Positions 1 through 64,000 of a stretch of 64,000 bases of DNA are shown here, piece by piece (position 1 is the first letter of the stretch; the number at the start of each line of letters is the position of its first letter). The stretch is from contig DASXKZ010000011.1 of assembly GCA_036496525.1 (NCBI GenBank), forward strand, positions 27,207-91,206, written 5' to 3'. Source of the stretch: Candidatus Angelobacter sp. (GTDB lineage Bacteria; Acidobacteriota; Terriglobia; Terriglobales; Acidobacteriaceae). The notes beneath the pieces are model-generated. The model ran no database searches. It was given only the letters and a program-made list of their open reading frames with translations, and was not told where the DNA came from. Position numbers and translations under genes: made by a program.

Positions 1-196
1 GCATGCGCTGGTCAGCCAATAGCAGGGCTACGCTGTCATTCCGGACTTTCAGTTGCTTCAAAAGCTCCAAAGCTTTTTCAGGAGCATCACTCGCCAGCAC
101 CCGATATGTAGCGCCGTAATGCGAACGCAGATCGCGCTCAATGGCCCGCAGGACATCAGAATCATCGTCAATACAAAGCAAAATCGGTTTTGCCAT
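1..196 (-). CDS. Response-regulator receiver (REC) domain protein, N-terminal part only (gene runs off the window start)
   Basis: Not in the ORF track because it is truncated. Reverse translation from the ATG (complement of 194-196) gives MAKPILLCIDDDSDVLRAIERDLRSHYGATYRVLASDAPEKALELLKQLKVRNDSVALLLADQRM. This shows the acidic DDD pocket and an LLLADQRM-type phospho-acceptor Asp, as in CheY-like receivers. Confidence 0.75.
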   Translation of the reverse strand, partial: MAKPILLCIDDDSDVLRAIERDLRSHYGATYRVLASDAPEKALELLKQLKVRNDSVALLLADQRM

Positions 197-328
197 GACA
201 GCCTACAATCGTCTGAGAACGGCTTTCGTTAAACGCCCGGAAGAAACATTTAGATGCCTGACCCGAAATTTGGTCGCATTTTTGCTGCCGTTGAGCCAGG
301 AAAGCCTGAGCCATTCGTCCCGAGCAGC

Positions 329-862
329 TCAATGAGATTCAGGCAGCGTGTACTCGAATTCGTAAGAGTGCTTGCCTTCGGCAATAATGACTTTGAAATT
401 GCCGGTTATGCCTGCAAGTTGTCCTGTGCCGGAATCTGGCACTACGGTGATGATGAGCTGCGGCACACCGCGATTCATGGTTCCTGTGTGCTGCAGGATG
501 AAAGTGCCCGTGCGTCCCTTCAACGTCCCGCTGACCTTTTCGATAGCTACATATCCTGCCGAGCCCTTCACGTCAGTCATGCCGGTCAGCATCTGGCCTT
601 TGCTGGTTCCTTCCAGATCGCCATGGAATTGCTTGTCGATCGTCATCCGGCCAAGCGCAGCATCGCCGCTTTTGTCATCGGTCTGGGGCACAAGTTTTAC
701 TTCAAATGTTCCGCTGGCGTGATCCATGGCAGGCCCTTTCTGAAATGCGCTGGCAATTAGAGGATGTGTATACACCCAAGACAAGACGGCAATCGATAAA
801 CACAAAGCAATGATGGTTCCGAAGCGGCGCTGGGCTTGATCGATAAAGACAGTGTTTTTCAC
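329..862 (-). CDS. DUF3224-like protein with a hydrophobic N-terminal segment
   Basis: 177-aa ORF. The N-terminal helix is FGTIIALCLSIAVLSWVY. It is followed by GTFEVKL...FHGDLEGTSKGQML...GYVAIEKVSGTLKGRTGTFILQHTG, a pattern I recognise as DUF3224. Confidence 0.6.
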   Translation of the reverse strand: MKNTVFIDQAQRRFGTIIALCLSIAVLSWVYTHPLIASAFQKGPAMDHASGTFEVKLVPQTDDKSGDAALGRMTIDKQFHGDLEGTSKGQMLTGMTDVKGSAGYVAIEKVSGTLKGRTGTFILQHTGTMNRGVPQLIITVVPDSGTGQLAGITGNFKVIIAEGKHSYEFEYTLPESH

Positions 863-891
863 CCAAGCATTCTAGCGCAGAGTCAAGGTCG

Positions 892-1353
892 CTATTCTGA
901 AGACTGCGGACGTTTAAACACCAGGCACTTTGAGGTGAAGGAATGCACCGCTTCGCCGTTTTGGTTGAGCGTTGTGCTGCGCACCTTCACGATGGCCTGG
1001 TTCGGCTTGGACCGCGACGGCACGATTTCCAGAATCTCGCTTTCCACATGCAGCATGTCACCGGGCCGCGTCGGTTGAGGCCACGCCAGATCGCCGCCCA
1101 GGCCAATGATGCCGTTGCCGAAAGGCAGTCCACCATCCACAAGCAGACGCATGGCGACGGCGGCAGTGTGCCACCCGCTGGCTGCCAGTCCGCCAAATAC
1201 GCTGGCTCTTGCCGCGACCTCATCCAGGTGAAATGGTTGCGGGTCAAACTCTGTTGCGAATGCCTTGATCTTTGTTTCGTCCATGTGGTGAGTGCCAGAA
1301 ACGAACTTTTGGCCGACTTGCAAATCTTCCAGATACAGTCCCTGAGATTTCAT
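892..1353 (-). CDS. MaoC-like (R)-specific enoyl-CoA hydratase/dehydratase (hot-dog fold)
   Basis: 153-aa ORF with LEDLQVGQKF...FATEFDPQPFHLD...FGGLAASGWHT, typical of the MaoC dehydratase family. Confidence 0.8.
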   Translation of the reverse strand: MKSQGLYLEDLQVGQKFVSGTHHMDETKIKAFATEFDPQPFHLDEVAARASVFGGLAASGWHTAAVAMRLLVDGGLPFGNGIIGLGGDLAWPQPTRPGDMLHVESEILEIVPSRSKPNQAIVKVRSTTLNQNGEAVHSFTSKCLVFKRPQSSE

Positions 1354-1820
1354 AGCATGCTCATCGCCTTGCGCTCGAATTCACGCGCAGAAATTCCGAG
1401 CAACTCACCGAGCGCGAGACCGGAGTCATTCAAGCTTAGAGTTTGCTCATGATCGCTCACAGATAGATATTCCTTCTTGACCCTTTGATTTTCGCTATCA
1501 TTAATTCATGTATAGAACCTTAGATGTGCCTGGAAGCGATTTGATGCTAATGATGGTCAGATTTCCGGATCGCCGCTGGAGAATGCATCCGGCGAAATTT
1601 GAACACCAGAATGCAAGGAAACTGTAATTGAGTTTCGCATCATCAACTCCCGGTTGACGTCATCTGAAGTCCAATAGATTAAATCCATGTGACGCGTCCG
1701 CATTTTTATGCGATGGGTAAGGATGCGCTGGCCCTTTCCCACGCGGCGGGCCCTGTAGGTGTGATTTTAATCACATCCTGGCGAACCGTATTCTATGAAA
1801 ATACAGTATTGGATCATCCG

Positions 1821-2802
1821 ATGAATAGTAACTCCAGCCACACAAACACGTTGCAGTTGATTCTTGGCACAGGTGCATTCGCGCTGTGCTTCGCCGTTTT
1901 TGGTTCTGTTTCGGCCATGATGCCGGTGCTCAAAAAGCAGTTTCAGCTTGCCCCAGTGCAGGTCAGTATAGCCATGGCGATTCCGGTCCTGTTGGGCAGC
2001 CTGGGCCGGATTCCGCTTGGCCTTCTCGCTGACCGTTTGGGAGGCCGCAAGGTTTTTACCTGGACCATGATCTTCTCGGTTGGTGCGGCGTTGTTGATGG
2101 GCAAAGTAGAGAGTTACTCGCAGCTGCTCATATTCGGCTTCTTCACTGGAGTGGCCCTGGCCAGCTTTTCGGTAGGCGTGGCTTTTGTGAGCGGATGGTA
2201 TCCGCCGGAAAAACAGGGATTCGCCCTGGGAGTATATGGGGCCGGAAATGTAGGCCAATCTCTAGCGGCATTTGGAGCACCACTGTTGTTTGGGCTTGTT
2301 GGGTTCCGCAATACATTCTGGAGCTTCGCCGGCCTGCTGGCCGTCTGGGCTGTAATCTTTTTCTTGTTTGCAAAAGACGCCCCGCGTAATGCGCCACCAA
2401 AATCTTTTGGCCAGATGGTGCGCCCTTTAAGCGAAAAGATGAGCTGGGTGCTCAGCTTCTTTTATTTCCTTACGTTTGGCGGTTTCGTGGCCATGAGCAT
2501 TTATCTGCCGATGTTCCTTACGGACCTCTTCAAGCTCACGCCGCAAGACGCTGGATTCAGGACCGCCGGTTTTGTATTGCTGGCCACAGCAATGAGACCG
2601 ATGGGCGGCTGGTTGGCAGACAAGATTGGCGGCCTGACGATTTTGCTTTGGATCTTTCCCTTCGTCAGCGCAATGGCGTTGTTGCTGGACCTTCCAAACA
2701 ATGGTTCCGTTTACCGTCGGTGCTCTGGGAATGGCTGCTGCGATCGGCCTGGGAAATGGCGCCGTGTTACTTACAAAGAGAGACCAAATTTGCCCTCGAT
2801 GA
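1821..2802 (+). pseudogene. MFS transporter (NarK/nitrate-nitrite-porter-like), frameshifted and 3-prime truncated
   Basis: From ATG 1821 (MNSNSS...) the frame encodes consecutive MFS helices up to ...FVSAMALLL (about 2690), then becomes non-membrane text ([15 protein letters not shown]). The expected next helix, [22 protein letters not shown], lies in the +1 frame (2701-2766) and hits a stop at 2800-2802. The sequence 2767-3021 is AT-rich and not MFS-like. Confidence 0.6.
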
Positions 2803-3021
2803 AATTAATCGGAAAGATGATAGTACGATTTATGGTTCCAGTTAGATTAGCCAATGTAGAAGTACCTCATAGTCTGAGCGTTGGCACTCAGTTGATTTGT
2901 TTTAAAGATGATGGATATCAAAAGTTGCAACGCGCTCTTATCGTCCATTCGCGCTCACTCGGTATATCAAAATATTGAATCTTCCCGCAAAAGATCATAA
3001 AGCAGATTTCCACAAATAAGC

Positions 3022-4605
3022 CTACAGCGGTATATTCGCATGCTTCTTCGGCGGATTTTTGTCGCGTTTGTTCTGTAACATCTCCAGCGCATCAATCAGC
3101 TTCTTGCGCGTTTCCTGTGGACGAATCACAGCGTCAATATAGCCGCGCTCGGCGGCGACGTAAGGGCTGGCAAAGCGGTCACGGAATTCTTCTACCTTTT
3201 CATTGCGCGCCTTGGCAATGACTTCTGCTTTTTCTTTCTCCGATTTGGCCGAGAGCGCTGCGCGCTCCAGCTCGCGCTTGTAGACAATGTTCACCGCGCC
3301 CTCTGCGCCCATCACGGCGATTTCCGCCGTGGGCCACGCATAATTCACGTCAGTACGGATGTGCTTGGATGACATAACGCAGTAAGCGCCGCCATAGGCC
3401 TTGCGCGTGATTACTGTGAGCTTGGGAACAGTGGCTTCAGCAAAAGCAAACAGCAGCTTGGCGCCATGGCGAATAATGCCGCCATACTCCTGCTGAGTTC
3501 CCGGCAGAAATCCGGGGACGTCTTCAAACGTGATCAGCGGAATGTTAAAGGCGTCGCAAAAGCGCACAAAACGCGCGCCTTTTACCGATGCATTGATATC
3601 GAGCACGCCAGCTAGAAATGCCGGCTGGTTGGCTACGATTCCCACAGATCGGCCATTCAGGCGGGCAAATCCCACAACGATATTCTTTGCGTAGTGCTCA
3701 TGTACTTCAAAAAAGTAACCGTCGTCCACCACACGCGTGATCACGTCTTTCATGTCATACGGCTGGTTGGATTCCGCAGGCACCACTGTCTGTAACTCGG
3801 AATCGGCGCGATCAATTGGATCGCTACATTCGCGGCGCGGCGGATCATCGAGGTTATTGGAAGGAATAAAGCCAAACAGCTCGCGCACCATGGAAAGACA
3901 CTCGGCATCGTAATGCGCCATAAAATGCGCCACTCCGGAAGTTTCATTGTGCGTAGCTGCGCCGCCAAGCTCGTCTTTGGTGACCTCTTCATGCGTCACG
4001 GTCTTGATCACGTCCGGCCCGGTCACGAACATGTAAGAAGTTTTGTCCACCATCAGGATGAAATCGGTAATGGCCGGCGAATACACGGCACCGCCGGCGC
4101 ACGGGCCCATGATGGCGGAAATCTGTGGAATCACGCCGCTGGCCAGCGTGTTGCGCAGGAAAATATCGGCGTAACCGGCCAAGGACATCACGCCTTCCTG
4201 AATGCGCGCACCGCCGGAATCATTCAGCCCGATCACTGGTGCGCCAACCTTCATTGCGGTATCCATAATCTTTACGATCTTGCCGGCGTTGGCAGCTGAG
4301 AGAGATCCGCCGAATACGGTGAAATCCTGGGCAAAGACAAAAACCAAGCGCCCTTCGATGCGGCCATAGCCAGTAACAAAGCCGTCACCATAGACCTTGT
4401 TCTGCTCCATGCCAAAGTCCGTACAGCTATGCGTCACCATCTTGTCGAATTCCTCAAACGTGCCTTCATCCAGCAGGAATTCAATGCGCTCGCGCGCGGA
4501 CATCTTGCCTTCTTTGTGCTGGCGCTCCTGGCGTTCTTTGCCGCCTCCGGCTTCAGCCAGCGAATCACGACGCTTGAGTTCTGTAAGCTTCTGTTCCAGG
4601 TCCAT
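3022..4605 (-). CDS. Acyl-CoA carboxylase carboxyltransferase subunit (propionyl-CoA carboxylase beta / methylmalonyl-CoA carboxyltransferase family)
   Basis: 527-aa ORF. N-terminal ...[27 protein letters not shown] and [21 protein letters not shown]...[13 protein letters not shown] are hallmark carboxyltransferase motifs. Confidence 0.9.
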
Positions 4606-4753
4606 GAGAAAGAATTATAGGGTAAACCCAAACCCTGAAGTACTTATGCCTGCAAAAGCAACATCGCGAGAAAAAGAGAACTGCCCAAAAAGGCGCCGCA
4701 CTAGTGGGTTCCACGCAGAATCAGAGTAAAATCGCGATCATCAGGAGGTCGCC

Positions 4754-5749
4754 ATGCCTGAGTCGCAGAGTCCGTCACGTTCGTTCCGTCTTGGCCCGGG
4801 AATTGTTTTGATCATCCTGGCCATGCTCGCCGTTCCGGCAACCATTACTCTGCATAGAGTCCGCGATGGAGGCTCGATCACAATCACCAGCCCTGACCCC
4901 ACGCCGCACGGGTATACGTGGAGTTTGTTGCTGTTCTTTGTGCCAATCGTCGTCATCGCGATGTGGCTCGTTCCACATGAACGTATTCGGCTTCCCAAGA
5001 GTGCATTTTGGAGAACCATTGCAATCCTCGCGCCTCTAGGCTTCGCTCTGGATTTTTTCTTTGCCCACAAATTCTTTATTTTTCCTAATGGCAAGGCAAC
5101 TCTGGGAATCGGCGCGCCTGCTTTGGGCGGCGGGGTCCCAATTGAAGAATACGTTTTCTATTTCTCAGGCTTCATCGCCATACTCCTGATCTACCTTTGG
5201 CTGGACGAGTTTTGGCTTGCGGCTTACAACGTGCCGGACTATGCGGTAGAGGCAAAAAAGAATGCTCGGCTGTTGGTATTTCATCCAACATCGGCTGTAT
5301 CAGGTGTTGTGCTGCTGGCGACAGCTATTATTTACAAAAAGATGTTTTCGCCTGATCCGCTTGGGTTTCCTGGTTACTGGGCCGTGTTGGTCATAGGCGG
5401 TTTAATCCCAGCGGTGGGATTTTATCCGACTGTGAAAACACTCATCAACTGGCGCGCTTTCAGTCTTGTTTTGTTGTACGTTCTGCTGGTCAGCCTGCTC
5501 TGGGAAGCAACGCTTGCTTTGCCATACGGCTGGTGGGGTTATCAGCCGAATCAGATGCTTGGGGTATCTGTAAAAGCATGGTCGGGCCTTCCCATTGAAG
5601 CCATCTGCGTTTGGATTGCGGTAACTTATGGGACCATCATCACTTTTGAGGTGGTAAAAATTTGGCAAGCATCGAAAAAACCTGCAAGAGAAGCGTTCCT
5701 TGGCACTAAAAAGAACACTCCTAAAGCAGATGCCGCGTCAGCGATGTAG
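4754..5749 (+). CDS. Polytopic membrane protein with two lycopene-cyclase-like (CrtYc/CrtYd-type) motifs
   Basis: 331-aa ORF with SD caggaggtcgccATG and about 7-8 hydrophobic helices. Two intramembrane P-x-E motifs are present: GVPIEEYVFYFSGF and GLPIEAICVWIAV. Confidence 0.45.
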   Translation: MPESQSPSRSFRLGPGIVLIILAMLAVPATITLHRVRDGGSITITSPDPTPHGYTWSLLLFFVPIVVIAMWLVPHERIRLPKSAFWRTIAILAPLGFALDFFFAHKFFIFPNGKATLGIGAPALGGGVPIEEYVFYFSGFIAILLIYLWLDEFWLAAYNVPDYAVEAKKNARLLVFHPTSAVSGVVLLATAIIYKKMFSPDPLGFPGYWAVLVIGGLIPAVGFYPTVKTLINWRAFSLVLLYVLLVSLLWEATLALPYGWWGYQPNQMLGVSVKAWSGLPIEAICVWIAVTYGTIITFEVVKIWQASKKPAREAFLGTKKNTPKADAASAM

Positions 5750-5840
5750 AGTTTGTTCTAAATTCAGTACTGCGGGACAGAACCGTGCTGATAGCAATCT
5801 GGGGAGAAATACGATTTAAGTTGCCTGGAACTCCGCCGCA

Positions 5841-6455
5841 TCATTGAACAGTGTTGCCCGGCTCCCAACGCCAGCGCTTCCTCTTGGCTTCCCACCATAG
5901 AGCGGAATCCATTATCTGGGATTCCAGCACTTTGATCACAAAGATAGGGGGCTTCTTTTTGCTGATCAGCATTCGCCCTCGCTCAAATGTATCGAATGGA
6001 ACATTAATGAGGACGAACTTGGCCTTCGGCGTTGCAGCATGCCAGGCTTCTTTTCCAATGCCAAAGATCACCAGAACATCGTGCGACCGTTCAGTATCAG
6101 TGCCGAAGGTGGATGTCACTTTGGGATTGCCAAAGCCGAAATAGGCGTGATAAGGGTCGGCCACCTCATACTTGAATGCATACGAGTCCGGCATGGGGTC
6201 TTTGCTGTTGGCGACAATAGCGACATCTTCAACGCCGTCACCGTCAAAATCAGCGGTAATCACAGGCGTAGGAAATTTTGCCGGGATGGTAAAGGTGTCG
6301 CCAAACTGCTGCTTTACGATCGCAACAAGCTGCGCCAGATCGATGCTACTTGCGGAGGCCGCCGGCGCGGCTGGCGGCGGACTCGTCTGTGGCGATTGCG
6401 CAGTCGCCACGCATGCCGCCATCAGCAGGAATTTGCCCAGGAACTTCATGAGCAA
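5841..6455 (-). CDS. Secreted hypothetical protein with an FG-GAP/Ca-loop-like DxDGDG motif
   Basis: 204-aa ORF. Signal peptide MLMKFLGKFLLMAACVATAQ, a Pro/Ala-rich linker, then ADFDGDGVEDVAIV. Confidence 0.6.
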   Translation of the reverse strand: MLMKFLGKFLLMAACVATAQSPQTSPPPAAPAASASSIDLAQLVAIVKQQFGDTFTIPAKFPTPVITADFDGDGVEDVAIVANSKDPMPDSYAFKYEVADPYHAYFGFGNPKVTSTFGTDTERSHDVLVIFGIGKEAWHAATPKAKFVLINVPFDTFERGRMLISKKKPPIFVIKVLESQIMDSALWWEAKRKRWRWEPGNTVQ

Positions 6456-6491
6456 AGTCTACCGCTTTTGCGGCCAAAACGCGGCGCGGAA

Positions 6492-6674
6492 TTAACTGTT
6501 TGAATCCTGCTCGCCAATAGCTGCCAGGCGCTGTTTGCGGCTTAGCCATGCCTGCCAGATGGTAATGGTAGTTCCGGTAGCCAGCGCGGCGAAAAGAAGA
6601 ACCACCACCGGCAGCGGAAGGTAAAAATACATACTAAGAATCCACAGAACAAGTAAGGCCAATGTGATTAACAT
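6492..6674 (-). CDS. Small two-helix membrane protein (hypothetical)
   Basis: 60-aa ORF with two hydrophobic helices. It lies 36 bp upstream of 5841..6455 on the same strand. Confidence 0.4.
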   Translation of the reverse strand: MLITLALLVLWILSMYFYLPLPVVVLLFAALATGTTITIWQAWLSRKQRLAAIGEQDSNS

Positions 6675-6769
6675 GATTTGCCAGGTCCCTAAGGTGCGCC
6701 ATCGGACCGGCGCACTTTCAACTATCTAGGATGGAGAATGAACGCGGCGAGTTAGCCCGGAACTCAGGC

Positions 6770-8020
6770 TTATTCGATTTTTATCTGCAAACGCACATTC
6801 ACCGTTTTTTGTGGATCATCGATTTGCTCAAACATCTTCCAAACCCATTTGTGGCCGGGGACCTTGACGACTGTATTGGCAATGAACTCGTGGACATACG
6901 TAGCGTCATAGGGCGCGCCTTCGGCCAGCCTCCATATTTGCTCTAATTTGTGCGCCTGCTCCGGCTCCACGCCCTGAATTTCCAGCTTGCCCATGTGATA
7001 TAGATCGCCTTCGGTCACCTGAAACCCATAGCTGACAGTATCGTCAACAAAGGCTGGAACCGGCTTGATGATCGCCGCTTCACGCCCGAACTTGCCATAG
7101 AGCTTGCGCACTTGTGTGAGATCGCGATCCAGTTGCAGGGCGTCCACGGGGCTTCCCGGTTTTAAAGTAATGTGTTTGGCAAGCTCGTCACTGGAAATCA
7201 ATGTATTGCCTGACCAGCTAAGGCCCGCGAGCCGATATTGCTCGCCTTCAGACAGCGTCGCTTCTATCGTCACCTGGGATTTATCATCCACTTTTGGCTT
7301 GATGTCAGTAATGGCGAACTTCAGATATCCACGCTGCTGGTAGATGGGCGAAAGATTCTTTTCCAGGACCACAGCAACGTCAGAGCGCAGGTATTCCGTG
7401 CCTTTGAGCGGTTCCACCGCCTTTGCCAGCAGTTCCGGCGCCATGTGGACCGCACCTGCGAGCACGACGTCACGAACTTTCAAATTCGCGCCAGCCACCT
7501 TGAATTTGTATGCCGTGGGCGGCCCTCCAAAGTTGGCGGACATGATGTAGGAAATTTCGTTGGGCAGTCCTTTGGAGGCAAGGAACTTGGCCAGGGCCGC
7601 GGAAACATCGTCTGACATGCTGCCGGAAGTTGGCAGCTCGCCTTTAAAGAGCGGGACTGTCTGCTGCACGGCCGCCTGCAATTCCTGCTCACTGAACCAG
7701 ACAAAATTTTCAAACACTGCGGGAAGATACTTTTCCGCGTCGGTCACCTGAAAATCTGCTTCAACGCCTTTTCCCCCGACTACAGGCTTGAATAGGAACT
7801 GTACGGAGGCAAACGCGCCGCTGTTGCCCAACCGGTTGGCTGCATTTTGCAGATCATCGGCCATGACCTGTGTATTTACGGCCAAGCCTGTGGCGCGGAC
7901 AAGATCGTCTTCTCGATATCTCTGCGAGCCGGTCACCACAATGCGGGCCAAATTGAAATGGTCCGCCGCGCCAGCCATTGCAGGCAGCGAACAAGCGATA
8001 AATAAGAACAAAAGTCGCAT
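6770..8020 (-). CDS. POTRA-repeat protein (BamA-N-terminal-like) without a recognisable beta-barrel
   Basis: The start was moved to ATG 8020 (MRLLFLFIACSLPAMAGA signal peptide); the longer track ORF is an upstream open frame. IVVTGSQRYREDDLVRATGL...LGNSGAFASVQFLFKP and the repeated roughly 80-aa modules resemble POTRA domains. Confidence 0.6.
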   Translation of the reverse strand: MRLLFLFIACSLPAMAGAADHFNLARIVVTGSQRYREDDLVRATGLAVNTQVMADDLQNAANRLGNSGAFASVQFLFKPVVGGKGVEADFQVTDAEKYLPAVFENFVWFSEQELQAAVQQTVPLFKGELPTSGSMSDDVSAALAKFLASKGLPNEISYIMSANFGGPPTAYKFKVAGANLKVRDVVLAGAVHMAPELLAKAVEPLKGTEYLRSDVAVVLEKNLSPIYQQRGYLKFAITDIKPKVDDKSQVTIEATLSEGEQYRLAGLSWSGNTLISSDELAKHITLKPGSPVDALQLDRDLTQVRKLYGKFGREAAIIKPVPAFVDDTVSYGFQVTEGDLYHMGKLEIQGVEPEQAHKLEQIWRLAEGAPYDATYVHEFIANTVVKVPGHKWVWKMFEQIDDPQKTVNVRLQIKIE

Positions 8021-8147
8021 ACAGTGACGAGATATTCTGCCCTGAAAACACGTATCTTGGCTAGCTGCAAGGGCTACACCGCTCAGAACTACTGCATCAA
8101 ATCGTATAAAGCACGTAACCTGCGTATCGATTCTAAGGGCCCGAACA

Positions 8148-9062
8148 ATGAAACCACTTTCAACGTCTTTATTCTTTGCAGCAGTCCTAATTTGCGCCGG
8201 ATGCGGTGGCGTTTCCAGGGTTGTAACCAACCCACCTCCGCCCGCGGCAACGGCAGACCACGTTTTTCTTGTGGTGCTGGAAAACCACAGTTTCGGGCAA
8301 GTGATTGGCAATCCTGCCATGCCGTATTTGAACGGACTGGCCACGGCGCACAGCCTGGCAGCGGATTATTTCGCCAACGCTCATCCCTCCATCCCGAATT
8401 ACTTCATGTTGACGGCGGGAAATCTCGAAACGTTTGACGACAGCTTCACCGGCACTGTCACCGATGACAATATTGTCCATGCACTTACCGGAGCTGGAAA
8501 AACATGGAAGGCATATATCGAAAGCATTCCTTCCGTGGGGTATCTTGGGCCGGATGCGGGAACATATCTAAAACATCACAACCCGTTTTCATATCTGAGC
8601 GACGTTACCGGCTCCGCGACTCAGGCAGCGAATATGGTGCCATTCTCGCAGCTTTCCTCAGATCTTGCCGCCGGATCATTGGCAAACTTTGTTTACATTT
8701 TGCCCAACTCGCAGAATGACGCACATGATTGCCCCGGCGGCGGGACTTCATGCACATCAGACCAGCAGCTTGCCGCAGCCGATGCGTGGCTAAAAGCAAA
8801 TATCGATCCCGTCATCAACAGCCCCAAGTTCGGCAATAGCGTGCTTATCATTACGTTTGACGAATCGGTCACGACCGATGTCACAAATGGCGGCGGCCAG
8901 GTAATGACTGTGCTGGTAGGCCCGCATGTGAAGACCGGCTTTCGGTCATCCACTATGTACCAGCACCAGTCTCTGCTTCGCACGATGCTGCAATTGTTGA
9001 GCGTCAGTGACATGCCCGGCGCATCTGCGGTGGCGCCCTCCATGGGAGAGTTTTTCCAGTAG
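8148..9062 (+). CDS. Phosphoesterase-family lipoprotein (PF04185-like acid phosphatase/phospholipase C family)
   Basis: 304-aa ORF with lipobox LICAGC. Motifs: HVFLVVLENHSFGQV, HPSIPNYF, KHHNPF, NDAHDC, ITFDES. Confidence 0.75.
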   Translation: MKPLSTSLFFAAVLICAGCGGVSRVVTNPPPPAATADHVFLVVLENHSFGQVIGNPAMPYLNGLATAHSLAADYFANAHPSIPNYFMLTAGNLETFDDSFTGTVTDDNIVHALTGAGKTWKAYIESIPSVGYLGPDAGTYLKHHNPFSYLSDVTGSATQAANMVPFSQLSSDLAAGSLANFVYILPNSQNDAHDCPGGGTSCTSDQQLAAADAWLKANIDPVINSPKFGNSVLIITFDESVTTDVTNGGGQVMTVLVGPHVKTGFRSSTMYQHQSLLRTMLQLLSVSDMPGASAVAPSMGEFFQ

Positions 9063-9089
9063 CACTTTTTGTAAATGAGCCAAGTCCTG

Positions 9090-9120
9090 ACCGGCCCTCC
9101 AAGGGCCGGTTTTGCTTTTA
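9090..9120 (+). terminator. Rho-independent terminator after the first phosphoesterase gene
   Basis: accggccc-tccaa-gggccggt stem (8 bp) followed by tttgctttt. Confidence 0.7.
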
Positions 9121-9216
9121 AGGCCCAAATTAACTTGCTGGCGTGCCCATGGCATAAGACCAACATCCAGCAGCTCTGTTGCATCCAAAGTCACTGAAGT
9201 GCAGGAGAACATCCCC

Positions 9217-10197
9217 ATGGGCCCAAAGGTCATATGCTGCTTGGTTTTATCCCTTCTTGTACTTTCGATAGGCTGTGGCGGAGGCGCCATTAGTGCCACA
9301 GGTTCCACAGCATCAGCGACCCCGACACCACCGCCGAGCCCTACACCAACGCCGAGCCCTACACCAACGCCCACAACTTTCCCTGCCGCCGACCATGTTT
9401 TTGTGGTCGTGCTGGAGAACCATGCATTTAGTCAGGTAATTGGCAGCCCTTTCATGCCCTACCTGAACTCGCTGGCAACGCAACATTCTCTGGCGACGAA
9501 TTACTTTGCCGACACACACCCGTCTATCGGCAATTACTTCACGCTTACAACCGGCAATATTGAAACCAATGATGACGCTTTCACCGGAACGGTCAGCTCT
9601 GACAGTATCCCTCGTGCTTTTGCTGTCGCAAGCAAAACCTGGAAAGCATATATGGAGAGCCTGCCTTCTGTGGGCTATACCGGTGGCGATATCTATCCAT
9701 ATTTCAAGCACCATAATCCGTTCGTTTACATGACCGATGTTCTGGGCTCAAGCGCGGAAACCGCCAACATGGTTCCTTTCACCCAAATCACTTCCGACCT
9801 GAATGCCGGAACGCTACCCAGCTTTGCCTTCATCGCTCCCAACGCGGAAGACGATGCGCATGACTGCCCGGCTGGCGGCTCCGCGTGCCTGGATTCCGAC
9901 AAACTCACAGCCGCTGATAACTGGCTCAAGACTCATATCGATCCTTTGATCCAGTCGCCGGAGCTCGCCAACAGCGTTTTCATCATCACATTCGACGAAT
10001 CGCTGGACGTGGATGTTGTGAACGGTGGCGGGCAAGTGGCCATGGTGATGGTGGGAACACATGTGAAGTCTGGATTCAAGTCGACGACCTTCTATCAGCA
10101 CCAAAGCACGCTGCGGCTGGTGTTGGACTTGCTACGGGTAACTGACCATCCCGGAAATTCTGCTACAGCGCCGACGATGCAGGAGTTCTTCCAATGA
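9217..10197 (+). CDS. Phosphoesterase-family lipoprotein, tandem paralog with a Pro/Thr/Ser linker
   Basis: Start set at ATG 9217 (MGPKVICCLVLSLLVLSIGCGG lipobox). It has the same HVFVVVLENHAF / HPSIGNYF / KHHNPF / DDAHDC / ITFDES motifs as 8148..9062, plus a TPTPPPSPTPTPSPTPTPT linker. Confidence 0.75.
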   Translation: MGPKVICCLVLSLLVLSIGCGGGAISATGSTASATPTPPPSPTPTPSPTPTPTTFPAADHVFVVVLENHAFSQVIGSPFMPYLNSLATQHSLATNYFADTHPSIGNYFTLTTGNIETNDDAFTGTVSSDSIPRAFAVASKTWKAYMESLPSVGYTGGDIYPYFKHHNPFVYMTDVLGSSAETANMVPFTQITSDLNAGTLPSFAFIAPNAEDDAHDCPAGGSACLDSDKLTAADNWLKTHIDPLIQSPELANSVFIITFDESLDVDVVNGGGQVAMVMVGTHVKSGFKSTTFYQHQSTLRLVLDLLRVTDHPGNSATAPTMQEFFQ

Positions 10198-10450
10198 AGC
10201 ATCCATTGCACCCTTCCGACCCGCCATCCTGAACCAAGAGTTACTGTATCCCGCTCATCATGCTCACCCCGCGACGTGCCTTCCTGAGCCCGAGCACACA
10301 GCCCTGTTGCCCGATCCATGCTCACCATGCGAAGGCGAAGAATCGTCTCCGCTGTTCTTAAGGATCACCTTATCTGCTTTTTCAGCCTGGATAAGCGTCC
10401 GGTTCGAATTTCAGCCGATATCAATTGGGTACATCTATTCAGGAACCGCT

Positions 10451-11164
10451 TTAGAACCCCATAAACAGCATCTTTTTCGGCGCTTTCTTTTGCGCAAAGG
10501 GCCGATTCAGAAATTCCACCATCGGCGCCATTACCGCAAACCGTTTTGCCAGTTCAGGGACAACGCGTGGGGTGGTGAGCACACTGATCGGGAGCGTGGA
10601 CTCCAGATACCATTGTTTTCGCCGCAGCAACGCTTCAGCAGGATGGTCCACGGGGAAGCCCTTGGGCATGCGGCTTAACTGTTCGCCTTGAAGCTCGCCC
10701 ACCATTTTTTGCAATGACTTGCTCTTGAGTATTGCTGCAAATTCCTCGTGATTCTGTTGCAGCAAGGTTCGATAGGCCATGAGTTCATCGCGGTCCGGCC
10801 CCCATACACCGCCGAAAGCCAGCACTTCTTTTTCCGTGAAATGCAGATAAAAGACCGCGCCCTCACGCTTGACTGCGCTGCTGCGCGGGAAGATGGCGGC
10901 GATATGCGTTTTGTACGGCGTTTTGTCCGGGGAGAAACGCGTGTCACGATAGATTCTGTACACGGCCTTTGCCGGTGGCGTTACGTAGACCGGGGCGAAG
11001 CGGGCAAACTCTTCATTCATGCAACCGACAAATTCCAGCATGGGGCCCTTAATCAGCGCTTCATACTTTTCTTTGCGCGGCTGGAACCATTCACGCCGGT
11101 TGTTGCGCTTGAGCGCACGTAAAAAAGAAATTGCTTCAGGAGAAAAACCGCGGAAACGAGACAT
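10451..11164 (-). CDS. DUF2461 (TIGR02453) family protein
   Basis: 237-aa ORF. FRGFSPEAISFLRALKRNNRREWFQPRKEKYE and YRIYRDTRFSPDKTPYKTH are characteristic of this family. Confidence 0.75.
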   Translation of the reverse strand: MSRFRGFSPEAISFLRALKRNNRREWFQPRKEKYEALIKGPMLEFVGCMNEEFARFAPVYVTPPAKAVYRIYRDTRFSPDKTPYKTHIAAIFPRSSAVKREGAVFYLHFTEKEVLAFGGVWGPDRDELMAYRTLLQQNHEEFAAILKSKSLQKMVGELQGEQLSRMPKGFPVDHPAEALLRRKQWYLESTLPISVLTTPRVVPELAKRFAVMAPMVEFLNRPFAQKKAPKKMLFMGF

Positions 11165-11241
11165 TGATTAATTTTAAATGAGCCAAGCCGCAACTCTGGT
11201 ATTCACCAAGAAAGTCTATGACGATCTCTGCTCCAACCACT

Positions 11242-11916
11242 TCATGGATTCGCTTTTACCAGAATCAGGGCCAGACCGTCATAGCCCTTGCAGCCCACCG
11301 TTTGTATCACGGTGGTGGCGACACGTTTTTCCGCGGCCAGAACTTCGTTGAATTTGCGGATGCCCTGTACGTTTTCATCGGTGCTGGCAGCATCAGCCAC
11401 GGCGCCTTTGCGCACCACGTTGTCCGCGATAATCAATGTGCCCGACCGTGACAGTTTGAGAGACCATTTCAGATATTCAGCATAGCCGGACTTGTCGGCA
11501 TCGATAAAGATCAAATCGAACGGGCCGTGATTTTCCGCTACTAATTTCTGCAGTGAATCTGCCGCACGGCCCACCCGTATCTCAACTGCATTCGCCAACT
11601 CAGCACGCGTAATGTTGGCGCGAGCAATCTCCGCTCGCTTTGGATCAATCTCCAGCGAGATCAATCTGCCATCGGACGGCAAGGCGCGAGCCAGCCAGAT
11701 TGTGCTGTATCCGCCCAGCGTGCCCAATTCCAGGATTTTGCGTGCTCCCTGCACCCGGGCCAAAAGGTTCAGAAGCTTGCCTTGCGCAGGAGACACGTTG
11801 ATGGTGGGCAAACCTGCGGCTTTGCTGGAATCGAGCGCAGCTTCCAGCGCGAAATCATGCTCAATGAAAAGATCGGCAATGTAATTGTCAACGGCTGTCC
11901 ATTGTTCCTGCGCCAT
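11242..11916 (-). CDS. Class I SAM-dependent O-methyltransferase (caffeoyl-CoA O-methyltransferase-like)
   Basis: 224-aa ORF with SAM motif ILELGTLGGYS and DLIFIDADK. Confidence 0.8.
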   Translation of the reverse strand: MAQEQWTAVDNYIADLFIEHDFALEAALDSSKAAGLPTINVSPAQGKLLNLLARVQGARKILELGTLGGYSTIWLARALPSDGRLISLEIDPKRAEIARANITRAELANAVEIRVGRAADSLQKLVAENHGPFDLIFIDADKSGYAEYLKWSLKLSRSGTLIIADNVVRKGAVADAASTDENVQGIRKFNEVLAAEKRVATTVIQTVGCKGYDGLALILVKANP

Positions 11917-12013
11917 GATTTGACTGCCTCATTTGGTTCCCGCCAGCTTATTGCTGACAAAGGGTTTCTTTTGCCGCCTACCCAGTGCTCCCCGGGCCGA
12001 AACACGATTCTAC

Positions 12014-12055
12014 TTGACATAGATCAATTGATCGCTCAGTATTGAACATGTTCAA
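12014..12055 (+). promoter_or_regulatory. Candidate promoter with two perfect palindromes upstream of 12059..13054
   Basis: TTGACA at 12014-12019. GATCAATTGATC (12022-12033) and TTGAACATGTTCAA (12042-12055) are perfect palindromes. The second ends 3 nt before the ATG, and no SD is visible. Confidence 0.4.
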
Positions 12056-12058
12056 CTT

Positions 12059-13054
12059 ATGGATTCCCTTTACCCGCTCCACGATCAAAAATTGCACATC
12101 GTCATTCCCGGCGGCAGTGGTCAAGTTGGCAATGTGCTGGCACGGCATTTTCATGGTCAAGGCCATTCGGTCACCGTACTTTCACGCCATCCAGAGCCCT
12201 CGCCGTGGCGGGTCTTGCCGTGGAGCGGACGTGACTTGGGAACCTGGACAAATGCTATCGACGGGGCAGATATCGTTATCAACTTGGCCGGTCGCAATGT
12301 AAATTGCCGGTATACATCTGCTAACCGCCGCGAGATTCTTGAGTCCAGAATTCGGTCCACACAAGTTGTCGGCGAGGCCATTAGACAGGCGGCTAAGCCG
12401 CCGGCCCTCTGGATGAATGCCAGCACTGCCACGATTTACCGTCATTCTCTGGATCGCGCCATGGACGAAGCGACAGGTGAGCTGGGAGGGCATGAACCCG
12501 ATGCGCCGGCGACATGGCGCTTCAGCATTGACGTGGCAACAAACTGGGAGCGAGAATTTTTTTCTTCTGCAACGCCCGGCACTCGGAAGATCGCTCTACG
12601 CAGCGCCATGACCATGAGCTCTGATCGGGGCGGCATCTTTGACACGCTGTTGCGGCTTGTCCGAGCAGGGTTGGGAGGGGAAGCCGCATCAGGGAAACAG
12701 TTTATTTCCTGGATTCATGAAACTGACTTCGTACAGGCGATTGATTTCCTGATCGATCATCAATCTCTGGATGGCTTTATCAACATCTGCTCGCCTTGTC
12801 CGCTGCCGAATCAAGAATTCATGCGCGTTCTGCGCAATGCCTGGGGGACTCGCATTGGGCTGCCCGCGACACAATGGATGCTTGGAGTGGGAGCTGTCTT
12901 TTTGCGGACAGAAACCGAGTTGATACTCAAGAGTCGCCGCGTTGTTCCGCAGAGACTCCTCGAAGCAGGCTTCAGGTTCAACTTTGCCGAATGGCCCAGA
13001 GCTGCAGGCGATTTAGTGCAACGTTGGCGTTCAAATCATAGACTGCATAGGTAA
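12059..13054 (+). CDS. Epimerase-family protein, YfcH/SDR39U1-like (TIGR01777, C-terminal DUF1731)
   Basis: 331-aa ORF with IPGGSGQVG Rossmann motif and C-terminal PQRLLEAGFRFNF. Confidence 0.75.
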   Translation: MDSLYPLHDQKLHIVIPGGSGQVGNVLARHFHGQGHSVTVLSRHPEPSPWRVLPWSGRDLGTWTNAIDGADIVINLAGRNVNCRYTSANRREILESRIRSTQVVGEAIRQAAKPPALWMNASTATIYRHSLDRAMDEATGELGGHEPDAPATWRFSIDVATNWEREFFSSATPGTRKIALRSAMTMSSDRGGIFDTLLRLVRAGLGGEAASGKQFISWIHETDFVQAIDFLIDHQSLDGFINICSPCPLPNQEFMRVLRNAWGTRIGLPATQWMLGVGAVFLRTETELILKSRRVVPQRLLEAGFRFNFAEWPRAAGDLVQRWRSNHRLHR

Positions 13055-13056
13055 AC

Positions 13057-14190
13057 CTATCTGGATGCGAGCGCTGCTTGCTTTGGGCGTTCTTTCTTTT
13101 TGCCGCCCGATGCCTCGTCAATAATCTGCCGCGCAATCCGTTCACGATGAAACGTTGCATCGCCCAGCATGGTCTCTGAAGCCTTGGCGCGGCGATAGTA
13201 AAGATGGATATCGTTCTCCCAGGTAAAGCCCATGCCGCCGTGGACCTGTATGCCGCGATTGCCGACGTTCCGCGCGGCGTCACTCGCGTACATCTTAGCC
13301 ACTGAGACTGAAGTAGCTGCATCCGGCGTATTCTCTTCCAGCGCCCACGCCGCATAGTAAGTGGCGGAGCGCGAGCTTTCTGTCTCAAGATACATATCGG
13401 CGCAAAGGTGCTGCACGGCCTGGAAAATTCCAATTGGCTTGCCGAACTGCTTGCGTGTCTTGGCGTATGCCACGGTCAACTCCAGCGTGCGCTGCATGCC
13501 GCCGGTCATCTCCGCACATAGAGATGCCGTGGCTACATTGAGCGCGCCAGCCAGGCCACCGGGATTGCCCAGCGCTTCTGCCGGTGTATCTTTGAATTCC
13601 ACGGCATAAATCTTTCGGGCCAGGTCCATGCCTTTCATGGGCTCAATGTGCAGGCCGGGAGCTTTAGCATCGACCACGAAAACACCATCACGCGCGGCTA
13701 CCACGATGAAGTCGGCAACAGCCGCGTCGGTAACAAACAATTTTGTCCCCGTAAGCTTGTTGCCGGCGGAGCTGATCTTTAGATTCTCTGGATTCCAGCT
13801 TCCGGCCTCTTCCACCAGCGCAACCGTGGAGCGCACTTGCCCGGCAGCGATGCGGCCCAGATATTTCTTTTTTTGGTCGGGCGAACCGCAAGTATTGATG
13901 ATCGTTCCTGCCAGCGCCACGGTGGAGAAAAAAGGTCCCGGCAGCAATGCGTAACCAGCTTCTTCCATCAGCAATATCAGTTCCACTTTTCCCAGGCCCA
14001 TGCCGCCGTGCTCTTCCGGGACAATAATTCCGGTGAAACCCTGCTCAGCGAGCTTGGTCCAGAGCGCGGCGTCATAAGCTGTTTCGGTTTCCATGGCCTT
14101 GCGCACCGCCGCGATGGGACTCTCACCGGCAAAAAACTTGCGCGCCGTGTCTTTCAGAATCTGCTGGCTTTCGCTTAGTCCAAATTGCAT
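13057..14190 (-). CDS. Acyl-CoA dehydrogenase
   Basis: 377-aa ORF. The family pattern runs throughout, for example GIQVHGGMGFTWENDIHLYYRRAK. Confidence 0.85.
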   Translation of the reverse strand: MQFGLSESQQILKDTARKFFAGESPIAAVRKAMETETAYDAALWTKLAEQGFTGIIVPEEHGGMGLGKVELILLMEEAGYALLPGPFFSTVALAGTIINTCGSPDQKKKYLGRIAAGQVRSTVALVEEAGSWNPENLKISSAGNKLTGTKLFVTDAAVADFIVVAARDGVFVVDAKAPGLHIEPMKGMDLARKIYAVEFKDTPAEALGNPGGLAGALNVATASLCAEMTGGMQRTLELTVAYAKTRKQFGKPIGIFQAVQHLCADMYLETESSRSATYYAAWALEENTPDAATSVSVAKMYASDAARNVGNRGIQVHGGMGFTWENDIHLYYRRAKASETMLGDATFHRERIARQIIDEASGGKKKERPKQAALASR

Positions 14191-14202
14191 GGTGGTGCTC
14201 CT

Positions 14203-14400
14203 TTACAGCATTCAGCCCCAGAACAATTTGTTTACCGCAAAGGTCGCCAAGGATCGCAAAGAAAAAGCTCACATAAAGAGCAGCAATTTTCTGCGTCCTT
14301 TGGTTTCATTCCTTTCTTAATTCCTTTGCGCTCTTTGCGTCCTTTGCGGTTCATGTTTTGGCTGAATGCTGACTGCTGATTGCTGAATGCTAACTGCTGC
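14203..14400. repeat. Word-tandem inverted-repeat element E1
   Basis: Outer arms are agcattcagc (about 14207) and gctgaatgct-gactgctgat-tgctgaatgc (14361-14399). Inner arms are accgcaaaggtcgccaaggatcgcaaagaa (14234-14263) and ttcctttgcgctctttgcgtcctttgcggt (14321-14350), which are reverse complements with a few mismatches. Confidence 0.8.
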
Positions 14401-14401
14401 A

Positions 14402-15589
14402 CTAATAGCTCTTTGGCAATCCCAGCACAAAATGCCCAATGATATTGCGTTGGATTTCTGACGTGCCTGCTTCAATGGTGTTGCCGCGCGATCTTAAATA
14501 GCCATACGCCCACATGCCGTTATCGATCGCATATTCGTCCCCGGCTTCAAGTTGTCCGTATGGCCCCATCACTTCCTGGGCGATCTGCTGAAAGCGCTGG
14601 TTCAGTTCGCTCCAAAAAATTTTCTGGATAGAGCCTTCCGGTCCGGGCACGCCGGTAGCATTGATTCGGCTGAAGGCGCGCATCTGATTGCAGCGCATGA
14701 TTTCGATTTCGGCATAGCATTGCGCCAGCTTCTGCCGGACGACGGGGTCTTCCGCCGCCGGATGGCCATTGCGTTCTGTCGTCTTCGCCAGATCAATCAG
14801 CCGCTCCATATTTCTTCGATACGTAATCTGCAGACCCGCGCCGAAGGTGCCCCGCTCATGCATGAGCGTCCCCATGGCCACGCCCCAGCCTTCATTCACT
14901 TTGCCGACGACGTTGGCCACAGGTATGCGCACGTCATGGAAGAAAAGCTCGTTAAATTCGGTTTCGCCCGTCATCTGGCGTAGCGGACGGACTTCAACGC
15001 CGGGCGTCTTCATGTCCACCAGCAGCACGGTCAATCCTTTGTGCTTGGGAACATTTGGATCTGTGCGGACAACTAGTTCGCACCAGTGCGCGGCCCAGCC
15101 ATAGCTATTCCAGACTTTCTGGCCGTTTACAACATAGTGATCGCCCTCCAACTTGGCTTCGCAGCGCACATTGGCCAGATCAGAGCCCGCGTCCGGCTCG
15201 GAGAATCCCTGGCACCAGATTTCTTCCGCGCTCAGGATTTTGGCCAGATGCCGCTTCTTCTGTGCCTCAGTGCCAAAAGCGATGATCGTCGGGCCAATAA
15301 TTCCCAACCCAAGAACATTCGCTAAAGGCGGCGCCTGGGCCAGCGCCATCTCCTGCCAGAAGATCACCTGCTCCATAAGGCTGGCGCCGCGTCCGCCGTA
15401 TTCCTTTGGCCATGAGATGCCTGCCCAACCGCCCTCATAGAGTTTGCGCTGCCAACGCTTGAGGTATTCAAAGCGGACTTCCATGGATTCTTCTCGCCGC
15501 TCGTCCCAATCAGTAGGCGCGTTGGCGGAAAGCCATGTGCGCAATTCATCGCGAAACTTGATTTCATCGGGGCTAAGGTTCAGGTCCAT
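14402..15589 (-). CDS. Acyl-CoA dehydrogenase family protein
   Basis: Start set at ATG 15589 (MDLNLSPDEIKFRDEL), preceded by gggaggaggactt. ACAD pattern includes GGWAGISWPKEYGGRG and GTSEIQRNIIG. Confidence 0.85.
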   Translation of the reverse strand: MDLNLSPDEIKFRDELRTWLSANAPTDWDERREESMEVRFEYLKRWQRKLYEGGWAGISWPKEYGGRGASLMEQVIFWQEMALAQAPPLANVLGLGIIGPTIIAFGTEAQKKRHLAKILSAEEIWCQGFSEPDAGSDLANVRCEAKLEGDHYVVNGQKVWNSYGWAAHWCELVVRTDPNVPKHKGLTVLLVDMKTPGVEVRPLRQMTGETEFNELFFHDVRIPVANVVGKVNEGWGVAMGTLMHERGTFGAGLQITYRRNMERLIDLAKTTERNGHPAAEDPVVRQKLAQCYAEIEIMRCNQMRAFSRINATGVPGPEGSIQKIFWSELNQRFQQIAQEVMGPYGQLEAGDEYAIDNGMWAYGYLRSRGNTIEAGTSEIQRNIIGHFVLGLPKSY

Positions 15590-15743
15590 AAGTCCTCCTC
15601 CCACGTCTTCCGCACTAACGCCAGCCGACGAAACCATCGTCGGTCGTCACTCAATGAATGGCTATTCATTTTGGCAGACAAGTTTACATGGTTCCGGCCG
15701 CTTGCGCCCGCTCTAAAGCGAGATAAGAGAACAATCAGGCGTA

Positions 15744-16319
15744 TCATCGGCTGCCCTTCACCATGTGAATGATAGGCAACGTAATTTCGCCTTCCAGCGG
15801 GACATCGAGTCGCTCCCCTGCTACATAGCCTCTTTTCTCAAAGAGTCTTGCTCCAGTCAGGGTCGCGCCCATTTCAAAGCGAGTGAAGCCAGCCGCGAGA
15901 GCTGCCGCTTCGCAAGCGTCCAACAGCAGAGTTCCAATGCCGTGCCGCGCCCAGTCAGAATGAATGAAGAATGCGCGAATTTTTGCGGCGTCAGTCGCAG
16001 GATCAAGCATGTCATCCTGGCGATCTCGCCAGCGATCACCGCCATAAAGCGTTTTGCGTTTACTCCAGCCGCCACAGGCAACAATTATCGGTTTCTTCTC
16101 TGGATCAACAGGGACAGTTTCGACCAGCAGATAGGTACCGTCTGCGACCAACTGGCTGTCAATGCCAAAGACCGTCCTAAGCGCACTGTCAATCTGGGCA
16201 GGCGAGTAATCGCCGGATTGCAAGCGCCGCACTGAAGCATCAATCAAGTCGCGCAAAACCGGGATGTCTGCCGCGACAGCCGGACGGATTGCAAAAGATG
16301 AAGGCATGTGTGAGTGCAT
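15744..16319 (-). CDS. GNAT-family N-acetyltransferase
   Basis: 191-aa ORF with IRAFFIHSDWARHGIGTLLLDACE (acetyl-CoA-binding Q/RxxGxG-like motif). Confidence 0.75.
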   Translation of the reverse strand: MHSHMPSSFAIRPAVAADIPVLRDLIDASVRRLQSGDYSPAQIDSALRTVFGIDSQLVADGTYLLVETVPVDPEKKPIIVACGGWSKRKTLYGGDRWRDRQDDMLDPATDAAKIRAFFIHSDWARHGIGTLLLDACEAAALAAGFTRFEMGATLTGARLFEKRGYVAGERLDVPLEGEITLPIIHMVKGSR

Positions 16320-16330
16320 TCAATTTTATC

Positions 16331-16362
16331 CAAAATAAAAACGGCCCCGCGCGCTGGGCCGC
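16331..16362 (-). terminator. Rho-independent terminator after the CarboxypepD_reg-TPR gene
   Basis: On the minus strand: gcggccc-agcgcgc-ggggccg followed by tttttatttt. Confidence 0.75.
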
Positions 16363-16388
16363 TTTTGTGATCGGGTTTGCGTCCTGGC

Positions 16389-17369
16389 TTACTTCGCCGG
16401 TATCGTTGCCAAGAAACTCTTTACCTCGTCAGCATGAGGGCCGCTGGGTTCAAGCTGGAGATATTTGTTGCAAGAGGTTTTGGCATCGTCAAACTTTTGC
16501 GCGTTGAACTCCACGCCGCAAAGGTTATAGCTATACAGCGCGGAAGAGGGATCTATCTCGGTGGCTTTCTTCAACGCCGCAATGGCCTCGTCCTGCTTCT
16601 GCAGTTTTAGATAGTCATTGCCTTGCGCGGTCAACATCCGCCCAGCGCCTTGTTTGGCGGCAGCAGGATTCAACGTCGGAACTTTTGAGTCAGCCGGCGA
16701 CGAGCCGGAAATCAGCGACTGCGCTACCTGGACGCCCTTGTCGTAGGTCTGAACTGCCTCATCCAACTTGTTGGACTTGCTTTGCGCCTCGCCCAGGGCC
16801 ATATAAAAATCCCAACGGCTGCTGTCGGGCGCGGCTGCAATCAGTTGCTTGAGCGCAGTCTCCGCCTTGGGCCAATCCTGCGCCTGCCGCGCGTTTTGCG
16901 CGTCACTGATCAGGGAATTCAAGCCCGCAATCTTCTTATTGTCAGCCTGGATTTTGGCGAGTTGTTCCTTGGTGAGTTTTGGGGCAGCGGGTTGAGGCAG
17001 GCCAAACTTGCTGTCCGTAATCGGTTCCTTACCAACAGGGATGTTGAGATAGTTGCTGTCTGTTGTGTTATCAGTGCCGAGAGTGGTTGTCTCTGAAAAA
17101 AGCTTCTCTCCTTTATCGTTTAATACATCTATCCGGTACGAACCGTAGGGCACGCCAAGCAACTTGAATTCTCCGCCCTTGTCAGTCTTGGTCTTGGAGA
17201 CTTTACCGGTCTCAGTACTCGTAAACACAACCTGTGCGTTGGAAAGGGGGCTGCCTTCCTGGGTGACTTTGCCTTCCGCCTGTGCGCCCACCGACTGCGA
17301 GTGCGCGGGCAAAGATCCCACAGCAAACAACAGAGCGCCCAGCGCAAGAACAATAACATTCCGCTTCAT
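16389..17369 (-). CDS. Secreted protein: carboxypeptidase-regulatory-like domain plus TPR repeats
   Basis: Start at ATG 17369 (MKRNVIVLALGALLFAVGSLPAHSQ), with SD ggaggaaacaaccacaATG. GKVTQEGSPLSNAQVVFTS...TDKGGEFKLLGVPYGSYRIDV is followed by TPR-like helices. Confidence 0.7.
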   Translation of the reverse strand: MKRNVIVLALGALLFAVGSLPAHSQSVGAQAEGKVTQEGSPLSNAQVVFTSTETGKVSKTKTDKGGEFKLLGVPYGSYRIDVLNDKGEKLFSETTTLGTDNTTDSNYLNIPVGKEPITDSKFGLPQPAAPKLTKEQLAKIQADNKKIAGLNSLISDAQNARQAQDWPKAETALKQLIAAAPDSSRWDFYMALGEAQSKSNKLDEAVQTYDKGVQVAQSLISGSSPADSKVPTLNPAAAKQGAGRMLTAQGNDYLKLQKQDEAIAALKKATEIDPSSALYSYNLCGVEFNAQKFDDAKTSCNKYLQLEPSGPHADEVKSFLATIPAK

Positions 17370-17490
17370 TGTGGTTGTTTCCTCCAGAGTGCCTTGCTTT
17401 GAATGCAGCAAGACCTATCGCCCAAAAGGTCCAGGGATGTTTCTTGCTCGGAACCCAGTTGTTTTACCAGAATCCGAAAGTGGGTTCATC

Positions 17491-18564
17491 TTATTTCTTC
17501 TTCTTTTCGTGATAAGTGCTCTCAACTTTGGATCCGATATACGCCAACATTTGCTTTACGTCATTAGCATGGCTGCCGTCAGGAGCCAGCTCAAGATATT
17601 TATTGAGTGCCTCAGCGGTGCCCGGGGCTGGTTTGACTTTACCGTCTTTATCTGTGGTGCTTGAGGCTATCAGCAGTGATCCCTTAATGAAATAGGCGTC
17701 TGCCCGGTTCGGATCGGCGGCAATTGCCTTATCGCAGGCGGCCAATGCGCCTTCCGTGTTGCCACTGTTGTATTGCGTAGCGCAGATATTGAAATACGCC
17801 GTTGCAGGATTGGGGTCCATGGATGCTGCTTTGGTATAGGCCGCAATCGCCTGGTCATTCTTTTTCAACTTAAGATAAGCGTTGCCTTCATTGGTGAGCA
17901 TCTGCGCCACACCGGCTTTGGCCTTTGCAGGATCAGCTTTGGGATCGGTCTTGGTGGCATTTTCCGCGATGGGAATCGCCTTTTCATATGTTGCCACGGC
18001 CTCGTCAAATTTGCCTTCGCCGAATTGAGCATTTCCCAGCGCCTGCTGGTAATCCCAGCGATTTGGGTTCATCGCGATTAATTTGGTCAGGATCGGTTCA
18101 GCGGTTGCCCAATCTTTAGCTTGTAACGCCGGGTTCAGTTGTGCAATCAAGGTATTTTCATTGATCGCCTTGCTGCGTTCCGCCGTCATCTTTTCCAGTT
18201 CTTCTTTGCTGGGACCTGCGCCCGGTTTGCCGGAAGTGAGCTCTACCGAGATGTTATCGACCGCGCCGCCCTCGCCCTGAATCCGAACCTGGCCTTTGAA
18301 GCGCTTTTCGCCGGCAGTTACCTCTTCGTTGTAATCGCCGAACGGAATTCCAACGCCCTCAACTTGTCCGTTCTTGTCGCTCTTCATCTTGATGGTGTGT
18401 CCATTGGACATATTGGTCAACACTACATCCGCATTGGCTACCGGCTTGCCGCCATCGGTAATCGTTCCCTGGACCTTGCCTGCTGTGGCCTGCGACCAGG
18501 CAGTTGTTGTGGCCACCATAAACAGCGCAATCACCATGATTGGATATGTAAGTTTCATTTTCAT
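17491..18564 (-). CDS. Secreted protein: carboxypeptidase-regulatory-like domain plus TPR repeats (paralog)
   Basis: 357-aa ORF with signal peptide. GKVQGTITDGGKPVANADVVLTN...SDKNGQVEGVGIPFGDY is followed by TPR-like repeats. Same architecture as 16389..17369. Confidence 0.7.
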   Translation of the reverse strand: MKMKLTYPIMVIALFMVATTTAWSQATAGKVQGTITDGGKPVANADVVLTNMSNGHTIKMKSDKNGQVEGVGIPFGDYNEEVTAGEKRFKGQVRIQGEGGAVDNISVELTSGKPGAGPSKEELEKMTAERSKAINENTLIAQLNPALQAKDWATAEPILTKLIAMNPNRWDYQQALGNAQFGEGKFDEAVATYEKAIPIAENATKTDPKADPAKAKAGVAQMLTNEGNAYLKLKKNDQAIAAYTKAASMDPNPATAYFNICATQYNSGNTEGALAACDKAIAADPNRADAYFIKGSLLIASSTTDKDGKVKPAPGTAEALNKYLELAPDGSHANDVKQMLAYIGSKVESTYHEKKKK

Positions 18565-18601
18565 TTTGTCGAGCCTCCGGCTTCAACTTGAATCTTGAAA
18601 T

Positions 18602-19309
18602 TTAACGGCCTGCCACTTTTTGCAAATGCTCCAATGGCAAATAAGGAATCGGGTCCCGCGTTTTAGCTTCAGCAAAAGCGCGCCGCCGCAATACACAACT
18701 CTCACACACGCCGCAGGCTTTATCTTCACGGCTATAGCAGGACCAGGTCAAATCAAACGGAGCGCCCAGCTCCATCCCCAGTTGCACGATCTCAACCTTG
18801 CGCATTGCGATGAGCGGTGTAACAACCTGAATCCTGCCTTCGCGCGTACCTGCTTTTATAACTTCGTTGAAGGCTTGATAATATGCCGGCCGGCAATCAG
18901 GATAACCTGAACTATCCTGTTCCACCGCTCCGATATAAATCTTATCCGCGTCCAGGACTTCCGCCCAGCTTACGGCTGATGCAAGAAAGTGAGTGTTGCG
19001 AAAAGGGACATATGTTACAGGAATCTCGGCTCCAATTTCCTCACCAGCTTGGGGCACCTGAATGTCTTCATCTGTAAGGGCCGATCCACCAATGACGCCA
19101 AGAGCTTCATTTCTGATTACCAGCCGCCGCTTTATGCCCAGATGATCGCAAATCCGCTCAAATGCCCAGCGCTCGCGCTCGGCAGTTCGCTGCCCGTAGT
19201 CGACGTGCAGAGCGGCAGCGTCTGTATCCCGTGCCGCCAGCGCGGCGCAGACGCATGAGTCCATGCCTCCACTCAACAACACCACCGAGCGCGGTTTTTC
19301 ACCTGCCAA
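18602..19309 (-). CDS. queC: 7-cyano-7-deazaguanine synthase
   Basis: 235-aa ORF. VVLLSGGMDSCV PP-loop and a C-terminal Cys cluster, CGVCESCVLRR. Confidence 0.9.
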   Translation of the reverse strand: MAGEKPRSVVLLSGGMDSCVCAALAARDTDAAALHVDYGQRTAERERWAFERICDHLGIKRRLVIRNEALGVIGGSALTDEDIQVPQAGEEIGAEIPVTYVPFRNTHFLASAVSWAEVLDADKIYIGAVEQDSSGYPDCRPAYYQAFNEVIKAGTREGRIQVVTPLIAMRKVEIVQLGMELGAPFDLTWSCYSREDKACGVCESCVLRRRAFAEAKTRDPIPYLPLEHLQKVAGR

Positions 19310-19427
19310 GATAAACCCCTGATGTGCGGATGCCTATTTTTCAGATGGCCGTACAGCCAGAATAGCTGCCCACTTATTTCTTAATTATCGCAAAACTTCA
19401 GTGTTCATGCTGGGTTGCAGTTGCCCG

Positions 19428-20108
19428 TCAGACTCCCTTGGTCGCCGGCTCCCAAATGAATTTATGAATCTGTAGCCCAAGACGCACGTTAAGCCCATCT
19501 GCCAAAATCCATTCCGCCAAAACGCGGGGATCAAGCTGGCAGTTGGACGCGTCGCGTTCTCGGCTTGGAGACTTCAGAAACACCGGCGAAAACAAGACTG
19601 CCCCCACTTTCTGTTCTAACCCGTGCCGGCGCGTGAAGTCTCGCGCGAACTCGTAATCTGCGCGGTCGGCTAAGACGAACTTAACTTCGTCAGCGGCGGT
19701 GAGCGCCGCTAGATTGCTCATGCGAAACGTTCCGCCTTCGCCAGAGCCAGGGCACTTCACATCCACGATTTTGTGTACAGCGACCGGCACATTTTCCAGA
19801 GCACGCTCGCCGCTGGTCTCAAGCAAAAGAATGTATCCCCGACCGAGCAGACGTTCCATCAGCGGGACCAACTCGCGTTCCTGTAACATAGGCTCCCCGC
19901 CGGTGAACTCAACCAAGCCCGCGGGCGCAAGCTTAAGGACTTCCTGTTCGACCTCTTCGGAAGACATCTTTCCGCCGCCGGTAAATGTGTATTCGCTATC
20001 GCACCAGGAGCAGCGCAGATTGCACGCAGCCAGCCGGACGAAGATACACGGCACGCCCGCGAAAGACGATTCTCCCTGAATAGAACGATAGATTTCTATG
20101 ATCTGCAT
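19428..20108 (-). CDS. queE: 7-carboxy-7-deazaguanine synthase (radical SAM)
   Basis: 226-aa ORF with IYRSIQGESSFAGVPCIFVRLAACNLRCSWCDSEYTF. Confidence 0.9.
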   Translation of the reverse strand: MQIIEIYRSIQGESSFAGVPCIFVRLAACNLRCSWCDSEYTFTGGGKMSSEEVEQEVLKLAPAGLVEFTGGEPMLQERELVPLMERLLGRGYILLLETSGERALENVPVAVHKIVDVKCPGSGEGGTFRMSNLAALTAADEVKFVLADRADYEFARDFTRRHGLEQKVGAVLFSPVFLKSPSRERDASNCQLDPRVLAEWILADGLNVRLGLQIHKFIWEPATKGV

Positions 20109-20166
20109 GATTGATGATCTGCATGTGCCGGAAGAACACAGCCGAGTGCGGCTGGTGCTCCAAGTT

Positions 20167-20544
20167 TTATTCCGAATAGCGCGCGGTCGTTGTATCAGTT
20201 TCCCAGATGGTGACGTCTTTCACCGCAACGCGGCCGCTGGTAAGCAACTTCAGGCGGCCATTCGTTTGATCGTAAAAATATTTTGCCAGGTTTTCCGCTG
20301 AGGGGTTCAGCGCAATGAAAGGCTCGATCTCATTCAGCATCTGGTGGTCCAGCCGGTCAATCACATGCTTCATGACCTCTTTCAGGTCTTTGAAATCGAG
20401 CAGCAGGCCGGCTTTATCCAGAGTTGGCCCCGTCAGCGTGACGCGCACTTTGTAATTATGCCCGTGGGGGTTCTCGCATTTCCCTTTGTAATCGCGCAGG
20501 TAATGCCCCGCGGCAAATGAATCTTCAACCGTAACCTCGTACAT
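20167..20544 (-). CDS. queD: 6-carboxy-5,6,7,8-tetrahydropterin synthase
   Basis: 125-aa ORF with FAAGHYLRDYKGKCENPHGHNY. Confidence 0.9.
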   Translation of the reverse strand: MYEVTVEDSFAAGHYLRDYKGKCENPHGHNYKVRVTLTGPTLDKAGLLLDFKDLKEVMKHVIDRLDHQMLNEIEPFIALNPSAENLAKYFYDQTNGRLKLLTSGRVAVKDVTIWETDTTTARYSE

Positions 20545-20717
20545 CCGCTCCCCTTAGTGGGCTACGTGCTCAGGCCCATTCTCCATTGTAAATGCCAGGG
20601 TTGAACGCGAAAAGCCGCCTACGTCAATTAGCACTGTTCCTTGAACCTGCTAACAGTGTCACATTCGAGCCATGAAATACGGAGGCCTTTTCTGATCGTC
20701 TTACAGCCAGGAATTAT

Positions 20718-21044
20718 TCAAAGCCCAATTTGGACGACTTGACCAGGTTGAATAGACTGAAGTGCAACAATACAGGCTGGTAACTCGCGAAGAAGGTCGT
20801 CGATTTCTGATGATCTGGCCCGGATGATAAGGATAGCTATTTTTCGGCCGGAAAGATTCTGCTGATAACGGATGTTCTTATCGATTGTAACGAAAACATC
20901 AAATTTGCCTTCAGCTAAAGTAAGCAATTCACCGTTTTTTCTGCCCGCCAACCCGACCTCTGGGACCGTATAACACTCATGCCCGTGGGAGGCAAAGCCT
21001 GCTTTGAAAAGCCGGGACACACATTCATCGAACAACAGCTTCAT
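20718..21044 (-). CDS. DUF5615-family PIN-like putative toxin
   Basis: 108-aa ORF: MKLLFDECVSRLF..., acidic DE near the N-terminus and FVTIDKNIRYQQN. It overlaps the upstream DUF433 gene by 4 bp. Confidence 0.65.
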   Translation of the reverse strand: MKLLFDECVSRLFKAGFASHGHECYTVPEVGLAGRKNGELLTLAEGKFDVFVTIDKNIRYQQNLSGRKIAILIIRARSSEIDDLLRELPACIVALQSIQPGQVVQIGL

Positions 21045-21247
21045 TTAAGGCCCGCAAAAACAAACGCCTTAGCCTCTTCAAGGCCGGCAATGGCTGCCTC
21101 ACGAGTCACGGTCGGAAATTCATCCAGAAACTGGTAGAGCGTTTTCCCGTGCTCCAGATAGTCGAGCAGGGTCTGAAACGGTACCCGTGTGCCGCGAAAA
21201 ACCGGCTCGCCGCCAAGAACCTCAGGATCTTTGACAATGACGCTCAT
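21041..21247 (-). CDS. DUF433-family putative antitoxin
   Basis: 68-aa ORF. DPEVLGGEPVFRGTRVPFQTLLDYLEHG is the DUF433 signature. Confidence 0.7.
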   Translation of the reverse strand: MSVIVKDPEVLGGEPVFRGTRVPFQTLLDYLEHGKTLYQFLDEFPTVTREAAIAGLEEAKAFVFAGLK

Positions 21248-21533
21248 GAATTGCCGCCCTTTAAGGAATGCAAGCTCATTGTAGGTCTTTTTTGCTTCAG
21301 AGCACCAGTGTACATCGTCTCCCCATAACGCTTTCTGCCAATGTAATCAGCGGTTTCCGGGCAATCGCCTGACAGGCGACTCAACCACTTATTACTCGTC
21401 GGTAATTGCATTTTTCAGCTAGTCTAAAGACCAAGATCGAACAGCTGAGAATTTCTGAAGCAGATTGTTGAGTATTTTTTAAGCAAGAGAACGAAGACGG
21501 ATCGTTCTTTTCGCAGTTAAGGGGAAGAACTTA

Positions 21534-21791
21534 ATGATTAGCGGAGGCAGTAGAAACTTCAATGCAGCCGAGTGTGCCGACCGAGCGGAGAAGCACGCTT
21601 TTGGATTGAATGACAACAAAACCGTGATGGCATTGCGCAGATTAGCCGACGATATCGAAGCCGGCACGGTGGTTCTAAACAGCGTTACAACCTCAACACA
21701 CGCAACGCATGAAGAGTTTACAGTTCGTGAAATCGTTATTGAAGTGCTGGAGGAGTACCCCAATACGGGGCCGAGGATGGTCGGGAAATAG
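21534..21791 (+). CDS. Hypothetical small protein
   Basis: 85-aa ORF with SD aaggggaagaacttaATG. No family recognised. The antisense 94-aa ORF looks less protein-like. Confidence 0.4.
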   Translation: MISGGSRNFNAAECADRAEKHAFGLNDNKTVMALRRLADDIEAGTVVLNSVTTSTHATHEEFTVREIVIEVLEEYPNTGPRMVGK

Positions 21792-21838
21792 CTGTCGCCG
21801 AATCGGAAAGATGCGAAGCGAAATCAAATTAGAAACTT

Positions 21839-23851
21839 CTATGTGCTCGGGCCGGTGAAGAACTGCTCCACCTCAGCCAGGTCTTTCGTCTTTTTATAGG
21901 CAGGCAGGCTGTCAATAAAAGTTCTGCCATAGCGCTGCTTCAGCAGACGATTATCCAGCAGAGCGAGCACGCCGCGATCTTTCACTGAGCGGATCAGGCG
22001 GCCAAAGCCCTGCTTGAGCGAGATCACAGCCGCCGGAACCTGGTATTCGAAGAAAGCATTGCCCCCGGCGGAGTTGATGGCGCTGATTCGCGCGGCTACC
22101 ACCGGATCATTGGGCACCGCGAACGGCAGACGGTCGATGATCACGCAACTCAACTGCTCGCCTTGCACGTCAACGCCCTGCCAGAATGACGATGTTGCAA
22201 ACAGCACGGCATTCGGCGTGAGACGAAATTCTTCCAGCAGAGCATTCTTGGGCGCCGATCCCTGCAAAAGCATGGGGAATGGCAACTCTCCGAGCAGACG
22301 GTCATGGATGTCATTCATCTGTGCGTAGCTGGTAAATAGGCAGAAAGCGCGGCCTTGCGTAATATCCAGCAGGCGGCGGATTTTTTCCGCAGCGGAGCGT
22401 CCAAACTGAGTGGACCGCGGATCAGGCATGTCCGGCGGCACATAAAGGATTGCCTGCTTTGAGTAGTTGAAATGTGATGTGACCACCATTTCACGCGCAT
22501 GCTCCAAGCCTACGCGCTGGCGGACATAATCAAAGTTACCGCGATCAGGATTGCCGGCCACTGCCAGCGTCGCTGAGGTCAGGACAGCGGTTTCAAGGTT
22601 CTCAAAGAGCGTTTGCTTCAGGATCTGCGACACGTCAATGGGCGTCGCTTGCAACACAATGTGGGTCTGCCCGCCGCGCGTGCGACGCCCTTCACCGCGA
22701 TACTCGATCCAGAAGACCGTGTTCTTGTCTGTTGACTCAAGAATGAATGCCAGTTGTGCCTGCAATTCCTGGGTGCGACGGGAAAAGCCAAAAACTTCTT
22801 CCGGCTTTTGCGGCAGCAGCTCAAGCTCGGCCAGCACGCGGGCCAGCGATTGCATCACGGCGTCATAATCATCGCCATGCTTTTCCAGAAAGCCATCGCG
22901 GTCAGTGAATGCCGACCTGCCTTGTCCAGGCGGCAGCAAGCCAAAGAAAAATCTTGAACGCTCCCGCAGCTTGGCCAAAGCTTGAATCACTCCCGCAGAA
23001 ATGGCCTTCTTTTGCTGTAGCGTGGCTTCAATGTCGCGAGCCAGTTCCTCAAAACGCAGATTGCTCACGCTGACGCCGAAGTAGCTTCCCGCCACGTCTT
23101 CCAGCTCGTGCGCTTCGTCAAAGATCACGGCGGAAAAATCCGGCAGAACGCCTGCATCTGGGCCACCTGATTGGCGGAGTGACAGATCGGCAAAGAAGAG
23201 ATGGTGATTGACGATGATGATGTCACTCTCGGCGGCGCGACGGTGCATCTCTGTGATAAAGCAGCGGTCCCACTGCTGGCATTTTTGTCCGGTGCAGCGC
23301 TCCGTGCGCGCATCAAGCTTCTGCCAGAGTTGGGTGGCTTCCGGTAGGCCCTTCAGTTCGGCGCGATCGCCGCTTTCGGTGGTCTCTTCCCATTCGGCGA
23401 TCTGCCGGTATTGTTCAATTTCCTGCAGCCCGTTCAAGACCGGCTGGTTCGTGAGATCGTAAAGTTTTTGCCGGCAAAGATAGTTGTTGCGGCCTTTCAT
23501 GTAGCAGACGCGCAGTTTACCCAGATGTTGCTCAAGGAATGGGATATCCTTGAAGAAGAGCTGTTCCTGCAGGTTCTTGGTGCCGGTAGAAATAATCACG
23601 CGTTTGCCGCTGCGGATCACCGGCAACAAATAGGCCAGCGTTTTGCCCGTTCCCGTTCCAGCCTCAACGATCAGGTGCCTTTTCTCCGTCAATGCGCGCT
23701 CCACGGCTTCCGCCATCTGCAACTGGCCACGGCGGAATTCGTAATTCGGATGCGCCTTGCTGAGCAATCCTCCGGGGGCGAAGAACTCATGCAGCGTGGG
23801 CAGGCGGCGCGCGGGGACTGCGGCGGTTTCGGGCTGGTAGGAAGAGGCCAT
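21839..23851 (-). CDS. dinG: ATP-dependent DNA helicase, DinG/Rad3(XPD)-like with an Fe-S cluster domain
   Basis: 670-aa ORF. Walker A EAGTGTGKTLAYL, DEAH-type FDEAHELED, and Cys cluster CRQK...ERCTGQKCQQWDRCF. Confidence 0.8.
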   Translation of the reverse strand: MASSYQPETAAVPARRLPTLHEFFAPGGLLSKAHPNYEFRRGQLQMAEAVERALTEKRHLIVEAGTGTGKTLAYLLPVIRSGKRVIISTGTKNLQEQLFFKDIPFLEQHLGKLRVCYMKGRNNYLCRQKLYDLTNQPVLNGLQEIEQYRQIAEWEETTESGDRAELKGLPEATQLWQKLDARTERCTGQKCQQWDRCFITEMHRRAAESDIIIVNHHLFFADLSLRQSGGPDAGVLPDFSAVIFDEAHELEDVAGSYFGVSVSNLRFEELARDIEATLQQKKAISAGVIQALAKLRERSRFFFGLLPPGQGRSAFTDRDGFLEKHGDDYDAVMQSLARVLAELELLPQKPEEVFGFSRRTQELQAQLAFILESTDKNTVFWIEYRGEGRRTRGGQTHIVLQATPIDVSQILKQTLFENLETAVLTSATLAVAGNPDRGNFDYVRQRVGLEHAREMVVTSHFNYSKQAILYVPPDMPDPRSTQFGRSAAEKIRRLLDITQGRAFCLFTSYAQMNDIHDRLLGELPFPMLLQGSAPKNALLEEFRLTPNAVLFATSSFWQGVDVQGEQLSCVIIDRLPFAVPNDPVVAARISAINSAGGNAFFEYQVPAAVISLKQGFGRLIRSVKDRGVLALLDNRLLKQRYGRTFIDSLPAYKKTKDLAEVEQFFTGPST

Positions 23852-23947
23852 GACGAGCGTGTTTTTATAATAGCTGGGAACGGCAATTATCGGTTAGCAA
23901 TCGGCAGTATGGCAGCCGCAAAAATTTGATCCGGACGTGGAGAGGTA

Positions 23948-25435
23948 TTGTCACAATCCAAGAATAAGTCGCAGGCGCCACTGATCGCGATCGTTGGCCG
24001 GCCCAATGTGGGCAAATCCACACTCTTTAACCGCCTCACGGGATCGCGGCGCGCCATTGTAGGCGATGAACCCGGTATCACGCGTGACCGGCTCTATAGT
24101 GAAGTCAACTGGGACGGACGTCTGCTGCGCGTGGTCGACACAGGCGGGATTGTTCCGGACGACAAAGCCTTGATTCCCGCGGAGATCTTTCGCCAGGCCA
24201 AGGTGGCGCTGGAAGAATCCGATGCGGTGGTGATGGTGGTGGACGCACGCACGGAGCTGGCGTCACCGGACATGGAATTGGCTCGACTGCTGCAGCGCCT
24301 GGGCAAACCGCTTTTTCTGGCGGTGAACAAAGTCGACTCGGCCAAGCAGGAAGCCGCAGCGCAGAACTTCAGGACGCTGGGTATCCGTGAAGTTTTTCCC
24401 ATTGCCGCCGAGCATGGTCTTGGCACCATGGAACTAATGGACGCGATTATAGAGGTTGTGCCGGTTGTGATGGCGTCAAATGAGCCGGAACGTGATCGCC
24501 ATGGTGCAAAGATTTTGACGGCAGGAACTGTCGAAGAAGAATCTCCATCAGAAGCTTCCGGGGCCGAGGCTTCCGAAGAAGAAAAGAAAAAAGAAACAAA
24601 GGTGGCGATCATCGGCCATCCGAACGTGGGCAAATCCACGTTGCTCAACATCCTCACCGGCAGTTCGCGCGCTATCGTCTCACCTATTGCAGGCACCACG
24701 CGTGATGCCATTGATGAGCTGATTGAAAAAGATGGCCACACCTACAGGTTTATTGACACTGCTGGAATCCGCCGCAAAGGCAAGACCCACCTGATGGCGG
24801 AAAAACTTTCCGTGGTGATGGCGCGCAAGCACCTTGAGGCCGCCGACGTCGCTCTGCTGGTGATTGACGCCGTGGAAGGTGTGACAGGCCTGGATGCCAC
24901 TATCGGCGGATACGCGCATGAAAGCGGACGGTCAGTGATTGTGATCGTGAACAAATGGGACCTGGTGGGCCCTGCGCGCAAAGATGGCCGCCCCCCTGCC
25001 GATCGCGATCTTTATGAAAAGCAGGCGCGGCGCGCCTTGAAGTTTCTGGACTATGCGCCCATGATTTTTGTCTCCGCGGCAGCGGGCAAGAACATTGACA
25101 AGATTTTTCGGGCCCTGGAACTGGTGGCCAAAGAGCGGCGCAAGCGCATTGGCACTTCCCAGATGAACAAATTCCTGGAATCAGTGGACTTTACCCGTGC
25201 CTCAGTGCCTCATCGCCAGCAGGTGAAAATCTTTTACATGACGCAGGCTTACGCTTCCCCGCCCACGTTCATTCTTTTTACTGATAAAGACGTGAAGCTG
25301 CACTTTTCCTACGAACGCTTTTTGCAGAACCAGATCCGCCAGAAGTTTGGCTTTGTGGGCACGCCAATCTGGATCAAGAATCGCCCCAGAACGAAAGTGG
25401 AGTTGCCGCCGCGCAAGTCAAAGCGTAAAAGCTAA
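23948..25435 (+). CDS. der: Ribosome-associated GTPase EngA/Der
   Basis: 495-aa ORF with a TTG start. Two GTPase domains (GRPNVGKST and GHPNVGKST) plus a KH-like C-terminus. Confidence 0.9.
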   Translation: MSQSKNKSQAPLIAIVGRPNVGKSTLFNRLTGSRRAIVGDEPGITRDRLYSEVNWDGRLLRVVDTGGIVPDDKALIPAEIFRQAKVALEESDAVVMVVDARTELASPDMELARLLQRLGKPLFLAVNKVDSAKQEAAAQNFRTLGIREVFPIAAEHGLGTMELMDAIIEVVPVVMASNEPERDRHGAKILTAGTVEEESPSEASGAEASEEEKKKETKVAIIGHPNVGKSTLLNILTGSSRAIVSPIAGTTRDAIDELIEKDGHTYRFIDTAGIRRKGKTHLMAEKLSVVMARKHLEAADVALLVIDAVEGVTGLDATIGGYAHESGRSVIVIVNKWDLVGPARKDGRPPADRDLYEKQARRALKFLDYAPMIFVSAAAGKNIDKIFRALELVAKERRKRIGTSQMNKFLESVDFTRASVPHRQQVKIFYMTQAYASPPTFILFTDKDVKLHFSYERFLQNQIRQKFGFVGTPIWIKNRPRTKVELPPRKSKRKS

Positions 25436-26523
25436 AGCGCCGGTTGTACATCCAACGTTTGTGGCGGAGACGTTGGCGGTACAGGCTGCGGCCAGAGCAG
25501 GGCAGCCAGCTTGGGATAGCGTCCGCCAAAAAAGTAAAGCGCATACGCGGTAAAAAACACAGAGATGGGCGCGGTCAAAATTAGAAGCAGACAAAAGAAT
25601 CCGGCTATGGCCCGCAAAACGGCGATGCCGCAGATAATAATCCCAAACACTGCGCCGATGGCCTTGAAGGCCAATATTCCCAGCGCCACCAAAATCCCAA
25701 CTGGAATGCCAATCAAGACCAACGCAGGAAGCAGGGCGATGACAAAAGCAATGGAGAGCGCAATAGAGCTCCCGATAGCGCAAAGCAGTTTCATTCCCAT
25801 ATAGGCTGCCCACGCTTTCGGCTCGGAGGCGGCCACGCGCCACACCGCAGACCATGCGTCGCCAACAGAAAGGTCATCGAGCGCCAGCACCGGCATGATG
25901 AAATCTTTGGCCAACGTGGACACAACGGCAAAGGCGATAGTGACGGCAAGAACGCCCACCGCCACAGAGGCAATAATCGCAAAGAACTTAGGGAGAGAGT
26001 TGTCACCGCTGAAAAGGCCGTTTTTATAAGCGCGCCATAGAGGCCAGCCCACAATCAGAAAGAACGCTCCCCACGTAACCAGTTTGAATACGAGCCAGAA
26101 TCCAAAATAACGATTGGCCTGCGACTCGTATTTCCCCCATCCGCGCGCGATCTCTGCCCGCCCTGTAATCACGGTATCAAACAGGATGAAGCGGAAGCGG
26201 CAGAACAGGTAAAGAAAGATGAGCGCCAAGACGACAATCACGGCAATTACGATCACAAAAATATGAAAGTAATCTGCCAGATGAATGGAACGAATTGCGT
26301 GCAAAATATCGTCCACATTATGAGGAAGATCATCGTGCGGCACATTGCGAGGAATGACCGGCGCGCGAAAATTAGAACCACCGCCGCCAGAAACTACTGC
26401 TCCACCAAGAAGTCCGATCAGGCCGATTTTTAACCACATGCCCAGGCGGAACGGACGAAAGAGCATTGCACGCACACGCGCAAATGCCGGTGCAAATGAG
26501 TCAGTTGCGGATAGACGGTTCAT
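25432..26523 (-). CDS. Polytopic membrane protein (hypothetical)
   Basis: Start at ATG 26523 (MNRLSATDSF...), about 8 hydrophobic helices. No family recognised. Confidence 0.6.
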   Translation of the reverse strand: MNRLSATDSFAPAFARVRAMLFRPFRLGMWLKIGLIGLLGGAVVSGGGGSNFRAPVIPRNVPHDDLPHNVDDILHAIRSIHLADYFHIFVIVIAVIVVLALIFLYLFCRFRFILFDTVITGRAEIARGWGKYESQANRYFGFWLVFKLVTWGAFFLIVGWPLWRAYKNGLFSGDNSLPKFFAIIASVAVGVLAVTIAFAVVSTLAKDFIMPVLALDDLSVGDAWSAVWRVAASEPKAWAAYMGMKLLCAIGSSIALSIAFVIALLPALVLIGIPVGILVALGILAFKAIGAVFGIIICGIAVLRAIAGFFCLLLILTAPISVFFTAYALYFFGGRYPKLAALLWPQPVPPTSPPQTLDVQPAL

Positions 26524-27874
26524 AGAGACTCCCCGTATTTGCGCCAATCCTGGAATTTCCCTGAAGCCACGATGCTAGCTTTTCCAGCGCCGTTTCACAA
26601 ACCATCTTGTGCCGCAGTTTCTTATCGCGGACGCGGCGGCGGGTGGCTTCATCCAGTTGCGGCAGCAGATCAAAAGTGATGTTGGCCGGCTGAAAGTTTT
26701 TGCTCTCAGCATTGCAGATGTAGTGAACCAGCGATCCCAGCGCGGTCTCACGCGGCGGCGGGGTCGCGGGCAGTCCCTGCACAATTCCCGCGACGTTTAT
26801 CCCCGCCAGCAAGCCCATAGCAATCGACTCCGTATAGCCCTCGACTCCGGAAATCTGCCCGCTAAAGAATACGTTCGGATGCCGCTTTAAGTTCAATATT
26901 TCCGTAAGTAGAGTGGGCGCATTGATATACGTGTTGCGGTGGATCTGGCCATAGCGGAGGAACTTTGCATTTTCCAGACCGGGAATTAGCCGAAGCACGC
27001 GCGCCTGGTCGCCGAACTTCAAATGATTTTGGAAGCCGACCAGATTGTAAGAGTCGGCGCGCAGGTTTTCCTGACGCAACTGCACCACGGCATATGGCCA
27101 TTTTCCAGTGCGAGGATCGTCCAGCCCGACCGGCTTCATGGGGCCAAAGCGCAGAGTGTCGCGTCCACGGCGCGCAATCTCTTCAATCGGCAGGCAGCCT
27201 TCAAAGTAATTCAGATTTTCCCAGTCATGCCCTTCCACCATTTCGGCGGAGGTCAGCGCATGAATAAAGCGATCATACTCCTCTTTGGTGAAAGGACAGT
27301 TGATGTAGTCCGCCGTGCCTTTGCCGTAACGCGCCGCCATGTAGACCTTGCTCATGTCAATGGAGTCGGCTTCAACAATGGGACTGATGGAATCGTAAAA
27401 GAAAAGATGATCGCTGCCGGAAAGGCGCGCGATCTCAAGCGAAAGAGCGTCTGAAGTGAGCGGTCCTGTGGCGACAATGGTGAGACCGTTATCTTCCGCG
27501 ATCTTGGTAACTTCCTCACGGACGATTTTGATTTTTGGTTCAGCGGCAACGGCTTCCGTCACCTTGGCTGCGAAGGTCTCACGATCCACCGCTAGAGCGT
27601 GTCCGGCGGGAACGCTGGCCTCTTTGGCAATGCGCAAGAGCAATGAGTCCACGCGCCGCATTTCTTCTTTCAGCAGCCAGGGAGCAGTGTTCTCGCTTTC
27701 TGACTTCAGAGAATTGGAGCAGACCAGTTCGGCAAATTTGTCTGTCTGGTGCGCAGGCGTGGATTTCACTGGACGCATCTCATACAGCTCAACTTCGACT
27801 CCACGGCGCGCGCACTGCCACGCCGCTTCACAGCCTGCGAGTCCGGCGCCAATGATTTTGATTCTTGTAGCCAC
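26501..27874 (-). CDS. trmFO: Methylenetetrahydrofolate--tRNA-(uracil54-C5)-methyltransferase
   Basis: 457-aa ORF with a GTG start. IIGAGLAGCEAAWQ FAD motif and VCSNSLKSE. Confidence 0.9.
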   Translation of the reverse strand: MATRIKIIGAGLAGCEAAWQCARRGVEVELYEMRPVKSTPAHQTDKFAELVCSNSLKSESENTAPWLLKEEMRRVDSLLLRIAKEASVPAGHALAVDRETFAAKVTEAVAAEPKIKIVREEVTKIAEDNGLTIVATGPLTSDALSLEIARLSGSDHLFFYDSISPIVEADSIDMSKVYMAARYGKGTADYINCPFTKEEYDRFIHALTSAEMVEGHDWENLNYFEGCLPIEEIARRGRDTLRFGPMKPVGLDDPRTGKWPYAVVQLRQENLRADSYNLVGFQNHLKFGDQARVLRLIPGLENAKFLRYGQIHRNTYINAPTLLTEILNLKRHPNVFFSGQISGVEGYTESIAMGLLAGINVAGIVQGLPATPPPRETALGSLVHYICNAESKNFQPANITFDLLPQLDEATRRRVRDKKLRHKMVCETALEKLASWLQGNSRIGANTGSLYEPSIRN

Positions 27875-27883
27875 TTAAACAGC

Positions 27884-28083
27884 TTACCGCGGATTTGCGC
27901 GGATGGACGCGGATCAAAAGCCAAAAATAAACCACAGAGAGCACAAAGGACACTTTGAGGGGGGTAAACCACAAACGACACTAAGAAAAAGAAGCTAATC
28001 AAAGCCGATCACTACTTTGTGCTCTTCGTGTTCTTTGTGGTTAAGGCTTCTCTGTGTTCCTCTGTGTCCTCTGTGGTAAAACC
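27884..28083. repeat. Word-tandem repeat element E2 (composite)
   Basis: There is a CGCGGAT x3 block (27884-27917). accacagagagcacaaaggacac (27931-27953) and accacaaacgacac (27968-27981) face ctttgtgctcttcgtgttctttgtggt (28014-28041) and cttctctgtgttcctctgtgtcctctgtggt (28047-28077). Confidence 0.8.
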
Positions 28084-28553
28084 TCCGCCAGCTGCTCCAG
28101 CGCTTCCCCGCGCAGCAGCATGGTTTCCCATTCGCCCAGAAGCTCCGCGCCCAGCGATTCATAAAACTTCAACGCCGGATCGTTCCACTCCAGCACCATC
28201 CAGCGCAGGCCATAACATTTTTCTTCCAGGGCAATCTGGGCCAGACGCTGGAGTAGCGCTTTGCCGATGCCTTTACCGCGCATCTCAACCAGTACAAAAA
28301 GATCTTCAAGATAGAGTCCCGCGTGGCCCCGCCACGTTGAGTAGTTGTAATGAAAAAGCGCAAAGCCTGCGGGAGCGCCGTCCCATTCGGCAATCAGGCA
28401 GCGATATTTTGGCTCAGAACCGAAACCATCGCGGATGAGGTCAGCTTCCGTAGCTACCACGGCATCCGGCTCACGCTCATACTCAGCAAGACGGTGGATA
28501 AAATCGAGGATCAGGGGTGCGTCATGGACGGTGGCTTTACGGATGGAAAGCAT
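28041..28553 (-). CDS. GNAT-family N-acetyltransferase (diamine/spermidine acetyltransferase-like)
   Basis: 170-aa ORF with LFVLVEMRGKGIGKALL motif. The last roughly 12 codons (LPQRTQRNTEKP) and the stop lie inside repeat E2. Confidence 0.75.
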   Translation of the reverse strand: MLSIRKATVHDAPLILDFIHRLAEYEREPDAVVATEADLIRDGFGSEPKYRCLIAEWDGAPAGFALFHYNYSTWRGHAGLYLEDLFVLVEMRGKGIGKALLQRLAQIALEEKCYGLRWMVLEWNDPALKFYESLGAELLGEWETMLLRGEALEQLAEVLPQRTQRNTEKP

Positions 28554-28563
28554 TCTTTAAAAG

Positions 28564-28600
28564 TTACCGCAGAGGGCGCGAAGGGGCAAAGGAGCGGTAC
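28564..28600. repeat. Single-arm copy of the word repeat (E3)
   Basis: ttaccgcagagggcgcgaaggggcaaaggagcggtac uses the same CGCAGAGG/GCGAAGG/GCAAAGG words. No partner arm is seen nearby. Confidence 0.6.
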
Positions 28601-28683
28601 TTAGTATATGGTATTTTAGCCACAAGTCCGCGTCAGTGTTCTTGAAGGCCCGATGTCTTGAATTCCAGATCACTCGGTCTCCT

Positions 28684-29718
28684 TCACGCTGTCGCTTTGA
28701 ACTGCGCCAGCGCTTCATCTTCAGCTTCGTAATGAAACTGCGCGTGCGGCTGGGAGGGCGGATTGGCCCGGTCCCATGCAATGGTGCGACGGATCGCTTC
28801 TTCACGTGACAGTAGCTCTCGATATCCCAGCTCTTTGCGGACGCGCTCAGAGGACGCAACCAGATGTTGTGCCGTGTTCCCCGGCCAGAGCAAGTGCTGG
28901 GGAGTGCGGTCATGCGGCAGCACAACAAACTCTCCTGTCCAGGTTGTGGCTGCAGCAATTTTGCGCGCCCAATCCAGTTCGCCGAAGGATTCGGTTTCGC
29001 AAACGTTGTAGATGCGGCCGACGGATTGTGACGATGTTGCCGCGAGCGCGACGCCGGCGCCCACGTCTTCCACGTATCCGCGCGGCGTTCTCATAGCAGC
29101 TACGTCATCGGCAAAGATGATCTGCTTTTGTCCATCGTCGATACGCTTTAATACCGGATGAAATCGCTGCGCGGGATCGCCCGGACCATAGATCATGGGC
29201 AGGCGCAAGATTGTGCCGGGAAGTTTGCGATCACCGAGAATGGCCTGTTCTACTGGAATCTTGTCATACTCTTCGTCGATCCAGCCGTATACGCTGCGCG
29301 CTCTCTTCAGAGCTTCCGGCGGATAAGTGTTCCGGCTTGCCCTGAGCTCTGAGTCTTCCGTCAGCGGCAGTTCCTGCAAGCCGCCGGGTTCCGCGCTGTA
29401 AAAGACGCCCCAGGCGCGATATACGTCCATGCTGCTGAGCCCAACGACCCGGCCCGTGATGCCGCGGAAAGTGTCCATCAAGTGCTGCGCCTGGCGTCCT
29501 GAGCTGAGAATGAAATCTACTACCACATCAAATTTTTGCCGCCGGAATTCAGGTTGATGACCCTGAAGAAACTGGCGATCGCCAATAATTTCTTCAGCGC
29601 CCGCGGGTGCGCTGGTTTTGCCGCGATGGAAAATGGTAACGTGATGGCCGCTCTGTTGAAGGTGCTGGGTGGTGAATTGTCCGATAAAACCGCTGCCGCC
29701 AATGAGAAGAATTTTCAT
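28684..29718 (-). CDS. NAD-dependent epimerase/dehydratase family protein
   Basis: 344-aa ORF with MKILLIGGSGFIGQ Rossmann motif. Confidence 0.8.
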   Translation of the reverse strand: MKILLIGGSGFIGQFTTQHLQQSGHHVTIFHRGKTSAPAGAEEIIGDRQFLQGHQPEFRRQKFDVVVDFILSSGRQAQHLMDTFRGITGRVVGLSSMDVYRAWGVFYSAEPGGLQELPLTEDSELRASRNTYPPEALKRARSVYGWIDEEYDKIPVEQAILGDRKLPGTILRLPMIYGPGDPAQRFHPVLKRIDDGQKQIIFADDVAAMRTPRGYVEDVGAGVALAATSSQSVGRIYNVCETESFGELDWARKIAAATTWTGEFVVLPHDRTPQHLLWPGNTAQHLVASSERVRKELGYRELLSREEAIRRTIAWDRANPPSQPHAQFHYEAEDEALAQFKATA

Positions 29719-29963
29719 ATTTGTATCTCGAATTCTCTGGGCTGAAAGCCCGTCTCCTTAGACACGCGGCCCTGAAGGGCCATTCTTTCACCGGCGCAGC
29801 GCTCAAAGGCTTTGCACAAATAGATTAAGATCGCTGCGCTTGATAAAAGTTTCACAGCACCAACACCGACACCCGGGGTGATCGTTCCGCCTGCGGGCTG
29901 GCAGAAGGCTACGGGCTGCAGCGAGCAACCAAGGGCGATCACAAGTACGGCGAGCGTCTTCAT
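29715..29963 (-). CDS. Possible small secreted/lipoprotein (hypothetical)
   Basis: 82 aa from ATG 29963. MKTLAVLVIALGCS is a signal/lipobox-like N-terminus. The stop overlaps the epimerase ATG (ATGA). No clear SD. Confidence 0.3.
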   Translation of the reverse strand: MKTLAVLVIALGCSLQPVAFCQPAGGTITPGVGVGAVKLLSSAAILIYLCKAFERCAGERMALQGRVSKETGFQPREFEIQI

Positions 29964-30139
29964 CTCGATTATCAAAGGATATCCAAAATATACCGGAATA
30001 CCGCCATGCTCGTCAGGTCATCCGGTTTCCTGCGCAACGCGCTGATACAATGGAGGTGAGCCCGCGCATCCACGCATCTAAAGAATGCGGGTCTTCTGTT
30101 AATCCCGTCATAATCTGACTTTGAGAACCGGGTTGCTCT

Positions 30140-31501
30140 ATGTTTGAAAATCTTCAGGAAAAACTGCAACGGGCGTTCAAAAACCTGCGCGGACAGGGCA
30201 CGCTCACGCAGGAAAATATTCAGGAAGCGCTGAAAGAAATCCGCATGGCGCTGTTGGAAGCCGACGTTAACTTCAAGGTGGTCAAAACGTTTATTGACCG
30301 CGTGCAGGAAAAAGCTGTTGGACAGGAAGTTATGACGGCCCTCTCTCCTGCCCAGCAGATCGTCAAGCTGGTACACGACGAACTGGTTGAAGTGCTGGGC
30401 AAGGACACTGCCAAACTCAAGTTCGCTTCTCAGCCGCCGTCTGTCATACTGATGGCCGGCCTGCAGGGCTCCGGCAAGACCACCACCTCCGGCAAGCTTG
30501 CTGCGTGGCTCAAAAAGGGCGGACACCGGCCCATGCTGGTTTCCGTCGACGTGTATCGTCCTGCGGCGCGCCAACAGTTGAGAGTCGTGGCGGAGGCCAT
30601 CAAAGCCAATCTTTATGAAGGCAAGGTTGAGACCGCTGATACTCCCACAGTCGAGCGGCTGGCTAAAGAAGCGCGCAAGGAAGCTATCAACGGCGGCTGC
30701 AATTTCCTGATCGTTGATACCGCCGGCCGCCTGCACATTGATGACGAGTTAATGTCAGAAATGCAGTCGCTCAAGAAGATTCTCAATCCGCAGGAAATCC
30801 TGTTTGTGGCCGATGCCATGACCGGCCAGGACGCGGTCCGCTCCGCCGACGAGTTCCACAAAAAACTTTCCATCACTGGCGTGGTGCTCACCAAGATGGA
30901 TGGCGATGCACGCGGCGGCGCTGCGCTTTCCATACGCCAGGTCACGGGGCAGCCTATCAAGTTCATAGGCGTGGGCGAAAAGTATGACGCGCTGGAGCCG
31001 TTTCATCCTGACCGCATCGTCGGGCGCATCCTGGGCATGGGCGATATTCTTACGCTGGTAGAAAAAGCGCAGGAAACCGTTGACCAGAAGAAGGCAGAAG
31101 AATTTGCCAAGAAGGCCCTTGGCGGTGAAGGTTTCTCGCTAGAAGATTTTCGCGACCAGCTTCGTCAGGTCAAGAAGCTGGGCTCGCTGCAGAGCGTCAT
31201 CAAGATGCTTCCCAGCATTGGCCCATTCGCCAATATGCAAAAGGCCGCCGACTCAGTCGACGAAAGCCAGATCACACGCGTGGAAGCCATCATCAATTCC
31301 ATGACGGCGAAAGAGCGCACGCACCACGAGATCATCAACGGCAGCCGGCGCAAGCGCATTGCTCGCGGCTCCGGCACCAGCGTGCAGGAAGTGAACCAGC
31401 TTCTGCGCCAGTACGCCCAGATGCGCAAGATGTTCAAGGACATGGGCAAATCCAGCTTCAGCCGCAAGCTGGCCGGGATGAAACTGCCGGGAATGCGATA
31501 G
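30140..31501 (+). CDS. ffh: Signal recognition particle protein Ffh
   Basis: 453-aa ORF with GLQGSGKTT, DTAGR, TKMDGDARGG and a Met-rich M domain. Confidence 0.95.
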   Translation: MFENLQEKLQRAFKNLRGQGTLTQENIQEALKEIRMALLEADVNFKVVKTFIDRVQEKAVGQEVMTALSPAQQIVKLVHDELVEVLGKDTAKLKFASQPPSVILMAGLQGSGKTTTSGKLAAWLKKGGHRPMLVSVDVYRPAARQQLRVVAEAIKANLYEGKVETADTPTVERLAKEARKEAINGGCNFLIVDTAGRLHIDDELMSEMQSLKKILNPQEILFVADAMTGQDAVRSADEFHKKLSITGVVLTKMDGDARGGAALSIRQVTGQPIKFIGVGEKYDALEPFHPDRIVGRILGMGDILTLVEKAQETVDQKKAEEFAKKALGGEGFSLEDFRDQLRQVKKLGSLQSVIKMLPSIGPFANMQKAADSVDESQITRVEAIINSMTAKERTHHEIINGSRRKRIARGSGTSVQEVNQLLRQYAQMRKMFKDMGKSSFSRKLAGMKLPGMR

Positions 31502-31513
31502 GTTCTTCTTTCT

Positions 31514-31674
31514 GAAATCCCGAGCGCAGCGAGGGAGCCCTATTACTACGATTAATTAGAGGACCACGAGTTACAATCCTGTCCCCTATAGGCAACAGGC
31601 GATCTAAAATCTCGTTTCGTATTACTTCAGTCTTTTCGTAACAGTAGGGCTCCCTCGCTCCGCTCGGGGATAAG
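31514..31674. mobile_element. MITE-like inverted-repeat element B1
   Basis: Arms gaaatcccgagcgcagcgagggagccctattac (31514-31546) and gtaacagtagggctccctcgctccgctcggggataag (31638-31674) flank a roughly 90-bp AT-rich core. Related copies occur at 46972-47110 and 58008-58165. Confidence 0.6.
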
Positions 31675-31680
31675 ACAACA

Positions 31681-32346
31681 ATGACTCTCAACCAACAATT
31701 CGACGCTCTCACCGCCAAGCTGCGCGCCATGGTCTCGGCCGAGCGCCTGCTTGTTGTCGATCGATTCGCAGAGGAGTTAGTAAAGTCCGGACTAGACGGC
31801 CGCACGCTCAAAGCCGGCGATCCTGCTCCTGTGTTCGAACTGCCTGACGGCGACGGCATCCTGTGGCGATCGGAAGATCTGCTCCGCGGCGGTCCACTGG
31901 CAATCGTCTTTTATCGCGGACGCTGGTGTGCCTACTGCAATGCCCAGCTGGCAGCATTGCAGGAAATCCATCCTAAGCTCGCTGCGGCAGGCGCTTCGCT
32001 CGTCGCCATCTCGCCGCAAACGCAGAAGCACTCTTACATGACGCGCGACATGCACAAGCTGCGCTTCCCTGTCCTGAGCGATCAGGGAAATCAGGTGGCG
32101 CGAAAATTCGGGCTCGTCTATCGGCTCTCGCCGGAGCTGCAGACGATGTACGAAAGCATCATGACAAAACTACCGGGCTATAACGGTGACCAGAGCTGGG
32201 AGCTGCCGCTCGCGGCGACTTATGTGGTGCAACCCGATGGAAAGATTTCATGGGCGAGAGTTGATGCGGATTGGCGTAAGAAGCCGGAGCCGGAAGAACT
32301 TTTGCAAGTCGTGACTGATTCCGTCGGGAAAAACGACGCTGTTTAG
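31681..32346 (+). CDS. Peroxiredoxin-like (AhpC/TSA thioredoxin-fold) protein
   Basis: 221-aa ORF with FYRGRWCAYCN and FPVLSD motifs. Confidence 0.75.
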   Translation: MTLNQQFDALTAKLRAMVSAERLLVVDRFAEELVKSGLDGRTLKAGDPAPVFELPDGDGILWRSEDLLRGGPLAIVFYRGRWCAYCNAQLAALQEIHPKLAAAGASLVAISPQTQKHSYMTRDMHKLRFPVLSDQGNQVARKFGLVYRLSPELQTMYESIMTKLPGYNGDQSWELPLAATYVVQPDGKISWARVDADWRKKPEPEELLQVVTDSVGKNDAV

Positions 32347-33038
32347 AAGTGTTCTTGCAGCTCCACAAACTTTTCTACTTGAATCAGCTTCAGCCCGTCC
32401 GGAGCAGGATTCACCGACTCATGCTCCAGAGCCCATGTGAGATCATGCGGCACAAAGACGGCATTGATCCCCGCCGCCAGCGCCGGATTAATGTCTGACC
32501 TGGGACTGTTGCCGACCATCCACGTAACTTGCGGATCAAACTCATACTTGGCGACGATCTCCTTATAGGCAGACTCGGTCTTTTCCGCCACAATCTCGAC
32601 AGCCGAAAAATATTCCTTGATGCCGGAGCGCTCCACCTTGCCGGATTGCTCGGTGAAGTCGCCTTTGGTCATCAGCACCATGTGGTGGCCTCGACCTGAA
32701 AGATAGTTCAGCGTCTCCTGCACCCCCTCAATCAGCTCAATGGGATAATTCGATACCTTGTGAGCAAAGCCCCAGATGAATTCATGCAGTTCCGGCGTGA
32801 CTGGTTTTTCTGAGAGGCGCTCAAAGCACTTGACCAGCGAATGAGAGAAGCTGTGCGATCCATAGCCGCGCTCCAGCACCGTCTCACGCTCGACCTCATA
32901 CAGAAATTTCCGGACTTCGTCCGGAGAAAGGTGCTGATGGTTCAGCCGCTCAATGAAGTCGGCAATCGCCTGATCAAAGTAAACGTTGTTTTCCCAGAGC
33001 GTGTCGTCGGCGTCAATGAGGAGAGTTTGTGGAACCAT
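32343..33038 (-). CDS. HAD-superfamily hydrolase
   Basis: 231-aa ORF with the DxD motif LLIDADDTLW, plus later MTKGD and GNSPRSD. Confidence 0.8.
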   Translation of the reverse strand: MVPQTLLIDADDTLWENNVYFDQAIADFIERLNHQHLSPDEVRKFLYEVERETVLERGYGSHSFSHSLVKCFERLSEKPVTPELHEFIWGFAHKVSNYPIELIEGVQETLNYLSGRGHHMVLMTKGDFTEQSGKVERSGIKEYFSAVEIVAEKTESAYKEIVAKYEFDPQVTWMVGNSPRSDINPALAAGINAVFVPHDLTWALEHESVNPAPDGLKLIQVEKFVELQEHF

Positions 33039-33041
33039 TCA

Positions 33042-33250
33042 CAGAAAATCTACCACGGAGGCACAGAGACACGGAGGAAAACAGGGGAGATAAAGAGTCT
33101 CACAGATATCGGTTGTACATTTATTCATGGATCGAAGCTTGGAGGCGTCGTCCTACCAAGAAAGCTCGAAACAAGCCATGAACGTGCCTATTCCAAAGCC
33201 ATTTTGATTTGCTTTTCTCTGTGTCTCTATGCCTCCGTGGTGGTTTTTCT
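33042..33250. repeat. Word-tandem inverted-repeat element E4
   Basis: The left arm is ctaccacggaggcacagagacacggaggaaaac (33050-33082). The right arm is gcttttctctgtgtctctatgcctccgtggtggttttt (33211-33248). The spacer is about 130 bp, and the element lies in a divergent promoter region. Confidence 0.8.
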
Positions 33251-33302
33251 GCGCATCCCCGGCGAATGCTCCAAGGCATCCAGGGCTGCTAGAATCTTGG
33301 CT

Positions 33303-35018
33303 ATGAAAACAGAACGCTGTCTGTTGGCACTTTTCTTCGCGATGGTCCTTCCGGGAACGCTCTTGGCCCAGGCAGGCCGCCGTGCCGCGCCTCCGCCCAA
33401 GACCGCCGACAAATGTCTTTTGAAAGAGAACGTGAATGAAGATATTGCCGCGCAGGTAAACAAGTTCAAGCTTGTTTCCATGCCTTTCAGCGTGAATGGC
33501 CTCACCGAAAATGAACGCAAGATGGTTTACAAGCTCGTGGAGGCCTCGCAGTTTCTGGAGAGTATTTACTGGCGGCAGAGCGATCCTAAAGGGCTGGAAC
33601 TGTACAAGCGTTTGCTCGGCTGCAACCAGGTAATGAACCAGAAGATCCGCCGCTTCTTGATGATCAACGGCAGCCGCTATGATCTGCTGGAAAACCAGAA
33701 GCCATTCATCGGTAGCCATCCTTTTTCTCCCGGCCGTGCTCTTTACCCCGCCGGCATCACGCGCCAGGAAATCGAGACCTACGTAGCCAAGCATCCGGAA
33801 AAGAAAGCCCAGATTTACAGCCCGTTCACTGTCGTGAAGCGCCAGGGCGGCGAACTAATTGGAGTTCCTTATCACGTTGAATACAAGCCATGGCTGGTGA
33901 GAGCGGCAAAGGCCCTGCGTGAAGCCGCAGCGCTGAGTCCGGACAAGGCTTTCGCCAACTTCCTGCACTTGCGAGCAGACGCACTGCTTACCGACGACTA
34001 TTACAAGAGCGATCTTGCATGGCTGGATCTGGAGAACCCAAAGTTCGACATTATTTTTGCTCCGTATGAAACCTATCTAGACGATCTGCTGGGAGTGAAA
34101 ACTTCTTACGGCGCGGCGGTGATGATCCGCAATCAGGAAGAAAGCGCCAGCCTGGATACTTTCAAGAAATATGTCCCAGACATACAGGACGCGCTGCCTC
34201 TTGCGCCGGAAGACCGGCCGTCGATGCAGGGCAAGAGCACGCCGATGGAGGTAATGGATACACCATTCCGTGCCGGCGATCTGCGCCACGGATATCAGGC
34301 CGTGGCGGACAATTTGCCGAACGATCCGCGCATCCACCAGGAAAAAGGAACCAAGAAAATCTTTTTCAAGAATTACATGGATGCCCGCGTGAACTACGTC
34401 GTGCTGCCCATCGGCAAGCAACTGATGCGGGAAGATCAGGCGGCGCTCGCCAGTATGGAAGGCTATCTAGCCGTGGTGCTGATGCATGAAATCTGCCACG
34501 GACTGGGCCCGGCATATGCTCGCACCGCTGCCGGCAAAGCCGATATTCGCGAGTCCATTGGGCCAACATACGCAGGGCTGGAAGAAGCCAAGGCCGATAT
34601 CGTAGGCCTGTTCGCGCTGAACGGGCTGATGGATAAGGGCGTGATACAAAAGACGCAGGCCAATACATTTTATGCGTCGCATGTGGCAGGGATTTTTCGT
34701 ACGGTGCGCTTTGGCGTGGCTGAAGCGCATGGCCGCGCAGAGATGATGGAATTCAACTACCTTGCGGAGCAGGGCGCGATCACCTTTGATCCCAAGACCT
34801 CAAAGTATGCAATTGATTTCACAAAGATGCCGGATGCGATTGCCGCGCTGGCCAAGGAACTGCTGGAAATTGAGGCCACGGGTGACAGGAATCGCGCTGA
34901 ACAATGGTTTAAAAAGTATGATTCCATGCCGGCTGAGTTAAAATCGGCGCTAACGAACGTGAAAGATGTGCCCGTGGACATTGATCCGGTCAGCGCATTT
35001 GGAGAGCAGATTCAATGA
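33303..35018 (+). CDS. Secreted zinc metallopeptidase, dipeptidyl-peptidase III (M49)-like with a pentapeptide HExxH motif
   Basis: Start set at ATG 33303 (MKTERCLLALFFAMVLPGTLLAQA signal peptide); the track ORF extends upstream through repeat E4. Motifs are VLMHEICHGLGP and LEEAKADIVGL, matching the second Zn-ligand motif EExK/RAE/D of M49. Confidence 0.65.
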   Translation: MKTERCLLALFFAMVLPGTLLAQAGRRAAPPPKTADKCLLKENVNEDIAAQVNKFKLVSMPFSVNGLTENERKMVYKLVEASQFLESIYWRQSDPKGLELYKRLLGCNQVMNQKIRRFLMINGSRYDLLENQKPFIGSHPFSPGRALYPAGITRQEIETYVAKHPEKKAQIYSPFTVVKRQGGELIGVPYHVEYKPWLVRAAKALREAAALSPDKAFANFLHLRADALLTDDYYKSDLAWLDLENPKFDIIFAPYETYLDDLLGVKTSYGAAVMIRNQEESASLDTFKKYVPDIQDALPLAPEDRPSMQGKSTPMEVMDTPFRAGDLRHGYQAVADNLPNDPRIHQEKGTKKIFFKNYMDARVNYVVLPIGKQLMREDQAALASMEGYLAVVLMHEICHGLGPAYARTAAGKADIRESIGPTYAGLEEAKADIVGLFALNGLMDKGVIQKTQANTFYASHVAGIFRTVRFGVAEAHGRAEMMEFNYLAEQGAITFDPKTSKYAIDFTKMPDAIAALAKELLEIEATGDRNRAEQWFKKYDSMPAELKSALTNVKDVPVDIDPVSAFGEQIQ

Positions 35019-35371
35019 GGCCTACGACGGAAGCCCAAAATCCAGAAGAACGCCGCAGGTTTGAGCGAGTGGACATCGCGCACCAGTCACAGGTGCTGGT
35101 AATGGATGCCAAAGGCGGGCAAACCGGCGTGCTGCGCCAGCTGGCGCGCGGCGGCTTTATGATGGAACCTGACCGGCACTACACCGAAGACAGCAAAATC
35201 TATACCTTCACCATCCACGAGCCGACGGAGGACATCCGCGTGCGCGTGAATGCGCGCCTTCGCTTTGCCGACCAGCAGTATGCCGGCTTTGAATTTGTAG
35301 ACCTTGATCCTGAAGCAGCCGTAGAAATAGGACACATCATCGGCAAGTATTACGAGCACACCAAGGCGTAA
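35015..35371 (+). CDS. PilZ-domain protein (second motif degenerate)
   Basis: 118-aa ORF whose ATG overlaps the peptidase stop (ATGA). RRRFERV provides the RxxxR motif. QLARGGF sits where D/NxSxxG is expected. Confidence 0.55.
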   Translation: MRPTTEAQNPEERRRFERVDIAHQSQVLVMDAKGGQTGVLRQLARGGFMMEPDRHYTEDSKIYTFTIHEPTEDIRVRVNARLRFADQQYAGFEFVDLDPEAAVEIGHIIGKYYEHTKA

Positions 35372-35380
35372 GCCCTAACA

Positions 35381-35530
35381 ACTTACTGCGGATTTGCGGG
35401 GATGATCGCGGATCAGTGGAGATTTATGAACGGCGATCCATCCAGTGTTATCTAATTGCCGTTGTGCGGTTTTTTCTCTCTGCGTCCTAAATTCTTATCC
35501 GCGACGATCCGCGTTAATCAGCGGTAAGGT
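35381..35530. repeat. Word-tandem inverted-repeat element E5
   Basis: acttactgcggatttgcggggatgatcgcggatcagtgg (35381-35419) faces cttatccgcgacgatccgcgttaatcagcggtaaggt (35494-35530). It lies between convergent genes. Confidence 0.8.
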
Positions 35531-35573
35531 TTTGCTTTTTTCTGATTGCGGCGATGACGCACGATTTCGGCGA

Positions 35574-35990
35574 TTACTGATCCAGCACAGGTTCTCTGCG
35601 AAATCTGACCGCGTGGTTGGCCAGGCGATTGGCTTCCTGATTTTGTTCGCGCGGAATGTGGGAAATGCAGAATTTCAGGGTGCGGGCCAGCTTGCGGCAC
35701 ATCCAGTGGAGAGAGTAAAGTCGAGGGCTGCGGCAGGAATACTCTCCGGTCATCTGTTTCACTACCAGTTCTGAGTCGCTAAAGACGCTCAGTGATGTGG
35801 CATTGAGTTCCAGCGCGCACTGTAGGGCTTCCAGCAGGGCGGCATATTCGGCCACATTATTGTCATGGTGGCCAATCCAGCGGGCGATCCGGATCATTTC
35901 TCCGTCCGGCTTCTCAATCAGAACGCCAATACCAGATGGCCCCGGACTGCCGTGGGAGCCACCGTCGACATAGGCGATGAGATCTGACAT
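35574..35990 (-). CDS. Ribonuclease HI-family protein
   Basis: 138-aa ORF with DEDD-type residues in YVDGGS, NNVAEYAAL, SDSELV and NRLANHA. Confidence 0.8.
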   Translation of the reverse strand: MSDLIAYVDGGSHGSPGPSGIGVLIEKPDGEMIRIARWIGHHDNNVAEYAALLEALQCALELNATSLSVFSDSELVVKQMTGEYSCRSPRLYSLHWMCRKLARTLKFCISHIPREQNQEANRLANHAVRFRREPVLDQ

Positions 35991-36215
35991 CCTTAGTCTC
36001 TAAGAGACACAATGAGGCAGATCAGGTTGTGCCGTCAAGAACATCTTTGGTTCATTCGCACGTTTGGACCGGCACTTTCGGCATAAAGATTTTGTGGAAA
36101 CTGCTGTGGAAATCACGGACAGGGCAGAAAGAGCGTTCTCGCGACCGCATTTTATCAGTGCTTTTCAAATCGGGAATATGAGGAAAAAAATCTTCGTTTG
36201 CACAGATCATGGGCG

Positions 36216-36243
36216 TTGACTTTTCACGGTCTTCAGCTAGGAT
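36216..36243 (+). promoter_or_regulatory. Candidate sigma70-type promoter inside the ORF-poor region
   Basis: TTGACT (36216-36221), 16-nt spacer, TAGGAT (36238-36243). An ATG at 36249 would be essentially leaderless. Confidence 0.3.
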
Positions 36244-36782
36244 CACACATGTCGACGGTCGAAAGGGTTAGCCAAAATAAACAGTGGCTGATCCGAAGTA
36301 GACTGAGTGACCAGGTTCAGTGGAGCGATCCAGTGAACACCCAGACCCGAAAAAACCGACAGGCTCTGCGAGGAGCAGGTTGGGGTCAGGAACTGCGAAA
36401 GCAGTGGTCGCATCAAGGGCTGTGACGGTACATGCATCCACGTTGTTAACTCCCTCGCAGGAGTTGGCGGCTAGAGCATAACCAATGTCACAGCCTTTAC
36501 TATTTTCAAAACAAATTTCCATCCTTAGCTTTCTACCCCTCCCGCGGAACACTTCCTATCCCAAACTGTCTGGCTGTCTCGATTATCAGCTTTTCCGGCC
36601 TCTATTTCGTTCGTCATTGATCTCGGCGACCGTTGGCTTTTCGCTTTTACGACAACAAAACATTTTCTGTTCCGCAGGATCGCCAATTGTGTCTAATCCT
36701 TTAGCGGCTAGATTTGAGTAACCGGCGCGAACCTTGGCAATTCTTGTTCCGCCTATTATCCGACTCCTGGCTGCGCTCCTTA

Positions 36783-36817
36783 GGGTTTCAGGTATAGCTG
36801 CCTGAAACCCATTTTTG
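36783..36817 (+). terminator. Rho-independent terminator (plus-strand orientation) with no convincing upstream gene
   Basis: gggtttcagg-tatagctg-cctgaaaccc (perfect 10-bp stem) followed by atttttg. Confidence 0.65.
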
Positions 36818-36919
36818 TTGCTCGCGTGCGTGTCCGGGGCGACACAGTGTCTTCTTTCACACACGCACACCCTCCTTTTAGTAGATCATTAAGTATTTAT
36901 TTAGCAATACCTTACGTAT

Positions 36920-36935
36920 TGGCTGCCGTTCTGCT
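36920..36935 (+). promoter_or_regulatory. Candidate sigma54 -24/-12 element upstream of the L,D-transpeptidase gene
   Basis: TGGCTGCCGTTCTGCT has GG and GC at the canonical spacing of TGGCAC-N5-TTGC, but several flanking mismatches. Confidence 0.3.
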
Positions 36936-36941
36936 CTTAAT

Positions 36942-36965
36942 CCTAGTGTCACACGACACTAGGAG
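36942..36965 (+). promoter_or_regulatory. Perfect 9-bp hairpin overlapping the SD of 36974..37810
   Basis: cctagtgtc-acac-gacactagg, where the 3-prime arm runs into the aggag SD 9 nt before the ATG. Confidence 0.5.
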
Positions 36966-36973
36966 AAATCAAC

Positions 36974-37810
36974 ATGCGGCGGCTAGTTGTGATCTCAGGG
37001 AAATCAAAAATCATTGCGACCCTGGCGGCGATGGCCTTCTCGCTCACCAGCATTCATCTGGCTGCTAAAGCCCACATCGCCAGCCTGCAGCGGGAACAGG
37101 AACAACTGGAAAAAACAGCTTTCAACCCTCAGCAATCGGCACTCAGCCAGAATGCACAAATTGCGGCAAGCCAACCGGCGCTGCAGATTCCGGCAAATCC
37201 ACTGGCTGTCGATCAAAAAGTTACCGCTTCCAAGAGTCAGCACAGCCAAACTACCGCTGCAGCGGCGCCGGCCATCGACCATCTCACCAACTCAGTGCCT
37301 AAACACCAGATCATCATCAGCATTGCGGACCGTCAACTGGCGGTCATCGACCGTGGCCAGGTGTTGAAGACTTATCCCATCGCCGTGGGCGCGCGCGGCA
37401 CCCCAAGCCCCGACGGCGATTTTGTGATCATCAACCACGCAAAAAACCCGGTCTATCGGCACGGCGACAAGGAAATTGCGTCGGGAAAAGACAATCCGCT
37501 GGGCACCCGGTGGATGGGGCTGAGCCTGAAAGGTTACGGCATCCACGGGACAAACGTGCAGAGTTCAGTGGGCAAGGCGATCTCACATGGCTGCTTCCGC
37601 ATGCGCAAGCAGGATGTGGAAGAGCTTTACACGCTGGTGCAGGTGGGTGACACGGTGATGGTCCGGCTTGAGCGCGACTCAATGACCGCCAAGGTGTTCA
37701 CAGCGCCATCCGCAGCGCAGCCGGCCATGACGCTGGCCGCCGCGCAGGGCAGCGACATTCAGGTTCCTGTTTCTGCCACAACGGCAACGGTTGAAACCAC
37801 TGAGCAATAG
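36974..37810 (+). CDS. L,D-transpeptidase (YkuD domain)
   Basis: 278-aa ORF with an N-terminal anchor. The catalytic motif is GIHGTN...SHGCFRM. Confidence 0.85.
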   Translation: MRRLVVISGKSKIIATLAAMAFSLTSIHLAAKAHIASLQREQEQLEKTAFNPQQSALSQNAQIAASQPALQIPANPLAVDQKVTASKSQHSQTTAAAAPAIDHLTNSVPKHQIIISIADRQLAVIDRGQVLKTYPIAVGARGTPSPDGDFVIINHAKNPVYRHGDKEIASGKDNPLGTRWMGLSLKGYGIHGTNVQSSVGKAISHGCFRMRKQDVEELYTLVQVGDTVMVRLERDSMTAKVFTAPSAAQPAMTLAAAQGSDIQVPVSATTATVETTEQ

Positions 37811-37823
37811 GAACTACGAGATT

Positions 37824-37998
37824 GAAACCGCAGAGAGCGGGAAGATCGCAGAGAGAGCAGTTAAATCAAAGAGGATTGGCCGCGAATCAACGCGAAATAG
37901 CACGAATGAAACACAGGGCGGAAGCCGGGGCCGCCGAAGCAGAGATGAATAGAGCTCAATAATGAAGTTGTTCCTCTGCGACCTCTGCGGTGAAAAGG
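37824..37998. repeat. Word-tandem inverted-repeat element E6
   Basis: gaaaccgcagagagcgggaagatcgcagagagagcag (37824-37860) faces ttgttcctctgcgacctctgcggtgaaaagg (37968-37998). There is an internal CGCGAAT-type x3 block (37878-37918). Confidence 0.8.
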
Positions 37999-38022
37999 TT
38001 TTGGTCTTTAGGAGGCATTGCG

Positions 38023-39516
38023 ATGTTGTTCTTGAGATATCTGCTGTTGTTCACCGGTTGGGGCTTGCTTGCGGCCGCTGCCATCAACGTTTTCAAAAAT
38101 CTTTACCAGGTTGTCCAGTATCACCGCCAGTTGCGACATATAGCTCCAGGCTCCCTATCCGGGCTTTCATCGGGACCGGAAGGCGCCCCCGCGGAGTTGC
38201 CATCAACCCATGGCGCTACCGTGGAAAAACCGCAACTGAACTGGACCACTGCCAAATGGGCGTTTCCTGCGGCCTGGCTGCCGCTCATCCTTGCTGCCGG
38301 CATAGTGGTGGTGCCCAGCGGGATGGGTGGCATCAGAGTGAGCCAGACTGCAGGAACGCTTCCAGGAACTTTGTATCCGGGCGTGCATTTCATTGTGCCG
38401 CTGCTCGATTCAGTGGTGCTCTATGACATACGCGACCAGGTGCTGACAACATCGTCCGGCAAAGACGGGTTGGAATCGACCAGTGAAGCTGAAGCAGAAA
38501 AGCGGGAAGCGAAAAACAAAAAAGCCGACGCCTTCACCGTGCAATCGCGGGAAGGCTTGAGCATCGGGCTGGCAATTACGGTGCGATATAAGTTTGATCC
38601 GGCAAGGCTGGATTACATCCATGCCAATCTGCCGCAGCCGGTGGAAAAAGAGATTGTGCCGCCGGTAGTTTCTAGCGTCTTCCGCGAGCTGGCGCCGAAC
38701 TATACCGTCCGGGAAGTTTTTGCCACCAAGCGCGAGGAGATATGGCAGAGCGCGGCGGACCGCATCACTCGCAAGCTGGGAGCCGACGGAATCATCGTAA
38801 AAGAAGTCATGCTGCGCGACGTCCAGCTGCCGGAAGAATACGCCAAGGGCCTGGAAGGTCTGCTGCTGAAAGAACAGCAGAATGAGGGCATGGGCGTTGA
38901 GACTGAGATGAAAGCCAAGCAGGTGAAGATCGCGGAACTTGAGGCCGAGGCGGCGCGTGTCCAGCAGGTAAAGCAGGCCCAGGGCGCGGGCGAAGTAAGA
39001 GTGCTGCAAGCCAAGTCAGAGGCGGACGCAATGCAGTTCACGCTGCCGCTGAAACAGAAACAGATCGAACAGTCGCGCCTGGAAGCTGAAGCCCAAAAGG
39101 AAACCACGGTGAAAAACGCGGAAGCTCAGGCGCAAGCCAAGGTCATCGATAGCAAGGCTGAGATGGAACGTCGAGGCATGCTGGCCGAAGCGGAAGCCAA
39201 CCGCATCCGCATTGTTGCCGTGGCTGACGGCGAACGCATGAAGTCAGAAGCTGCGCTGCTCAAAGAGAGTCCATTATTGATTAACAAGATCGTGGCGGAG
39301 CGCATGTCTGACAAGCTGCAAATCATGATGGTGCCCTCCGACGCCAAGATCTTCTTCAATGACGTGATGAAGAGCGGCGTCACTCCGGACGCGTTCACCA
39401 ATGCCAAGGCAGCCCAGGCCGCGGCGGAAGAAAGTGAAGGCACTGACCAGGAAGAGGAGGAACAACCAGCGCCAGCGCAGCAGGCAAACAGCCGCAAGGC
39501 CTGGAAAGCAAGATAA
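38023..39516 (+). CDS. SPFH/band-7 (prohibitin/HflK-C-like) membrane protein with a long coiled-coil tail
   Basis: Start at ATG 38023 (SD taggaggcattgcgATG). Has an N-terminal TM helix. The SPFH core runs ...GVHFIVPLLDSVVLYDIR...VMLRDVQLPEEY, and the C-terminus is E/A/K/Q-rich. Confidence 0.8.
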   Translation: MLFLRYLLLFTGWGLLAAAAINVFKNLYQVVQYHRQLRHIAPGSLSGLSSGPEGAPAELPSTHGATVEKPQLNWTTAKWAFPAAWLPLILAAGIVVVPSGMGGIRVSQTAGTLPGTLYPGVHFIVPLLDSVVLYDIRDQVLTTSSGKDGLESTSEAEAEKREAKNKKADAFTVQSREGLSIGLAITVRYKFDPARLDYIHANLPQPVEKEIVPPVVSSVFRELAPNYTVREVFATKREEIWQSAADRITRKLGADGIIVKEVMLRDVQLPEEYAKGLEGLLLKEQQNEGMGVETEMKAKQVKIAELEAEAARVQQVKQAQGAGEVRVLQAKSEADAMQFTLPLKQKQIEQSRLEAEAQKETTVKNAEAQAQAKVIDSKAEMERRGMLAEAEANRIRIVAVADGERMKSEAALLKESPLLINKIVAERMSDKLQIMMVPSDAKIFFNDVMKSGVTPDAFTNAKAAQAAAEESEGTDQEEEEQPAPAQQANSRKAWKAR

Positions 39517-39530
39517 GTTTCTGCCGGTAG

Positions 39531-39584
39531 TTTCCACCGGGCTGCCAAGTTCCCGCCGGGACAGGCGGCCCGGGCCGGTGGAAA
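39531..39584 (+). other. GC-rich stem-loop just after the SPFH gene
   Basis: tttccaccgg (39531-39540) and ccggtggaaa (39575-39584) are a perfect 10-bp inverted repeat around a GC-rich loop. No T-tract follows. Confidence 0.4.
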
Positions 39585-39592
39585 GCACGGAA

Positions 39593-39820
39593 CTTTCACC
39601 ACAGAGACACGGAGGCACGGAGAACAGCGAGCAAGGAAGAAATGGTCGCCAAAGAATTTCACATTATCGTGCGCATGGCATTTCTGAAATCAAGCTAGAA
39701 ACAAGCGGCTCTCTTCTAATCTCCTGTGAAGATCCTGGATCGATGGCTAGAGATATTGGTGATGAAGCGCGATCATCAAACTGATTTCCTCCGTGTCTCC
39801 GTGCCTCCGTGGTGGATTTG
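39593..39820. repeat. Word-tandem inverted-repeat element E7
   Basis: ctttcaccacagagacacggaggcacggagaacagcg (39593-39629) faces gatttcctccgtgtctccgtgcctccgtggtggatttg (39783-39820). Confidence 0.8.
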
Positions 39821-39898
39821 CTCTTGACTAGTTCATTTCCCCGATTGCTAATTGCGATGTTTTCCAGTCAAATGAGGAGCTACCAAGCTTTAAATTTA

Positions 39899-41098
39899 AT
39901 GCTAAAGACTGCCAATAGACGATGGCTGTGCGCATTTATATTCTTCTGTGCTGCGGTCGCTTCAGCCGCGCCGCAAGAGGCGACTTCCTTTCCCGCCGCA
40001 GCCAATGAATTCGTCCAGTTAATCCAGTCGCGCGCGGGGTCGCCTTCGGCAGTTGCTGTGACGTTCCAGAATTTATCTTCGCTGTCGGCAGAGCGATTAG
40101 AAGCATTGCAGAACGCAATCTTTAACAGCTTCCGCAACGCCAACGTCAGGGTGGTGAAGCCGGAACAGGCGGTGGCGGAAGTGCATATCACGTTTTCTGA
40201 AGACTGGCAGGGCTATTTGTTGATCGCTGGCATACAGCAGGGATCGAGCAGCCAGACAGTAGTTAAAAAACTGCTGCGCCCGCAGCAGGCGCAAGCCGCA
40301 CACGCCACCTCGCTCACCATCCGCAAGATATCGGTATGGCAGCAGGAAGCGCCCATCCTGGATTTTTATCAGGACAACCAGAGCCTGCTGGTGCTGGAAC
40401 CAAGCCAGGTTGCGCTGTACTCAATGGACTCGGGACAATGGCGTCCGCGACAAACGCTGGGAATTCCGCACCAGAACCCGTGGCCGCGCGATCTGCGCGG
40501 ACGGTTGGAAGTGCACGGCGGAGAGATCAATGTCTTTCTTCCCGGCGCGCGCTGCAACGGAAAAATTTCTCCTCCATCACTCGATTGCCGCGCCAGTGAC
40601 GATCCCTGGTCAATCGGCGAAGGGCTGGTTGCATTTTTCAGTCCGCGAAGGAATTTCTTCAATGGCCTGCTGGCTGGACCGAGCGCAGGCGCGTCAGTCG
40701 CGGCATTTTTTTCTGGAGCAACGTGGCAAAACGGCGATCAGCATGTTTGGCTTTTTACCGGCACAGACGGTCATACGCGGCTTTTTCAAAATGATCTTGG
40801 CACGCCCACAGCAACATTCAACGGATGGGGAAGCACATTGGCTCCGGTACATTCAGTTTGCGGCTCAGGCTGGCAGGTACTGACCAGTTCACCCGCTGAT
40901 ACTACGCGGCCAGACAGCGTACAGGCCGTGGAAATTTCCGGTCACGAAGCTTTGCCGGTGAGTGCTCCAGTGGATTTAGCCGGCACGGTGGAAACGTTGT
41001 GGACCGCGGGCAATTACGGGCAGTTGGTGAACGGCGTGCTGCATTCGCAAACGGGAAAATATGAAGCGTTTACTCTTACGGTTATTTGCAATCAGTAG
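39899..41098 (+). CDS. Secreted hypothetical protein
   Basis: About 399 aa from ATG 39899 (MLKTANRRWLCAFIFFCAAVASAAPQ signal peptide); ATG 39872 is an alternative start. No family recognised. Overlaps the next gene by 38 bp. Confidence 0.55.
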   Translation: MLKTANRRWLCAFIFFCAAVASAAPQEATSFPAAANEFVQLIQSRAGSPSAVAVTFQNLSSLSAERLEALQNAIFNSFRNANVRVVKPEQAVAEVHITFSEDWQGYLLIAGIQQGSSSQTVVKKLLRPQQAQAAHATSLTIRKISVWQQEAPILDFYQDNQSLLVLEPSQVALYSMDSGQWRPRQTLGIPHQNPWPRDLRGRLEVHGGEINVFLPGARCNGKISPPSLDCRASDDPWSIGEGLVAFFSPRRNFFNGLLAGPSAGASVAAFFSGATWQNGDQHVWLFTGTDGHTRLFQNDLGTPTATFNGWGSTLAPVHSVCGSGWQVLTSSPADTTRPDSVQAVEISGHEALPVSAPVDLAGTVETLWTAGNYGQLVNGVLHSQTGKYEAFTLTVICNQ

Positions 41099-42512
41099 CC
41101 TCGCGTTGTTGGCAGCCGGCGCGTATGGCGGCTCGCGTCCGCGATACGGCGGCACTGTGCGTATTCTGCTTCATGACCGCGTACTCTCAATTGATCCGCT
41201 CGGCGATGAAGACCATCCCGCTGCGCGTGACCGCATGGCAGCGCTGGCGTTTGAGAACCTGACGGCAGTCGATGCACAGGGGCATTTGCGTCCGAACCTT
41301 GCTGTGTCATGGCACGCGGACCAGTTAAAACGCGCGTGGCAATTTCGGCTCAGGCTGGCGAATTTCCACGATGGCACGGTCCTGACTGCTACCGATGTTG
41401 CAGCCAGTCTGGCCAAGAGCAATCCGGCTTGGAAGTATTCTGCTATTGACCGGCAGACTGTATCGATTGAGACGCCTTACGCAATCCAGCAGATGCCGGA
41501 AGTGCTGGCGCTGCCGCGCTATGCGATTGTGAAACGCCAAGCTGACGGCAGCAACGCGCCAATCCTGATAGGCACAGGAAGCTACAAGCTTAACCAGTGG
41601 CAACCTGGAGAGCACGCTCAGTTTACTGCCAATGAAGATTACTGGGGTGGACGCCCCTTCGCCGACTCTATTGAGTTCCAGATGAGTACATCTCTTCGTG
41701 ACCAGCTGATGGACCGCCAGCTTGGCTTATATGCCGCGACTGAATTGAGTGTCGACCAGATCCGCAACGTGGAGCAGAACAACCAGACGGTTACCTTGTC
41801 ACGTCCTGCCGATCTGCTGGCTGTTGTTTTCGTGCAGCCAGATTCCGGCGGACGACCCGGCAGGAAACCAATTGACGCGCGCGTGCGCCAGGCTCTTGGA
41901 CTTACGATGAACCGCGCAGCCATCAGTAATGTTATCTTTCAGCGGCGTGCCATTCCGGCATCGGGGCTCCTGCCACAATGGCTTACGGGATATGAGTTCA
42001 TGTTTAGTGGCACAACAGATATCAACCGGGCAAAAGAGTTGCGCGCGGATGCCGCGGCCTTTGTTGTGATCAGTCCTATCGCGCTCGCGTATGATTTTGC
42101 CGATCCGCTGGCGCGGCTGGCGGCTGAGCGTATTGCCGTCGATGCGCGCGAAGCCGGCATCGTGGTGCAGCCATATGCTGAATCCCACATCAACAGCAAG
42201 GCGGCGCGAGGTTCCATGAATGCCGACGCGGTTTTGCTCCGCGTGCCGCTTCAGTCTCTCGATCCATCTGTTGCCTTGGCCGCGCGTATGGATGATTTAG
42301 GTCTTCCGCTGGAAAGCGCGCCGGCGATTCTTGGCGCATCGCGGCCAGAAGACCTGCTGGAGATTGAACGTAAATTGCTGGAGAGCAATCGCGTGCTGCC
42401 TGTAGCACACATCCCCCAGGTGCTTTGGCTGAACAGCACAGCGCACAACTGGCAGCAGGAATTAAATGGCGCGTGGAACCTGGACCAATTATGGATGGAA
42501 GGAGCGCGATAG
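41061..42512 (+). CDS. Family-5 (peptide/nickel-type) solute-binding-protein-like periplasmic protein
   Basis: 483-aa ORF with signal peptide. PRYGGTVRILL...SIDP...LRPNLAVSW...F.L.L..FHDG..LTA.DV pattern of SBP_bac_5. No ABC permease or ATPase genes nearby. Confidence 0.7.
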   Translation: MKRLLLRLFAISSLALLAAGAYGGSRPRYGGTVRILLHDRVLSIDPLGDEDHPAARDRMAALAFENLTAVDAQGHLRPNLAVSWHADQLKRAWQFRLRLANFHDGTVLTATDVAASLAKSNPAWKYSAIDRQTVSIETPYAIQQMPEVLALPRYAIVKRQADGSNAPILIGTGSYKLNQWQPGEHAQFTANEDYWGGRPFADSIEFQMSTSLRDQLMDRQLGLYAATELSVDQIRNVEQNNQTVTLSRPADLLAVVFVQPDSGGRPGRKPIDARVRQALGLTMNRAAISNVIFQRRAIPASGLLPQWLTGYEFMFSGTTDINRAKELRADAAAFVVISPIALAYDFADPLARLAAERIAVDAREAGIVVQPYAESHINSKAARGSMNADAVLLRVPLQSLDPSVALAARMDDLGLPLESAPAILGASRPEDLLEIERKLLESNRVLPVAHIPQVLWLNSTAHNWQQELNGAWNLDQLWMEGAR

Positions 42513-42515
42513 GCA

Positions 42516-44321
42516 TTGTCTTTAAAGACCAAGCTGCTTCTTCTGGTAACGATCAGTATTACCGCCAGCGTGGGGGCCGTGGCCTGGTTGATTGAAGAGC
42601 GCGCGCATGAAGCGTTCCGGCAGGTGGAGCAGGAGCGCACGGGGGCGCTGGTGAACCAGTTTCGGCGAGAGTTTGAGCACGCGGGCGACGATATAACGCG
42701 CGGTGTGGACACGATTGCAAGCTCTGACGCGATGCAGCGCTCACTTGCAGAACTTGCCAATGGCGCGGAGTACGCAAATTATGTGAACGAGGCTGCGACA
42801 AACGCGGCGGCGCAGCGTCTGGATTTTCTTGACCTGATTGCCCCGGATGGCGCGATTATCTCTTCCGCGCACTGGCCCGCGCGATTTGGATATAAGCAGC
42901 GCTGGTTTATGGATCTTCCGTCGCCTTTGCCTCGCCAGGCTTTCTTAAAGCACATTGAAACGCCGCAAGGTAGCGTTCTGGCCATGCTCTGCTTCCGTAT
43001 TGTTCCCGTTCACGGCCTCAATTATTACCTGATCGGTGGGCGCAAGCTCGATACGGTTGTGCAATCGCTTTCTCCGGCGGAAGGTTTGCGCGTGGCAATT
43101 TTCAGCGTGCCGGAGCAGGGCGCCGGCGAGCTGATTGGGCCGGGTAAAGATAGCTTTGATCCTTCAAGGATGTCGCCGCTCATCCAGAAGGTTTTGAATA
43201 AGCGGGCCGAGGATTCTGCGACGCTGGATTCAGGACCGGAGCTGGGGCATGAAGAGATTGTGCACGCAATTCCCCTGCCGGGCTATACCGACCGCGTTCC
43301 TGCCGTGTTGTTGGTGGGCAACTCGCTGGAGCAGGAGCTTCTACTGGAGAAACGCATTCGCAATATCAGCCTGATTATTGCGGGAGTCGGCGTCTTTATT
43401 GGCGTAGTGGTGAGCGGGATTGTGACTGCGCGATTCAGCCGACCCATCAAGACGCTGGCGCAGGCGGCGACGGAAATCGGGCATGGCAATTGGGACGTTC
43501 GCGTGGAAACTTCCGGCAAAGATGAAATCGGCAAGCTGGCCGTAGCGTTCAACCAAATGACAGAAGAATTGATGGGGCAGCGAGAGCGCCTGGTGCAGAG
43601 CGAGCGCGTCGCCGCGTGGCGCGAACTGGCGCGACGGCTGGCCCACGAGCTGAAGAATCCGCTCTTCCCATTGCAGATCACGGTAGAGAACCTGCTGCGC
43701 GCGCGCCAAAATACGCCGCAGGAGTTCGATGAAGTATTTCAGGAAAGCACGGCGACTATGCTGGCCGAAATCGCCAATCTGAAAACCATCATCGGACGCT
43801 TTAGTGATTTTTCCAAGATGCCCGCGCCGCAGTTGCAGGCAGTTGATCTGAATGAGCTGGTTCGCAGCATTGCCCAACTGTTTCAGGGCCAGCTCAACCG
43901 CGATCCTGGCCGCATTCAGCCGCGGTTGCAACTGGGTGACGTGCCGCAGGTGAGCGCCGATCCGGTCTTGCTTCGTCGGGTGATAGAAAACCTTGTGTTG
44001 AACGCAATTGACGCCATGCCGCAGGGCGGCACATTGACTTTCTGCACCATGACCAGCAGTGACGATCGCTTTACGCTGTTTGAGCTGGCCGACACCGGCG
44101 CCGGATTGACGCCGGAAGAGTGCGAGCGCCTGTTCACTCCTTATTACACGACCAAGCAGCATGGCACGGGACTGGGGCTGGCAATAGCGCAGTCGGTCAT
44201 CAGCGATCATCATGGCCGAATCACCGTGAGCAGCAAGAAGAAAGAGGGCACAACGTTTCATGTGGAGTTGCCGGTGTGGAATGACGTGGGGACTGAGGGG
44301 GCCGGAAATGCCACGGTGTGA
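42516..44321 (+). CDS. Sensor histidine kinase (TM - periplasmic domain - TM - HAMP - HisKA - HATPase_c)
   Basis: 601-aa ORF, TTG start with SD ggaaggag. H-box LAHELKNPL and G-boxes DTGAGL / GTGLGLA. Confidence 0.85.
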   Translation: MSLKTKLLLLVTISITASVGAVAWLIEERAHEAFRQVEQERTGALVNQFRREFEHAGDDITRGVDTIASSDAMQRSLAELANGAEYANYVNEAATNAAAQRLDFLDLIAPDGAIISSAHWPARFGYKQRWFMDLPSPLPRQAFLKHIETPQGSVLAMLCFRIVPVHGLNYYLIGGRKLDTVVQSLSPAEGLRVAIFSVPEQGAGELIGPGKDSFDPSRMSPLIQKVLNKRAEDSATLDSGPELGHEEIVHAIPLPGYTDRVPAVLLVGNSLEQELLLEKRIRNISLIIAGVGVFIGVVVSGIVTARFSRPIKTLAQAATEIGHGNWDVRVETSGKDEIGKLAVAFNQMTEELMGQRERLVQSERVAAWRELARRLAHELKNPLFPLQITVENLLRARQNTPQEFDEVFQESTATMLAEIANLKTIIGRFSDFSKMPAPQLQAVDLNELVRSIAQLFQGQLNRDPGRIQPRLQLGDVPQVSADPVLLRRVIENLVLNAIDAMPQGGTLTFCTMTSSDDRFTLFELADTGAGLTPEECERLFTPYYTTKQHGTGLGLAIAQSVISDHHGRITVSSKKKEGTTFHVELPVWNDVGTEGAGNATV

Positions 44322-44412
44322 TCAGTGGCTGGCCGGAACGCTCAGTTTACAATGGGCCGTTATATGCAGGCATAAAAGCCATTAGTTTTTGATGGGAAGG
44401 GGTAGGACATCA

Positions 44413-45234
44413 ATGCTGAGATTTTTCTTGACCTTGATTCTGCTAGTACCCATGTCTCTGGTTTCACAAGAGCCAAAACCAGCCGCAGCCCAGGACCAGT
44501 ACCGGCAAGCCATGAGCCTGTTGCTGGGAAGCAACGCAAATCAGAGCGATCAAGACCAGGCGGTAACGCTGCTACGCGCAGCTGCGTCACAAAATTACGC
44601 GCCGGCGCAAACGACTTTAGGAACTATCTACCAGGAAGGTATTCTGGTTGCACGGGACCCCAGCCAGGCAATTCTCTGGTATCGCAAAGCCGCCGATCAA
44701 GGGGACTGGATTGCCCAGTTCTCGCTGGGCAGGATCTACTTTCTGGGACTTGGTACTGCTCGCGATATTGCTGTGGCAAGGGAGTGGTTTACCCAGGCAG
44801 CGGCTGCAGGGGATAGTGGCTCGGCCTTTTTTCTCGGAGTGCTCAACGACCGCGATAACGGAAACTCGCCAAACTACGCTGAAGCCGCTAAATGGTATCG
44901 GTTCTCCGCGGAAAGAGGAAATCCCTTTGCGCAGGAAAGGCTGGCGCGTCTTCTGCTGGAGGGACTGGGCGTAAAGCAAAACCGTCAGGAAGGCTATGCG
45001 TGGCTGCTGGTGGCTGTGGAGTTCGGGAACAGGCACGCACAGATCAAACTAAACTCCATGGAAAGCGATCTGGGAAAGTCGGCCTCGGATGCCGCCAGAA
45101 AACAGGCGCTCCAAATGCGTGACCGAATTCTGGGTTATACGCGCACCGATTGTGCCGGCTGGGACGGACAATATAGCAATGCACCGACCGCACCACCGCT
45201 GAGCAGCCAGACATCCTGCCAGCGCGTAAAGTAA
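44413..45234 (+). CDS. Secreted Sel1-repeat (SLR/TPR-like) protein
   Basis: Start at ATG 44413 (MLRFFLTLILLVPMSLVSQ). Repeated A..WYRKAA.QG...AQ..LG..Y..G.G motifs. Confidence 0.8.
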   Translation: MLRFFLTLILLVPMSLVSQEPKPAAAQDQYRQAMSLLLGSNANQSDQDQAVTLLRAAASQNYAPAQTTLGTIYQEGILVARDPSQAILWYRKAADQGDWIAQFSLGRIYFLGLGTARDIAVAREWFTQAAAAGDSGSAFFLGVLNDRDNGNSPNYAEAAKWYRFSAERGNPFAQERLARLLLEGLGVKQNRQEGYAWLLVAVEFGNRHAQIKLNSMESDLGKSASDAARKQALQMRDRILGYTRTDCAGWDGQYSNAPTAPPLSSQTSCQRVK

Positions 45235-45317
45235 CCGCATGGAGTAAGTTTGCCCTTTGAGCCGATCGCACCAGCGGAAAAAAGCAGCTTGTTTTGCCCA
45301 AGTACGCTAAAAATTCT

Positions 45318-46688
45318 ATGAAAGCTAATCTCATTATCGTCGATGATGACGCCAACACACTGGCGTCGCTTTCACGCGCGTTCCGTCTGGCGGGGCATGA
45401 AGCCACGGTCTGCGACAATCCCATCAAAGCCCTGGAGATGATCAAGGCGGAAAAGTATGACGTGATCTTTTCTGACGTGGTGATGCCGGCAATGAATGGA
45501 CTCGAGTTGTTGGAGAAGATCAAAGCGGCGGGTGTGACCACCCCAGTAGTGATGATGTCGGGCCAGGCGCACATTGAAATGGCGGTGAAGGCCACGCGGC
45601 TGGGCGCGCTCGACTTCCTGGAAAAACCCATCTCTACCGACAAACTTTTGCTCACGGTGCAGAACGCGCTGCAACTGGAACGGCTGAAGCAGGAAAACCA
45701 GCAACTGCGGCAGCAACTGGGCAGCGGCGGCATTGTGTTTACCGGCGAAAAGATGCGCAAGCTGATGGCGCAAGTGGAGCGCGTGGCGGCGAGCGAGACG
45801 CGTGTGTGCATACTGGGTGAGACCGGAACGGGCAAAGAGCTGATTGCGCGGACGATCCATGACAAGAGCCCGCGGCATGCAGGCCCGTATGTGACGCTGA
45901 ATTGCGCAGCGGTACCGGCGGAGCTGATCGAGTCTGAGTTGTTCGGGCATGAGAAGGGATCGTTCACCGGCGCGGCGTCGCGGCATATTGGAAAGTTTGA
46001 GCAGGCCACGGATGGAACGCTCTTTCTGGATGAGATCGGGGACATGCCGCTGACGATGCAGGCCAAGCTGCTGCGCGTGCTTGAGCAGCGCGAGGTGGAG
46101 CGCATTGGCGGAGACAAGCCGACCAAAGTAAATGTGCGCGTAGTGGTGGCCACGCATCGGCAACTGGAAGAACAGGTCAAGCAGGGAAATTTCCGGCAGG
46201 ACCTGTTTCATCGCATCTTTGTTTTTCCCATTGTGCTGCCGCCGCTGCGTGAGCGTCCCGAAGATATCCCCGCGCTGACCGCGCATTTTGCCGCGCAGAT
46301 TGTAAAGCAAAATAACTGGAAGGGAATCACGTTCAGCCCGGAAGCATTGCAGGCTTTGCAGGCGCATTCATGGCCGGGAAACATCCGCGAGCTGCGCAAC
46401 GTGGTGGAGCGCTTGCTGCTGTTTGCCGAAGGCGACACCGTGACTCCAGCGACGGTGCAGGCTGCTCTGCCATCACAGGCCGTGGGAGCTGGAAGCATGG
46501 CTTTTTCCGGGAGCGGCACTCTGGCCGAGCGCGTGGAGCAGGTGGAGCGGCAGATGATCCTGGAAGAGATCAAGCGCCACAATCAAAACATCACAAATAC
46601 GGCAAAAGCGCTGGGCTTGGAGCGCAGTCATCTATATAAGAAGTGCCAGCAGCTGGGGATTGATTTGAAAGAGATGCGCAAGGAATAG
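45318..46688 (+). CDS. Sigma54-dependent response regulator (NtrC family enhancer-binding protein)
   Basis: Start at ATG 45318 (MKANLIIVDDD). REC domain, AAA+ Walker A GETGTGKE, GSFTGA (GAFTGA-type) loop, and a C-terminal Fis-type HTH NITNTAKALGLERSHLYKK. Confidence 0.9.
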   Translation: MKANLIIVDDDANTLASLSRAFRLAGHEATVCDNPIKALEMIKAEKYDVIFSDVVMPAMNGLELLEKIKAAGVTTPVVMMSGQAHIEMAVKATRLGALDFLEKPISTDKLLLTVQNALQLERLKQENQQLRQQLGSGGIVFTGEKMRKLMAQVERVAASETRVCILGETGTGKELIARTIHDKSPRHAGPYVTLNCAAVPAELIESELFGHEKGSFTGAASRHIGKFEQATDGTLFLDEIGDMPLTMQAKLLRVLEQREVERIGGDKPTKVNVRVVVATHRQLEEQVKQGNFRQDLFHRIFVFPIVLPPLRERPEDIPALTAHFAAQIVKQNNWKGITFSPEALQALQAHSWPGNIRELRNVVERLLLFAEGDTVTPATVQAALPSQAVGAGSMAFSGSGTLAERVEQVERQMILEEIKRHNQNITNTAKALGLERSHLYKKCQQLGIDLKEMRKE

Positions 46689-46710
46689 CTCAATAACGCG
46701 GAGAAATTTT

Positions 46711-46797
46711 AACCGCAAAGGACGCGAAGAGCGCAAAGGAAGCGCCGTTCATTATGCTCTTATTCGCCTTTGTGTTTCTTCGTCTCCTTTGTGGTAA
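46711..46797. repeat. Word-tandem inverted-repeat element E8 (compact hairpin)
   Basis: aaccgcaaaggacgcgaagagcgcaaaggaag (46711-46742) faces ttcgcctttgtgtttcttcgtctcctttgtggtaa (46763-46797). The loop is about 20 nt. It begins 23 nt after the NtrC-type gene stop. Confidence 0.8.
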
Positions 46798-46855
46798 TTG
46801 GGTTTCCGATACGCGATTGGCAAGGCAGGCGAGCGTGTGCGAAACTTGAACGCGG

Positions 46856-46928
46856 GGGCCTGTAGCTCAACGGTTAGAGCAGCAGACTCATAATCTGTTG
46901 GTTGTAGGTTCGAATCCTACCGGGCCCA
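46856..46928 (+). tRNA. tRNA with anticodon CAT (elongator Met or, more likely, tRNA-Ile2 modified to lysidine); CCA not encoded
   Basis: The cloverleaf was folded by eye. Acceptor GGGCCTG/CGGGCCC, D arm GCTC-AACGGTTA-GAGC, anticodon arm GCAGA-CTCATAA-TCTGT, T arm GTAGG-TTCGAAT-CCTAC, discriminator A. Confidence 0.85.
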
Positions 46929-46971
46929 TCTTGAGCCGGTCTGCGGGCGTGAGCAAAGCGGGAGCCCGCAG

Positions 46972-47110
46972 GCGAAATCCCGAGCGCAGCGAGGGAACTG
47001 CTGCAGAAGAAATCGCCGGAATCGGGTAATTGCCAAAATTTAAGATACCAAGCGAATACGGCTCAATTTAGAAATCCCAAATAGGTCCTTCGCTTCGCTC
47101 AGGATTTCGG
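46972..47110. mobile_element. MITE-like inverted-repeat element B2
   Basis: Arms gcgaaatcccgagcgcagcgagggaac (46972-46998) and gtccttcgcttcgctcaggatttcgg (47085-47110) flank an AT-rich core. Confidence 0.55.
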
Positions 47111-47142
47111 CTGGTGGCTCAGACGCCACCAGAACGCCTCAA

Positions 47143-47166
47143 GTTCGAATCCTACCGGGCCCACCA
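47143..47166 (+). other. Displaced duplicate of the tRNA 3-prime end (att-like direct repeat), here followed by CCA
   Basis: gttcgaatcctaccgggccca (47143-47163) is identical to 46908-46928. The second copy continues with cca. Confidence 0.8.
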
Positions 47167-47190
47167 AACTCAGCAAATAGCAATTGGCAA

Positions 47191-48180
47191 TCAGCTCAAC
47201 CCGCGCGCATCACTTGGCGGAGCAACAACTTGATCGAGCCAGCCAATCAGGTCGCTAGTCACTTCATCGCGATTCGTCTCATTGAATAGTTCATGGCGGG
47301 CCTCGGGATAAAACTTGTACGTCAAATTCAACAGGCCTGCGGTGCGATATTCCGCCATCCACGGCTCCAGTTGGCGCGTGTTGCCACTCACGGGATCGCA
47401 GCCACCGGCAATTAAGTACAGAGGCAGATTCTTCGGCACTCGATCGCGATGAGCAGGACGCGAAACCGCCGCCCATCCTTCCAGCAGATCGATCCATAGT
47501 TGCACGGTCGCGGGAAATCCGCAGAGCGGATCGGCAACATATTTATCCACTTCGGCCGGATCACGCGAGAGCCAATCGAATGCCGTCCTTGCCGGAGCAA
47601 AGTTTTTGTTGAAGGCGTCAAAGGTGAGCGACTGGACGAGCTTGCTTTTCCCGCGCGCTCCCAGCCTTGCGCGCTCTGCCCGGGTAATTGCGCCGCCTAT
47701 TTTGGCCAGGGCCGTAGGCTTCCCGTTGGCGCCTGACAGCACCACGCCGGCCAGCGCGTCTCCGTGATCTCCCATGAACTGCTCCGCCAGGGTTGAGCCC
47801 ATGGAATGCCCCAGCAAAACCATCGGCAAGCCGGAATGTTTGGCGGCAATGTGACGGTTGAGCTGCCACAGATCGTCCATGCATTTTCGCCAGCCGTCGC
47901 GCTCCGCAAAGAAACCGAGATCGTCGGTTGACTGCACCGTTCTGCCGTGGCCGCGATGGTCATTGGCATACACCGCGTAACCCGCGGAGGTGAGAGCATC
48001 CGCCAGCCGCGCATAACGCGCTGCATGTTCCGCCAGACCGTGCGCAATCTGTATTACCGCCTTGGGCTGATCATTTTTTGGCTTCTCAGCCGGAAGCCAG
48101 CAGTATGTAAATAGATCAACGCCGTCGGGCGTGGCGAGCGTGAAAGTGGAAGCTTGGCTCATGGTTAGGCTCGCTATCAT
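47191..48180 (-). CDS. Alpha/beta hydrolase (lysophospholipase/monoacylglycerol-lipase-like)
   Basis: 329-aa ORF with HGLAEH, DHRGHGRT and nucleophile elbow GHSMGS. Confidence 0.8.
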   Translation of the reverse strand: MIASLTMSQASTFTLATPDGVDLFTYCWLPAEKPKNDQPKAVIQIAHGLAEHAARYARLADALTSAGYAVYANDHRGHGRTVQSTDDLGFFAERDGWRKCMDDLWQLNRHIAAKHSGLPMVLLGHSMGSTLAEQFMGDHGDALAGVVLSGANGKPTALAKIGGAITRAERARLGARGKSKLVQSLTFDAFNKNFAPARTAFDWLSRDPAEVDKYVADPLCGFPATVQLWIDLLEGWAAVSRPAHRDRVPKNLPLYLIAGGCDPVSGNTRQLEPWMAEYRTAGLLNLTYKFYPEARHELFNETNRDEVTSDLIGWLDQVVAPPSDARGLS

Positions 48181-48274
48181 AAATGCTCCGCATTGGGACT
48201 TGGTCTATTATGTGAATCGGCAAAAGGCCCTCGATTTTTGTGGGCTCGCGCTGTGATGGTCAAAGGATGTGTGC

Positions 48275-48667
48275 ATGTCTACAGGACCCGGTTTTCAGCA
48301 AGCTAACTCACCAGCGCGTGGGAGCGTCTTCACCTGGATTGCGGCGATTCTAGCCAGTGCTTATATCTTGTGGAGCGGCACGATGCTTTATTTGTCGACT
48401 CCCAAGTTCATTGACATGTACCTCAGTATGGGTGTCGAGTTGCCTTTGGCGACCAGGATTGTGATTGCGACCTATCGCTTCGGGTATCCGCTCTGGTTTG
48501 GGGGCGCAACAGCGTTGGTAATCGCAAAACAGTTTTACGTGGGCGAGAAGTGGCCCAATCTTAGCATTAGCCTGATGGCCGTTGTAATGGTGGATATCAT
48601 CAGCCGAACAATCGTGTGGGCGTTGTACCGTCCTCTGTTTGATATGGCGGAGAAACTGAGCAAGTGA
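48275..48667 (+). CDS. Small membrane protein resembling a single GspF/PilC (T2SS-F) repeat
   Basis: 130 aa from ATG 48275 (SD aaagga 8 nt upstream). STPKFIDMYLSMGVELPLATRIV resembles the vP.F..mF...G.eLP..T motif that opens each T2SSF domain. It has 3 hydrophobic helices. Confidence 0.45.
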   Translation: MSTGPGFQQANSPARGSVFTWIAAILASAYILWSGTMLYLSTPKFIDMYLSMGVELPLATRIVIATYRFGYPLWFGGATALVIAKQFYVGEKWPNLSISLMAVVMVDIISRTIVWALYRPLFDMAEKLSK

Positions 48668-49050
48668 AGTGTTTTTACCGCGCTCCGCTACGCTGCGCGC
48701 GAGCCTCCACCCCACCACGCGAAGCGCGTGTCGGGGACCCCGGGGCCTGCGGCGCAAGGAAGAAGTCTTTGCGCGCCTTACGGCACGACTGCGCAGCCCC
48801 TTGAATCCCCTTCGCCAAGCTCAGGGTCATCTCGCGCTTGCTAAAGTCGTGCCCTGACACTTGTCTCTACATGGACACTGATCAGTTTGCTGACAACGGA
48901 ATCAGGTAAGGTGCGGCGGACGGTATGGAATCCCACCCTTTGCAACAGCGGCAAAGGATGGGGCACCTCCAGTGTTGTTAGTTTGAAGGAAAAGGGGAAG
49001 GTGGGCCACCCGCCAACTGCCATCCCTTCATGGTTTCTCTTGCAGTACAG

Positions 49051-49623
49051 TTACTTATATAGCGATTTGAGGGTCGGTTTGCTGGTCGCGATGAGGCCCA
49101 ACATCTGTTGAAACGCTAAAAGGGCATCGTCCATCAAGACAGTTCGACCATCTGCCCGACCCTCTGGGCTATGCTTGAATGCGTTCACTTCGTCATAAAC
49201 ACGCTGCCAATGGGCAAACGCGGCGGAGTTAACTTCCGCCATCCTCTCTCTTGCTGACGTCGATTTGCGTTTTCCGGCCACACGTTTCTCCATCTTCGCT
49301 TTTAGCATTTGAGGGAGACGGTCGAATGCCGCCGCGATTCGTTGAATGCTCGAATTGAAATAAAACCCAGCCATCCAACGTCGGTTGATATTCTCGCTCT
49401 TCGAAATACTTAATGCATACTTCGCCAGATTGGGTCGATATGATGATAAGTGGCCACTTTTGCGATCTCTGAACCCAAGGTCGTGAGCGCGCGACAGAGC
49501 GTATAGCGCACCCAGAATGTAGTCCAGTGTATCTGTGATTGCGGAATGTTGTGGTAAGTCCACGAAGAGCTCGTGCAGCGAAACACCGTAGTTGGTGAGC
49601 TGCTCTTGTATTGTTTTTGGCAT
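49051..49623 (-). CDS. Hypothetical helical protein (no family assigned); apparently leaderless
   Basis: 190-aa ORF in the AT-richer block. No SD is present. TAATAT (complement of 49630-49635) ends 6 nt before the ATG. Weak Rx5H string RDRKSGH. Confidence 0.6.
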   Translation of the reverse strand: MPKTIQEQLTNYGVSLHELFVDLPQHSAITDTLDYILGALYALSRAHDLGFRDRKSGHLSSYRPNLAKYALSISKSENINRRWMAGFYFNSSIQRIAAAFDRLPQMLKAKMEKRVAGKRKSTSARERMAEVNSAAFAHWQRVYDEVNAFKHSPEGRADGRTVLMDDALLAFQQMLGLIATSKPTLKSLYK

Positions 49624-49805
49624 CGCGAAATATTAGACCAGCCGGATCAAGTTGGTACGCCTGCCAAGCTGGCATTCCAAAAAGGTAAAGCCCCTGGACG
49701 CAACATCGATTATCAGCGGACTAGAGGCCGAATGAGAACGTATAGACCAAGCGGTTGCAGCTGCATAGGGAACGCTTGTGCACTCGCCCATATAAAGACT
49801 TTCCA

Positions 49806-50663
49806 TTAACTGTTATTACTCTGGCGTTTAACAACCAGCGGCATTGCAAGACGGGCCACAAAGCGGAGCTTGCGCAGGTTTACACTGGCTGTCGCTTCGG
49901 GCGTAAACAGAACCGCGAAAAAGATGAAGGGTTCGAACTCAACGAAGGCTGTAAATTCGAGTGCAGGATATGAGGACTCCTTGAACCGGCGGAGCTTTGT
50001 TTTTGCATCATTTCTCGTCACAAACGCTGGATAACTAATTTCAGCAATAGGAAATCTTTCCCGCAGTTTTTTTTCTTGGAGGGCGGCCAACGAATCAATA
50101 TCCGATGCAGCTTCATCCTTTATCCAGAAGTTAACATACATCCAAGTTCTCGCTTTCCCAGCATCGGCAAGGTCGAACCCTCTTTGATATAGGCATGCCA
50201 CGGCCCCCTCAGGGTGCTTAGCATCGATAACCCAGCCCAACGGGGCGGGCAAGAGCACTCCATAGCCCCCGGCATGTGGAATCGCTAAAGGAGATTGGAA
50301 TTCCTTTAGTTCCTCGAAATTAAGGATATCGAGCTGCAAATCTACATCGTCGTGATGAGCTCTGTTTACCGCGGCTTCGCTGTAACCGACGGTCGAAATC
50401 ATGACTCCTACATGCGCTTCCACATCCCGCAACAATCCCAAAAACGCTTCGACGTCATTAATGTCAATTCGCTTATTTCTGTACTTGGCATCGACAATGA
50501 TGCGAACGAGAAAATCGGAAGCGTGATCTTCAATCAGTAGATCAATCTGTCTTTCCTTTCTCGAGAATTTACCAAGGAGTCTCGCGTCTCTCGAAATATT
50601 TGCCGCGGGATATTGCTTTCTGAAATGCCATTCTATTTCTTCCTCATATTGTTTCCAGTCCAT
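49806..50663 (-). CDS. Mrr-type restriction-endonuclease-fold (PD-(D/E)xK) domain fused to an unknown roughly 170-aa C-terminal domain
   Basis: Start set at ATG 50663 (MDWKQYEEEIEWHF...). ERQIDLLIED ... RIIVDAKYRNKRIDINDVEAFLG matches the Mrr_cat D...(D/E)xK layout. The C-terminal half is unrecognised. Confidence 0.65.
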   Translation of the reverse strand: MDWKQYEEEIEWHFRKQYPAANISRDARLLGKFSRKERQIDLLIEDHASDFLVRIIVDAKYRNKRIDINDVEAFLGLLRDVEAHVGVMISTVGYSEAAVNRAHHDDVDLQLDILNFEELKEFQSPLAIPHAGGYGVLLPAPLGWVIDAKHPEGAVACLYQRGFDLADAGKARTWMYVNFWIKDEAASDIDSLAALQEKKLRERFPIAEISYPAFVTRNDAKTKLRRFKESSYPALEFTAFVEFEPFIFFAVLFTPEATASVNLRKLRFVARLAMPLVVKRQSNNS

Positions 50664-50826
50664 GAGCAGCACCAAGGCATTCTTGTAACAATGTAGTTTC
50701 TGTTGATATGGTTGGAATCCTATAGGGCGGATCAGAAAACAAGCAATCGGCATTTCCCTTTCTTGAAAGAAATGAGCCCTTCCGGGCGCTTCCGCTACAC
50801 TGCGGGCCAGCGCACGATACCATGAT

Positions 50827-50952
50827 TTATTTCAACCTGAGAAAGAGTTGCCACAACCCAAAAATGAATATGAGAAAGATGACGATCCTGGCAAGTAAGA
50901 GCTCGGCTGTCGTAAACCACTCAAAAATACGGCGGAGGTTGGTTGGCGTCAT
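50827..50952 (-). CDS. 41-aa hydrophobic peptide (single TM helix), not in the ORF track
   Basis: MTPTNLRRIFEWFTTAELLLARIVIFLIFIFGLWQLFLRLK, verified codon by codon. SD GGGAG lies 7 nt before the ATG, and it has its own promoter-like element. Confidence 0.5.
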   Translation of the reverse strand: MTPTNLRRIFEWFTTAELLLARIVIFLIFIFGLWQLFLRLK

Positions 50953-50985
50953 TCCGATTCTCCCACTCGTGAAAATTACTCGTTC

Positions 50986-51013
50986 ACTATAAAAAACACT
51001 ATGAATCGTCTAA
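50986..51013 (-). promoter_or_regulatory. Candidate sigma70-type promoter for the 41-aa ORF (and possibly the nuclease gene)
   Basis: On the minus strand: TTAGAC (51013-51008), 16-nt spacer, TATAGT (50991-50986). Confidence 0.45.
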
Positions 51014-51284
51014 AAGATTCCTGACGTCTTACTTATGGCCTGGAAAAGAAAAGTTGGTCAAGCGCTGTAATAGTCAAACTAAGCAGCTGTTGAAAACAAA
51101 CGACTTTACTTCGACAGCACCGCGCCTCTATCCCTCCGCATCCACAGGACGGATCAAAAGATCCATAGCAAAAGCCCTCGCTTTCCCCTTGACAAAAGCG
51201 AACAAATAGCGATATGATGGGCTGTAACCAGGAAGTGTCTCTGGAGCCTGCCACCCAGGTGGCGGGGAAGACGGTCTTTGAAAA

Positions 51285-51472
51285 TTAGCATTCAGCCATC
51301 AGCATTCAGCAATCAGCCAAAGGAAGGATTTGCGACCCTCTGCCGATGCTCTCAGCATGGGGTCGGATGGGGTCATGTGGGGTCGAATGGGGTCGAAGCC
51401 GGGGGGAGGGGGCGGGGGTGCGCTAAGAAATTTGGCCGCAAAGGTCGCAAAGGCATTCGAAGAACTTCGGGG
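51285..51472. repeat. Composite word-repeat block E9 with a G-run
   Basis: The block opens with ttagcattcagccatcagcattcagcaatcagcc (51285-51317). Next come four tandem 10-mers atggggtcgg/atggggtcat/gtggggtcga/atggggtcga (51357-51396). These are followed by ggggggagggggcggggg (51401-51418) and ggccgcaaaggtcgcaaagg (51434-51453). Confidence 0.8.
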
Positions 51473-51494
51473 TGACATTTCGAAACGAAACGCC

Positions 51495-52145
51495 TTACTT
51501 CGATGAAGATGATTGGCGCAGCAGCTCAGCAGTACGCGGCGCGGCCCCAGGATCATTGGCCAGCAGGCGGCGCAGGCGCTCAAGGTCTTCATGGCTGTGA
51601 ATATCGAACCAGGGATTGATGAGCACGGTCTTCATGCCGAACTGTTCCAGCTTATGCGTGGTGGCGGCGAGCGTGGTGGAATGGCTCCACTGGATTCCTT
51701 CCAGCACGCCCACGGGACAATCTTTGAGGCCGATGAGGTAGAAGCCGCCGTCAGCGGAAGGGCCAAGGACGGCGTCGGCATTTTTCAAAGCGTCGCGCGC
51801 AGCTTGAAGATAAGCGGCGGGAAGGCCCGGACTGTCCGCACCAATGGCCAGCACAATGGGTTTGCGCTTGAGGGCAAGGCGCAGGACTTTTTCCAGACGC
51901 TCACCCAGGTCGCCTTCCGACTGCAGCCAGACTTCTTCCGGCTTAAAGTAACTGCGCTCAAAAGTTTCGGTGGCGGCGATTATGCATTCCGCCCAGGGAA
52001 CCGTGCGGACCATGGCAACCGTGTCTTCAAGGAACGCTTCTGCCAGCTCCGCAGCACGGTCCGGGCCAAGCTCCGGGATGAGGCTCGTCTTTACCGTTCC
52101 GGGGATTGGCGGTTTAGCGAGAATGCAGATGATGGCTTCCGGCAT
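51495..52145 (-). CDS. DUF2064 (TIGR04282) family nucleotidyl/glycosyl-transferase-like protein
   Basis: 216-aa ORF with ILAKPPIPGTVKT.L...LG, IGADSPGLP and GPSADGGFYLIGL. Confidence 0.7.
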   Translation of the reverse strand: MPEAIICILAKPPIPGTVKTSLIPELGPDRAAELAEAFLEDTVAMVRTVPWAECIIAATETFERSYFKPEEVWLQSEGDLGERLEKVLRLALKRKPIVLAIGADSPGLPAAYLQAARDALKNADAVLGPSADGGFYLIGLKDCPVGVLEGIQWSHSTTLAATTHKLEQFGMKTVLINPWFDIHSHEDLERLRRLLANDPGAAPRTAELLRQSSSSK

Positions 52146-52354
52146 TTCGAACCTGTTTCCTGTGAGACAAGATTATGGCGTTACGGCAGGCTTTAGGCAA
52201 AAAAATCAATTCATTGTTTCATGGCAGGCGGGCAAGCTGGCAAGCCACCAGACCAGAACAACAGCCGCGAATCCGCCCCATAATAATGGATGCAAGTCCG
52301 ATGTGGAGCACAGGCAACAAGACGTTCTGCCGTGCCGGAGCTGGAGCGCTTGCG

Positions 52355-53329
52355 TTATTCGGCCCAACTCTCGCCCCATTCAGCTTTGCGGGCGCGCTTA
52401 TAAGCTTCTTTGCTGGAGCGCGTGATAGTGCGATTTTCGATTTTGCCTTCGGCTGTGCAGAGCGGAAGCTGAACATGGCCGCTATGCTTGCCGGGATGGC
52501 GGACGATGCGCGCCGCTGCCGATGGCAAATAGTCTTTGGCGGCAATGAGATAAGAAAATTTCTCGTCTTCATAACCCAGCGCGCCGCCTTTCAATTGCCG
52601 GTGTTGCGATGTACGTTCCACACGCTGGGAGAAATGGCACCAGTCTCCGGCGGCGGCCATGGGGCAGCTGAAATGATGCGGACATGGAGCAAGGATGGCA
52701 GATGCGTTGGCGATCAGAGACGATCTTGCCGCGTTGATGGTGGCAAAGCCACGGCGCGTTCCCGGCTCAATGAGTACAAGAAATTTGCCGGCGCACTTCC
52801 ACGCCTTGTTGAGCACGGCTTCCGCCGCGGCGTGCGACAGCTCGCCCAGCGTATAGGAGATCACTACCAGGTCATGCTTTTCACAAGAGAGGCCGGAGCG
52901 AAGGTCCTGCTTGAGCCATTGTGCCTGCTGGACGACAAGGGATTCACTTTGCTCAGCAAGATGTTTGCCAACGGCGATCCAACCGGCGTCGGCCTCAAGC
53001 AACGTGGCCTGTCGAAGATGCGGAAACTGTTCAGTGGCGGCAAACAGTGTTGTACCGGGCCCAGCGCCGAGATCGAGCAAGCTAGCAATTTCAGCTTGTG
53101 ATGCACGCAACTTGATTTCAGCAAACACGCGGCTGATAGCCGCATACGTCGCCGGCATCCGCACCGCGAGGTAAGCCGCGCGTTGCGCTTCCGTAGCAAC
53201 AGCAGGCGTAGAGAAGTCGGCGGCCTTATAGTGCTCGGTGAGCTGCGCTGTCGCTTGTGCCAGCTTGCGGCGGTCTACTTTTTCGGTCTCCCGCTGAATG
53301 GCATCCTGCAACTCGGCGGGAAGGCGCAT
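52355..53329 (-). CDS. Rsm22-like class I methyltransferase
   Basis: 324-aa ORF with LLDLGAGPGT SAM motif and Cys cluster CPHHFSCP...WCHF. Confidence 0.65.
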   Translation of the reverse strand: MRLPAELQDAIQRETEKVDRRKLAQATAQLTEHYKAADFSTPAVATEAQRAAYLAVRMPATYAAISRVFAEIKLRASQAEIASLLDLGAGPGTTLFAATEQFPHLRQATLLEADAGWIAVGKHLAEQSESLVVQQAQWLKQDLRSGLSCEKHDLVVISYTLGELSHAAAEAVLNKAWKCAGKFLVLIEPGTRRGFATINAARSSLIANASAILAPCPHHFSCPMAAAGDWCHFSQRVERTSQHRQLKGGALGYEDEKFSYLIAAKDYLPSAAARIVRHPGKHSGHVQLPLCTAEGKIENRTITRSSKEAYKRARKAEWGESWAE

Positions 53330-53344
53330 CGTTGGAGTGAGTCC

Positions 53345-53956
53345 TTAATCCTTGTATTTTACGGAGCAGCCGTAAGGACGCGTTGCCGCTTCCGTTATCG
53401 GCTTGCCGCCCATGGCTTGCTCAAGAGCCATAGAAACATAGTTCTTCGAATTCGGAATATCGCCCTGGTCCGATGTTGGGTGATCGTCAATTGCGCCGTT
53501 ATAGACCAGCATTCCATTAGGATCGATGACGAACATGTGCGGCGTTGTTTTGGCGGCGTAGAGATGCCCCAGAGATCCGCCGGGATCCATGAGCACCGCG
53601 GTAGGAGAGGCTTTCATCTGCTTCAAATAGTCATTTTCCTGCGACGGCGTGACGAAGCCCTGCGTTCCGGGAGCAGAAGAAATCACTGTGAGCCAGACTA
53701 CGCCTTTTTCTGTCCACTCTTTTTGCAGGCGCTGCATGTTGCCGCTCTCATAATGTTTTTTGGTGTAAGGGCAGCCCTGATTGTGCCATTCCAGCACCAC
53801 GAATTTGCCTTTGTAATCAGAGAGACGCTGCTGCTTGCCATTGCTGTCCACCGAGGTGAAGCCGGGAGCGGGATCACCCACCTTAACAGCAAAAGCCGAC
53901 GCGACCAGCGCCAGCAGTGCACACGCTTGCCATATGAAACCATAGCGATTTTTCAT
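53345..53956 (-). CDS. Secreted thioredoxin-fold (redoxin/AhpC-TSA-like) protein
   Basis: Start at ATG 53956 (SD ggaggcgcaATG), with signal peptide. Motifs GDPAPGFTSVDSNGKQQRLSDYKGKFVVLEWHNQGCPY. Confidence 0.7.
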   Translation of the reverse strand: MKNRYGFIWQACALLALVASAFAVKVGDPAPGFTSVDSNGKQQRLSDYKGKFVVLEWHNQGCPYTKKHYESGNMQRLQKEWTEKGVVWLTVISSAPGTQGFVTPSQENDYLKQMKASPTAVLMDPGGSLGHLYAAKTTPHMFVIDPNGMLVYNGAIDDHPTSDQGDIPNSKNYVSMALEQAMGGKPITEAATRPYGCSVKYKD

Positions 53957-53986
53957 TGCGCCTCCTCTATAAGCAGCCATTTGCAG

Positions 53987-54802
53987 CTATTGTATCGGCT
54001 GATGCGCAGGCGCTTCAATCCGGTAAGCCGGACTGCTGGGCATGACGAGTACGCCGCGCAACGTGGAAATAGTTTTGAGCAGCAGATCGGATTTCTTCAT
54101 GGTGATCCTTGCACCACTGGGCGTGGATTGAACCTTTTGCGGCGCAGGATTATCAATTTGTCCTGTATCCAGCGGGAAGAATTCTGCTTGTGTGATCGGC
54201 TTGCCTGCACGGATCGTCAGGACCAAATCGTCTTTTGCCAGCGTGAAACTTGCCTTCCAGCCGGATGGCAACGGTTTGGGGATGAGTTTATACGTCCTCT
54301 CAAAGAGCTGCGCGTGCTGCTGGTCTTCGCTGGCGGCCGATGAGGCAGGCAACGTCAGATGCAGGCTGGCTTGCTCGGGAATGCAGACCTCGCGGCAGAT
54401 GAGCCACTTGGCTTCCGCATCGAATTCAACTGATGCGCCGTTGTTGATTGCAGATGGTGTGTGAATGGTAAGCGGCAGCAAGACTTCGTCGCTATAGCCG
54501 TAATCGACCAGTTCCTTGCTTGGTTGCAAACGCTCAGGGCGTGGCCATTGGATTTCGTCTGCACCAAAGCCGGGAGGCAAATGCCAACTAAAGGAAGGCG
54601 GTTGGCCGGAGTCGCCGGGATTGGTCCAATAAACGTGCCAGCCTTTTTCCAGGATGAAGTGTACGCCCAGTTGCAGGTCAGAGCCTGGTTTTACTGATGT
54701 CTGCCGTGAAATCAATTCCACTGTGGCATGCTGCGTTGCAGCCTGGGAAAGAGTTGCGGCGGAGATGGTGAACACAATGAGTTGGCCGCAGAGACGTCGC
54801 AT
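53987..54802 (-). CDS. Secreted DsbD-N-terminal-like (DsbC/ScsB-type) thiol:disulfide interchange domain protein
   Basis: Start at ATG 54802, with signal peptide. Motifs GWHVYWTNPGDSGQPPSFSW and WLICREVCIP. Confidence 0.65.
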   Translation of the reverse strand: MRRLCGQLIVFTISAATLSQAATQHATVELISRQTSVKPGSDLQLGVHFILEKGWHVYWTNPGDSGQPPSFSWHLPPGFGADEIQWPRPERLQPSKELVDYGYSDEVLLPLTIHTPSAINNGASVEFDAEAKWLICREVCIPEQASLHLTLPASSAASEDQQHAQLFERTYKLIPKPLPSGWKASFTLAKDDLVLTIRAGKPITQAEFFPLDTGQIDNPAPQKVQSTPSGARITMKKSDLLLKTISTLRGVLVMPSSPAYRIEAPAHQPIQ

Positions 54803-54927
54803 ATTCGTGCTGACTGTCACGGAGATAGTTTACGCAATGAAAGCAGGCGACAAAAGCGCTTTTCACGGAGCATCAAAAAAGCGCCGGCTTTTGACCGGCG
54901 CTTTGTGAATCAAGTTTGAAGTTGAGT

Positions 54928-56550
54928 TTACGGCAGCACGTATTTCAAGCTGACATAACCCATCATCAAGTGAGCATTCTTGGGCGCTCCGGCTGCAACG
55001 AACCAGGGGGAACGCGTCACGTACGAGGTTTGCGTGACCAGTAAAACAGCGCCGTATTGCGGGTTCTTCCAGAAAGTTTGCGTCCAATCGAACGACGCTT
55101 CCTGAATAGAGCGGTTGGCCGAATTGGGTGAGTTGATGCCGCCGAAACCAATGGTCGGCTTGACAGCCAGAGGCGAGGTTACGTCCTGGAAAGCGTTGCG
55201 CTGATAGTAGAAACCGCCGTAATAGAAGCCGAACAGGCTCTTCTTGCCTGCTTGAAGCTCCGACCCAACGATAGTGGCGCCCGAGTGCACCATAGAGACA
55301 TCGACATCAAACGTACCGGGGCCGGTCGCTATCGGAACAACAACCGCCTGCGGTCCAAAACCGATCAGGTAGCGTCCGTTGCCGCTACCCCATAGGCCGT
55401 TGGCCACCACGCGGAAGCCTTTAGCCACTTCAAAGTTGAACGCGCCATGGAAGCTCCCGCCAATCGCCGAATGGTGAACGAAGGTGGTCCCGCCGACGGG
55501 TACATTCGTAATTTTGACGTTAGTAAGAAAACCGCCAGCCTCAAAGTGCATGTGCTTTCCGTTTACATCATTGTCCCAGGCAAATTTGGTATGGATGTCA
55601 GGGAAGGCATTCGGTGTAGTTGTCTGGTTAGCGGCGTCCAACTGCGGGCCCAGTTGTGCGTTGAAGGCGAACGGGAAAATAACTTCGCCGGCGCCAACAA
55701 ACTGGTCGGGATTCTGCATGGCAACGCCCCACTGGAAGGTGTCACTGAAATGGTAAACGGCGCGGAATTCAGCCGCACGGGTGTAAGGTAGACCCACGTG
55801 AGTCTGGGCGTCCTCACCGATGGGTGAAAAGACATCAGCTGGATTGGGAGATAGGCCGACGCGGTTAGGAGTTTGCAAGCCCCACGTCTGGCCACCCAAA
55901 AACTCCCACTTGCCACGCTTCAGATCAAGCCAATAGAGGCGCAGCCGGTTGGTGTGGGGGTTCGAGCTGACAAACACGTTTGCCGCATCGTTGCCATTGA
56001 AGTCGCCTTCAATGTAAGCCACTACGTTGTTCTCGCCGTACTTGCCTGCAACCTTCAGGTTATAGCGCGAATACTGGCCGGTGGAGCGAAATTCTGTGAG
56101 ATGTCCCTGTACGGTATTGCTGAACGGGATCGTGCCAAAGGCAGTTGTGGTGCTGCCTCCCGTGTTGGTGGTGCGGAACACGTTTTCAAAGTCCACGAAG
56201 CCGCCTGGCGTAAATTCCGTGCCGCCGATGCGGAATGACAAGGGCGACTCTTTCGGCTTTTCAGTTTCCTGAGTGACCGTGGCGCTTACCGGCACTGCTA
56301 CTGTGCGCATGGAGGCATCGGCCACGTGGGGTGTGCCAGACGTCTTATTTTCCAGTTGCTGTTCCAGAGTCTGGATCTGTTGTTGTTGCTGGGAAATTTG
56401 TTTTTGCTGCTGGCTGATAGCTTCGCGCAACGCTTTCAGCTCATCTGCAACTGACCCGGTCCCGGCAGAGCCGCTATTGGTTGCGGTTGCCTGGCCCACT
56501 GCCAGCCCAGAGGCCAGCACCACGAAACACATCTTCTCTAGCAATCTCAT
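54928..56550 (-). CDS. Putative outer-membrane beta-barrel porin with an N-terminal Q-rich coiled coil
   Basis: 540-aa ORF with signal peptide. ELKALREAISQQQKQISQQQQQIQTLEQQLE is followed by alternating beta-strand-like sequence rich in G/Y/F/N. Confidence 0.5.
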   Translation of the reverse strand: MRLLEKMCFVVLASGLAVGQATATNSGSAGTGSVADELKALREAISQQQKQISQQQQQIQTLEQQLENKTSGTPHVADASMRTVAVPVSATVTQETEKPKESPLSFRIGGTEFTPGGFVDFENVFRTTNTGGSTTTAFGTIPFSNTVQGHLTEFRSTGQYSRYNLKVAGKYGENNVVAYIEGDFNGNDAANVFVSSNPHTNRLRLYWLDLKRGKWEFLGGQTWGLQTPNRVGLSPNPADVFSPIGEDAQTHVGLPYTRAAEFRAVYHFSDTFQWGVAMQNPDQFVGAGEVIFPFAFNAQLGPQLDAANQTTTPNAFPDIHTKFAWDNDVNGKHMHFEAGGFLTNVKITNVPVGGTTFVHHSAIGGSFHGAFNFEVAKGFRVVANGLWGSGNGRYLIGFGPQAVVVPIATGPGTFDVDVSMVHSGATIVGSELQAGKKSLFGFYYGGFYYQRNAFQDVTSPLAVKPTIGFGGINSPNSANRSIQEASFDWTQTFWKNPQYGAVLLVTQTSYVTRSPWFVAAGAPKNAHLMMGYVSLKYVLP

Positions 56551-56624
56551 TGAGCTTATTCTCCTCTGCTTCTTCGTTGTTGTCGGCCCATCAAGGTGAT
56601 GATTACGGTCCCCTTGGTGTCTCT

Positions 56625-56640
56625 CGCAACTCAGGAACCA
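56625..56640 (-). promoter_or_regulatory. Candidate sigma54 -24/-12 promoter for the porin gene
   Basis: On the minus strand, TGGTTCCTGAGTTGCG has GG and TTGC at the canonical TGGCAC-N5-TTGC spacing. It lies about 75 nt upstream of ATG 56550. Confidence 0.45.
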
Positions 56641-56686
56641 AATTGTGGCTGAAACTCGCGTGTCAATTTCACACCATAATTGCCTA

Positions 56687-56750
56687 CTTGTACATACTTA
56701 TGTACAAGGAAATACAACACCTTTGGCATATGACCTTCCAAATTTGGAAG
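56687..56750. promoter_or_regulatory. Two palindromes upstream of the sigma54-like element (possible enhancer/operator sites)
   Basis: CTTGTACAT-ACTT-ATGTACAAG (56687-56708) and the perfect 16-bp palindrome CTTCCAAATTTGGAAG (56735-56750). Confidence 0.4.
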
Positions 56751-56807
56751 AAAAACGGAGGGCAAATCTTAAACTTAATAGATCAGTTGCTCCAGGCAGG
56801 AAAATGG

Positions 56808-56839
56808 CGGTTCGGACGAGCAGCAAAGGTTCCGAACCG
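56808..56839 (-). terminator. Possible terminator after the transglutaminase-like gene
   Basis: On the minus strand: cggttcgga-(14 nt)-tccgaaccg followed by ccattttcc. Confidence 0.4.
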
Positions 56840-56863
56840 CATACAAATTGCTCCAAAAGTGAT

Positions 56864-57850
56864 TTATCTTGCAGCGCGGGTCGCTCCCCCTCCGTCGGCA
56901 ACGTCGCTAAATGAGACTGCATTGGCCACGTTGGGCCAGGGCTCCCCACCCAGCTCGACATAAGGGAAAATCAAGTAATTGACTCGATCACCGTGTTGTG
57001 CAGGATTGAGTTGCAGGTCGCGTCCCACACTGAACTGCACGCGATTCACATCATGAGCGCCAAAAAAGTATTCTTTCTTCTCCTGGTGCTTCCAGGCTTC
57101 TGAAATGTCCACGGGGAACCAGCCGCGCTCGCGGGTATAAAACTCCGCCCAGCAGTGGTAACCGGCAATCTGTCCGGAGTTCTGGCCTTCCGGCAGTGAC
57201 AGTCCCATTTCAAAACGCGCGGGAATTTTCTGTGAACGCGCCATGGAGATAAAGACTGAATGGAAATCAGTGCAATTGCCATGCTTGGCGTCGCAAGCCC
57301 AGAGCGTATCGCCGCGACCCCAGCCAGTGCCGGTCTTGTCATATTTCATGGTCGAGAATGTGTAATCGTAAAACGCGCGCCCTTTGTCCAAATCAGACAT
57401 GCCCGGCCTGACCTGAGCTGCGGCGAGTTCGGCAGGCTTGCCTGTAATCGGCACCAGTTTGTCTGCCTGCAAAAAGCGTTGCAGGCTCTTTTCCGAAGCG
57501 GGCTGTTTGAGCGACACCGCGGCTAGATGCTCCAGACGCACCACATCATATTTAACGGTGAAGTGATACTCGGGCTGGGTGGCCTTGTCCGTGTGAGCAT
57601 AAAACATCTTATTGCCGTACTCAGGCTCAGTGGTCTCCTTGAGCGAGAGATCGCCGCTCTTGGAAAGCACTTTTACCTTCTGGAATTCGTCGGACTGGGC
57701 TACCGGAAACCATACGTCGAGCGGTTTGCCGGGATCGGTGATGCGAACGGTGAAAGAGTAATTCAATTCAAAGTGGCGCGACTTGCTCTGGGCAAAGGCG
57801 CAAAGACTGAACAACAGAAACAGCGAGACAGCAGAAATTCTGCGGAGCAT
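56864..57850 (-). CDS. Secreted transglutaminase-like cysteine protease-fold protein
   Basis: 328-aa ORF with signal peptide. Cys-His-Asp layout in HGNCTDFHSVF ... GYHCWAEFY ... WFPVDISEA. Confidence 0.8.
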   Translation of the reverse strand: MLRRISAVSLFLLFSLCAFAQSKSRHFELNYSFTVRITDPGKPLDVWFPVAQSDEFQKVKVLSKSGDLSLKETTEPEYGNKMFYAHTDKATQPEYHFTVKYDVVRLEHLAAVSLKQPASEKSLQRFLQADKLVPITGKPAELAAAQVRPGMSDLDKGRAFYDYTFSTMKYDKTGTGWGRGDTLWACDAKHGNCTDFHSVFISMARSQKIPARFEMGLSLPEGQNSGQIAGYHCWAEFYTRERGWFPVDISEAWKHQEKKEYFFGAHDVNRVQFSVGRDLQLNPAQHGDRVNYLIFPYVELGGEPWPNVANAVSFSDVADGGGATRAAR

Positions 57851-58007
57851 AAAGATTCTTCCTTTCGGCTTTATTCAGAGATGAGGGTAGAGAACGTCCG
57901 ACCGGAGGTTTAGTGGACGCGCCGTCAAGTAAAGCCATGGAAGAAGCGGAGCATTTCTGGAGAATTGTACTCCGCGAGAAGAGCCATGGCAAAGGGACTC
58001 TTTTTCT

Positions 58008-58165
58008 GAATTCCGAGCGAAGCGAGGAAGCCTATAGTGACGAAAAAGCTGAAGCCGCGAATGGACGCGAACAACACAAATCAAAATAGAGGGATCAGCG
58101 TTTCTTCGCTGAACCCGAAAGGGGCTTTTCACGATAGGGTTCCCTCGCCGCGCTTCGGGATAAAA
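58008..58165. mobile_element. MITE-like inverted-repeat element B3
   Basis: Arms gaattccgagcgaagcgaggaagcctatagtgac (58008-58041) and tcacgatagggttccctcgccgcgcttcgggataaaa (58129-58165). The core contains CGCGAAT-type words (ccgcgaatggacgcgaacaacac). Confidence 0.55.
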
Positions 58166-58167
58166 AA

Positions 58168-59655
58168 TCACTCCGCCTCCGCCACAAACTCACCAGTCTC
58201 AATCTTGCCTGCTCTCTTGATCTGCACAAAGATGCGATAGTCGCCCGGCTTGGGGAAACCATAAGGGAAGGAAATCTCTGCAGAAGGTGCGGCGTTATCC
58301 ATGCCTGCCATACCTGACTTGGCGCTGCCGCCTTCGGCCAGGTTTACCGCAGCCATGGACACAGAACCAGCGGGATGGATGTGAGCAAAAACATTGCCGT
58401 CTGTGCTAAGGAAAACTGCATGCGCAGCCATGCCCATGTAAGGCTCAAGATCGGAGGCGGGCTTGCCGTCTTTATCTTCCACGCGGAAGCGGAACCAGTA
58501 AGGCTGGCTGGCTTTGAGCTTCGTAATCGCGCGTCTTTCGCCGTTAGGGCCTGGAGGAATATCGCTTTCCCATACCATGTGATAACCGCCGGAAAGCTGC
58601 GCGACTTTATCGGACGGAGCCAGATCGAATGAACCGGAATCGTCGCCGCTCAACGCTTCGCCCGTAACAGCGGGCAAATTCACCGTGGCAACCTGCGTTT
58701 CAGGAAAGCCAGTATGATGGACAATGTCCGCATAAAGTTTGTACTGGCCTTCGGGCATGATGGGCAGGTTCACCGCAAAGTCACCGGGCTGGGTCTGGTC
58801 AGGATGCAGGTGCCAGAAAGCTTTCATATCCGGCATGCGCACAATAAAAAGATGCATGAGATGACCGTGGTCTGGGATGAGGTCATCCAGGCGGATGCGG
58901 TCCGGTTGCTCCGTGCGAAAGCGCGTTGGCTCAGCCTCATTGGGATTATCAAGATGCAGGCGCAGCAGGCTTCCTGACGTTAGCGACGGAGTCATGTTAG
59001 GAAGGCGATAGTTGAGGCGATCATTGGCGCTGGCTTCACTACCCCACCACTGATTGCCAAGAATGAACGCCGCCAGTACGATCGCAGCGGCAATCGCCAG
59101 GCCGATGCGTCCGCGGCGCATCTGCGCAGGAGCAGGGCGTTCACCGGCATTCAATTCTGCGTCACGCGTGGCCGCGAAGATGATGCCGATCAAGCCAGCC
59201 GCCAGCGCCAAACCCAAAAAGGCCAGCAAAATGCCCAGACCGGCGTGCATCGGCTGCGAACTGGTGGAGACGGCCGGGAGAGGCACGTCAAGCTGTGCGA
59301 CGCCTTTTTGTCCGGTGACCTGGATCTGCACCTTCCATGAACCGCGCACCATGATCCACAAACTGCCGGTAAAGAGTTGGGGATCGTCTGCCGACCTCTT
59401 GGCTGGATCAGGCAGTGGCGCCATCTTTGCACCAACGCCAATCATCCGCAGCGGCAGAATCTTTATCTCACTTACATCGCTCGACATACTGCGAATCTGC
59501 ACCTGCGCCACGCCCGGCACCACAGCAGGCGGACGCAACGTGACCAGCAGATGGTACGGCCCGGCATAGCCGTCAAAATAAACATCGGGGCTGTTCACGT
59601 GAGCAGTGCCCGCGAGGGGCAGCAGCAGGCATACGCATTGAAAAAATCGTTTCAT
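58168..59655 (-). CDS. Secreted/membrane-anchored hypothetical protein with His-rich repeated modules
   Basis: Start at ATG 59655 (MKRFFQCVCLLLPLAGTAHV). There are two central TM helices. Two similar modules are FWHLHPDQ...GQYKLYADIVH and FAHIHPAGS...GDYRIFVQI. Confidence 0.55.
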   Translation of the reverse strand: MKRFFQCVCLLLPLAGTAHVNSPDVYFDGYAGPYHLLVTLRPPAVVPGVAQVQIRSMSSDVSEIKILPLRMIGVGAKMAPLPDPAKRSADDPQLFTGSLWIMVRGSWKVQIQVTGQKGVAQLDVPLPAVSTSSQPMHAGLGILLAFLGLALAAGLIGIIFAATRDAELNAGERPAPAQMRRGRIGLAIAAAIVLAAFILGNQWWGSEASANDRLNYRLPNMTPSLTSGSLLRLHLDNPNEAEPTRFRTEQPDRIRLDDLIPDHGHLMHLFIVRMPDMKAFWHLHPDQTQPGDFAVNLPIMPEGQYKLYADIVHHTGFPETQVATVNLPAVTGEALSGDDSGSFDLAPSDKVAQLSGGYHMVWESDIPPGPNGERRAITKLKASQPYWFRFRVEDKDGKPASDLEPYMGMAAHAVFLSTDGNVFAHIHPAGSVSMAAVNLAEGGSAKSGMAGMDNAAPSAEISFPYGFPKPGDYRIFVQIKRAGKIETGEFVAEAE

Positions 59656-59671
59656 CAAAATGGTGCACTCC

Positions 59672-59789
59672 AAAATCGGGAAATCGAGACATCGGGACAT
59701 CGGTTCCGCTTCGGCGTTTTTGGCAATCCTGAGGTCCCCTAAATAAGTCCCGGATGGCCCGACGACCCGATCACCCGATTACCCGATCT
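59672..59789. repeat. Word-tandem inverted-repeat element E10
   Basis: aaaatcgggaaatcgagacatcgggacatcgg (59672-59703) faces cccgacgacccgatcacccgattacccgatct (59758-59789). The words are ATCGGGA / (G/C/T)ACCCGAT. Confidence 0.75.
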
Positions 59790-59792
59790 TGC

Positions 59793-60986
59793 TCACCGCC
59801 TCACTTTTTTAAGCCAGTTCCCCCAGTAAATCCCAATCCACATACTGGCTACGGAGAACAAAAATCCCATCCCCATGATTCGCCAGAACTCACCGGCAGT
59901 CCGCTCCCAGGGCACAAACACGTGGTTGACCGTGGGCGAGGTTGGCAGCGCGAAGTAAGGAAAATCGGTGGTCGAAAAGAACCGATTGCGCGCCAGGGAT
60001 GACATGAGGAACGTGGCAAAGGGCCATTCCACGGCTATCAGAATCGCCAGGAATGCTACGCCGCCAAAAACAGCGTACTGCCACTTGGGGGCGTCTTTGA
60101 ACAGCGGCAAAAGCAAATCCAGAAAGAATGCCGGGACAATCAGCAGAAGGGGAAACGGCAGAGGCACCATGTGAGTGATGTTCTGATACACCGGCCCAAG
60201 TTTGGGCTGCGCGGGGAAGAGCGGGAGCACCCACATGAGTATCAAGACAAAGGCCGAATAAATCGCCGTCATAATGGTGCGCGCCCAGCGATGTGCGGTG
60301 ACGCGCGCCAGCCCTTCCAGCAAAAGCAGCGTGCCGATCCCCATCACCATGTAGGAAATGGCGCTATGCAAGAGAACCCGGTTCGTGTATTCCAGCTTGA
60401 GCGTCATGGTTTGGATCACGATGAAGCCGCCCATCAACAACACGACTCGCTGCAGCCGGGTACGCTGCTCGCCATCGGCGCGGTTGAGGTAAGAAGCGCC
60501 CAGAATCGCGCCTCCCCACATGATCCCGGCAATTCCCAGCGCCAGCAGCATGTGCGGCGGGCTGATAATTTTTACGTCGAGCCCGTAGGCTTCATGCCAC
60601 CAGTTATCGAACGGCGCGGAAGTAAGCATGGCGCCGCCGCCCCAGGCCGCGATAAATGCTCCCAGCGGCGCGCGAAAGCCAAGCACGTTCACGGAGTTGC
60701 GACGGTCGTCTCTTACAAGGGCGTTGGTATCGCCGCCGAAAGTGGTGCGCATGATAACCCAGGCAGAGCCGAAAGCACCCATTACGGCGCCAAACTGGAT
60801 CAGCAGGTGGGCGGGCGTCCAGAAGCTGTCACGGCCAATAGTTTCATGCCATGAAATGTCCCAATAAAGCCCCGTGGAAATGCACATGGACGCAATCACG
60901 TTGGCCCAGACGAGCCACGGTATGGCCTCCACACGGGACGAGATGGTTGGCGTGCTTATGCTCGACGCAGCAGAAATGGTGCTCAT
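59793..60986 (-). CDS. Polytopic membrane protein (hypothetical, about 10 TM)
   Basis: 397-aa ORF, hydrophobic throughout, with conserved-looking W/H pairs (YWDISWHE, FDNWWHEAYG). No family recognised. Confidence 0.6.
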   Translation of the reverse strand: MSTISAASSISTPTISSRVEAIPWLVWANVIASMCISTGLYWDISWHETIGRDSFWTPAHLLIQFGAVMGAFGSAWVIMRTTFGGDTNALVRDDRRNSVNVLGFRAPLGAFIAAWGGGAMLTSAPFDNWWHEAYGLDVKIISPPHMLLALGIAGIMWGGAILGASYLNRADGEQRTRLQRVVLLMGGFIVIQTMTLKLEYTNRVLLHSAISYMVMGIGTLLLLEGLARVTAHRWARTIMTAIYSAFVLILMWVLPLFPAQPKLGPVYQNITHMVPLPFPLLLIVPAFFLDLLLPLFKDAPKWQYAVFGGVAFLAILIAVEWPFATFLMSSLARNRFFSTTDFPYFALPTSPTVNHVFVPWERTAGEFWRIMGMGFLFSVASMWIGIYWGNWLKKVRR

Positions 60987-61054
60987 ATACGCGCCTCTTC
61001 AGCGAAAATCATGCACTGGAAAGTGGTGGACTACAGGATACACTGAATGGCCAT

Positions 61055-61507
61055 TCAGTCTGAAGAGGGGCGAGTTGAATGTGCAGAATTTGTGGTCAAA
61101 GCAGCCGTATCGCCCAGCGTTGCCGTTACCAGCTCCGTATCCATGTACTCTGTAATCTCTTTGAGTTTGCCGTCATGCAGGCGAATCACAAAACAATAAG
61201 CATTGTTATATGGCTTGCCCGTCTTCGTGATATTGTTGCCGCGCGCTTCCACTACAACGTAGTCGCCTTCAGCAATAAACCGGTGGCCAATAGTTTTAAT
61301 TCGGCCATCAATCCGCGCCCGCAACTGAGCAAGCAAACCTTCAAGGACCTTCTGTTTGCCCTCATACTTCCCTGACCATCTATTATTGCCGGTTACGGTC
61401 CAGCAGAAATCGTCTGCCATGCTCTCCACCAGTGGACGTGAATTGCCCTGGGCCAGCTCATCAAAAATGCTCTGCACGATTTGCTTGTTCTCAACTGCGC
61501 TCATCAT
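61055..61507 (-). CDS. SnoaL/NTF2-like (ketosteroid-isomerase-fold) protein
   Basis: About 150 aa. NKQIVQSIFDELAQGN...DDFCWTV.G......GKYEGK..V......L...I and Y.VVEARG....KTGKPYNN.YCFV..L.DGKI are typical of the SnoaL_2 fold. Confidence 0.7.
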   Translation of the reverse strand: MMSAVENKQIVQSIFDELAQGNSRPLVESMADDFCWTVTGNNRWSGKYEGKQKVLEGLLAQLRARIDGRIKTIGHRFIAEGDYVVVEARGNNITKTGKPYNNAYCFVIRLHDGKLKEITEYMDTELVTATLGDTAALTTNSAHSTRPSSD

Positions 61508-61573
61508 TCCTCTCATTCAGAAACAGAGAAAGATAAAAGAACGGATCCTCAAAAGCCTATTGTTCTAGTTTGC

Positions 61574-63643
61574 TTATGCCAGGGCCAGAAGACGCTGCTG
61601 GCGCAGTATCTCAAGACCTGCCAGGCATACTTTGTCCACCGGAATGCCCGGGATATCGATATTACGCAGCACGAATTCTCCTGTAATCTCCTGGACCGTG
61701 AATCCGTCTGCACAAAGATCCAGCAATTGTGCGGAGAGCGGAGTGAGCTGGCGCACTTCCGCTGGTGCTGCCGGGACCTTGCGAATTGCGAGCTTCACCG
61801 GCTTGCTCGGTACGTCATGCAATGGGCTTTTCTGCCGAAGCCGACGAACAATCTCATGATAGTCTGCGGGAAGGTTGATGACCTTTACTCCCGGAAGCAA
61901 CCGCAGGCGGCTTTCGGGGAAGAGCAAGTCCTCACTATCATGGAACAACGCATCGGGAAGCAGCTTTTGATCGTCGCCGATATTGTCCGCAAGCACCCCC
62001 GCTTCGTATTCCACCAGGGCGGTGATGGCAAGAGGCGCTTTGTTGTCCGGAACGTATTGCAATCGTACAAACTCAAAGAAGTCGGCGGGAAATTGGCTTT
62101 GCGCGTAGTAAGACGTGCGATCACCGTTGGAGAAATGGATTCCATTTGAGGTGCGCCATTGCCGCCATTGCTGAAAGACGTCCACTATGTCGCCGCTGTC
62201 CTGATGTAGTCCCAGGAGAAGCTTGCGAAATGCGCGCATGCCGCTCAGCAGAAAGTCGCGCAGCTCCTTAAGGAATTCGCGGTCGAGGTGCGGCAGAGGA
62301 GTTGAATAAAAGCTGGAGAAGATTTCCGGATGCGCGGCAATGATCGCGTGATCTTCAGGCTCCTGCCGCCAGCCGCGAAATGACATATCGGCGACATCGT
62401 CATTCAGGACTAGCGAATCCTTGTGCTGTGTGGTGATGGGCGTGGCTGCCAGCGGCGCCAGGATGCTGAGTTGCGGATCGGCATGGTCATAGCGCAGAGA
62501 ATCCACAAAGAACGCAGCGGTATCGCGCAGGTCAGACATGGTTTCATCGGGAAAACCGGCCATCAATGAGACCGCTGTATTGATCTTGAATTTGTCGCAG
62601 GAGCGGACACGTTCCTCGGAATCGTTCAAGTCGAGTCCCTTGTCGATGACTTTCTGCATTCGCCGTGAGCCGGTCTCAATGCCGAAGAAAATCCCGCGGC
62701 ATCCTGCGCGAGACATCAGCGCGATCAGCTCTTCGTCAACGCAGTCCGTGCGCGCGCTGCAGCCCCATATGAAAGAGTCTTCCGGGGCCTTCCGCTTGGC
62801 CTCCAGCAAGGCCTCACAAAATGCCACCACGCGCTTGCGGTCCACGGTAAACATGTCATGCACCAGCTCAAAAGAGTTGATGCCGTATGTCTGCCGGACG
62901 CGGCGCATATCGGCAATCATCTGCGCCGGACTCTTCAGTCGGAAATTGCGGCGAAAAAAATCGTTGGTCGAACAGAACGTGCAGGAAAAAGGACAGCCGC
63001 GGCCCAGCTCCAGCGGAAAGTGACGGCAGTGGCGAACATCTGGAAAGAGATGAAAAGCGGGAAATGGCAGGGCATCCAGGTCCGCGACCAGCGGCGCGGC
63101 CGGGTTGCGCACGATTTCATTTTGCCGGCGAAACGTGATGCCCGGGATTGCAGCAAGAGATTGACCTCCGCTTAGCGCGTCAATCAGCTCGGGAAGCGTC
63201 TGCTCGGCTTCTCCGCGCACCACCAGGTCAATCGATGGGAATGCGCGCATGGTGGGAATATCGACAACGGAAGCCTGAGGGCCGCCCAACACAACTATCG
63301 AGTTCGGATGTGTGCGCTTGACCTCAGCAGCGATGCGCAGCGTCACGGGGTAGCTGCTGCAAACCGTACTGAGGCCGAAGAAATCAAAATCGCGGTGTGC
63401 GAAGTAATCTGCAGCAAAGCCGCAAAAATCAGTTTTATCGCGATTCGAATCCCGTAGCCATTCATAGTAAACGCGATTCAGGTCGACAACTTCCGGCTGC
63501 AGGCCTTTGGCTTCCAGCACGGCGGCAAGGCTGAGCACGCCGACAGGAGCAAGCTCGCCCATGATGCGGGCTGCATCCGCTTCGCCCACAACACGGCCAT
63601 CAAACTGGTTGGCTGTGGGAGCGCTGATAAGACAAACCTTCAT
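61574..63643 (-). CDS. B12-binding-domain radical SAM enzyme with a long C-terminal extension ending in a PqqD/RRE-like segment
   Basis: Start at ATG 63643 (MKVCLISAP; GTG 63652 is also possible). The N-terminal Rossmann-like B12 domain has VVLGGPQAS. The radical SAM motif is GRGCPFSCTFCS. The last roughly 70 aa (EVRQLTPLSAQLLDLCADGFTVQEITGEFV...VDKVCLAGLEILRQQRLLAL) resemble PqqD-type winged helices. Confidence 0.8.
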   Translation of the reverse strand: MKVCLISAPTANQFDGRVVGEADAARIMGELAPVGVLSLAAVLEAKGLQPEVVDLNRVYYEWLRDSNRDKTDFCGFAADYFAHRDFDFFGLSTVCSSYPVTLRIAAEVKRTHPNSIVVLGGPQASVVDIPTMRAFPSIDLVVRGEAEQTLPELIDALSGGQSLAAIPGITFRRQNEIVRNPAAPLVADLDALPFPAFHLFPDVRHCRHFPLELGRGCPFSCTFCSTNDFFRRNFRLKSPAQMIADMRRVRQTYGINSFELVHDMFTVDRKRVVAFCEALLEAKRKAPEDSFIWGCSARTDCVDEELIALMSRAGCRGIFFGIETGSRRMQKVIDKGLDLNDSEERVRSCDKFKINTAVSLMAGFPDETMSDLRDTAAFFVDSLRYDHADPQLSILAPLAATPITTQHKDSLVLNDDVADMSFRGWRQEPEDHAIIAAHPEIFSSFYSTPLPHLDREFLKELRDFLLSGMRAFRKLLLGLHQDSGDIVDVFQQWRQWRTSNGIHFSNGDRTSYYAQSQFPADFFEFVRLQYVPDNKAPLAITALVEYEAGVLADNIGDDQKLLPDALFHDSEDLLFPESRLRLLPGVKVINLPADYHEIVRRLRQKSPLHDVPSKPVKLAIRKVPAAPAEVRQLTPLSAQLLDLCADGFTVQEITGEFVLRNIDIPGIPVDKVCLAGLEILRQQRLLALA

Positions 63644-63841
63644 GATTGCCACTTATTTGGACTGCACATGGACGATAGCGCGTCATTGCCGATCAAACTG
63701 ATCGACTATCGTGGATGAGTTTCTTGCGATTTCCTTGCAAAATTGCAAGCCCAGCCCAAGACTTTTTGTCTTGGGTGGGCACAGCGAATCAATGAGCGTT
63801 GACACATCGCCGGCTACATATCTGCCGGCCTTGCATTGCGA

Positions 63842-63991
63842 TTAGGAGGGAGGAGGCTCATCGACAGGGACATCGCATCCCATGTTGGTGACCAACGTAT
63901 TTTCAAATGCCTGCCTGAGCTCTACGACCTGAGGCTGGGTCAACCCCAGTTCAGGAACTGTGCGTGCAGCTTCCTGCAGCTGATTGGCCAT
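63842..63991 (-). CDS. Short ORF (49 aa if ATG 63991 is the start), a possible precursor peptide; the reading frame stays open to the window edge
   Basis: MANQLQEAARTVPELGLTQPQVVELRQAFENTLVTNMGCDVPVDEPPPS, verified codon by codon. AAGG lies 4 nt before the ATG. There is no in-frame stop between 63992 and 64000, so a longer protein cannot be excluded. Confidence 0.35.
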   Translation of the reverse strand: MANQLQEAARTVPELGLTQPQVVELRQAFENTLVTNMGCDVPVDEPPPS

Positions 63992-64000
63992 GTGCCTTGC

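Follow-up and report, generated by a model that had tools for sequence, protein, structure and literature searches.

Introduction

Class B radical SAM enzymes of the TIGR03975 and clavusporin types C-methylate ribosomal peptides, and RRE domains are known for binding precursor peptides. In bufferin-like systems, the general secretion machinery takes the place of a dedicated protease or exporter.

ApyD, a B12-dependent radical SAM enzyme that contains an RRE, adds a methyl group to the beta-carbon of the penultimate Tyr in its precursor (PMC10635010). PbsB, another B12-dependent radical SAM enzyme, catalyses a reaction other than methylation, a C-C cross-link (PMC12257519). Reports on bufferins describe DUF2063-type RREs paired with precursors that carry signal peptides (PMC12710340; PMC11626156).

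Here we analysed a stretch of 64,000 nt from Candidatus Angelobacter sp., hereafter the window. At its right edge, a B12-type radical SAM enzyme and the adjoining small proteins form a real but uncharacterised cassette of soil Acidobacteria, probably for peptide modification. We consider it quite probable that two small genes, pepA and pepB, together with the gene for a B12-dependent radical SAM enzyme to which an RRE is fused, make up a minimal operon that modifies ribosomally made small proteins.

Gene layout of the cassette

The edge of the window cuts the cassette, and the 5′ part of pepB as well as pepA are found only on the longer source contig, L001 (Table 1). The minus-strand ORF that the original prediction had placed at 63842..63991 is present there with the quoted translation. 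Its assumed start, the ATG at 63991, turned out to be wrong: contig L001 shows a 102-aa ORF in which this Met is residue 54. The AAGG read as a ribosome-binding site is internal coding sequence of pepB. The suspicion that the small ORF might be the C-terminus of a larger protein was correct, as it is the C-terminal half of pepB; the extension stops at 102 aa and does not reach the more than ~120 aa of an ordinary protein.

In homologues, the position of the supposed start Met is occupied by Val or Ile. Since several of them have no internal Met, the N-terminal extension of pepB must be translated. Upstream of pepA lies a conserved promoter-like box, which suggests that pepA, pepB and the enzyme gene form a single transcription unit.

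Table 1. Features of the cassette and its immediate surroundings
Feature	Position	Strand	Basis or remark
pepB, 3′ part: last 52 codons and stop	63842..64000	-	ORF on L001, family alignments
pepB, full ORF, 102 aa	L001 9494-9802		gene start ~150 nt past window edge
pepA, 63 aa, pepB paralogue	directly upstream of pepB, outside window		seen on L001
Spacer between pepB and enzyme gene, 198 nt	63644..63841	-	with three stem-loops
B12-binding radical SAM enzyme with C-terminal RRE, 689 aa	61574..63643	-	stop codon included
Cobalamin-binding domain, aa 27-156	63176..63565	-	PF02310, E = 2.6e-12
Radical SAM core, aa 215-381	62501..63001	-	PF04055, E = 1.5e-18
CPFSCTFC cluster motif, aa 217-224	62972-62995	-	located by motif, read directly
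Helical linker between catalytic core and RRE, ~aa 421-578	61910..62383	-	homologue alignment
RRE, NGO1945_C/PqqD type, aa 579-689	61577..61909	-	AF2 model, Foldseek
SnoaL_2 protein	61055..61516	same as enzyme gene	downstream of enzyme gene

Downstream of the SnoaL_2 gene lie genes for a multi-pass membrane protein (397 aa) and then for a 510-aa protein. The presence of a SnoaL and a membrane protein on the same strand had been described correctly. The third protein, described as His-rich and secreted, contains 2.9% His, four HxH-type motifs and two central hydrophobic segments; judged from its sequence, it is not His-rich and, because of these segments, not simply secreted. We rejected all three genes as members of the cassette, as they are syntenic only in L007 and L009, the closest loci. 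No further copies of the peptide genes were found elsewhere in the window.

The radical SAM enzyme and its C-terminal domain

Pfam searches and the location of the CPFSCTFC motif bore out the description of a 689-aa enzyme with an N-terminal B12-binding domain. PF02310 scored 47.1 bits against a cutoff of 32.1, and PF04055 scored 67.9 bits. By these domains and the CxxxCxxC motif, the enzyme is assigned to class B (cobalamin-binding) of the radical SAM enzymes. An identical 689-aa protein occurs on 6 metagenome contigs, and full-length homologues are present in L006-L037. The closest solved relatives in the PDB are the B12-dependent radical SAM enzymes 9ccb, AprD4, TokK, CysS, OxsB and TsrM.

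The best-scoring curated NCBIfam family was ApyD (NF050148, 339 bits), followed by BchE (147 bits); further matches were TIGR03975 (115 bits), the MCR glutamine C-methyltransferase and HpnJ. The enzyme falls outside the ApyD equivalog as defined by the NF050148 cutoff over the full-length profile: that cutoff is 750 bits, far above the score obtained, and the aligned profile positions were 25-482 of 645.

In both ApyD and the present enzyme, a B12-binding radical SAM part is combined with an RRE, and ApyD targets the C-terminal end of its ribosomally made precursor, the same region that we propose here. However, ApyD is accompanied by ApyH/ApyI (MNIO), the P450 ApyO, the methyltransferase ApyS and the ApyA precursor, and the gene calls on L001 and the related loci included no apy-type partner or ApyA precursor. 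The small proteins studied here are also unrelated to the ApyD precursors, have no GYLYD motif and, in the case of pepB, carry a putative signal peptide.

With the TIGR03975 (rSAM_ocin_1, PoyB/C type) and clavusporin enzymes, the architecture of the catalytic part is shared. These enzymes, however, have no fused DUF2063-type RRE, and their precursors bear NHLP or Nif11 leaders; profiles of these leaders gave no match to pepA or pepB even at E up to 10.

The original prediction of a PqqD-type C-terminus stood up through homologues and structure, but the window protein's own sequence gave no PqqD match, even in a direct search with the last 258 aa of the enzyme. In homologous C-termini, Pfam recognised PqqD (PF05402) in 9/14 (best E = 9.7e-5), NGO1945_C in 4/14 and PaaA-like_N in 3/14, and precomputed annotations of some metagenome fragments include PF05402 or PF22106. 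The enzyme itself matched the HvfC/DUF2063-type family NF050145 weakly (aa 519-650, E = 0.017). Comparison of the C-terminal domain profile with PDB sequences returned designed helical repeats only, which is uninformative.

For structure prediction we used an alignment of contig-end fragments, the sole return of a protein search with the C-terminal domain profile. The AF2 model of the last 111 residues reached a pLDDT of 90.7, with elements in the order b-b-a-b-b-a-a-a-b, and contains the three helices and three-stranded sheet of a winged helix-turn-helix. All top Foldseek matches were RRE-containing proteins (probability 1.00, TMq 0.54-0.74). The best was chain A of TglHI (8hi7_A/8hci_A, TMq 0.67-0.74); others were NGO1945 (3dee) and lasso B1 proteins bound to leader peptides (6jx3_B and 5v1u). 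According to this model, the C-terminal ~110 aa of the enzyme adopt an RRE fold.

The best structural matches of this domain include TglI (TglHI) and NGO1945/HvfC, and the NGO1945_C and HvfC profiles also match, though weakly. In TglI, HvfC and the bufferins, the RRE partners an MNIO enzyme, whereas here a B12 radical SAM enzyme carries it as a fused domain.

In two loci (L018 and L038) the enzyme is 536 aa long and has no RRE, while the peptide genes are still present. The linker is kept in every homologue up to ~aa 536, these short variants included. As the RRE-less enzymes keep their peptide genes, the RRE may be dispensable for substrate recognition.

Conservation across loci

As had been anticipated, a short ORF is conserved beside the enzyme homologues. 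The pepA/pepB family and the enzyme stay together in ~15 Angelobacter/Terriglobia loci (L006-L019, L038), whose flanking genes differ. In 17/17 distant homologues examined (L020-L029, L031-L037), another, different small ORF lies directly upstream. The peptide genes and the enzyme co-occur strictly. With pepB ending at 102 aa, RRE similarity at the end of the enzyme and this conserved neighbour, the reading of a precursor gene next to an RRE-bearing radical SAM enzyme is supported, with two candidate precursor genes in place of one and a Tat-like signal on one of them.

Among the weaker NCBIfam matches of the enzyme, BchE and HpnJ act on small molecules (a tetrapyrrole and a lipid, respectively). 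One could imagine a substrate of this kind, with the small proteins being partners, regulators or unrelated. We regard this as very improbable, given that the enzyme carries a fused RRE, a domain that binds precursor peptides, and that a small ORF directly upstream is kept in > 30 loci although the other neighbours change.

The related loci contain no leader protease or exporter conserved with the cassette. In sister clades, a Ser/Thr kinase always precedes the homologous enzyme and small ORF, and an ECF-type sigma factor is often present. The WD40 gene upstream on L001 had no BLASTP match (E <= 1e-3) near the distant homologues, kinases included.

The peptide family, with 657 clusters when grouped at 90% identity, and the enzyme, with > 2,000 close relatives at E <= 1e-50, are both widespread and without a curated name. 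Pfam and NCBIfam have no family for either of them, and 'hypothetical' or 'radical SAM protein' are the only names that the sources give.

The small proteins pepA and pepB

The pepB protein begins with a twin-arginine-like signal, continues with a region of two helices and ends, behind an invariant Met-Gly, in a floppy tail. The part encoded in the window runs from the end of helix 1 through helix 2 and the invariant Met-Gly to the tail with its Cys and variable residues (MGCDVPVDEPPPS). In the AF2 model the signal region is disordered, helices span residues 43-64 and 72-89, and a disordered tail begins at M90. The pepA protein has no signal, and its N-terminus aligns just past the proposed VSA site of pepB.

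The putative signal of pepB, outside the window, reads LDRRAVMRGALAVGGASILGGVSA, followed by M. TIGR01409 scored 15.1 bits against it, just under the cutoff of 16.7, and the homologue P0012 is named a TAT-signal protein by NCBI. This weak TAT model was the sole match in Pfam and NCBIfam scans of the small proteins, which returned no precursor family.

The dN/dS ratio was 0.15-0.19 for the mature parts of the small genes (0.19 for pepB) and 0.28 for the signal region. Both small genes, as well as the signal region, are under purifying selection, and the small genes are real genes.

Proposed mechanism

The small proteins are likely the substrates of the enzyme. The RRE would dock their conserved N-terminal part, i.e., the PQxAVxxE-EW segment and the helix-loop-helix, and the flexible C-terminal segment at the invariant Met-Gly (..FENTLVTNMG-C-tail) would then reach the active site. 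We infer that the C-terminal region of the small proteins is what the enzyme modifies, with the Met-Gly segment as the putative site. By analogy to ApyD, the closest characterised relative, and other class B radical SAM enzymes, the chemistry is probably C-methylation, most likely of an unactivated carbon.

The same substrates could instead undergo a cross-link or rearrangement near Met-Gly-Cys, for example with formation of a C-C or C-S bond and without methylation. B12-dependent radical SAM enzymes of RiPP pathways also form C-C cross-links (PbsB, PMC12257519), and the Angelobacter peptide family has an invariant Cys. Even so, this outcome seems rather unlikely to us: the L018 and L038 variants have Glu in place of the Cys, which therefore cannot be a universal target, and among the curated families with peptide or protein substrates, those that match best (ApyD, TIGR03975 and the MCR glutamine C-methyltransferase) are methyltransferases.

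Under the favoured scheme of C-methylation, pepB would be modified in the cytoplasm and then exported via its own twin-arginine-type signal, with a signal peptidase cut after VSA. Having the same mature domain without the signal, pepA would stay cytoplasmic. A signal peptide carried by pepB itself would explain the lack of a conserved protease or transporter in the cassette.

The product would probably be a modified protein of ~65 aa that retains its helical scaffold, not a short released peptide. Such a product would resemble bufferins, whose precursors bear signal peptides and end as exported small modified proteins (PMC12710340; PMC11626156). The two systems differ in the type of signal, Sec there and Tat-like here, and pepA and pepB are unrelated to DUF2282.

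In a classical leader-core RiPP, the helical region would serve as the leader only, and a protease cut near Met-Gly would free a peptide of 5-12 aa. The tail behind Met-Gly, for which disorder is predicted, is the sole hypervariable part of the peptide family and in this resembles many RiPP cores; ApyD likewise modifies a C-terminal pentapeptide. We nevertheless find such processing distinctly unlikely, as the cassette comes without a conserved protease or exporter, and the tails are very short and nearly or fully missing from distant clades (the L029 ORF ends in ..KTEG). The N-terminal Tat-like signal also favours export of the whole protein. The peptides that such a cut would release are CEVTTP, CDVPVDEPPPS and similar.

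A bolder reading, which we hold to be less likely than not, is that the cassette represents an undescribed class of exported radical-SAM-modified small proteins. A Tat signal would here stand in for the usual leader protease and exporter, and the operon would also yield a paralogue that remains in the cytoplasm. If this is true, the products might serve signalling or stress sensing and not antibiotic action, because in the sister clades the enzyme and small ORF are preceded by a kinase and often an ECF-type sigma factor. If pepB is indeed Tat-exported once modified, the bufferin-like general secretion logic would extend to radical SAM chemistry. With two or three genes, encoding the substrate(s) and one enzyme, the cassette is a simple target for studying the reaction of this clade.

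The spacer between pepB and the enzyme gene

All three inverted repeats claimed for the spacer are present: gccggc-N9-gccggc at 63809-63829, cccaagac-aaaaa-gtcttggg at 63755-63775 and cttgcaa-tt-ttgcaag at 63734-63749. The 204-nt stretch composed of the pepB stop, the 198-nt spacer and the enzyme ATG folds more stably than its shuffled versions (z = -3.4). The spacer may be a transcript-processing or attenuation region, which we regard as a candidate role.

Scanning the spacer for terminators revealed none with a U-tract. As for a cobalamin riboswitch, the Rfam scan of the spacer and upstream region gave neither this nor any other family.

In most loci the first stem-loop alone shows no significant gain in stability over shuffled sequence (single-sequence z-scores), and RNAalifold gave it a weak consensus of 6 pairs. 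Spacer lengths among the loci range between 86 and 421 nt; of the stem-loops, the first alone keeps its position.

Two small genes precede the radical SAM enzyme

The original prediction of a RiPP-like cassette is supported with four corrections, which concern the start codon, a second precursor gene, a Tat-like signal and the exclusion of the downstream genes. The first three became apparent on L001, an 87-kb JGI contig that carries an identical enzyme with the same up- and downstream genes and reaches past the window edge. The ORF at 63842..63991 on the minus strand is present where it had been placed, but it is not a full gene: on L001 it belongs to pepB, a 102-aa reading frame cut by the window edge. 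The ATG at 63991 and the AAGG taken for its ribosome-binding site are both internal, since the corresponding Met54 of pepB is Val or Ile in homologues. The actual ATG is preceded by GGAG at 8 nt.

Several pepB homologues lack the internal Met altogether, which means that translation has to include the N-terminal extension. It contains an RR motif, a hydrophobic stretch and VSA ahead of the mature part, and reads as a twin-arginine signal; TIGR01409 scores 15.1 bits on pepB (cutoff 16.7), and NCBI labels one homologue a TAT-signal protein. A short ORF lies upstream of the enzyme as predicted, and a paralogue of it, pepA, is found beyond the window. The first residues of pepA align directly after VSA, the proposed cleavage point. 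Ahead of pepA, the promoter-like box is followed by a strong and strictly conserved Shine-Dalgarno ribosome-binding site, CTGGAGGAA.

Features of the pepA-pepB-enzyme cassette
Feature	Position	Strand	Description
Promoter-like box TTGAAG/TTAAAG-N17-TATATAC	L001 9104-9140		~45 nt upstream of pepA; conserved in about 9 loci
pepA	~120 nt upstream of pepB, past window edge		63 aa, signal-less paralogue; MPQAVITVEQEWARALARFVANQLPQAVGQVRDIQLNADQVAVLQRAFENTLVTNMGCEITTP
pepB	L001 9494-9802		102 aa; MSEPKDEVKGLDRRAVMRGALAVGGASILGGVSAMPQNAVISEREWARVLARHMANQLQEAARTVPELGLTQPQVVELRQAFENTLVTNMGCDVPVDEPPPS
Enzyme gene	61574..63643	-	689 aa, read from window sequence
B12-binding domain	aa 27-156 of enzyme	-	Pfam
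Radical_SAM core	aa 215-381 of enzyme	-	Pfam
Cluster motif CPFSCTFC	aa 217-224 of enzyme	-	Motif location

Both small genes are under purifying selection, with dN/dS of 0.19 in the mature part of pepB, 0.15 in pepA and 0.28 in the signal region. Across 13 diverse members, E43, W46, A51, R52, A61, L70, Q74, F82, L86, M90 and G91 are invariant, and Met-Gly is followed by Cys and a variable tail of 2-12 aa. Two loci (L018 and L038) have a Cys-less tail, 'EDSDETP...', after Met-Gly. In the AlphaFold2 model of pepB the signal region is disordered, helices span residues 43-64 and 72-89 (pLDDT about 74-85), and the tail is disordered from Met90-Gly91 onwards.

The small proteins match no Pfam or NCBIfam precursor family, and their public names are 'hypothetical' or 'TAT signal' proteins. 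The peptide family comprises 657 clusters at 90% identity, and among 1.84 billion representatives of 50%-identity clusters only 17 match it; the family is thus common in soil metagenomes, while its phylogenetic range is narrow.

Conservation of the cassette

Scanning a single genome for each species yielded 79 loci, onto which the L001 genes were mapped by tblastn. pepA and/or pepB accompany the enzyme in every locus where the latter is at least 60% identical (L006-L019 and L038, hosted by Ca. Angelobacter and other Terriglobia). Genes for a SnoaL, a 397-aa membrane and a 510-aa protein come after the enzyme in the nearest relatives alone (L007 and L009), and the remaining loci have unrelated genes at this place. 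Since the small genes and the enzyme are kept while the downstream genes are not, the cassette is pepA-pepB-enzyme or pepB-enzyme, and the three downstream genes do not belong to it.

A further 17 enzyme homologues (39-49% identity), from Bryobacterales, Acidobacteriaceae, Edaphobacter and Terriglobus, are each directly preceded by a small ORF of 60-130 aa different from pepA and pepB, so that the expected conserved short ORF beside the enzyme was found at both distances. The sequence pattern of these ORFs suggests strand-helix-strand, and the majority close with a hydrophobic strand and '(E/M)-G', after which 0-7 aa remain as a tail. They form several unrelated-looking families, most ending in '..hxhxx(E/M)G' (h, hydrophobic; x, any). 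In all 17 loci, which fall within L020-L037 and hold this arrangement at about 7000-12000, the small ORF comes after a gene for a roughly 970-aa Ser/Thr kinase, and an ECF-sigma-like gene lies ahead of the kinase in 7 of them.

The enzyme and its C-terminal domain

Re-reading the sequence placed the enzyme gene exactly where it had been predicted. Identical copies are carried by six metagenome contigs, and its public names are only 'radical SAM protein' or 'B12-binding domain-containing radical SAM protein'. Among NCBIfam families the enzyme scores highest against ApyD (NF050148), a RiPP enzyme family, at 339 bits against a cutoff of 750 and with only profile positions 25-482 of 645 aligned; this score and the gene context rule out an ApyD equivalog. 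BchE, HpnJ, TIGR03975 (a RiPP C-methyltransferase family) and other B12-rSAM families follow at no more than 147 bits. All sequence-related solved structures are B12-rSAMs (9ccb, AprD4, TokK, CysS, OxsB and TsrM).

By its own sequence alone, the window enzyme did not match PqqD in a Pfam scan or direct search, and NCBIfam gave a weak HvfC-type RRE match at aa 519-650 (E = 0.017). Homologue C-termini share the pattern '..L..LS.L.A.LL.LCDG.RTV.EI....L......LL..L...GLI' in alignment; scanned singly, 9 of 14 matched Pfam PqqD (best E = 9.7e-5), 4 of 14 NGO1945_C and 3 of 14 PaaA-like_N, each an RRE-type domain. The last 111 residues, modelled by AlphaFold2 from 41 metagenomic homologues (a 42-row alignment), gave a confident structure (pLDDT 90.7, pTM 0.74) with the order b-b-a-b-b-a-a-a-b. 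Its top Foldseek match in PDB is the TglHI holoenzyme, chain A (8hi7, 8hci; TMq 0.67-0.74); we read this chain as the TglI partner, since NGO1945 (3dee), a homologue of TglI, ranks next. Other top matches are the lasso-peptide RRE proteins 6jx3_B and TbiB1 (5v1u, 5v1v), structures with a leader peptide bound; the cyanobactin oxidase ThcOx stands further down.

Homologue scans, model and structural matches together bear out the proposed C-terminal RRE, which is, more exactly, of the DUF2063 C-terminal (NGO1945_C) type. A 536-aa enzyme variant in L018 (1732-3342) and L038 (10001-11611) lacks the entire RRE, yet two peptide genes precede it.

The spacer

All three inverted repeats reported between pepB and the enzyme lie where they had been located. 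Relative to shuffled sequences, the 204-nt stretch (the 198-nt spacer with the stop codon before it and the start codon after it) shows better folding (z = -3.4). A terminator scan found no U-tract terminator in the spacer, and no Rfam family, cobalamin riboswitch included, matched it. The stem-loop right after the pepB stop keeps its position while its sequence varies (GCCGGC/GCCGGC, GGGCT/AGCCT, CAGCG/CGCTG), as read by eye, with weak formal tests. The spacer may plausibly help to set the ratio of peptide to enzyme transcripts. Spacer length among loci is 86-421 nt; the longest (L014 9583-10003) has a tandem duplication of about 100 nt and the others measure 86-222 nt, so the spacer is a hotspot for insertions.

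Proposed mechanism and related systems

We infer the function and chemistry of the cassette as follows. Judging from gene anatomy, pepA, pepB and the enzyme would share one transcript; the RRE, perhaps together with the helical linker, as RRE-less variants exist, would dock on the small proteins through their conserved N-terminal or helical part; and the floppy C-terminal segment at the invariant Met-Gly would enter the active site and be modified. By analogy, the Tat-like signal would then export pepB, to be cut by signal peptidase, while pepA would remain intracellular.

The most likely reaction is C-methylation, because ApyD, the closest curated family, and the other curated relatives acting on peptides or proteins are C-methyltransferases. 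ApyD itself, a B12-rSAM with an RRE, beta-methylates its precursor at the penultimate Tyr (PMC10635010). The main chemical alternative is cross-linking, as performed by PbsB (PMC12257519). The product is probably a small protein (about 65 aa) that is modified and keeps its scaffold, rather than a short released peptide: gene mapping across loci found no protease or exporter conserved with the cassette, pepB has a Tat-like signal, and the tail after the conserved Gly is almost absent in distant clades.

Such a scaffold-retaining product would resemble the bufferins, in which DUF2063-type RREs pair with precursors bearing signal peptides (PMC12710340; PMC11626156). A bufferin system is ruled out by the absence of an MNIO, and an NHLP or Nif11 system because neither leader was detected. 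The proposed mode of action is that of an RRE-guided class B radical SAM RiPP maturase. Such enzyme logic is well known. What is new is the precursor family, together with the way in which precursors with and without a Tat-like signal are paired with a fused DUF2063-type RRE. A full-text search returned no paper combining twin-arginine, RiPP, precursor peptide and radical SAM. The cassette offers a clean, testable, uncharacterised modification system, abundant in soil Acidobacteria.

Neighbouring genes

The downstream protein described as His-rich is the 510-aa protein (58168-59700, minus strand), with only 2.9% His. It has no Pfam family and is kept only in the most closely related loci. Its N-terminal segment is signal-like, two hydrophobic segments lie in the centre, and it carries HGH/HLH/HH/HIH motifs.

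Further downstream on the same strand (window 54000-57850, minus; L001 17112-21289) lie genes for a transglutaminase-core protein, a 540-aa protein with a coiled-coil-like N-terminal segment, a DsbD_N protein, a redoxin and an Rsm22-like methyltransferase. The last four sit upstream of the cassette in L038; we therefore regard the group as neighbourhood genes, not cassette partners. Past the window edge, L001 5972-6543 encodes a ParE toxin and an 84-aa upstream partner, likely a toxin-antitoxin pair; this pair and a gene for a 463-aa WD40 beta-propeller are found upstream of the cassette and run on the opposite strand.
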